A stretch of 63,392 bases of DNA, filler included, from Octopus bimaculoides (GCF_001194135.2; 5 parts of 5 records of this genome joined end to end with filler, not necessarily neighbours in it); one strand, 5' to 3'; counted from the whole stretch's first letter, positions 1-63,392 are shown. The notes: generated by a model from the letters alone, not told the origin. Program-made: numbers and translations.

Positions 1-7
1 ATATATA

Positions 8-43
<36 letters not shown>

Positions 44-55
44 TGTGTCATCCCA

Positions 56-1309
56 TCAGGTCATCCCATAAATTCTGTCCAGTTTTACCTTTTTTAAAAT
101 TGAATGAAATTTAATAGTATTTTAGAATGTCTAATAGAATTAGAAGTATTTTTATGCATTTGTGCATATTTAGACTAATTAAATATTATTTTACAAAATA
201 ATAGAATTAAAATTTCTTTGATTAAAACCCTTTCTAACATGAAAGTATCCAAAGAGCATTTGAGGCACATAATGCTTTATAAGTACAAAAAAGGAAACTC
301 TGCGGCCGAAGAGACTCGACACATACACTCAGTTTATGGGAAAGAATGCTTGAATGAAAGAACTTGCAGAAGATGGTTTGCAAAATTCAGAAGTGGAGAT
401 TTCAGCCTTGAAGATGAAGATCGAACAGGACGTCCAGTTGTGTTTGATGATAAGCTCCTTGGGGCATTACATGGAGAAAATCCTTCATCATCAGTTGAAG
501 AATTGGCAATAAAGCTTAGTTCAAACCATACAACTGCTCATCGTCATCTTCAACAATTTGGAAAGGTTCCTAAACTTGGAAAATAGGTGCCAGTTGACAT
601 CTGCTCTTCTCTCCATTCTCACGAACTCATTTCACTGGTTTTGGATAGACTTGTGACTGGTGACAAAAAATAGATCTTCTATCGAAATGTTAAACGTCGA
701 AAACAGTGGCTTGGTAAAAGGGAAAAAGCTCAACCACACCCGAGAAGGGAGCTTCATGGGGAAAAGGTTCTTCTCTCTATCTGGCAGGATTGGAAAGGAG
801 TAATTAAATTTGAATTGTTACCGCCTAATGCCTCAATCAATGCTCAAGTCTACTGTCAGCAATTAGAGCGTTTGAATCACGCTTTGAAGAAAAAAATCCC
901 GCTTTAGTGTATCAAAAAGGAGTGATGTTTAATCAGAACAATGCGCGACCCCAACACTGCAAAGATCACATCACAGAAGATCAAAGAGCTTGGTGTGGAA
1001 AAAATCCTCATCCACCTTATTCTCCCGACCTTGCTCCTTCAGACTACCATTTGTTTCGTAATTTACAGAATCATTTTGGGGGACATAACTTTCGCAAGCC
1101 AGGAGGAGGTCGAAGCTGACGTTTCAGAGTTCTTCGCTTTGAAGCCAAAAGAGTTTTACATTGACGGGATTAAAAAGCTTGTAAATAGATGGAAGGAAGT
1201 CATAGATAATGAGGGGAAGTACATTGATGATTAAAATTCAATTAAATATAACATTTGATTACTTGTTTTCTTTATTCACAATTCGGACAGAACTTATGGG
1301 ATGACCTGA
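56..1309 (+). mobile_element. Near full-length degenerate mariner (DD34D-type) transposon
   Basis: 25-bp TIRs tcaggtcatcccataaattctgtcc (56-80) and ggacagaacttatgggatgacctga (1285-1309), followed by TA; transposase remnants RTCRRWFAKFRSGDFSLEDEDRTGRP, NNARP, HPPYSPDLAPSDYHLF, with stops and frameshifts. Confidence 0.93.
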
Positions 1310-1511
1310 TATCTGTATAGAGTGTTAGGTGTGATGTACAGAATTGAATATTGAGAAAAACGTCGTCAGAATTTTGGAAAAAATTCCTTTATATCTTCAT
1401 TATTATTAGCGCTTTCGTTCCTCTCTAGAACTTGTCAAATACAATTCTATTTGACAAGTCCTAGAGAGGAACGAAAGCGCTAATTATAATTTCTGACGAC
1501 ATTTTTTCTCA

Positions 1512-1550
<39 letters not shown>

Positions 1551-1650
1551 AGCGCGCGTGTGTATGTGTTTATGTATATTTTATGTATGTATATAAGTTT
1601 TCTTTGCAATGATACTAAAATAAGAATTTAAATAAGAAGATTTTACTAAC

Positions 1651-1817
1651 CTCCACATTGCGAATATTCCAGTATACCTATTTCTTTGCTTTGGTTATTG
1701 CCCAAATCTATATGACACTTGCCCAAGACATTCACATCTCTGTTGTACGTTTTCTTCATAAAATTGACAACGGCAGGCAGGTGACATCCACACATCATGT
1801 TATTGTTCCTAAGATCA
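1651..1817 (-). CDS. Internal exon of a leucine-rich-repeat protein (last LRR plus LRRCT cap)
   Basis: aattacag|T GAT CTT AGG...TGT GGA G|gttagt; 167 nt open; DLRNNNMMCGCHLPAVVNFMKKTYNRDVNVLGKCHIDLGNNQSKEIGILEYSQCG fits the LRRCT pattern DLxxNxxxCxCxL...C...C. Confidence 0.62.
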
Positions 1818-2655
1818 CTGTAATTATAAACAAGACTTTAAATGAATTTGCTTCAGAGTAATAGAGAAACTCCAGCTTATTTTGAAAGTAAACGAAGAGT
1901 ATAGAATTTGAACAGATATATAAAAGTTATGACATTTATGTATTTTGCAAAATGTGTTGCTAACTTCAACACAGGAAAATGGTTTCGAGTGGAAAATGGA
2001 ACAGGTTAAGTTCTTTCTAGCTTATAGAATACGCTTTGGTTAACATAGACTTTTTAGGTTAAGATTTGTAGCAACTTCAAGCGACTCCATTATATACTGA
2101 GTTAGGGACGTTTTGATGCCGGAAATTTAATGGCAGAAATTTAGCGCTCCTATATATGCGTAAAACCGTGTAAGGGAGTTTTGGTATAGAAATACTCAAA
2201 TGGTAATATATAATTTTATATATCAATTTAAATATTTTCTTCTTTAACAAAAGAAGCAACAACAACAACAATATTAATAGTGATAATGCTAAACTAATAA
2301 TGACTTCAAATTTTGGCACAGTGCCGTCAGGTTTTGAGAGGAGGGGGTGGACGATTACACCGACCTCAGTACTTCAATGATGCTTAATCTATCGATCACA
2401 AGCATATGAAAATCGACCTCGGTGGTATTTGAGCTCGGAATATAAAGATGGACGAAATGCCGCTAAGCATTTTGTCCGACATGCTAACGATTTTGGCAGT
2501 TCACCGACTTAATAGTAATAATTCTGTCTACTGTTGGAACATGGCCTGAATTACATCAATTATCTTAAGCTGCCGGGAAGATAGATCAAATCTGAAATCA
2601 CCACGAAGCAAGAATTAAGAATCCGCAAAAGCAATGAAAGAAAGCTGCCTTTTAA

Positions 2656-4606
2656 TGTAGGTCATCGTTGATAGCTCCACAAGACACCGACTAGAAATGT
2701 CGACTCTCAACTCTTTGATTCTCGACCCTCTCTTGACGACCAACTACAGTTCTATGTATAAAGGCTGCTCCTACCACTTTTTACCGGGAAGGGTACACAG
2801 TTTCACTAAACATCTCCCCTTTTAATCATTTTATTTAACAATCCATTTCTTTTATTTACACCACATCCTCCTTTTTTATATATATATACTCAATATCTTT
2901 TCTTCTTAGGGTCTACTTTTAAGAATTCAGTGTTCTTCCTTTTCCTTGTACGTGTTGTTTCGACTTCTTGTAACGGTGTTGGGAACCGAAAATTGTCATA
3001 TTGCTAAACCATCGGTATTTCTACTCCTTTTGTTTCCTTTTCTATGGCGCTTTCCTAAAGCTGATTTCTCTGTCTCCTTTCCATTCTATTTCTACTTCTT
3101 ACACCATACATCATTCTTCCTATATAAGTAACAATTTCTCCTTCCCAGTATTGCTTGCCATTTTTGTACATTCTTGCAATATGCCTTGTCACCGATTTTA
3201 AAGAATTTTGGCAAGTCTTTATTAGCACGTATTTTTTTCTTCACTGGTAACAGTTCATCACATACTGACTTCACCTTTCTGGCAAATATTAATTCTGCTG
3301 GTGAACTTCCTTCTGGTACATTTGGGTTCGGCGTTATCCTGTATAGCCTTAAGAATTGTTGGATCCCGACCTCACCCGTGGGTTCCTTATTAGCTTTCTT
3401 TAAAGCTCTCTAAAAGTGTTCACGAGCCGTTCAACCTTTCCATTCGATCTAGGGTCATACAGTACTATAGTTTTATGTTCTAGAGTGAACATCTCGCAGA
3501 ATCTTTTAAATTCACAGGATACAATTATATCCGATAATCAAATCTTGCGAACAGCTCGTGTAAGAAGTCTATTACCGTATATGAAGGTGGTCGTTTACAC
3601 CTCACGACCTCAGGCCATTTTGTGTAGTTGTCCACTACTATTAAGTCATAATATCCATTTACCGGACCTGCGAAATCGATATGCAGTCGGAACCATGGTA
3701 TTTTCATTTCCAGCCAAGGTTCACATTTTGTAGTAGGTAGTTTCCCTGCCAGAATAATCTGCTGCAGCCTTTTACCAGGTTTTCAACTTCCTTGTCCATG
3801 CTTGGCCAGTATACCAAACTTCGCATCAACGCTTTCATTCTAGAGATGCTGGGTGTCCCAACTTGGAACTCTTTTAGCATTCTCTTCTGTAATGTCTATG
3901 ATGTGACCACCCTCTGAGTATACATTAGTACACCATCACATATAAGGTACACGCTCACATCTTGGCGGTTCTTTGCATCAGAACTTTCTTTATTTCATTT
4001 TAACGACTATAGTCTTCCATAATTTGTCATTTCTCGCATTTCTTTTTATTTCTTCCAAAGTTACTGGTAGTTCACGCACTATGTTCCACATCACTTCTTT
4101 TTGTTTCAGTTCATCGACCTCGTTTGATCGTATGATCGATCTCGTTTGATCGTAATCGCTTATGGGTGTGCCCCATAAATTATATTTTTCCATACATTCC
4201 GCGTCAAATAAATTCATGGACATTTCAGCACATAAACATTCACTTCTTTGGTTCGACCTTTGAACATTATATTACAAACGCGTTCGCCCGTGAAATATAA
4301 TTTTCTTCCAGTAACGCCATACGCTATTTTGTTTGAACTACATAATTTTGGTTTACTCATTTGTTGCCATGTTTTCTCATTCATGATTGTGATGTCACTT
4401 CCCGTGTCTAATCTGCAATAAGCATATCCATTCTAAATCTCTTGCATTCTTTGTTGATTCTGCCTGTGTAAATAGTGACGTCTTCATCTTCGTTGTTTTC
4501 TATGTTTAAATATTTCCATGTAATATTAAACAGTGAGCTCTTTTCACTAAACATTTTGCACAAAATGTCATCTTTGTCGGTGAAATTTATGTCGGACGCT
4601 TTCTTT

Positions 4607-4639
<33 letters not shown>

Positions 4640-5349
4640 GCAATATAAAGTTACTATACTTCTCATGCTCTGCTGTCCCTACTTTTCTTAAAACTAGACG
4701 CGTTTACATTTCGTCCGTCTAATCCTGACATTCTTTTTCCAAAATTTGTTCAAATCTTCGAAAGTAAGTCTCGAAAGTTACTCCTTCTTCGGGGTCATAT
4801 CTGAATTCCCTTATGGAATTTTCTACATGGTCAGGCGAAAATATATTCTCCGGCTTAGTTACCAACTTCATTAGCTGTAACGTTTGTTGCCGCAATGCTT
4901 ATTGTTGTTCTCGTTGTTCCTTGAATTGTTGTTGTTGCTGTTTTTGCAACTCCGTCACCCATCTAACAAGTCTTCCATATTTTACGATTTTCATAAAATT
5001 ACACAAGAGGATTTATGTTTCTTTTTTTGTCGAGGTATTTAATTTCCACGTGAATTACTTTAAATTCTCCATGTGATTGTTTTCTCCCCGTCGTCACTGT
5101 TGTAAAGTGGGTTCTTCCAACTGGTTTGATGTGAGACTGCTGTTGTACTATAGTTGTTGTTTTACGCTAGTAGCCACAATTGTAACTAGTTATCGGATAC
5201 CATTGTATCTCTTCGCACCGGTGTAATAATACACTAACTTCTTCTGTTTTACTATTGCTAATAGCTCCAGAAGACAGACTAGAACTGTCCACTCGCCACC
5301 TTATCTTTACCGGTTATTGGTCTATATATAATGGGTGTCTCCTACGACA
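2656..5349 (-). mobile_element. Degenerate Ty3/Gypsy (Mag/K02A2.6-like) LTR element lacking RT/RNase H
   Basis: PBS-like TGGCTACTAG (5176-5167); gag FRYDPEEGVTFETYFRRFEQ (~4810-4750); protease LDTGSDITI (~4410); integrase PWFRLHIDFAGPVNGYYDLIVVDNYTKWPEV (3707-3525); purine tract next to TGT at ~2865. Confidence 0.85.
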
Positions 5350-5987
5350 TTTTACCAGGACGGTATACATATTTACTATACAACACACACACACATATAT
5401 ATAAAGAAATAGCTTCCCTCAAATATACCGCTACAGCAACAAGTGCCTGAAAATGTAAACAGATGGACTGCAACATCTCTTTATGAAAGCTGCAAAAGTG
5501 TGAGTAAAATATTAATCGCATATGCATCCATCGATATCTATGCTGGTCGTCTATATTTATGAACATTGTTTTTTTTCTCGCTCACTCGTTTATACATCAA
5601 TAATGATTATAAATACAAAATAAACATCAGCACATGTCAAAAGGTGGTGTTCTGTCAAAAAGTAAGCGCTGTAAAGGCGGACGAAAGCCAATCAACAAAA
5701 ATATAAAGAGCGATAGACCTATAAATATGAATACTATGAAATGGTTGATTAATGATTTCCACACTCTGCTATGCAACACCAAAAAGCACACGAGGAAAAC
5801 CTCATACAGTAAATATAATACCGCACGAATAGCAAACAGCATGGACGTGCGACAGCGAGCTCCCGGGAAGACAGATCAAATCCGAAACCATCACGAAGCA
5901 AGAATTAAGAATTCGGAAAAGCAATGAAAGAAGACTATGTTTTGATATAAGCCGTCTCAGGAAACCGAAAGATTTTTCGTATATGGA

Positions 5988-6051
<64 letters not shown>

Positions 6052-6789
6052 CTACTTTCAGATACGCCGCTACAACAATAAATGCGTGAAAATGTAAAGA
6101 CATGGACTGATATACCTCTATACCAAACCTGTAATCCTGTGATTAAAATTTTAAAATTTTAATTACATATGATGCGATATCTATACAAGTTGAATATATA
6201 CATATATATATAGATTGGTGTTTCTTCTCGATCTCTCGCATATAGATCAATAATTAATCAATAATAATTCTGAATACGAAAGAAACATCAACAAATGTCC
6301 ATGGGCGGTGTTCTGTCAAAAGGTAAACGCTCTAAAGACTCACCCATAACAAAACCAACCATAAAAAGGAAGAAAAGAACGATAGAGAGATAACCATGAA
6401 TCCCATGAAATGGTTGATTTATGATTTACGTACAGTACTATGCAACACTCCTCCAAACTCATACAGAGAAGCCCGATGCCCAACAGAAGAACACAACCAG
6501 CGTTGCACAAACAACACACAATACACAACTAATACAACAAACGACTCAAACCAAACCACATAACGAACATACTGATGCAATGCAACATTATCTCGGAACA
6601 AAACGAAGCACACACACACACCTCATCAGCACAAAACGTGCAGCAAGTAATGCAATAGAAAGTTACTTGAAACTATCAAATGTTGAAAAGTAATGGTGGT
6701 GATGACGATGTTGACGAATGCCACCTTACCTCAGTTTATAAGATACAGGAGTTTGCGAAGAAACTCTGGTTGTGCCAGCCAAAAAATCA

Positions 6790-7680
6790 GGCTAGACCTT
6801 TAAAGGAAGGCCTCTCGTTCGGAAATGGTTTAGTAAAGATGCAGACTGACCACAGCTGTTATTCTAAGAGAACATCAGCAGATAATAGAGTAAAGAGGAA
6901 GACGTGGACCAGCAAAGAAAACAGGATAGTGAGGCAGTGCTACTTAGAAAGTGAACCTAAAAAAGGATCTATAGAAAACATGGTAAGACATTGGAGAGAG
7001 TAGATATGTTTAAAGTGACTGACCAGAGATTAGTTCATCGAGCTAATACTATTAGGAGAAGAAAGTGGATGACAGAATTGGAGGTAGATCACAAGAGAAC
7101 TGGAAAAGAAAGACCAGGCAGGAGTAAAGACAAACAACAACCTAAGAGATACAGTTCAAACCATAGAACCTAAAGGAAAACAAATAATAAAGGCGCTGCC
7201 AATAAGGAAGAGATAACTGGTACCAACGTCTTAAGTGATTTAAGTGAGGAAGATCGGAAGATTTTAGATGAGTTGCAGGAAATAATGAGGAAAGCTAGGA
7301 TTTCAACGGTCTGATAAATGATATGAACATGAACCTAATAAAGTACTAGAACGTAAAAAAATACGAGATGTTGTGGGACTTGGGCATTCAAACTGACAGC
7401 GCAATAGAAGCTAGAAGGCCTGATTTGGTAGTAGTAGATAAAGAGAATAGAAAGTGCCAGATAACTGACATCACGGTCCAAAACGATGAAAAATTTAATA
7501 TAAGAGATATAGAAAAAATAGCAAAGTACCAGGACCTAGCTAGTGAATTACAGGGACTATGGAAAGTTCAGGTAAAATGTATCCCAGTAGTTATAGGTGC
7601 ATTAGGAGTCATCCCTAAAGATCTGAATATATGGATAGAGTAAATAGGCATAAAACCCAGTTTAGTACAGATGCAAAAAA
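6790..7680 (+). mobile_element. Internally deleted R4/Dong-like non-LTR retrotransposon (N-terminal region joined to restriction-like endonuclease)
   Basis: RKTWTSKENRIVRQCYLESEPKK...QRLVHRANTIRRRKWMTELE, then LWDLGIQTD...RRPDLVVVDKENRKCQITDITV...KIAKYQDL...IPVVIGALG (REL PD..D..K motif). Confidence 0.8.
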
Positions 7681-8215
7681 TGAAGCTGGACCTTTAAGCG
7701 AAGGCCTCTCGCTCGGCAATGGTTCAGTAAAGATGCAGACTGACTACAGCAGTTACTCTAAGACAGCATCAGCAGATAATAGAGTAAGGAGGAGTATCAA
7801 AACAGATAATAGAGTAAGGAGGAGTATCAAAACAGATAATAGAGTAAGTGACTGAGCATAGATTAGTAGATCAAGCTAATACTATTAGGAGACGAAAGTG
7901 GATGACAGAATTGGAGGTAGAAGAGATCACAAGAGAACTAATCTCTGCTCAGTCACTTTAAATATAACCTTCTCTACCCAAAGTGTTAACATCCGTTTTC
8001 TATAGACTCTTTTTTTAGGTTTACTTTCTAAATAGCACTGAATCGTTATCCTGTTTCGCTTCTCCACTATTAGAAGAAAGTGGATGGCAGAGATCACAAG
8101 AGAACTGGAAAAGAAGACCTGGCAGTATGAAAGACAAACAATAACACAAGAAATACAACTCAAAACGAAGGGGAATCTAAAGGAAAAATAAAATAATAGC
8201 GCTATGAATAAGGCA
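7681..8215 (+). mobile_element. Rearranged second copy of the R4-like 5' region
   Basis: Repeats 6790-7200 sequence; contains a 30-bp tandem duplication (~7780-7850) and an inverted segment (~7940-8065). Confidence 0.75.
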
Positions 8216-8255
8216 GCGTGTATATGAATATAACAACCACAACAACAACAACAAC

Positions 8256-8310
<55 letters not shown>

Positions 8311-8312
<2 letters not shown>

Positions 8313-8790
8313 CGTCCTGATGCAGTACCAGGCACTGGCTCTCATGGTTTCTGATCTTAAATGATTGGAAGTGTCATCATATATATGTTTTGTCTTGGTA
8401 TAAAAAATGGGTTGCAGCAATATTCTGCTCAATACCAAAGATTTGCCTTAAATAGCTGAGTATGTCCCTTAGTGGCTGACGAAATGTGCATCTCTGATCA
8501 TTAGCAGCAGTAGTGGGGAAGCATCATAACCATGTATTGCGAGGAATTATTTGGGGTTTGTATAATTTACCTCTGGAAGCATTCTTAACCTTCATTCAGG
8601 AAACTTTTGAGCGGGTTGAGCTATTCGACATGAATAAAATTCTGAATTTGGCCCCCACCTGCAAGGTCATGCTCTATTTATTTTGATATGAGATCATCAA
8701 GTCGCGCATATATTGTTGTGATACATGTGCCCGGTGTATCCTCATCCGACGAGTAGTCTTGGTGAATATACTGAGCTGCTCTCTAACTCA
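8311..8790 (+). repeat. Interspersed repeat, probably a retroelement 3' region, bounded by (AAT)n
   Basis: Non-coding block between two (AAT)n tracts, ending ctctaactc-(aat)n; family not identified. Confidence 0.4.
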
Positions 8791-8799
8791 ATAATAATA

Positions 8800-8874
<75 letters not shown>

Positions 8875-8876
8875 GA

Positions 8877-9238
8877 ATAATAAAAATAAAATAGACACTA
8901 CTGCAGCACCAACAGCAGAAGAGCTGGAAGAATTCTGGAAACAAATATGGTCGGTGAAGCAACAACCCCAGAAAAGGACCATTAAAACAACGAACTTAGC
9001 ACCGGAGCAACTCTGGACCCCTATAACAACTGAAGAGGTCACCCAGACACTGCAAAGACTAAGCAACTGGAAGGCACCTGGGCACGACAAGATCCACAAC
9101 TTCTGGTTAAAACACCTGACAGGAGTGCATAAAAAGCTGGCAGAAAACTTTAACAACATACTAGCAGAGCCAGAGACAATGCCTGAATGGCTCACGAAAG
9201 GGAAAACCATCTTAATTCCCAAATCCACGGAAACGGAG
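8877..9238 (+). mobile_element. R4/Dong-like LINE RT N-terminal fragment
   Basis: EELEEFWKQIWS...ITTEEVTQTLQRLSNWKAPGHDKIHNFWLKHL...MPEWLTKGKTILIPK; starts directly after an (AAT)n tract and ends in a gap. Confidence 0.88.
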
Positions 9239-9338
9239 NNNNNNNNNNNNNNNNNNNNNNNNNNNNNNNNNNNNNNNNNNNNTTAATTAATTAANNNNNN
9301 NNNNNNNNNNNNNNNNNNNNNNNNNNNNNNNNNNNNNN

Positions 9339-9500
9339 GAGCATTATCCTGATGGAAGAACACCTTTTGTCTTGAAACCAAAGATGGTCGTTTTTCTTCT
9401 AGCGCTGACTTAAGCCACTCAAGCTGCTCCCAGTAGACCTCCCTTGTTATCATTTGGTTTGGGTTTAAAAGTTAAAAGTGAACTAAACCTTTCATGTCCC
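9339..9500 (-). mobile_element. Mariner transposase fragment
   Basis: WDMKGLVHF*LLNPNQMITREVYWEQLEWLKSALEEKRPSLVSRQKVFFHQDNA. Confidence 0.85.
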
Positions 9501-10057
9501 GAATCTATCAGGAAAACTAAGATCCCTAACAATATAGGTTCTATGGTCATAGAGGCAGGCAAGCTGTCACACCGTGATATTTTATGGGACAGAGCCCTAT
9601 TTTATGGGACAGAGACATAGTTATACATAAGACACACTAAAGGAGGTTCAGACATTCACCAAGGAATAACTCTCGATTAAAAAGTTGAAGAAAATCAGAG
9701 AGACAGCTTTGTAGGAGGAAACTCCACAGATCCCCAATTGACATAGAGATCAAATGAAGAGAGTAGCACTGGATTGGATACACCATCACAAGACACCGTC
9801 CTGGGGTCACAAACTAGTCCCTTAGATAGAACCACCAGAGGAAAAAGAGAGAAGGGGCAGGGCACTCCTTGCAACGTGATCTGGAGAATGAAGTAAGATC
9901 TAGATGGAGTTGAGCCAATTGGATAGAAGGCCTAGGACAAGAATAAGGGAAGGGAAGCCGCCCTAGGAGGGGTTAAGAGCCTGGGCAAGTGACGGCCCAC
10001 ATGGTTGTGGTTACATCAATTTGTTTAATGTTTATCGTACAGAAAATCAATATTTAC

Positions 10058-10162
10058 CTTTGTTATTGGGACCAAAAGGCTCAGTTTGAAAGTAACTATG
10101 GCTCGGGTAAGAAGAACCATAAATACAACAAGGGCAGCATTTTCAAAGTCGGTCAACTGAAG
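10058..10162 (-). CDS. GCLC: GCLC-like exon (equivalent to exon 12)
   Basis: ttccag|CTT CAG TTG...ACA AAG|gtaaat; 105 nt; LQLTDFENAALVVFMVLLTRAIVTFKLSLLVPITK vs human [35 protein letters not shown]. Confidence 0.95.
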
Positions 10163-10201
10163 CTGGAAATATAGAAAATATACATACATACATGCATATA
10201 C

Positions 10202-10246
<45 letters not shown>

Positions 10247-11047
10247 CATATATATGGTTGTTATTATAATTATTATATCATATATATTTTTTATTATATT
10301 TATATATGTATTTTATTATATCATATATTTTATATATAAATAATATATATATGTATATATATATATATATATATATNNNNNNNNNNNNNNNNNNNNNNNN
10401 NNNNNNNNNNNNNNNNNNNNNNNNNNNNNNNNNNNNNNNNNNNNNNNNNNNNNNNNNNNNNNNNNNNNNNNNNNNNNNNNNNNNNNNNNNNNNNNNNNNN
10501 NNNNNNNNNNNNNNNNNNNNNNNNNNNNNNNNNNNNNNNNNNNNNNNNNNNNNNNNNNNNNNNNNNNNNNNNNNNNNNNNNNNNNNNNNNNNNNNNNNNN
10601 NNNNNNNNNNNNNNNNNNNNNNNNNNNNNNNNNNNNNNNNNNNNNNNNNNNNNNNNNNNNNNNNNNNNNNNNNNNNNNNNNNNNNNNNNNNNNNNNNNNN
10701 NNNNNNNNNNNNNNNNNNNNNNNNNNNNNNNNNNNNNNNNNNNNNNNNNNNNNNNNNNNNNNNNNNNNNNNNNNNNNNNNNNNNNNNNNNNNNNNNNNNN
10801 NNNNNNNNNNNNNNNNNNNNNNNNNNNNNNNNNNNNNNNNNNNNNNNNNNNNNNNNNNNNNNNNNNNNNNNNNNNNNNNNNNNNNNNNNNNNNNNNNNNN
10901 NNNNNNNNNNNNNNNNNNNNNNNNNNNNNNNNNNNNNNNNNNNNNNNNNNNNNNNNNNNNNNNNNNNNNNNNNNNNNNNNNNNNNNNNNNNNNNNNNNNN
11001 NNNNNNNNNNNNNNNNNNNNNNNNNNNNNNNNNNNNNNNNNNNNNNN

Positions 11048-11110
11048 GGCTCGGGTAAGAAGAACCATAAATACAACAAGGGCAGCATTTTCAAAGTCGG
11101 TCAACTGAAG
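11048..11110 (-). other. Second, gap-truncated copy of the exon-12-like sequence
   Basis: Identical by eye to the 5' part of exon 10058-10162, with its acceptor and adjacent intron microsatellite; runs into the N-gap at 11047. Confidence 0.85.
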
Positions 11111-11149
11111 CTGGAAATATAGAAAATATACATACATACATGCATATAC

Positions 11150-11194
<45 letters not shown>

Positions 11195-11623
11195 CATACA
11201 CATACACACACATGCACGCACGCAGGCACACACATGTATATAAACAAATAAAAAGAAGAAGAAAAAGAAAATTCTTTAACACATCTTTAATGATGCATTA
11301 CAATTGTTTCTGTACCAGTTCTACGTGCAACACCAGTTTACGCAAAAATTCGAAGTGAAAAATTCACGTTATGTTTGCGGTTTTAGACATTAGAGAGGCA
11401 CTTGATAAGACTTGCATCAAAAGTGTGCTAGGATGAGAATTCAAATACAGGTAGTGATATTAATATACAGGTGGTGATTTTGATATGGGCATTGGTATTA
11501 ATATACGTGAGTTATGTGTATACATCGGTAGTTATATGAATACAGTGATATTGAAGTGGAGGTAATGATATCACGACGAATGGAAACATCAATGTTTCAC
11601 GTGTGATGTTATAAAATAGGTGA

Positions 11624-11830
11624 TGGTGACGAGCTGGCAGAATCGTTAGCACACCAGGCAAAACACTTAGCGGAATTTTGTAAGTGTGTACGTTCTGAGT
11701 TCAAATTCTACCGAGGTCAATTTTGCTTTTCATTTCTTTCAGGGTCGATGAAATAAGTACCTGTTGATCACTGGGGTTGATGTAATCGACTACCCCTGCC
11801 CTAAAAATTTTAGACCTTGTGCTTGTAACA
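11624..11830 (+). mobile_element. tRNA-derived SINE, family 3 (gagctggcagaatcgttagc head)
   Basis: B box gagttcaaattc and body gaggtcga-ctttgcctttcatcc-ggggtcgat-aagtacc; copies near 2310-2515(-), 30480-30630(-), 41565-41760(-), 44799-44941(+), 49420-49610(-), 56240-56360(-), 59260-59440(-). Confidence 0.78.
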
Positions 11831-12302
11831 GAAAGTATGTTATATCATGGATGGGGGAGATATTAAGATGGGAAATGTGGCAGACAGAACTGTCATGTGT
11901 GGTGTGTGTGTGTGTGGGGGGGGGGCTTGTGTTTGTGCTTGCCTTTACACCTTAGAAACTGTTGCTGGTGTTTATGGAGATCAAGAAATAAATTCTAGAA
12001 TTAAAAAAATAAGTTCTAGAGTTGATATGATTGATTGAATCTTTAAAATTGTTTCTTCTAGCATGGCTGCTGTCCGATGGTTCAAACAAGTCGAAGAATA
12101 TATCAAACTGCACCAAATTCCACTTACAAAGTATCAATCAACCCAATGTAATTAGAAAATATTCTTGCAAGGAGTCTTGCAGTGAGATTGAACTCATAAC
12201 CATGCTGATATGAAGCCTACACCAAAAAGCTATGTCTGCACCTATATACAATGAAGCATACGGAAATATCTTTTACGGAGACAGTCTCTAGTAAAATGTT
12301 AC

Positions 12303-12389
12303 CTCCATTGTTCTGAATTCTATTTTCCATCCAGATTTCTCGTCAGGGAGTTTCAGTTTCAGGCTTTGCCAATTACTACCAATGACGGC
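12303..12389 (-). CDS. GCLC: GCLC-like exon (equivalent to exon 11)
   Basis: gttttaag|GCC GTC...ATG GAG|gtaaca; 87 nt; AVIGSNWQSLKLKLPDEKSGWKIEFRTME vs human [31 protein letters not shown]. Confidence 0.93.
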
Positions 12390-13551
12390 CTTAAAACAGA
12401 ATGTTAAACAAGGTTTTCCACTGATATAGAACATATACAACAATTTAATACAATATACTGTATTTATTTGTATGCAATATATAATCGCATATAATGCACA
12501 TTATTGGTTATGTAAATCAAAAGGCAACACCTCTCTTGCATAATAGACACTGGTTTTTCTATATATGAGAAATAAGTGTTTAGTCAGATTTATTATAATT
12601 GCTGCATCCTTAAATAAAGAAAAAGCNNNNNNNNNNNNNNNNNNNNNNNNNNNNNNNNNNNNNNNNNNNNNNNNNNNNNNNNNNNNNNNNNNNNNNNNNN
12701 NNNNNNNNNNNNNNNNNNNNNNNNNNNNNNNNNNNNNNNNNNNNNNNNNNNNNNNNNNNNNNNNNNNNNNNNNNNNNNNNNNNNNNNNNNNNNNNNNNNN
12801 NNNNNNNNNNNNNNNNNNNNNNNNNNNNNNNNNNNNNNNNNNNNNNNNNNNNNNNNNNNNNNNNNNNNNNNNNNNNNNNNNNNNNNNNNNNNNNNNNNNN
12901 NNNNNNNNNNNNNNNNNNNNNNNNNNNNNNNNNNNNNNNNNNNNNNNNNNNNNNNNNNNNNNNNNNNNNNNNNNNNNNNNNNNNNNNNNNNNNNNNNNNN
13001 NNNNNNNNNNNNNNNNNNNNNNNNNNNNNNNNNNNNNNNNNNNNNNNNNNNNNNNNNNNNNNNNNNNNNNNNNNNNNNNNNNNNNNNNNNNNNNNNNNNN
13101 NNNNNNNNNNNNNNNNNNNNNNNNNNNNNNNNNNNNNNNNNNNNNNNNNNNNNNNNNNNNNNNNNNNNNNNNNNNNNNNNNNNNNNNNNNNNNNNNNNNN
13201 NNNNNNNNNNNNNNNNNNNNNNNNNNNNNNNNNNNNNNNNNNNNNNNNNNNNNNNNNNNNNNNNNNNNNNNNNNNNNNNNNNNNNNNNNNNNNNNNNNNN
13301 NNNNNNNNNNNNNNNNNNNNNNNNNNNNNNNNNNNNNNNNNNNNNNNNNNNNNNNNNNNNNNNNNNNNNNNNNNNNNNNNNNNNNNNNNNNNNNNNNNNN
13401 NNNNNNNNNNNNNNNNCGACAGGCTTCTTTCAGTTTTCATTTTAAAAATCCACTCACAAGGGTTTGGTCGGTCTGAGGCCACAGCAGAAGACACTTGCCC
13501 AAAGTGCCACACAGTGGGACTGAAACCGGAACCATGTGGTTGGGAAGCAAG

Positions 13552-13585
<34 letters not shown>

Positions 13586-14578
13586 GGATTCTTTCATTTT
13601 CCATCTACGAAATCCACTCATAAGGCTTTGGTCGGCCCAAGGCTATAGTAGAAGATACTTGCCCAAGGTGTCACGCAGTGAGATTGAACTTGCAATCATG
13701 TGGTTGGGAAGCAAGCTTCTTACCACAGGACATCATTTTAAGATTAATTGCTCATTCATTTTTAGCATACTCGTTAAAATATGTCAAAACACCCATCAGA
13801 ACCTATACTTGTACAAAAGCTGCTTTTAGTGTCTTTTCTTATCCTCTTTTCCACTGTTGTCACCATTAACTGTTGAACTACATGTGAAATTTATGCTTCT
13901 CTACTTTTATGCTAAACATGTTACCCTTAAATATTGTTTTAGCCAATTATGTCTATGCATACAAGTCGGTCTTGGATTTCATGCAATGTATTAACCTGTC
14001 GGATTTTAACGACCTGTTAGTGATTAAGTCCTTAATCATCGTAGACTGTTTTCTTTGATATTTATACATCAGTTCTTTATATAAAGAGAATGCTATTTGT
14101 TGATAATTTAGGTGCTTATATTTTATCATTTACTTGTTTTAGTCATTGGACTGCAGACAAAGCCTGGTACTTACTCCGGTTATTTTTGCCAAACTGCTAG
14201 ATTACAAGGACGTAAAGAAACAAACATCGGTTGTCAAGCAATGATGGATACAAACATCAATAAAAAGACACACAATCACTCAAATATATATACATACAAA
14301 CACACACACACACGTACATGTGCACACACACACACAAGAATAGATAGACAGACAGATAGATACATGATATGCTTTCAGTTTTTGTCTATCTAAGCCACTC
14401 ACAAAGCTATAGTAGAAAACACTTGCACAAACTGCTACAGAGTGAGATTGAACCCAAGACCAAGCATTGAAGGCCCATAAAAGGAAAAAATTTATCCATT
14501 ATAGAATTAATTTCTGGCATCATAACTCCCATAGATTTATTTGTAAATTATCAAAAGAATTGAACAAATATATTTTAC

Positions 14579-14691
14579 CTGAATGTGATCCATATCATTC
14601 ATTATGTCTTGATTGATCTTCTCTTTGAATAAAACGATTGGGTCTCTGACCAGGAGTTGGGCAACGTATTTGGACATCATTTCATCAACAC
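14579..14691 (-). CDS. GCLC: GCLC-like exon (equivalent to exon 10)
   Basis: aatcag|GT GTT GAT...ATT CAG|gtaaaa; 113 nt; GVDEMMSKYVAQLLVRDPIVLFKEKINQDIMNDMDHIQ vs human [38 protein letters not shown]. Confidence 0.93.
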
Positions 14692-14939
14692 CTGATTAAT
14701 TATCAAATATTTTAATCAGTTTTAATAATTTATAAAATGGTTGCATACTTTTACGAGGAAACTGATTAACACAGGCAGACACTGGCAAGCATACACGCAC
14801 ACATACACATCCATGCACATACACATATGCACACACGCACGCAAACATGCACACACACATACACTGACAGGTGCACATACACACGCACGCACATACACAC
14901 ACACAAACACACACACATACACACACATGTACATCACAT

Positions 14940-15330
14940 ATCAGATGGAAGGATCCCAAAAGATCTCCTGTACAAGAGCACGAGGACGTCTGCAAGAGAG
15001 ATATGATGTCAATAGATTTGGATAACCTGATATGGGAGGAGGTCGCAAATGTTTGCCCACGCTGGAGGCAAATACTGCGAAAGGGGATGAAGTGAGGGGA
15101 AGAAAAACAGGAACTTGCAGTCAAAGAAAACCACACTCGACGGAAGAAAAAACCAGTAGCACCGGCAGAGAGCTCCTTCAAATGCAGTTGCTGTATGCAT
15201 GGCTGTCACTCCTGTGTGGGCCTCTACAGCCACAACAGACGCTGCGCCACCATCAGCAGCTGACACAATTTCTTTGGGTGCAGATTCATGGCTTCGCGAG
15301 ACAGACAACTGCATACTACAAATGCACACA
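14940..15330 (+). mobile_element. RTE-clade LINE 3' fragment
   Basis: HEDVCKRDMMSIDLDNLIWEEVANVCPRWRQILRKG, followed by a C/H-rich tail (CHSCVGLYSHNRRC). Confidence 0.75.
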
Positions 15331-15530
15331 CATACACGCACACCCACACATATGCACGCGCATGATCTTTTATTCCAGTCTCCATCATTGGGTTTGTAGC
15401 CAGAATAAGTTATTGCCTTCAAGTCAATCGGTTTACCAAAAGAGTTACGTCCCCTGTACAGAATTACCTACCTTCGTAAAGCACTGTAGTTGTAATTATC
15501 AATTTAAAACATCTATGCTGTTATACACAT

Positions 15531-15813
15531 GGAGGCGCAATGGCCCAGTGGTTAGGGCAACGGACTCGCGGTCATAGGATCGCGGTTTTGATTCCCAGAC
15601 CGGGCTTTGTGAGTGTTTATTGAGCGAAAACACCTAAAGCTCGAAAAGGCTCCGGCAGGGGATGGTGGCGAAACCCCGCTGTACTCTTTCACTACAACTT
15701 TCTCTCACTCTTTCTTCCTGTTTCTGTTGTGCCTGTAATACAAAGGGTCAGCCTTGTCACACTCTGTGTCACTCTGAATATCCCCGAGAACTACGTTAAG
15801 GGGTACATGTGTC
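15531..15813 (+). mobile_element. tRNA-derived SINE, family 1 (ggaggcgcaatggcccagtggttagg head)
   Basis: tRNA-like A box (TGGCCCAGTGG) and B box-like segment; same body recurs at 33306-33666, 39580-39936 and 62075-62990. Confidence 0.85.
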
Positions 15814-16888
15814 NNNNNNNNNNTCATTTTTCTTCCTTTCTCTCCCCCTCTCTCACATTTCTTGGCCCTCTCTTTCTTTAATTCCCACTATTTCCCATTT
15901 GTTTATCTCCCCTGCGCCTTTCCCTTTGTCTGATATTTTTCTAATCCTCCAATCCTGCTGTCCCCTGCCCATCTCTCCTCCTTCCACGTAACCGGTGTCC
16001 GGCCAGCCTTGATCTTTCTTTCTTGGCCTGATTGCCAACTGTCAACACGTCTTGTGTCCATCTCCTATGTTCCTGCCTTTAGGCTTTTACTTCATACACG
16101 CCAGCTCAATCGGAATTGTTCTCAGTCAAAAGACGCCTGTTGTTATTTCTTGTTGTAATCGTAATTGTGTACCATGTTCTCCGATTTTTATCTTTTTTTT
16201 TTTCGTCTCTGTTGCCGTACACATTCGCTAGCTTTCTTACAAAGGAGTCTAATGCTTTTAGCTTGGACATTTTGGGGGACAACCAGATCGAACCATCTCA
16301 AGTGTAACTGTCTGAAATAGTCATGACTTCTGGTACTTGACTGATGAAAGAAAGCCAAAAATGACTCATCTTTCTTTGCCTGTCCTTCTAATTGTTGTTT
16401 TTCTTGTCCACCTTTGTGTCATCCATCTGTCCGAACGTTTTAATGCCCTCTATTGCGTTTTTGTTCCATTTATATATATATATATATACATACAATTAAC
16501 TAGAAAGTTGTATTTATTATTTTTCATCAGCCTGTTTACAACCTGTGCTGAAGGAGAAATAAGGTGGCTTTTGGTGCCATTTGGTATCTTTCTCTAGCAT
16601 GTTGGAACGGATAATCCGATCCCTTTAATATGATTATGTATATACTAAATTTAGTATATAAAATTACCTGCAAGGTTTTTATTTCACGCTGACTACTTGA
16701 CAAAATCATTAAAGTGATTTTATCCTTATGTCTCTAAAAAATATAAATATACAAGCAATATTTTACTTTTATTCTGGTCTCCATCAATGAGTTAAAGCCA
16801 GAATATGTTACTACTTTCCAGTCAATTAGTTTACCTACAAATTTATGTCCCCTGTACAGAGTTACCTACCTTCACAGCTGTAACTAAC

Positions 16889-16932
<44 letters not shown>

Positions 16933-17399
16933 AAATATTCATATACACGCATTCATTCGACTATAAGACCCCCAACTCCTCTCCATTCCCCTTCCCCTTT
17001 ATATAATCATTCTATTCTTCTAAGCACCCATTACACTCTCGGAGTGGTTGGCATTAAGAAGGGGATCCAGCAGTAGAAAACCATCCCAAATGAGACTGGA
17101 GTCTGGTGCAGCCTTCCAGCCTATCAGCCCTGGTCAAACCGTCCAGCCAATGCCAGCATGGACAATGGACGCTAAATGATGATGATGATGATGATGTAGG
17201 TCTTGTCCTATTAATTTCCCTCAACACCCCAATTTCTTGCTCCTCAAACTCTTTCCTGGTTCTCTTTCATCCCTTGTCTCCCACCCATCTCTCTACCCCT
17301 CTCCTCTCCCTTACTCCTAATCTTGCACCTTCTTTTTTTCCTCACCTCGCTCCTTTTCTTTCGCACTGTCTCCCTGAATATAACAAAAGTTGTGTATGA

Positions 17400-17403
17400 G
17401 AGA

Positions 17404-17468
<65 letters not shown>
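17400..17468. repeat. (GA)n microsatellite
   Basis: Directly visible. Confidence 0.95.
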
Positions 17469-17472
<4 letters not shown>

Positions 17473-18079
17473 TGTTCTATTTCTCTTAGAAATAAAAATG
17501 CTACTTCCACAATCTCAATAATCTACTCTTCTCATGGCATACAAGCTTATCCAAATCCAGAAACTTCCCTATGAAAACATAGGACAGGTGACGTATTTTG
17601 TAAAAATTCTATAAAATTTGAACACATTGTCGATTATCTCAAACAAAATTATAAATTTTTGGAATGATTCTTAAAACTAGACACAGAATATAGAAGAGTT
17701 GTATAATAGCCCTGAATTATTGGAATGGCGGTTGTTCTTGTATGGCAAGTGATTTGATCTAAAGATTGTGCTGAAACTACAATACTCATATGCCAACCAT
17801 TCATAAAGAGGCAAAGACCCCCTTCGATCATGAATGACCATAGGAATACACCTAGAAAATACCCCTCCAAGGCACAAGTCTGGGCAAGGTGGTTTGAGGA
17901 AGACTATATAAATAAAGTGTCTTGCTCAAAAACACAACACACAGCCTGGTCCAGGAATTGAACTCACTTCCTCATGATTGTGAGCCCAGTGCTCTAACCA
18001 CTTAGCCATGCACAATCTACTGTCCATATATATATGTATATATTATGCATACATACGTACATACATACATATAGAGTAA

Positions 18080-18415
18080 AGACCCACTTCGGTTATGAAT
18101 GACCATGGTATTGCACCTAGAAAGTTACTCTCTGAGGCACAAGTCTGGACATGGTCTTTTTTTATGGAAGACCAGCAGTCGCCAATGCATACCAGCTCCC
18201 ACTCTCCAGGCCACCGATATTATCCAAGGGAAAAGCAGAGGGATCCAATACAGCTTGGCACCAGTGACATCACAACTCATTTCTACAGCTGAGTGAACTG
18301 GAGCAACATGAAATAAATGTCTTGCTCTAGAACACAACACGCAACCCGGTCTGGGAATTGAACTCACTACTTCAAGATTGCAGCCAGATGCTCTAACCAC
18401 TGAGCCATGTGCCTT
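18080..18415 (-). mobile_element. tRNA-derived CORE-like SINE, family 4
   Basis: tggctcagtggttagagc head and gagcaagac...gttgctccagttcactcagctg body; related copies near 17800-18010(-), 48690-48850(+), 55730-55930(-). Confidence 0.7.
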
Positions 18416-18752
18416 CAAATTTTAGAGAAACTGTTTTTAACTTCACTAAGTCATTTATTATTGAGTGCCAAAATCTTCATCACTGACCAGGTTACAAACA
18501 ACACAATGAAAATTTTGATACCAAGTAGTAAATGGGTGAATGAAGTTAATAGTTTCTGTGAATTTTTTAATGGTTAACAGAAGTCATGGATGCCGTAACT
18601 GTTTAATGAATTAAATTATGATTAAATATTTACAACACAGTAGCAAAGTAAAAGGAACTGTGTTAATTAATTCTGAGAACTGGTCAATGATAATATTTTT
18701 ATATAAAATGAATTAAGAATTATTTTTATGTTTTTAGAGAATTTCTAAATAC

Positions 18753-18891
18753 CTTCAGCTTTCAGTAATTCATACTGCTCACGGTCATAACTGAAATCAT
18801 AATCATTATAAAATTGGTCGCTCACAGAGAGATAACTGCTTACTGTATCAAAACGGGATTTCTTCATCAAAATGTTACCGTTTGTCAAAGG
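18753..18891 (-). CDS. GCLC: GCLC-like exon (equivalent to exon 9)
   Basis: ccttttag|CCT TTG...GAA G|gtattt; 139 nt; PLTNGNILMKKSRFDTVSSYLSVSDQFYNDYDFSYDREQYELLKAE vs human PLKNNNYRISKSRYDSIDSYLSKCGEKYNDIDLTIDKEIYEQLLQE. Confidence 0.93.
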
Positions 18892-19339
18892 CTAAAAGGA
18901 GAAGATATAAAGTCAAAACAACTCAAAGTTCCAAGAATAAGCTGCTGTTTTTGACATGAAGAGAAGATATTATTAAGTAAGAATGATGGCACAAAAGCAC
19001 AAAGATATGCTACTATTTATGACATGGAAACAATATATTTGTCCACTTCTCACAAAAGAAATTGAAATAACTGAAAAATTAGTTAAATATTCTCAAAAAT
19101 ACTTCCTGACGAGACATATCTATTCTGGAAGCACACATCACTAACAAGTGGAAAATAGTATATTGTTACCATTTAGTGGGGACTGGAAGGTAGAGCAGCT
19201 AGAGACTCTTAGTTAAAACCCAATCTTGTGAATCCTGCCGAATATTTACAGGCAATTAAAGACATCTTAATTAAAGATGTCTTAATAAAAGACATCTTAA
19301 TAAAAGACGTCTTAAAAGACACCTTAAAAGACATCTCTA

Positions 19340-19660
19340 GTCTGGTGACATGTAAAAGCACCATTTGAATGTTGTCGATGCCAGTGCCCCCTGAGTTACT
19401 CCCATGCCAGTGACACATAAAAAGCACCATCCAAATGTGGTCGATGCCAGTGCTGCCTGACTGGCTCCGAAGCCGGTGGCATGTAAAAAGCACCCACTAC
19501 ACTCTCAGAGTGGTTGGCATTAGCAAGGGCATCCAGCTGTAGAAACCTTGCCAGATCAGACTGGAGCCTGGTGCAGCCTGCTGACTTGCCAGTCCTCTGT
19601 CAAACCGTCCAACCCATACCAGCATGGAAAAACAGACATTAAACGATGATAATGATGAGG
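19340..19660 (+). mobile_element. SINE/LINE-tail repeat ending in (GAT)n
   Basis: gagtggttggcatta...gggcatccagc...gtcaaaccgtccaaccc...ttaaacgatgat; copies at 17030-17195 and 20864-20905. Confidence 0.7.
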
Positions 19661-19763
19661 ATGATAATTTTAAATGACTTTTACTAAGCAGTTAGGGAGG
19701 ATATTTTTATGTATTTCTTTCACAGTTTTTATTTTACAGTGAAGTAGATATATTGAAACTTAC

Positions 19764-19880
19764 TTCTAAACCCAGTTCTTGTCTGGTACGGTCATCACAA
19801 GACTGAGAAATAGCACACCAACGACAGTCTGTATCAGACAAAAGTCCTCGATAAACTGGAGCAGCTGCTGTTAGAGCTAA
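19764..19880 (-). CDS. GCLC: GCLC-like exon (equivalent to exon 8)
   Basis: tttccag|TTA GCT...TTA GAA|gtaagt; 117 nt; [39 protein letters not shown] vs human [39 protein letters not shown]. Confidence 0.95.
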
Positions 19881-20297
19881 CTGGAAATTGAAATTCTTAA
19901 AATTCATTCATTAAAGATTACATGAAACACCATAAAACAATGTATAATAAGCAATTAAAGATAAAAATGAAATTTTAAACTTAGAGGTGTGTATAATGGT
20001 TTCTGCTTTAGGCATAAGGCAAAGAATCTTGATGGCAGAATGTCTGATACAATCAATGTCTGTTATTTTTATACCATCAACCCAGAATTGATAACTGGCA
20101 AACTTGACCTTGATGATATTCGAACTCAAAAAAAACAAAATACTAGAAGGAATACAACAGGGAATTTCTTCCGATGCTTTAATGATCCTACCTTTGGAGT
20201 TAGAATTAATGTAACACAATATTTTCTCTATAAATCTATAGAAAGAAGTTATTACATAATCTACATCTAATACTATGAGGAATAGATGGGATAATAT

Positions 20298-20336
<39 letters not shown>

Positions 20337-21709
20337 NNNNNNNNNNNNNNNNNNNNNNNNNNNNNNNNNNNNNNNNNNNNNNNNNNNNNNNNNNNNNNNN
20401 NNNNNNNNNNNNNNNNNNNNNNNNNNNNNNNNNNNNNNNNNNNNNNNNNNNNNNNNNNNNNNNNNNNNNNNNNNNNNNNNNNNNNNNNNNNNNNNNNNNN
20501 NNNNNNNNNNNNNNNNNNNNNNNNNNNNNNNNNNNNNNNNNNNNNNNNNNNNNNNNNNNNNNNNNNNNNNNNNNNNNNNNNNNNNNNNNNNNNNNNNNNN
20601 NNNNNNNNNNNNNNNNNNNNNNNNNNNNNNNNNNNNNNNNNNNNNNNNNNNNNNNNNNNNNNNNNNNNNNNNNNNNNNNNNNNNNNNNNNNNNNNNNNNN
20701 NNNNNNNNNNNNNNNNNNNNNNNNNNNNNNNNNNNNNNNNNNNNNNNNNNNNNNNNNNNNNNNNNNNNNNNNNNNNNNNNNNNNNNNNNNNNNNNNNNNN
20801 NNNNNNNNNNNNNNNNNNNNNNNNNNNNNNNNNNNNNNNNNNNNNNNNNNNNNNNNNNNNNNNGCTAGCATGGAAAGCGGACGTTAAACGATGATGATGA
20901 TGATGAAATATATCCCACTCTGTTTATGTCTCTCTCTCTCTCTCTCTTTCCCACTCTATTTCTGTCTCTGTCTCTCTGTCTCTGTCTCTCCCATTCTGTT
21001 TATGCTGTTTATGTCTCTCTCTCACCCTCTCTCTCTTTCTCTCCCTCTCTGTTGAGCATATTTCTCTTTATGTCTATGAAGAGTTCAGTTGATAAATTTT
21101 AATGTCTCTCCCTCACCCTCTCTTTCTCTATTCTTCCTATCTGTTTATAGTTCTGCACACACCAAAAAGTATTGTTGACAAAACAAACTGAATACCCAGT
21201 CAGTTGTGCCAAATTGTCTCATTATTTTCATACAACACAGTGTGTTATATATTCTATAATAAAGTTTAAAGACAGTTTAAGTTTGTATGTGCAGTGCAAT
21301 TTGAAACTTAAATTGCTTGAAAAATAACCAGTATTTAAGCACTTCATGTTTATTCCCATTTATGTTATTTTCTTCGTATCATTTGGTATGAAAACGTATT
21401 TTGTGCATGTCACAAAATACATATGGAAGCAAAACAAAACAAATGTTTTGTTTATCAATTATTTAGTTACACTATTTTACGTACACTTCATTAACAAAGA
21501 ATGATCGTTAATTACAGTGTGTAAATTACATAATCAAAATGCATTCTTAATTCTTCAGAAACATGTAGCCTTTACATATAACATTATTGGTTGTAGTTGG
21601 TGCTTATCCCTTTGCCGTTCAATAATCCAATAATGTTACGAATAAGGTTTGATGATTAGATAATACATTTTGAAAATAGAAATATTATTATTTCTAAATC
21701 TCTCTAATG

Positions 21710-22006
21710 CAGGGGTTTTCAAACTGTAGTCCGCGGACCACAGGGGGTCCGCAAGGACAAGACAGGGGGTCCGTGGACAGCAAATACTTTTTATGGGCAA
21801 TTTGATTTTATATATGGTTTTTAATCGAAATCTTTTAATTGACAATAAACCTATTTGTTAAAAACTGTTAAATAAATAAATGTAAAAATATATGTTATTT
21901 TAAGCAAATATTTATGTATAAATTTCATAAGCGTTTATAAGGGAGTCCCTAAGGTAAAGCCTGAAATATAAAGGGGTCCGCAAGTCAAAAAGTTTGAAAA
22001 CCCCTG
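21710..22006. mobile_element. hAT-type MITE (297 bp)
   Basis: TIRs CAGGGGTTTTCAAACT / AGTTTGAAAACCCCTG; 8-bp target duplication ctctaatg / ctctaaag (7/8 match). Confidence 0.88.
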
Positions 22007-23175
22007 CTCTAAAGGATACTACGGCAGCAGTCCATTACAACCTTCAAACAAGAGAGGGCATCAGCTTCCCCATGCTGGTTCAAGTGTCAACAGACTAGTT
22101 TCAGAGTATTTGCCCTTTATCAATGTGGAGTAGCCAAACCCAGCAGGTGTCACTGTTGACTGTTTGAAGGTTTATATATATTCAGTGGAACACATCTACA
22201 GGTTTTCAAAACTAAAAATATTGTTATTTCTAAATCTTTCTAAAAGAGACTATGACAGCAGTACTGGGTATTAATAGTTATCGCCAAGCTAACATGGCAG
22301 TCCAGAAAAATAGGACAAATGCTGCCGTTGATTAGTTCCAAGAGGCCATTGCCTAGCGATGCGTGCTGGATTTGGCTACTCCACATTGATAAGGGGCAAA
22401 TATCTCGAAACTAGTCTCTGGATGCTTGATCCAGCATAGGAAAGCTGATGACCTCTCCTGTTTGAAGGTTGTAATGGACACAGATTCGTGTGTCACATAG
22501 CTAGCTAGAGGCGATGGCTTCTTGGAGCTAATCAACAGCAGCATTCGTCCCACTTTTCTGGACTGCCATGTTAGCTTGACGATAACTGTTAATACATTTT
22601 GATTGTGCAGCAAATAATCGTTCTTTGTTAATGAAGCATACGTAAGGTGGTGTAGCCAAATATCTTATAAGCAATCACATGACTCATGCTTTGTTTGTGT
22701 GTGTGTATGTGTGTGTGTGTGTGTCTTGACAGTCTACTCTGTGTGTGTGCATGTGTTTCTCTGTGTGTGTGTGTGTGTGTGTGCGTGCATGCACATGTGT
22801 ATGTTGACAGTCTACTTTATGGTCACATTATGTTGTTTGACTGTGTAGTTTGACAGTGTAGTCAATGTTGATAATATAACGACTGTTAAAAGTATTTAGC
22901 TGTTGGCAGTATGTATGGTATATGTTGGCAATATATATAAACAGTATAGTTTATGCTGATATTCTAGTTTATACTGACAGTATAATATTTGTTAACAGTG
23001 CAACATATTTTGTAGGGCGGTCTATATTGACAGAATATGTTAATAATGTACAGTTAAATGCCTGGTTTAGAATAGTTAACAATGTAGTATTCTATTAAAC
23101 TTCAGAATCTAAGCTCTACTGAAAATATGATTTCTGTTGATATCTTAACAAAAGGATAAATAAAGTTATACCTAC

Positions 23176-23393
23176 CATTATTGGAGTAAGAGGTACCAGA
23201 TTGTCATAGAGATAAGCAGCTTCTTTTATATCGGCAGCTTGAAATGTAACTTGAAGAGAACAACAACCACCCCCAAACGTGAAGGAATCCATGTAAATAT
23301 GGCCTGGTTTCAAATTTTTCTTCATTTCTTTATTGTCTCCATATTCAGACAAATCTTCTCCATATGGCATCATGGTATTTTTATCTTTATAAA
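23176..23393 (-). CDS. GCLC: GCLC-like exon (equivalent to vertebrate exons 6+7)
   Basis: tttcag|TT TAT AAA...ATA ATG|gtaggt; 218 nt; YKDKNTMMPYGEDLSEYGDNKEMKKNLKPGHIYMDSFTFGGGCCSLQVTFQAADIKEAAYLYDNLVPLTPIM vs human FKDKNTP...[25 protein letters not shown]...ARYLYDQLATICPIV. Confidence 0.95.
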
Positions 23394-23887
23394 CTGAAAC
23401 AAGAATTTTTTTTTTTTTTTTGAGACAAAATCAATTACAAAATAAGCTAAACGATATTTTGAAGAAGTATCTTGTTTTGCATAAATTAACATATCTAATT
23501 ACATTATCATGTTGCTTAGAAAAAAAATTAAGAAATATATTTCAAGGAAATTATGGTTTGAGCAAAAGATCTGAAATTTTGGCACTGTGTATACATAATA
23601 CTAAATATCTTTTGTGTAAGTACCAGCCCCTTTGAATATATATCCTTCAGCTGTAAGGATATGTGCACCATGGGCTGAAAACCAATCCGACATCCCATTG
23701 TTTCATCAGAGTCTTAACATGAAGTATTTCTTTATACAAGAAATTGTTGAAATAACTGGAACATTTTCACAATAGTAGCGTGATGATAATCATTTAAGGG
23801 TTGTTACCAAGTTTGTAGAATCATTTATATGTTTATGTTGTGATGTCTTATAAGAAACAGAAGCTATTTTATGGTCAGTATACTCAC

Positions 23888-23946
23888 GTGGTACATTGAC
23901 TGCAGTTCTTTCTTTCCTTCTGTACATCATATTTTTAATTCGATCT
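23888..23946 (-). CDS. GCLC: GCLC-like exon (equivalent to vertebrate exon 5)
   Basis: ttttcccaatcaag|A GAT CGA...GTA CCA C|gtgagt; 59 nt; encodes (R)DRIKNMMYRRKERTAVNVP(L), aligning to human STLTRNIRHRRGEKVVINVPI; length and phases match recalled human exon 5. Confidence 0.85.
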
Positions 23947-24179
23947 CTTGATTGGGAAAATATGAAATATTTAATACGTGAAAATATTACAATTTTGAAG
24001 ACAGGGGTTCCATTTTAATACTTTTTGATAAAAACCCTGGCTGCAATCTCTACCCATTCTATCATACAAAACAGCTCTATTAATCTTTAGTCTTTCTTAC
24101 ATAAGACAAACAGTTCGGATATTCTCAGTTTTGAAACACTACTTTGTAATAAAGTACTCAATATATTTTTATATAGAGA

Positions 24180-24414
24180 GTTGTATGTATATATATATAT
24201 ATATCGTCGTCGTCGTCGTCGTCGTTTAACGTCCGCTTACATACATACATGTATGTATGTGTATATATATGCGTATATATGTATGTATATATATATACAT
24301 ATATGTACATATATATATATACACTCACACATACATGTATGTGTATATATATATGTATATATATACATATATGTATATATATGCGTATATATATATATAT
24401 ATGTATGCATATAT

Positions 24415-24495
<81 letters not shown>

Positions 24496-24625
24496 TATAT
24501 ATATATATATATATGAACACATATATACATATATGTATGCATATATATATATACATGCATCTATGTATATATATACATAGATATCATATATATATATATG
24601 TATATATATATACATACGTATCTAC

Positions 24626-24673
<48 letters not shown>

Positions 24674-24690
24674 ATATATATATATATTTA
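24180..24690. repeat. Compound (TA)n/(TATG)n/(TATC)n microsatellite
   Basis: Directly visible; source of several spurious ORFs. Confidence 0.95.
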
Positions 24691-52710: not shown

Positions 52711-53275
52711 ATCTATCCATCTACAAGTGCACGCACGCGCACACATACATTATACCCCCCATACACACACATACATACACAAATAGGAAAAATAAATGAC
52801 AAAAGAGAAAGATGGTTGTTATGAACTTCATTTGCTTATAGTTGTTTCTGCTATAAGATGCAGCGGACTCATAGTTGAGTACCTGAATAACATTCTATAG
52901 CTTCATCGGAGCTTCGAACATATTCGATATACTCAGAACTCCGTTGAAGCTATAAGGTGTTACACAACTATGAGTCAACTCCATCTTTTAACAGAAACAG
53001 CTGTAAGCTAATGAAGTTCATAGCATAACCATATTTTTCCTTTGTCATCTCTTTTTCTTATTACCACTATATACCCACCGAACACTTAGTTCTGAAATAT
53101 ACCTATATTGAGTCCTACCCTAGTTCTCGCAATGCCTAAGCGAAATATTAAAATGCATACTGACATACAAATATATACACACATATCAATATACATATAT
53201 GCATATGCACATATATATATGTAAATACTTACATCCATCTATATATGTTGTATGCGTGTATGCATATATATATAG

Positions 53276-53675
53276 GCGCAGGCGTGGCTGTGTGGTAAAA
53301 AGCTTGCATCTCAACGACATGCTTTCGGATTCAGTTCCACTCTGTGGCATCTTTGGCAAGTATCTTCTACTGTAGCCTCGGGCGGACCAAAGCCTTGTCA
53401 GTGGGTTTGTTAAGCGGAAGCTGGAAAAAGCCCGTCGTATGTATGTATGTATGTATGTATGTATGCGTGTGTCTGTGTTTGTCTCCCCGCTATCGCTTGA
53501 CAACCGATGCTGGTGTGTTTATGTCCCTGTAAACTAACGGTTCGGCAAAAGAGACCGACAGAATAAGTACTAGGCTTACAAAGAATAACTCGTGGGGTCG
53601 ATTTGTTCGACTAAAACCCTATAGGCGGTGCTCTAGCATGGCCGTAGCCAAGTGACTGAGACAAATGAAAGAAAA
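53276..53675 (+). mobile_element. SINE family 2 copy
   Basis: Colinear with 27952-28365. Confidence 0.8.
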
Positions 53676-53982
53676 CAATGAAAGAAAAATATACTTATAT
53701 ACTTATGTATATATTTTTGTATAATAAATATACGCGTATGTATGTACATATGTATGTGTATATGTATGTATGTATATTATTGTTCAGTTTTATTTCAAGA
53801 TTACTTGCCAATAGAGAACGAGCCGGTTTCTAATCTAGATTCAAGGGTACTTCATTGGAATTTCAACATCAACAGGTTATTTTTGTTTGTATGTATCTAT
53901 GTATATGTGCAGATATGTATGTTTTACTTTATGTATATATTCCCATGCATATAGTTACATATCTAGACCTGTTCATATATAT

Positions 53983-54405
53983 TTAAATGATAAGCTTCTG
54001 GAAAGTTTTACAAATTTTTACAGTTCCAGTGATGGACTGGATCTGTAGTCTTCGAATTAGCTTTCTCCTTTTTGGTTTTGAGAAGCCTAATTTCTCAAGA
54101 TTGGTATTTAGGCAGTGTGTTACATATCCCAGTGCCCCAATAGTTACAGGTATAAACCTGTACTTGTATTCTGGATAGAGTAACTGCAGATTTCTCAATA
54201 GTTCAGTGTCGGTGTTCTCTTTTTCACTGATCATCAGCTTTATGTTAACATCCTTCGGGCAGCTAATTTCCACAACTGCGCACAGTTTCTCTTCTCTATC
54301 CCAAATCATTATATCAGGTCTTTTATGCTTACATTTTATTGAGGTCTTAACTGCGACATTCCACCAGTATTCCTTTTTATTATGAGTGGCTATGGCTTCT
54401 ACCAT
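53983..54405 (-). mobile_element. R4-like LINE 3' fragment (restriction-like endonuclease)
   Basis: YWWNVAVKTSIKCKHKRPDIMIWDREEKLCAVVEISCP...IPVTIGALG...GTVKICKTF. Confidence 0.85.
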
Positions 54406-54407
54406 GG

Positions 54408-54438
<31 letters not shown>

Positions 54439-54645
54439 TGTATGTATGTATGTATGTATGTATGTCTCCTTTGTGTAAAAGAAAACCTACATCCATGACA
54501 TTCTGCTTAGGCAGTTGTATTACTCATTTAATTGTGAAAGGCGGGAAATGTAAAATTCTTTCATTGTCAGTCACATAGTATTCATTCACTGAACAGTGAA
54601 ATAATGAAAGAGGGGGGAAATGAATGGCAACATCAATTATTAAAG

Positions 54646-54683
<38 letters not shown>

Positions 54684-54753
54684 NNNNNNNNNNNNNNNNN
54701 NNNNNNNNNNNNNNNNNNNNNNNNNNNNNNNNNNNNNNNNNNNNNNNNNNNNN

Positions 54754-54794
<41 letters not shown>

Positions 54795-55987
54795 TGTGTA
54801 TATAAACTGTGTGAGCGATAATATGAATATAATTTACATTTTTTCTGGTGACGCACGTGATAAGATTTGTTGATGGGTTTTGATTAATAGAGGATAGAGA
54901 AATGGAATGTGATAGAATGTACTTCCTAATGCTTTTAGAGCTGAATGAGGAAACTTTTTCCTTGCATGACCTGCTAAGAATAGCAACCGAATCTCCTTAT
55001 ATTCTATTATTTTCAACAAAAGAAAAAAAAGCGGAATATATTTGATAACGTGTTCTAGGGTACACTAAGTGATGTCAGGTCACTTGTGAGATCTCTCATG
55101 GGTACTGCTGGTAACATGGAATCCAGTACAACCTGTTGCATGGTTGGGTCGTTGGCAACTAAACCGACACACCGCCCCTAAGCTTGCCTGGTGAGGAGAG
55201 TCGTTAGAAATCCAGCAGGACTAAAGACAAGGGCTGTCAAGAGGAAAGATGAATCTAGTGTAGGTTCAACGACTATCTGGCAATAGCACGATCCCTCAGA
55301 AATGTTGTAAGACGACTAGGAATGAGGCACTCCTTAGCTTTTGTTAAAGCTTGTCTCTAGAATCCGCTATAGATTTCACTGTCTCAAAGTGGATATGCAT
55401 GTGACTCCCAACATGAACTCTACATATCAACACCGATGCCCTTGTTTTCTCAGTGGGACATTTGTCACAGCCTCGACTGCCGCCGACCATCGGATGAAGT
55501 CAGCATTTGTGAGAAATGTGGTGAACTCGGTGGTCGGAGCCTGCTCAACCCACCCCAGGTGAATGCCGCCGCAATTACAAGTAAGCAAGGTACACTAAGA
55601 AAAGCGCTAGCTGTTACTTGTGAAAGATAACGGTTAGGTTAACATGTATCATGTTTCTGCTATTTGTTTTAGGTGATTGTGTGGTCACGAACACACACAA
55701 ACGCGATCTCGATTCTCTCGCTATTTGACCTATAAACATTCAGAGTTTGATAACTGGAGAAAGTGATGGGTGCACTTGGGTGGTACTCATTTCCAGCTGA
55801 GTTGAACAATGTGAACTGAAATGCTTTGCCCTAGGACACACCACATCGCCTGGTCGTCCAGGAATTGAGACCACAACTTTATGATCGTGAGCCGACCACA
55901 CTAACCTCTTGGCTGCACACCTTCACGAGGGTATACTACGTGTTGATCATGGCAGACGGTAACTGAAAGAAGCCCATCGTGTATATT

Positions 55988-56020
<33 letters not shown>

Positions 56021-57332
56021 CTGTGTGTATTTTTGTGTGTCTGTGTTTGTCCCTACACCATCGCTTGACAAAAGAATGAAAAATGGATAAAATAATTCCT
56101 AATAAGATTTAATTATGAAAAATATAATAGTTTTTTTTTTAAATACGTGATTCATCAGAGCAGAATAAGGAATCAAATGAGACCCTTAAGCAAAAAATGG
56201 TTGAGAACCACTGATCTACTGAATAATCCTTTTTACAATAGGCAAAACGCCTGAAATTTTGGGGGAAGGGGCTAGTCGATTACATCAACCCCAGTGCGTA
56301 ACTGGTACTTAATGTATCGACCCCACCAAAAAGATGAAAGGCAAAGTCGGCCTCGGTGACTGATCTAATCAATAATGTCATCTTGAAGTGTTTATAAGAG
56401 TAGGATCTTTTAGGATGTTCATGCTATTTAAGATACAATACACAGTAAAGCCAAAAAAAAGTATGAATATAATACCTTCTTTTTAGGTTCCCCGAAAGAG
56501 AAACACTTATATATCTTTTTCGTGGTTTTAATATATGAGGAGGCGTAGCATCCTTGAACTTTTACCAAGCCGTATTGAATGGCGGAGTAAAAAAAAAATT
56601 CAACCGATCAAATATAGTCTATCCGACGAGTTTCCGTCTCTGTCCAATTACTCTTACATGATTTCGATCGAATATGGCAGAACACACTTGCCTTACACGT
56701 GTCTTACAGTGGGATCAAATTGTGAAGTAAACTTTGTAAGTCACTGTCATGACTATATATATANNNNNNNNNNNNNNNNNNNNNNNNNNNNNNNNNNNNN
56801 NNNNNNNNNNNNNNNNNNNNNNNNNNNNNNNNNNNNNNNNNNNNNNNNNNNNNNNNNNNNNNNNNNNNNNNNNNNNNNNNNNNNNNNNNNNNNNNNNNNN
56901 NNNNNNNNNNNNNNNNNNNNNNNNNNNNNNNNNNNNNNNNNNNNNNNNNNNNNNNNNNNNNNNNNNNNNNNNNNNNNNNNNNNNNNNNNNNNNNNNNNNN
57001 NNNNNNNNNNNNNNNNNNNNNNNNNNNNNNNNNNNNNNNNNNNNNNNNNNNNNNNNNNNNNNNNNNNNNNNNNNNNNNNNNNNNNNNNNNNNNNNNNNNN
57101 NNNNNNNNNNNNNNNNNNNNNNNNNNNNNNNNNNNNNNNNNNNNNNNNNNNNNNNNNNNNNNNNNNNNNNNNNNNNNNNNNNNNNNNNNNNNNNNNNNNN
57201 NNNNNNNNNNNNNNNNNNNNNNNNNNNNNNNNNNNNNNNNNNNNNNNNNNNNNNNNNNNNNNNNNNNNNNNNNNNNNNNNNNNNNNNNNNNNNNNNNNNN
57301 NNNNNNNNNNNNNNNNNNNNNNNNNNNNNNNN

Positions 57333-57394
<62 letters not shown>

Positions 57395-58608
57395 TTGCAA
57401 CGGCGCGCACGCGTGTGTGTGTGTACTATATCACACCATTTCACTTCCTACCAAGATGATAATAATGACGATTGCAACTGTAACAATGACCAATAAAGGT
57501 AACATTTCATCTTGGGATGATAGAACTAACCTTTAAGCTACTCATTAGATTACTAAAACCTTGCTGCGACTCATTACAAAGAATAGCTAACTGCCCGAGG
57601 AAGAAATGTTCTCATCATTTCCTTTTTTTTTGTTTTGTTTCTTAAGATAAACAATACAACACTCCCAAAATAGGCTTGGTCATCCTTAGTTTAGTCACTT
57701 CAGGCAATATGTCTGCCAAATAATAAGTGTTGATGTTACATTTCTTTAACTTTTTTAGTCATTTTTCTTTTGTAAGAAAAAACATCTCAAAGGAGTTAAT
57801 TTACTCGAGCAACTGTTATTTTTATCCACTCCTCATTTATTTTACTTCCAAACTCTTATCCAAAATAATCCCCACCTTTGTTATGCTCTGCTATCCTACC
57901 TTAATTAAAATTGTTACCTGTGAATAAGAGAAATAATTGAGATACTTGAAGTCATTGTAGTTTTCTCCTGACTAATGCAGTTTGTATTTCGTATTTAACT
58001 AAACATTCACTCTCTACTTCGTGCTAGGTCTTATCTTTTCTCCAATATTTGAATGGAATAAATCCACTTCTTTGCTTTAAGTCAGAAGTAATTATCTTTC
58101 CTTACAGCAAGATAAGGTACAAATGCTCTTCCTGCTGCTGCTGTTGTTGTTTAGACCCATGTTAGCCGTGATCGAGATCACCTGTGATCAAAACCAAGCG
58201 ATTACCTTTAACAGGCACTGCAAAAAGCATTTAATTAGACTCACACACACACACGTACACACACATGCAGACACACACAAACGCGCGCGCATATGTATCC
58301 GTTTAGTACACTTTGGGCGAATGCCTCAGAATGTACTCTTAAAAGCTGCTATGCTTCTTCTCATTTTATACATGCGTAATTCTGCCTGTGTGTATATATA
58401 GGAAGGAAATATTAGGAAGGGAATATATAGGAAGGAAATATTCTCTATGTGACCTGTTTGTTTTCTGTGCTCTGTTTATGTTCTGTTTTTCATTTTGTCC
58501 ACGTTTTTTGTGACGTCCTGTACCCAGATATGTATCTATATATATATGCAGATGTAGGTATGTACATACATGTACGTATATATGCATATACTCACATATT
58601 ATTTGTAT

Positions 58609-58658
<50 letters not shown>

Positions 58659-60150
58659 ATGCATATATATATATAAACACACACACACGCACACACATAC
58701 ACACACACATAAGTGTATGTATGTATGCATGTATGTATATAGTAGGTTTGAGGATATAGTGTCCTCTTTAGGGATTGTAAAATCCAAAGATCAACTGGTG
58801 TCATCAAAGACATATTGGGAGAATTCTCTCAATATACATTTATTACTATAAAAAAAAACGGAGAAAAAATATTGTGGATACTATTTTTATTTGTATCACA
58901 ACATGAACATAGCAAATAATTTAATGCAAATAAAATCTAATTGAATATACATTAACATAAAATAAGCATAAAAAGTGCCTACACATGTTTCAATTTGGTC
59001 ACTATGTAAACAGTGCATGTGTGTGTATGTGTGTCTGTGTCTCTGTTTGTCCTCTCTCCGTCAATTGACAACCGATGCTGGTGTATTTAAGTCCCCGTAA
59101 CTTGGCGATTCGACAAAAGACACCGAGAGAATAAGTAGTAGGCTTACAAAGAATAAGGCCTGAGGTCGATTTGTTCGACTGAAACCCCTTCAAGGTGGTG
59201 CCCCAGCATGGCCGCAGGCAAATGACAAACAAATAAAAGAATACATAGATATTGATTTAAACTTCTGGCACAAGGTCAACGATTTAGGGGTGGGAACAAG
59301 CAAGTCGATTACATCGACCCTAGTGTCGGATTGGTACCTATTTTATCTACCCTGAGTGGACGAAAGGCAAGGTCGATCCCAGTGGCACATGAACTCCGAG
59401 CGTAAAGTGGGGAAAGAAATGCTAAGTATTTTGACCGGTGCGGTTCTTTAAAAAGATTAGTATTGTCAGTANNNNNNNNNNNNNNNNNNNNNNNNNNNNN
59501 NNNNNNNNNNNNNNNNNNNNNNNNNNNNNNNNNNNNNNNNNNNNNNNNNNNNNNNNNNNNNNNNNNNNNNNNNNNNNNNNNNNNNNNNNNNNNNNNNNNN
59601 NNNNNNNNNNNNNNNNNNNNNNNNNNNNNNNNNNNNNNNNNNNNNNNNNNNNNNNNNNNNNNNNNNNNNNNNNNNNNNNNNNNNNNNNNNNNNNNNNNNN
59701 NNNNNNNNNNNNNNNNNNNNNNNNNNNNNNNNNNNNNNNNNNNNNNNNNNNNNNNNNNNNNNNNNNNNNNNNNNNNNNNNNNNNNNNNNNNNNNNNNNNN
59801 NNNNNNNNNNNNNNNNNNNNNNNNNNNNNNNNNNNNNNNNNNNNNNNNNNNNNNNNNNNNNNNNNNNNNNNNNNNNNNNNNNNNNNNNNNNNNNNNNNNN
59901 NNNNNNNNNNNNNNNNNNNNNNNNNNNNNNNNNNNNNNNNNNNNNNNNNNNNNNNNNNNNNNNNNNNNNNNNNNNNNNNNNNNNNNNNNNNNNNNNNNNN
60001 NNNNNNNNNNNNNNNNNNNNNNNNNNNNNNNNNNNNNNNNNNNNNNNNNNNNNNNNNNNNNNNNNNNNNNNNNNNNNNNNNNNNNNNNNNNNNNNNNNNN
60101 NNNNNNNNNNNNNNNNNNNNNNNNNNNNNNNNNNNNNNNNNNNNNNNNCA

Positions 60151-60182
<32 letters not shown>

Positions 60183-60783
60183 CATATATATATGTATATC
60201 TGTTATAAATAATGTATATATAAGCACATCTATCTATTGTCTATGTATCTATTGTTTGTTCATTTAGTTCACGTGATAAGGGGACAACTCTTCTGTCACA
60301 GTTGAATACGCACGTGATAGGCACAGAAAAAAAAAAAGAGGAAGTAATTTTAGAGAGAGAAAAATAATAAAGACGATGAAACATATATTGAAAACAATTG
60401 TTTATAAGTTAGTCAGAGAAGAAGGGGATGGCACTCATGCCCGATGCAAGCGCTCCTAAACTGATAACGTGATGGTGGTTAGCGGTGGTAGTAATTGCTA
60501 TTTATACCAAGGTCAACCTTGATGGAACAAACTTCTGATCAAAGGTAAAACATCCCGCCATTTTGTTTAGAGTATGTAGTGAGTCATAAAAGCCAGATTA
60601 TTCGTAACGGCAGAAAATAATGTTTTGTTCTAACCATGGCTTCACTTTTTGAACTACGACCAAACTGTGGAGCGCCATCTTCCAGGCTGTCAATCATATT
60701 CTTTCCCGCTATTCATTTTAGGCTGGTATTTGATTCACCGATTTCTATGTGATTCAAGTTAAGTTTTTTTGACACAACATCGG

Positions 60784-60832
<49 letters not shown>

Positions 60833-60932
60833 NNNNNNNNNNNNNNNNNNNNNNNNNNNNNNNNNNNNNNNNNNNNTTAATTAATTAANNNNNNNNNNNN
60901 NNNNNNNNNNNNNNNNNNNNNNNNNNNNNNNN

Positions 60933-60978
<46 letters not shown>

Positions 60979-61129
60979 AATTTATATTTAAACCAGTGGC
61001 CTAGCATATTGAAAAAATCTGTAGATTCAGACACACAAGCAGATACGTTCATTCAAGTATACACATACACATGCATGCATGCACACATGCTAACACACTT
61101 ATATATTTATGTAAATGTGTGTGTGTATA

Positions 61130-61655
61130 TGCGTGGCTCGGTGGTAAGGAGTTTGTTTCCCAACCATATGGTTCCAGGTTCAGTCCCACAGAGTGGTAAC
61201 TTGGGCAAGTGTCTTCTATTATAACTCTGGGCCAACCGTTGCCTTATGAGTGAATTTAGTAGACGGAAACTGAAAGAAGCCTATATATGTATATATGTAT
61301 GTATATATGTATATATATATATATTTATGTATGTGTGTCTGTGTATATATATTTATATATTTCTGTATATAATATGTACATTATATATATTTATGCATAT
61401 GTGTATATACGTGTATATATATATGTATGTATATATATCTATGTATTTGTGTGTTTGTGTTTGTCCTCCGCCACCATCACTTGACAACTGATGCTGGTGT
61501 GTTTAAGTCCCCGTAACTTAGTAGTTTGGCAAAAGCGACCGTTAGAATAAGAACTAGGTTTACAAAGAATAATTCCTGGGCTCGATTTCTTTGACTAAAA
61601 CCCTTTAAGGTGGTGCCCCATCTTGGCCACAGTCAAATGACTGATACCAGTAAAG
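61130..61655 (+). mobile_element. SINE family 2 copy with expanded internal microsatellite
   Basis: Colinear with 27952-28365. Confidence 0.78.
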
Positions 61656-62074
61656 AAATATATATATAAGCCCACACACACACACACACACATACCAAAT
61701 AGACACACTCTGAAATGTTAAAAAGTAAGAAAATAGTCGAAGGTTCTTTGAACTAACCTTCTTCAAATTTTGGCCAATCTTCACTGATAAATTTTAGTAA
61801 ACACTGATAAAGACACAATCAAAAATTATGTTCAGTGATGTAAAAAAAAAAAAAGAAAAAAAACCTATATTCATAAAGTCCCTTTTAGCGAACTGCCGGC
61901 CTAGATGTCATGTGACGCATGTAAGGCTGTTTGTCCCCCCCCCCCTCTGAACAAACAACCAATAGGATGTGTTGTCTCTTTCGGAGATCCACTTCTAGAT
62001 AAGTGTAATACGCAGAGTGTGTGTGTGCACCTGTGTGTGTGTGTGTGTAACTGTGTGTTCATTTATATACAAGT

Positions 62075-62990
62075 GGAGGCGCAGTGGCCCAGTGGTTAGG
62101 GCAGCGGACTCGCGGTCATAGGATCGTGGTTTCGATTCCCAGACCGGGCGTTGTGAGTGTTTATTGAGCGAAAACACCTAAAAGGCTCCACGAGGCTCCA
62201 GCAGGGGATGGTGGCGAACCCTGCTGTACTCTTTCACCACAACTTTCTCTCACTCTTACTTCCTGTTTCTGTTGTGCCTGTAATTCAAAGGGTCAGCCTT
62301 GTCATACTCTGTGGAGGCGCAATGCCCTAGTGGTTAGAGCAGCAGACTTGCGGTCATAGGATCGTAGTTTCAATTCCCAGACCGGGCATTATGAGTGTTT
62401 ATTGAGCGAAAACACCTAAAAGCTCCACGAGGCTCCGGCAGGGGATGGTGGCGAAACCTGCTGTACTCTTTCACCACAACTTTCTCTCACTCTTACTTCC
62501 TGTTTCTGTTGTACCTGTAATTCAAAGGGTCAGCCTTGTCATACTCTGTGGAGGCGCAATGCCCCAGTGGTTAGAGCAGCAGACTCGCGGTCATAGGATT
62601 GCAGTTTCGATTCCCAGACCGGGCGTTGTGAGTGTTTATTGAGTGAAAATACCTAAAAACTCTACGAGGCTCTGGCAGGGGATGGTGGCGAACCCTTCTG
62701 TACTCTTTCACCACAACTTTCTCTCACTCTTACTTCCTGTTTCTGTTGTACCTGTAATTCAAAGGGTCAGCCTTGTCACACTCTGTGTCACACTGAATAT
62801 ACCCCGAGAACTACGTTAAGGGTACACGTGTCTGTGGANNNNNNNNNNCACACTGAATATACCCCGAGAACTACGTTAAGGGTACACGTGTCTGTGGAGT
62901 GCTCAGCCACTTGCACGTTAATTTCACGAGCAGGCTGTTCTGTTGATCGGATCAACTGGAACCCTCAACGTCGTACGCGACGGAGTGCCT
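62075..62990 (+). mobile_element. Head-to-tail trimer of the family 1 SINE 5' part plus one 3' tail
   Basis: Units start at 62075, 62313 and 62550 (238 and 237 bp spacing); only the third continues into the tail. Confidence 0.9.
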
Positions 62991-63392
62991 CAATATATGT
63001 GTGTGTATGTATGTATGTATATTGTCTCTATCTAGTACCTTGACCTCACATCTCTCTCTGTCTCTCTCTTTCTCTGTCTGTCTGTCTGTTTGTCTCTCTC
63101 CAAGTGGGCAAGCCATGTATTCAGCTCTTCAGCAAAACATCTTCCCCACCACCCCATCATAGTTTCTTATTTCTCCAGTCTACACCATGCAAGTTATAGG
63201 AGTCTTATCCATGCAAGTTATAGGGATCTTACCTTTTGCAAAATGTGTGCATATTGTTTCCATGGTTGATACAAAGACTGGGCAAATGAGGGCCTCCACT
63301 AGGAGGATGTAACATATCAGGGTGACCATGAAGTAAAACAACAAGCAAAACTAAAAATAAAATGAGAAGACGTTATCACCAACACTATCAGC

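What the first reader, a model, noticed from the sequence alone, without database searches (positions are those of the whole stretch)
10058..23946. Intact but strongly divergent GCL-family gene with a remodelled active site: candidate gamma-glutamyl ligase of altered specificity, or a pseudoenzyme
Seen: seven exons splice into one stop-free frame of about 279 aa, with exon sizes matching recalled human GCLC sizes. Several motifs that are normally near-invariant in animal and fungal GCL are replaced: MDAMGFGMG(N/C)xCLQ becomes MDSFTFGGGCCSLQ (Met to Phe, Gly to Thr, Met to Gly, pre-LQ Cys to Ser); DHFE/NIQSTNWQTMRFKPP becomes DHIQ/AVIGSNWQSLKLKLP; KSRYDS becomes KSRFDT. Core residues persist (LQVTFQ, DCRW, KSR, NWQ, GWxxEFRxME, QLTDFEN). 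Established: in the yeast Gsh1 structure these segments line the glutamate, cysteine and nucleotide sites (recalled; verify). Inference: an intact frame with changes concentrated around the substrate pocket suggests a duplicated GCL under selection that may ligate glutamate to an acceptor other than cysteine, or escape glutathione feedback.
Basis: partly seen in the sequence, partly recalled or inferred. Interest (0 to 1): 0.78.

Follow-up and report, generated by a model that had tools for sequence, protein, structure and literature searches.

The report
Octopus-specific divergent glutamate-cysteine ligase paralog
This is the middle of an intact, selectively maintained extra copy of the glutathione-synthesis enzyme GCLC in Octopus bimaculoides; it is one of at least six octopod-specific copies that keep the catalytic core but have a rebuilt substrate pocket, and the normal GCLC gene sits on another chromosome.

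Summary
Seven GT-AG exons on the minus strand (23946-10058) splice into one open 279-aa frame. All four N gaps lie in introns and hide no residues. The window is Octopus bimaculoides chromosome CM046627.1. The gene is already predicted in RefSeq as XP_052833099.1, "GCLC-like".

It is not the housekeeping GCLC. That gene (XP_052823647.1) is canonical and lies on another chromosome. The window gene is paralog "A" of an octopod-only clade: six ortholog groups in Octopus, one sequence in Argonauta, and at least three of them clustered within about 275 kb in O. vulgaris.

Thirty-seven of 124 positions invariant across 207 canonical GCLCs are replaced here. The ATP, Mg and acyl-phosphate residues in the window (Q268, R313, W445, K451, E470, R472, yeast numbering) persist. 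The glutamate-pocket residues M258, G259, M262, C266 and Y362, and also R468, are changed.

Against the O. vulgaris ortholog, dN/dS is 0.24-0.31 (p = 2e-9 against neutrality), so this is not a pseudogene. Biochemical function is untested. My best guess is a ligase with altered specificity; a regulatory isozyme or a pseudoenzyme remain possible. The second copy of exon 7 beside the gap at 10377-11047 is an assembly artefact. Similar divergent copies arose independently in bivalves, a brachiopod, chelicerates and fungi.

The parts
23888..23946 (-). Exon 6 of 16 of GCLC-like paralog A (first exon in the piece). It encodes (R)DRIKNMMYRRKERTAVNVP. It starts in codon phase 2 and needs an upstream exon that lies beyond the piece edge.
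   Evidence: AG/GT flanks. The upstream exon is found at L001 29419-29535, across a 4.3-kb gap. The O. vulgaris counterpart is L002 47247-47305.
23176..23393 (-). Exon 7. It carries the remodelled pocket loop MDSFTFGGGCCSLQVTFQ (23292-23239). In yeast numbering M258 becomes F, G259 T, M262 G and C266 S; Q268 is kept.
   Evidence: The roles of M262 and Q268 in the glutamate pocket come from PMC5613772.
19764..19880 (-). Exon 8: [21 protein letters not shown]...GLE. The Arg at the position of yeast R313 (DCRW, 19829-19818; in L. donovani numbering listed among the glutamate-pocket residues, PMC5613772) is kept.
18753..18891 (-). Exon 9, with KSRFDT (18861-18844). Y362, whose hydroxyl H-bonds the glutamate alpha-carboxylate in yeast Gsh1, is Phe here. 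The O. vulgaris ortholog has Tyr.
   Evidence: PMC5613772 Table 3.
14579..14691 (-). Exon 10: VDEMMSKYVAQLLVRDP...DHIQ. The canonical sequence is H-x-AHLFIRD...DHFE.
12303..12389 (-). Exon 11: AVIGSNWQSLKLKLPDEKSGWKIEFRTME. W445, K451, E470 and R472 are kept. Changed are F437I and E438Q (in the preceding exon), Q441I, S442G, T443S, R449K, F450L, P452L and R468K.
10058..10162 (-). Exon 12 (last exon in the piece): LQLTDFENAALVVFMVLLTRAIVTFKLSLLVPITK. This is the genuine copy. The gene continues beyond the piece edge.
   Evidence: Its upstream intron is colinear with O. vulgaris. The downstream exons are at L001 52228 onward.
11048..11198 (-). Artefactual second copy of the 5' part of exon 12 plus 88 nt of intron. 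It is 151/151 identical to 10100-10250 and abuts the gap at 10377-11047.
   Evidence: O. vulgaris has a single copy. The same artefact occurs in the neighbouring paralog D (L001 gap 71379-71473). It was carried into XP_014785336.1 and A0A0L8G164 but not into XP_052833099.1.

Best explanation
Shown.
- The window holds exons 6-12 of 16 of "paralog A" (XP_052833099.1) of an octopod-specific family derived from the cephalopod GCLC gene.
- The family is tandemly expanded. It has six ortholog groups (A-F) in Octopus and one sequence in Argonauta.
- A canonical GCLC is retained on another chromosome.
- The gene is intact and under purifying selection. Its protein evolves about 2-3 times faster than the canonical GCLC.
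- It keeps the GCS fold and the residues that bind Mg2+ and ATP and stabilise the gamma-glutamyl-phosphate (E50 and E52 in an upstream exon; Q268, R313, W445, K451, E470 and R472 in the window).
- The residues that line the glutamate pocket and its surroundings are replaced. M258, G259 and M262 differ from paralog to paralog. C266 is Ser or Val, and R468 is Lys, in all 12 paralogs. Y362 is Phe in 10 of 12.

Inferred.
- The protein is still an ATP-dependent carboxylate-amine ligase that works through an acyl-phosphate intermediate.
- Its substrate specificity, donor handling or regulation has shifted away from housekeeping gamma-Glu-Cys synthesis.
- The variable xxFGxG loop tunes that specificity differently in each paralog.
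For: Identity and locus. The window is 100% identical to O. bimaculoides CM046627.1, with the same gaps. P0114 is 100% identical to the spliced product.

Canonical copy elsewhere. These are O. sinensis XP_029635280.1, O. bimaculoides XP_052823647.1, O. vulgaris CAI9722052.1 and Argonauta P0234. All carry canonical residues and sit on different chromosomes from the paralogs.

Clade. The 12 paralogs are monophyletic with 100% bootstrap. They are 52-54% identical to Octopus canonical GCLC, against 43-47% to other canonical GCLCs. They share 5 exclusive residues with cephalopod canonical GCLCs, against 0-1 for other groups.

Tandem cluster. In O. vulgaris, E, B and A lie at 13.35-13.61 Mb of OX597840.1. 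In O. bimaculoides, A and D lie tail to tail.

Selection. All 14 O. bimaculoides exons that could be compared have AG/GT-conserved, indel-free, stop-free O. vulgaris counterparts. dN/dS is 0.24-0.31, with dS 0.11-0.14, close to the intron divergence of 0.105. The binomial test against neutrality gives p = 1.8e-9. The clade includes Argonauta, so it predates the Octopus-Argonauta split.

Site pattern. 37 of 124 canonical-invariant columns are changed. At 18 of these, the same new residue is present in at least 10 of 12 paralogs, which points to a new constraint rather than decay. The catalytic residues are kept. Residue roles are taken from PMC5613772 Table 3.

Fold. Pfam GCS scores 304 bits for the window fragment. 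An AlphaFold2 model of paralog B has pLDDT 87 and pTM 0.91, and matches yeast Gsh1 3IG5 with TM 0.87.

Precedent. Other members of the same ligase superfamily have changed their amine acceptor, for example the 1-naphthylamine GS-like enzyme 8X6Z.
Against: - No activity or expression data were available here.
- In O. bimaculoides the exon that encodes the Mg ligands E96 and E103 is not visible because it falls among assembly gaps. The A-gene models in both species skip it, and skipping keeps the frame.
- The O. vulgaris A ortholog reads WGDK instead of WGDE, so the E50 Mg ligand is lost. That would argue against catalysis in that species.
- Groups F and E have lost R313, R361 and W445 (F) or W445 (E), so part of the family is probably not a ligase.
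- dN/dS of about 0.25-0.3 is relaxed for a core enzyme.
- Y362F and M262G could simply weaken glutamate binding rather than create a new specificity.
Confidence: 0.45

Rival explanations
1. It is still a glutamate-cysteine ligase. On this reading it is a tissue- or stage-specific isozyme with altered kinetics or regulation, for example weaker glutamate affinity, insensitivity to GSH feedback, or independence from GCLM.
For: All residues listed for Mg, ATP, cysteine-amine contact and catalysis are retained in paralogs A-D and in Argonauta. The fold is preserved. The paralogs lack the roughly 40-aa C-terminal tail, and most replace an otherwise invariant Cys (human 553) with Pro. My recollection that human Cys553 is involved in GCLM coupling is unverified.
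Against: A fully canonical GCLC is retained in every octopod examined, so no second GCL is needed. Six paralogs with a pocket loop that differs from paralog to paralog are hard to explain by regulation alone. The Tyr that H-bonds the glutamate alpha-carboxylate and the pocket Met are both replaced.
Confidence: 0.25
2. It is a pseudoenzyme. On this reading the fold is kept for a non-catalytic role such as binding, scaffolding or a structural function, in the way cephalopod S-crystallins derive from GST.
For: O. vulgaris A has E50K. The A and E gene models skip the frame-preserving 111-nt exon that carries E96 and E103. Groups F and E have lost R313, R361 and/or W445. The proteins evolve 2-3 times faster than the canonical GCLC. 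The tandem expansion is reminiscent of enzyme-derived crystallins (from my own knowledge).
Against: O. bimaculoides A keeps E50 and E52 and every catalytic residue in the window. The E96/E103 exon is intact, with AG/GT flanks, in the O. vulgaris A, B and E loci. Q268, K451, E470, R472 and E475 are invariant in all 12 paralogs, which is unexpected if catalysis were dispensable.
Confidence: 0.22
3. It is a decaying pseudogene, or an artefact of a fragmented assembly.
For: 31% of the locus is N. One exon is artificially duplicated. The last exon and the E96/E103 exon cannot be seen in O. bimaculoides. Early gene models were truncated.
Against: No stop or frameshift occurs in the 14 visible exons, and all splice sites are conserved with O. 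vulgaris. dN/dS is significantly below 1. The gap-free O. vulgaris loci contain all 16 exons.
Confidence: 0.04

Closest known systems
Canonical eukaryotic glutamate-cysteine ligase catalytic subunit (GCLC / yeast Gsh1, Pfam PF03074; structure 3IG5)
   Same: The Pfam domain is the same: 304 bits for the fragment and 455 bits for full-length paralog B. The fold matches at TM 0.87. At least one checked exon boundary coincides with a human GCLC exon boundary. E50, E52, Q268, R313, W445, K451, E470 and R472 are the same. The window part is 58% identical to the O. bimaculoides canonical GCLC.
   Different: 37 of 124 otherwise invariant positions are replaced. These include M258, G259, M262, C266, Y362, H412, F437, E438, R449, F450, P452 and R468. 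There is no C-terminal tail. It is not the ortholog, which is XP_052823647.1 on another chromosome. It belongs to a multi-copy tandem family.
Independent divergent GCLC-like paralogs in other invertebrates and fungi: Mytilus XP_076117635.1, Mactra KAL4221496.1, Lingula XP_013418129.1, Tachypleus XP_076326353.1, Halotydeus KAI1289761.1, and fungal proteins from Aspergillus bertholletiae, Cyphellophora and Dimargaris
   Same: Most are shorter than canonical GCLC (roughly 575-625 aa), though one unnamed Logan sequence is 669 aa. They show non-canonical states at the same pocket positions (M258, G259, M262, C266, Y362) while the catalytic core is kept. For Mactra, a canonical GCLC was also recovered from the same species (P0251).
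   Different: They are not one clade. The Mytilus, Mactra and Tachypleus sequences are each closest to the canonical GCLCs of their own lineage, and the divergent sequences are only 36-44% identical to the octopod paralogs and to each other; for the mite and Lingula sequences no close canonical GCLC was in the comparison set, so their origin is not placed. The octopod clade is the most divergent at the 11 key sites, with 11 of 11 changed. None has a described function.
Carboxylate-amine ligase superfamily members with a changed acceptor (glutamine-synthetase-like gamma-glutamyl-arylamine synthetase 8X6Z/8WWU; E. coli YbdK 1R8G)
   Same: They share the superfamily fold, detected by Foldseek. 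The chemistry is ATP plus a carboxylate giving an acyl-phosphate, which is then attacked by an amine. Specificity is set by pocket loops.
   Different: The relationship is remote (7-12% identity, TM 0.25-0.45). They are bacterial. This is a functional analogy only, not membership.
Cephalopod S-crystallins (GST-derived tandem gene family; from my own knowledge)
   Same: They are also a cephalopod-lineage tandem expansion of a glutathione-pathway enzyme with a remodelled active site.
   Different: S-crystallins are lens structural proteins, and most have lost activity. Nothing here links the GCLC-like genes to the lens or to very high expression.

Membership tests
GCS / glutamate-cysteine ligase family (Pfam PF03074) | Significant match to the family profile | tested here: met
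   PF03074 scores 304 bits (cut-off 25) for the 279-aa fragment, over profile positions 1-234 of 372. phmmer against yeast Gsh1 3IG5 gives E = 1.2e-52.
GCS / glutamate-cysteine ligase family (Pfam PF03074) | GCS fold (glutamine-synthetase-like antiparallel beta-funnel) | tested here: met
   The AlphaFold2 model of full-length paralog B (81% identical to the window protein) has pLDDT 87.4 and pTM 0.91. Its Foldseek TM to 3IG5 is 0.87. For the window gene itself this is inferred from the paralog.
Catalytically competent GCL | Mg2+ ligands E50, E52, E96, E103 and E470 (yeast numbering) | tested here: inconclusive
   E470 is present in the window. E50 and E52 are present in upstream exon 1 (L001 10001-10150). 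The exon with E96 and E103 is not visible in O. bimaculoides because of gaps, but it is intact in the O. vulgaris ortholog (L002, about 33514-33624). O. vulgaris A has E50K.
Catalytically competent GCL | Catalytic and nucleotide residues R472, K451 and Q268; cysteine-site W445; R313 | tested here: met
   All are retained in the window protein. Residue roles come from PMC5613772 Table 3.
Catalytically competent GCL | Glutamate-pocket residues Y362 (H-bond to the alpha-carboxylate) and M262 | tested here: not met
   Y362 is Phe and M262 is Gly. In addition M258 is Phe, G259 Thr, C266 Ser and R468 Lys.
Catalytically competent GCL | Makes gamma-glutamylcysteine; inhibited by GSH; activated by GCLM | not testable with these tools
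   This needs recombinant enzyme assays.
Housekeeping GCLC ortholog | One-to-one orthology with GCLC of other animals, and canonical near-invariant residues | tested here: not met
   The canonical ortholog is XP_052823647.1, on another chromosome. The window protein differs at 37 of 124 invariant columns, against 2 for the canonical copy. It belongs to a separate clade with 100% support.
Processed or decaying pseudogene | Loss of introns, stops or frameshifts, and dN/dS near 1 | tested here: not met
   Introns are retained and GT-AG is conserved. There are no stops or indels in 14 exons compared with O. vulgaris. dN/dS is 0.24-0.31, with p = 1.8e-9 against neutrality.

The most novel reading that the evidence does not exclude
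The octopod GCLC-like tandem family, together with the independently arisen analogues in bivalves, a brachiopod, chelicerates and fungi, is a recurrently evolved and so far unrecognised class of ATP-dependent gamma-glutamyl (or related acyl) ligases. These would make products other than gamma-Glu-Cys. The variable xxFGxG pocket loop and position 362 would set a different substrate for each paralog.
Probability: 0.3. Interest if true: 0.75.

Novelty: new variant of a known kind. Interest (0 to 1): 0.55.

Why it matters
GCLC is normally a single-copy, extremely conserved enzyme that is rate-limiting for glutathione synthesis. No natural eukaryotic paralog with a different job is described in the literature I could search.

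Here an animal lineage keeps the canonical gene and in addition maintains, under purifying selection since before the Octopus-Argonauta split, at least six tandem copies. Their phosphoryl-transfer machinery is intact but their substrate pocket is rebuilt, and it differs from copy to copy. The same positions are remodelled independently in other invertebrates and in fungi.

If these proteins are active ligases, they point to unknown gamma-glutamyl metabolites or modifications in cephalopods. They would also be a natural experiment on how GCL specificity and feedback control are encoded. If they are inactive, they are a new enzyme-derived protein family in octopods.

There is also a practical point. 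Octopus redox and transcriptome studies that count "GCLC" reads may be mixing up to seven genes.

Tried and rejected
1. N-terminally truncated partial duplicate. The first hits (XP_014785336, XP_014785340, XP_014788601; about 400 aa) suggested this. I rejected it: later models and the loci show upstream exons.

2. Loss of the E96/E103 exon in paralog A. The exon is skipped in the P0113, P0114 and P0115 models. I rejected real loss: the exon is intact with AG/GT flanks in the gap-free O. vulgaris A, B and E loci. In O. bimaculoides the interval is riddled with gaps. Whether skipping is a real isoform remains open.

3. No canonical GCLC in octopods. Searches listed none.

4. An ancient pan-bilaterian paralog. 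The NJ tree places the clade outside all animal canonical GCLCs. I rejected this as long-branch attraction. Pairwise identity and exclusive shared residues tie the clade to cephalopod canonical GCLC. The other divergent paralogs that could be placed (Mytilus, Mactra, Tachypleus) each tie to canonical GCLCs of their own lineage.

5. A gamma-glutamyl-amine (biogenic amine-inactivating) synthetase. That activity is described in gastropods, whose amine catabolism is said to differ from that of cephalopods (PMC6454038, PMC4472778). Gastropods do not have this clade. There is no support for this idea.

6. Shared 3' exons between tandem genes. I rejected this: each O. vulgaris gene has its own last exon.

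7. Literature. Five searches for octopus or cephalopod with GCLC, glutamate-cysteine ligase or cysteine ligase found nothing on this family. The JBC papers on the yeast Gsh1 structure were not held, so residue roles come from PMC5613772.

8. Other look-ups. No tRNA or Rfam hit was found in the piece. P0001 could not be located by exact look-up. The canonical gene's DNA was too long to fetch, so I could not compare exon sizes with the canonical gene.

Full report
**1. What is in the window**

The usable piece (9339-24863, 36% G+C) is bounded and interrupted by N runs. I used a recalled human GCLC fragment only as a locator. With it, tblastn found six collinear minus-strand matches plus one duplicate. 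Reading the sequence around them defined seven exons: 23946-23888, 23393-23176, 19880-19764, 18891-18753, 14691-14579, 12389-12303 and 10162-10058. Each is preceded by AG and followed by GT. They total 838 nt in one stop-free frame of 279 aa.

**2. Gap test**

The program asked for this test first.
- All four N runs fall in introns.
- In alignments with yeast Gsh1 and with human, arthropod, fungal and mollusc GCLCs, each exon continues exactly where the previous one stops. No coding sequence is hidden in a gap.
- The gap-free O. vulgaris ortholog locus (L002) has the same seven exons, with identical lengths and order and nothing between them.

One gap is not innocent. The 151 bp at 11048-11198 are identical to 10100-10250, so the first 63 nt of exon 12 and 88 nt of intron appear twice around the gap at 10377-11047. 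O. vulgaris has one copy, and its upstream intron is colinear with the 10162 copy. The two window copies diverge inside a TG/TA microsatellite. This is an unmerged contig overlap. The same artefact splits the same exon of the neighbouring paralog (L001 gap 71379-71473). It was translated into XP_014785336.1 and UniProt A0A0L8G164, which repeat LQLTDFENAALVVFM..., but not into XP_052833099.1.

**3. Identity**

The piece is 100% identical, gaps included, to Octopus bimaculoides chromosome CM046627.1 in GCA_001194135.2. The spliced product is 100% identical to XP_052833099.1, named "glutamate--cysteine ligase catalytic subunit-like" (P0114). So the gene is already predicted.

The locus (L001) shows five further exons upstream and three downstream. 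Many gaps remain: 31% of the locus is N. The gap-free O. vulgaris paralog loci show 16 exons per gene. The window therefore holds exons 6-12.

**4. It is a paralog, and the canonical gene exists elsewhere**

The first two protein searches found only "-like" proteins from Octopus bimaculoides, O. vulgaris, O. sinensis and Argonauta hians at 63-100% identity. After those came canonical GCLCs at 44-54%. Those searches cap hit length at about 1.745 times the query length, which hid anything longer than 642 aa.

A longer profile query recovered canonical 649-aa GCLCs from O. sinensis (XP_029635280.1) and Argonauta (P0234). The same 90% cluster contains O. bimaculoides XP_052823647.1 and XP_014785471.1 and O. 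vulgaris CAI9722052.1. These lie on 148-177-Mb chromosomes, whereas the paralogs lie on 20-40-Mb chromosomes. The canonical proteins carry every canonical residue and differ at only 1-4 of the 124 invariant columns.

**5. The family**

An NJ tree groups the 12 paralog sequences with 100% support. It resolves six ortholog groups in Octopus, each with 100% support where two species are available:
- A: O. bimaculoides and O. vulgaris
- B: O. sinensis and O. vulgaris
- C: O. bimaculoides and O. vulgaris
- D: O. bimaculoides and O. sinensis
- E: O. vulgaris only
- F: O. bimaculoides and O. sinensis

The Argonauta sequence is sister to all of these.

Gene positions:
- In O. vulgaris, E (13.346-13.389 Mb, +), B (13.393-13.455 Mb, +) and A (13.528-13.611 Mb, -) lie within about 275 kb of OX597840.1.
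- C is on the same chromosome.
- In O. bimaculoides, A and D are tail-to-tail neighbours.

The NJ tree places the clade outside all animal canonical GCLCs. I read that as long-branch attraction, for two reasons. The paralogs are 52-54% identical to Octopus canonical GCLC and about 50% to a cephalopod-like canonical sequence, but only 43-47% to any other canonical GCLC. They also share five exclusive residues with cephalopod canonical GCLCs, against 0-1 for gastropods, bivalves, arthropods, annelids or deuterostomes.

In a library of 1.84 billion cluster representatives, the whole clade collapses to one representative. The next best hit is only 46-47% identical. So there is no intermediate relative, for example in squids, in the data searched. 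The duplication therefore happened in the cephalopod lineage, before the Octopus-Argonauta split, and was followed by tandem expansion in Octopus.

**6. Selection**

All 14 O. bimaculoides A exons that are visible have O. vulgaris counterparts of identical length, with conserved AG/GT and no stop.
- 34 of 515 residues differ.
- dN = 0.032 and dS = 0.10-0.14, giving dN/dS of 0.24-0.31. For the window exons alone it is 0.19.
- dS matches the divergence of flanking intron, 0.105.
- Non-synonymous changes make up 49% of changes, against 79% expected under neutrality (p = 1.8e-9).
- Between the same species pair the canonical protein is 96.3-96.5% identical and the paralog pairs 89.6-92.8%. Between Octopus and Argonauta the figures are 86.6% and 59-63%.

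The paralogs are therefore constrained but evolve about 2-3 times faster than the canonical gene.

**7. What changed and what did not**

Across 207 canonical sequences of at least 560 aa, 124 columns inside the window part are at least 97% invariant. The window protein differs at 37 of them. At 18 of those 37, the same new residue is present in at least 10 of 12 paralogs.

Residue roles come from the ScGcs column of Table 3 and the text of PMC5613772. In yeast numbering:
- Kept in all 12 paralogs: E52, Q268, N444, K451 (ADP phosphate), E470 (Mg) and R472 (gamma-carboxylate/phosphate).
- Kept in most: D49, E50, E96, E103, R313 and W445 (cysteine carboxylate).
- Changed in all 12: M258, G259 and M262 (M262 is the pocket Met, equivalent to L. 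donovani Met322), to five to seven different residues each; C266 to Ser or Val; R468 to Lys.
- Changed in 10 of 12: Y362 to Phe. Its hydroxyl H-bonds the glutamate alpha-carboxylate.
- The strand-loop HFENIQSTNWQTMRFKPP becomes HIQ-IIGSNW(Q/H)-LKLKLP.
- Group F has also lost R313, R361 and W445. Group E has lost W445.

The window gene (A) keeps every catalytic residue in the window. Upstream it keeps WGDEIEY.

An AlphaFold2 model of paralog B is confident (pLDDT 87.4, pTM 0.91). It superposes on yeast Gsh1 with TM 0.87. Pfam GCS scores 455 bits for paralog B against 592 bits for the canonical octopus protein.

**8. Caveats for paralog A**

- The 111-nt exon encoding WxPEYxxYMxEG, which carries the Mg ligands E96 and E103, is absent from the A models of both species and from the O. 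vulgaris E model. Skipping it keeps the frame.
- That exon is nevertheless intact, with AG/GT flanks, in the O. vulgaris A, B and E loci.
- In O. bimaculoides the interval contains four gaps, so its state there is unknown.
- The O. vulgaris A exon 1 reads WGDK, so the E50 Mg ligand is lost there.
- Two of the A-ortholog differences fall on pocket positions: M262 is G in one species and A in the other, and Y362 is F in one and Y in the other. I did not run a formal test on this, and I would not expect two hits among the dozen or so listed contact sites to be significant.

**9. Interpretation**

The retained metal, ATP and acyl-phosphate residues are invariant across six paralog groups and Argonauta. 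New residues are fixed at many formerly invariant sites. The pocket loop differs from paralog to paralog on a conserved glycine scaffold. This is the pattern expected for a ligase family diversifying its substrate handling. I give that reading 0.45.

Two other readings remain open. The first is an isozyme that still makes gamma-Glu-Cys under different regulation (0.25). The second is a pseudoenzyme (0.22), which is favoured for groups F and E and hinted at for A by E50K in O. vulgaris and by the exon-skipped models. A decaying pseudogene or an assembly artefact is unlikely (0.04).

**10. Wider context and novelty**

I checked the 150 best family representatives at 11 key pocket sites.
- The octopod clade is the most divergent, with all 11 changed.
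- Others reach 6-9 changes. Those with names are GCLC-like proteins of Mytilus, Mactra, Lingula, a mite, Tachypleus and several fungi.
- Where a close canonical GCLC was in the comparison set (Mytilus, Mactra, Tachypleus), each is closest to that of its own lineage. All are only 36-44% identical to the others. These are therefore independent duplications that remodel the same positions.
- I found no paper describing any of them.

The gene itself is already annotated. What is new is its recognition as part of a selectively maintained, pocket-remodelled GCLC-derived family.

Noticed in passing
window 11048-11198 vs 10100-10250 (gap 10377-11047); also L001 gap 71379-71473: Exon 12 and its adjacent intron are duplicated on both sides of a gap. 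This is an unmerged contig overlap at a microsatellite. The same artefact hits the same exon of the neighbouring paralog D. It is translated into XP_014785336.1 and UniProt A0A0L8G164.
   Followed up: yes
L002 about 33514-33624 (O. vulgaris A); L004 16312-16422; L003 about 32517-32627: A 111-nt exon encodes the Mg ligands E96 and E103. It is intact in the genome but left out of the gene models for O. bimaculoides A, O. vulgaris A and O. vulgaris E. Skipping it keeps the reading frame, so a ligand-less isoform is possible.
   Followed up: partly
L002 28026-28175 (O. vulgaris ortholog, exon 1): The O. vulgaris ortholog reads WGDK where O. bimaculoides and all other paralogs read WGDE, so the E50 Mg ligand is lost. 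The annotated O. vulgaris model does not use this exon.
   Followed up: partly
L001 56870-56949 (A), L001 about 69017-68940 (D); O. sinensis F isoform X2 (P0121): The frame stays open for about 25 codons past the donor site of exon 15. The read-through peptide is similar in three paralogs: GKMIHLFSSILNKCYYKHSTLKFSIE, GKMVHLFSTILNK... and GETIHLFSSILNKFYLK... O. vulgaris A has a stop after 10 codons. This could be an alternative short C-terminus or simply recent shared intron sequence.
   Followed up: no
proteins P0344, P0384, P0364, P0358, P0347/P0502, P0478, P0488, P0426, P0453: Independent divergent GCLC-like paralogs, roughly 575-625 aa, exist in Mytilus, Mactra, Lingula, a mite, Tachypleus and several fungi. 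They are non-canonical at the same pocket positions, and the Mytilus, Mactra and Tachypleus sequences are each closest to canonical GCLCs of their own lineage.
   Followed up: partly
window 13422-13717, 17813-18160, 17908-18380, 15398-15475/16796-16873, 19354-19485: The introns contain short interspersed repeats in two or three copies at about 80% identity. No tRNA or Rfam match was found.
   Followed up: partly
window 24262-24687, 17398-17469, 14790-14927, 10232-10376: The introns contain dense microsatellites: (TA)n over about 425 bp, (GA)36, and CA-rich and AT-rich arrays. Two of them coincide with contig ends, which explains the gaps.
   Followed up: partly
window 11966-12457 vs L001 72449-72944: About 500 bp around exon 11, including intron, are 86% identical between paralogs A and D. 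That is only about 1.5 times the O. bimaculoides-O. vulgaris intron divergence. It suggests either a relatively recent A/D split or local gene conversion.
   Followed up: no
pairwise identities: Octopus paralogs are slightly closer to Octopus canonical GCLC than to Argonauta canonical GCLC (54.0% against 52.2%). The Argonauta paralog shows the reverse (46.3% against 47.4%). The effect is small. It could be noise, rate differences, or occasional conversion between canonical and paralog genes.
   Followed up: no
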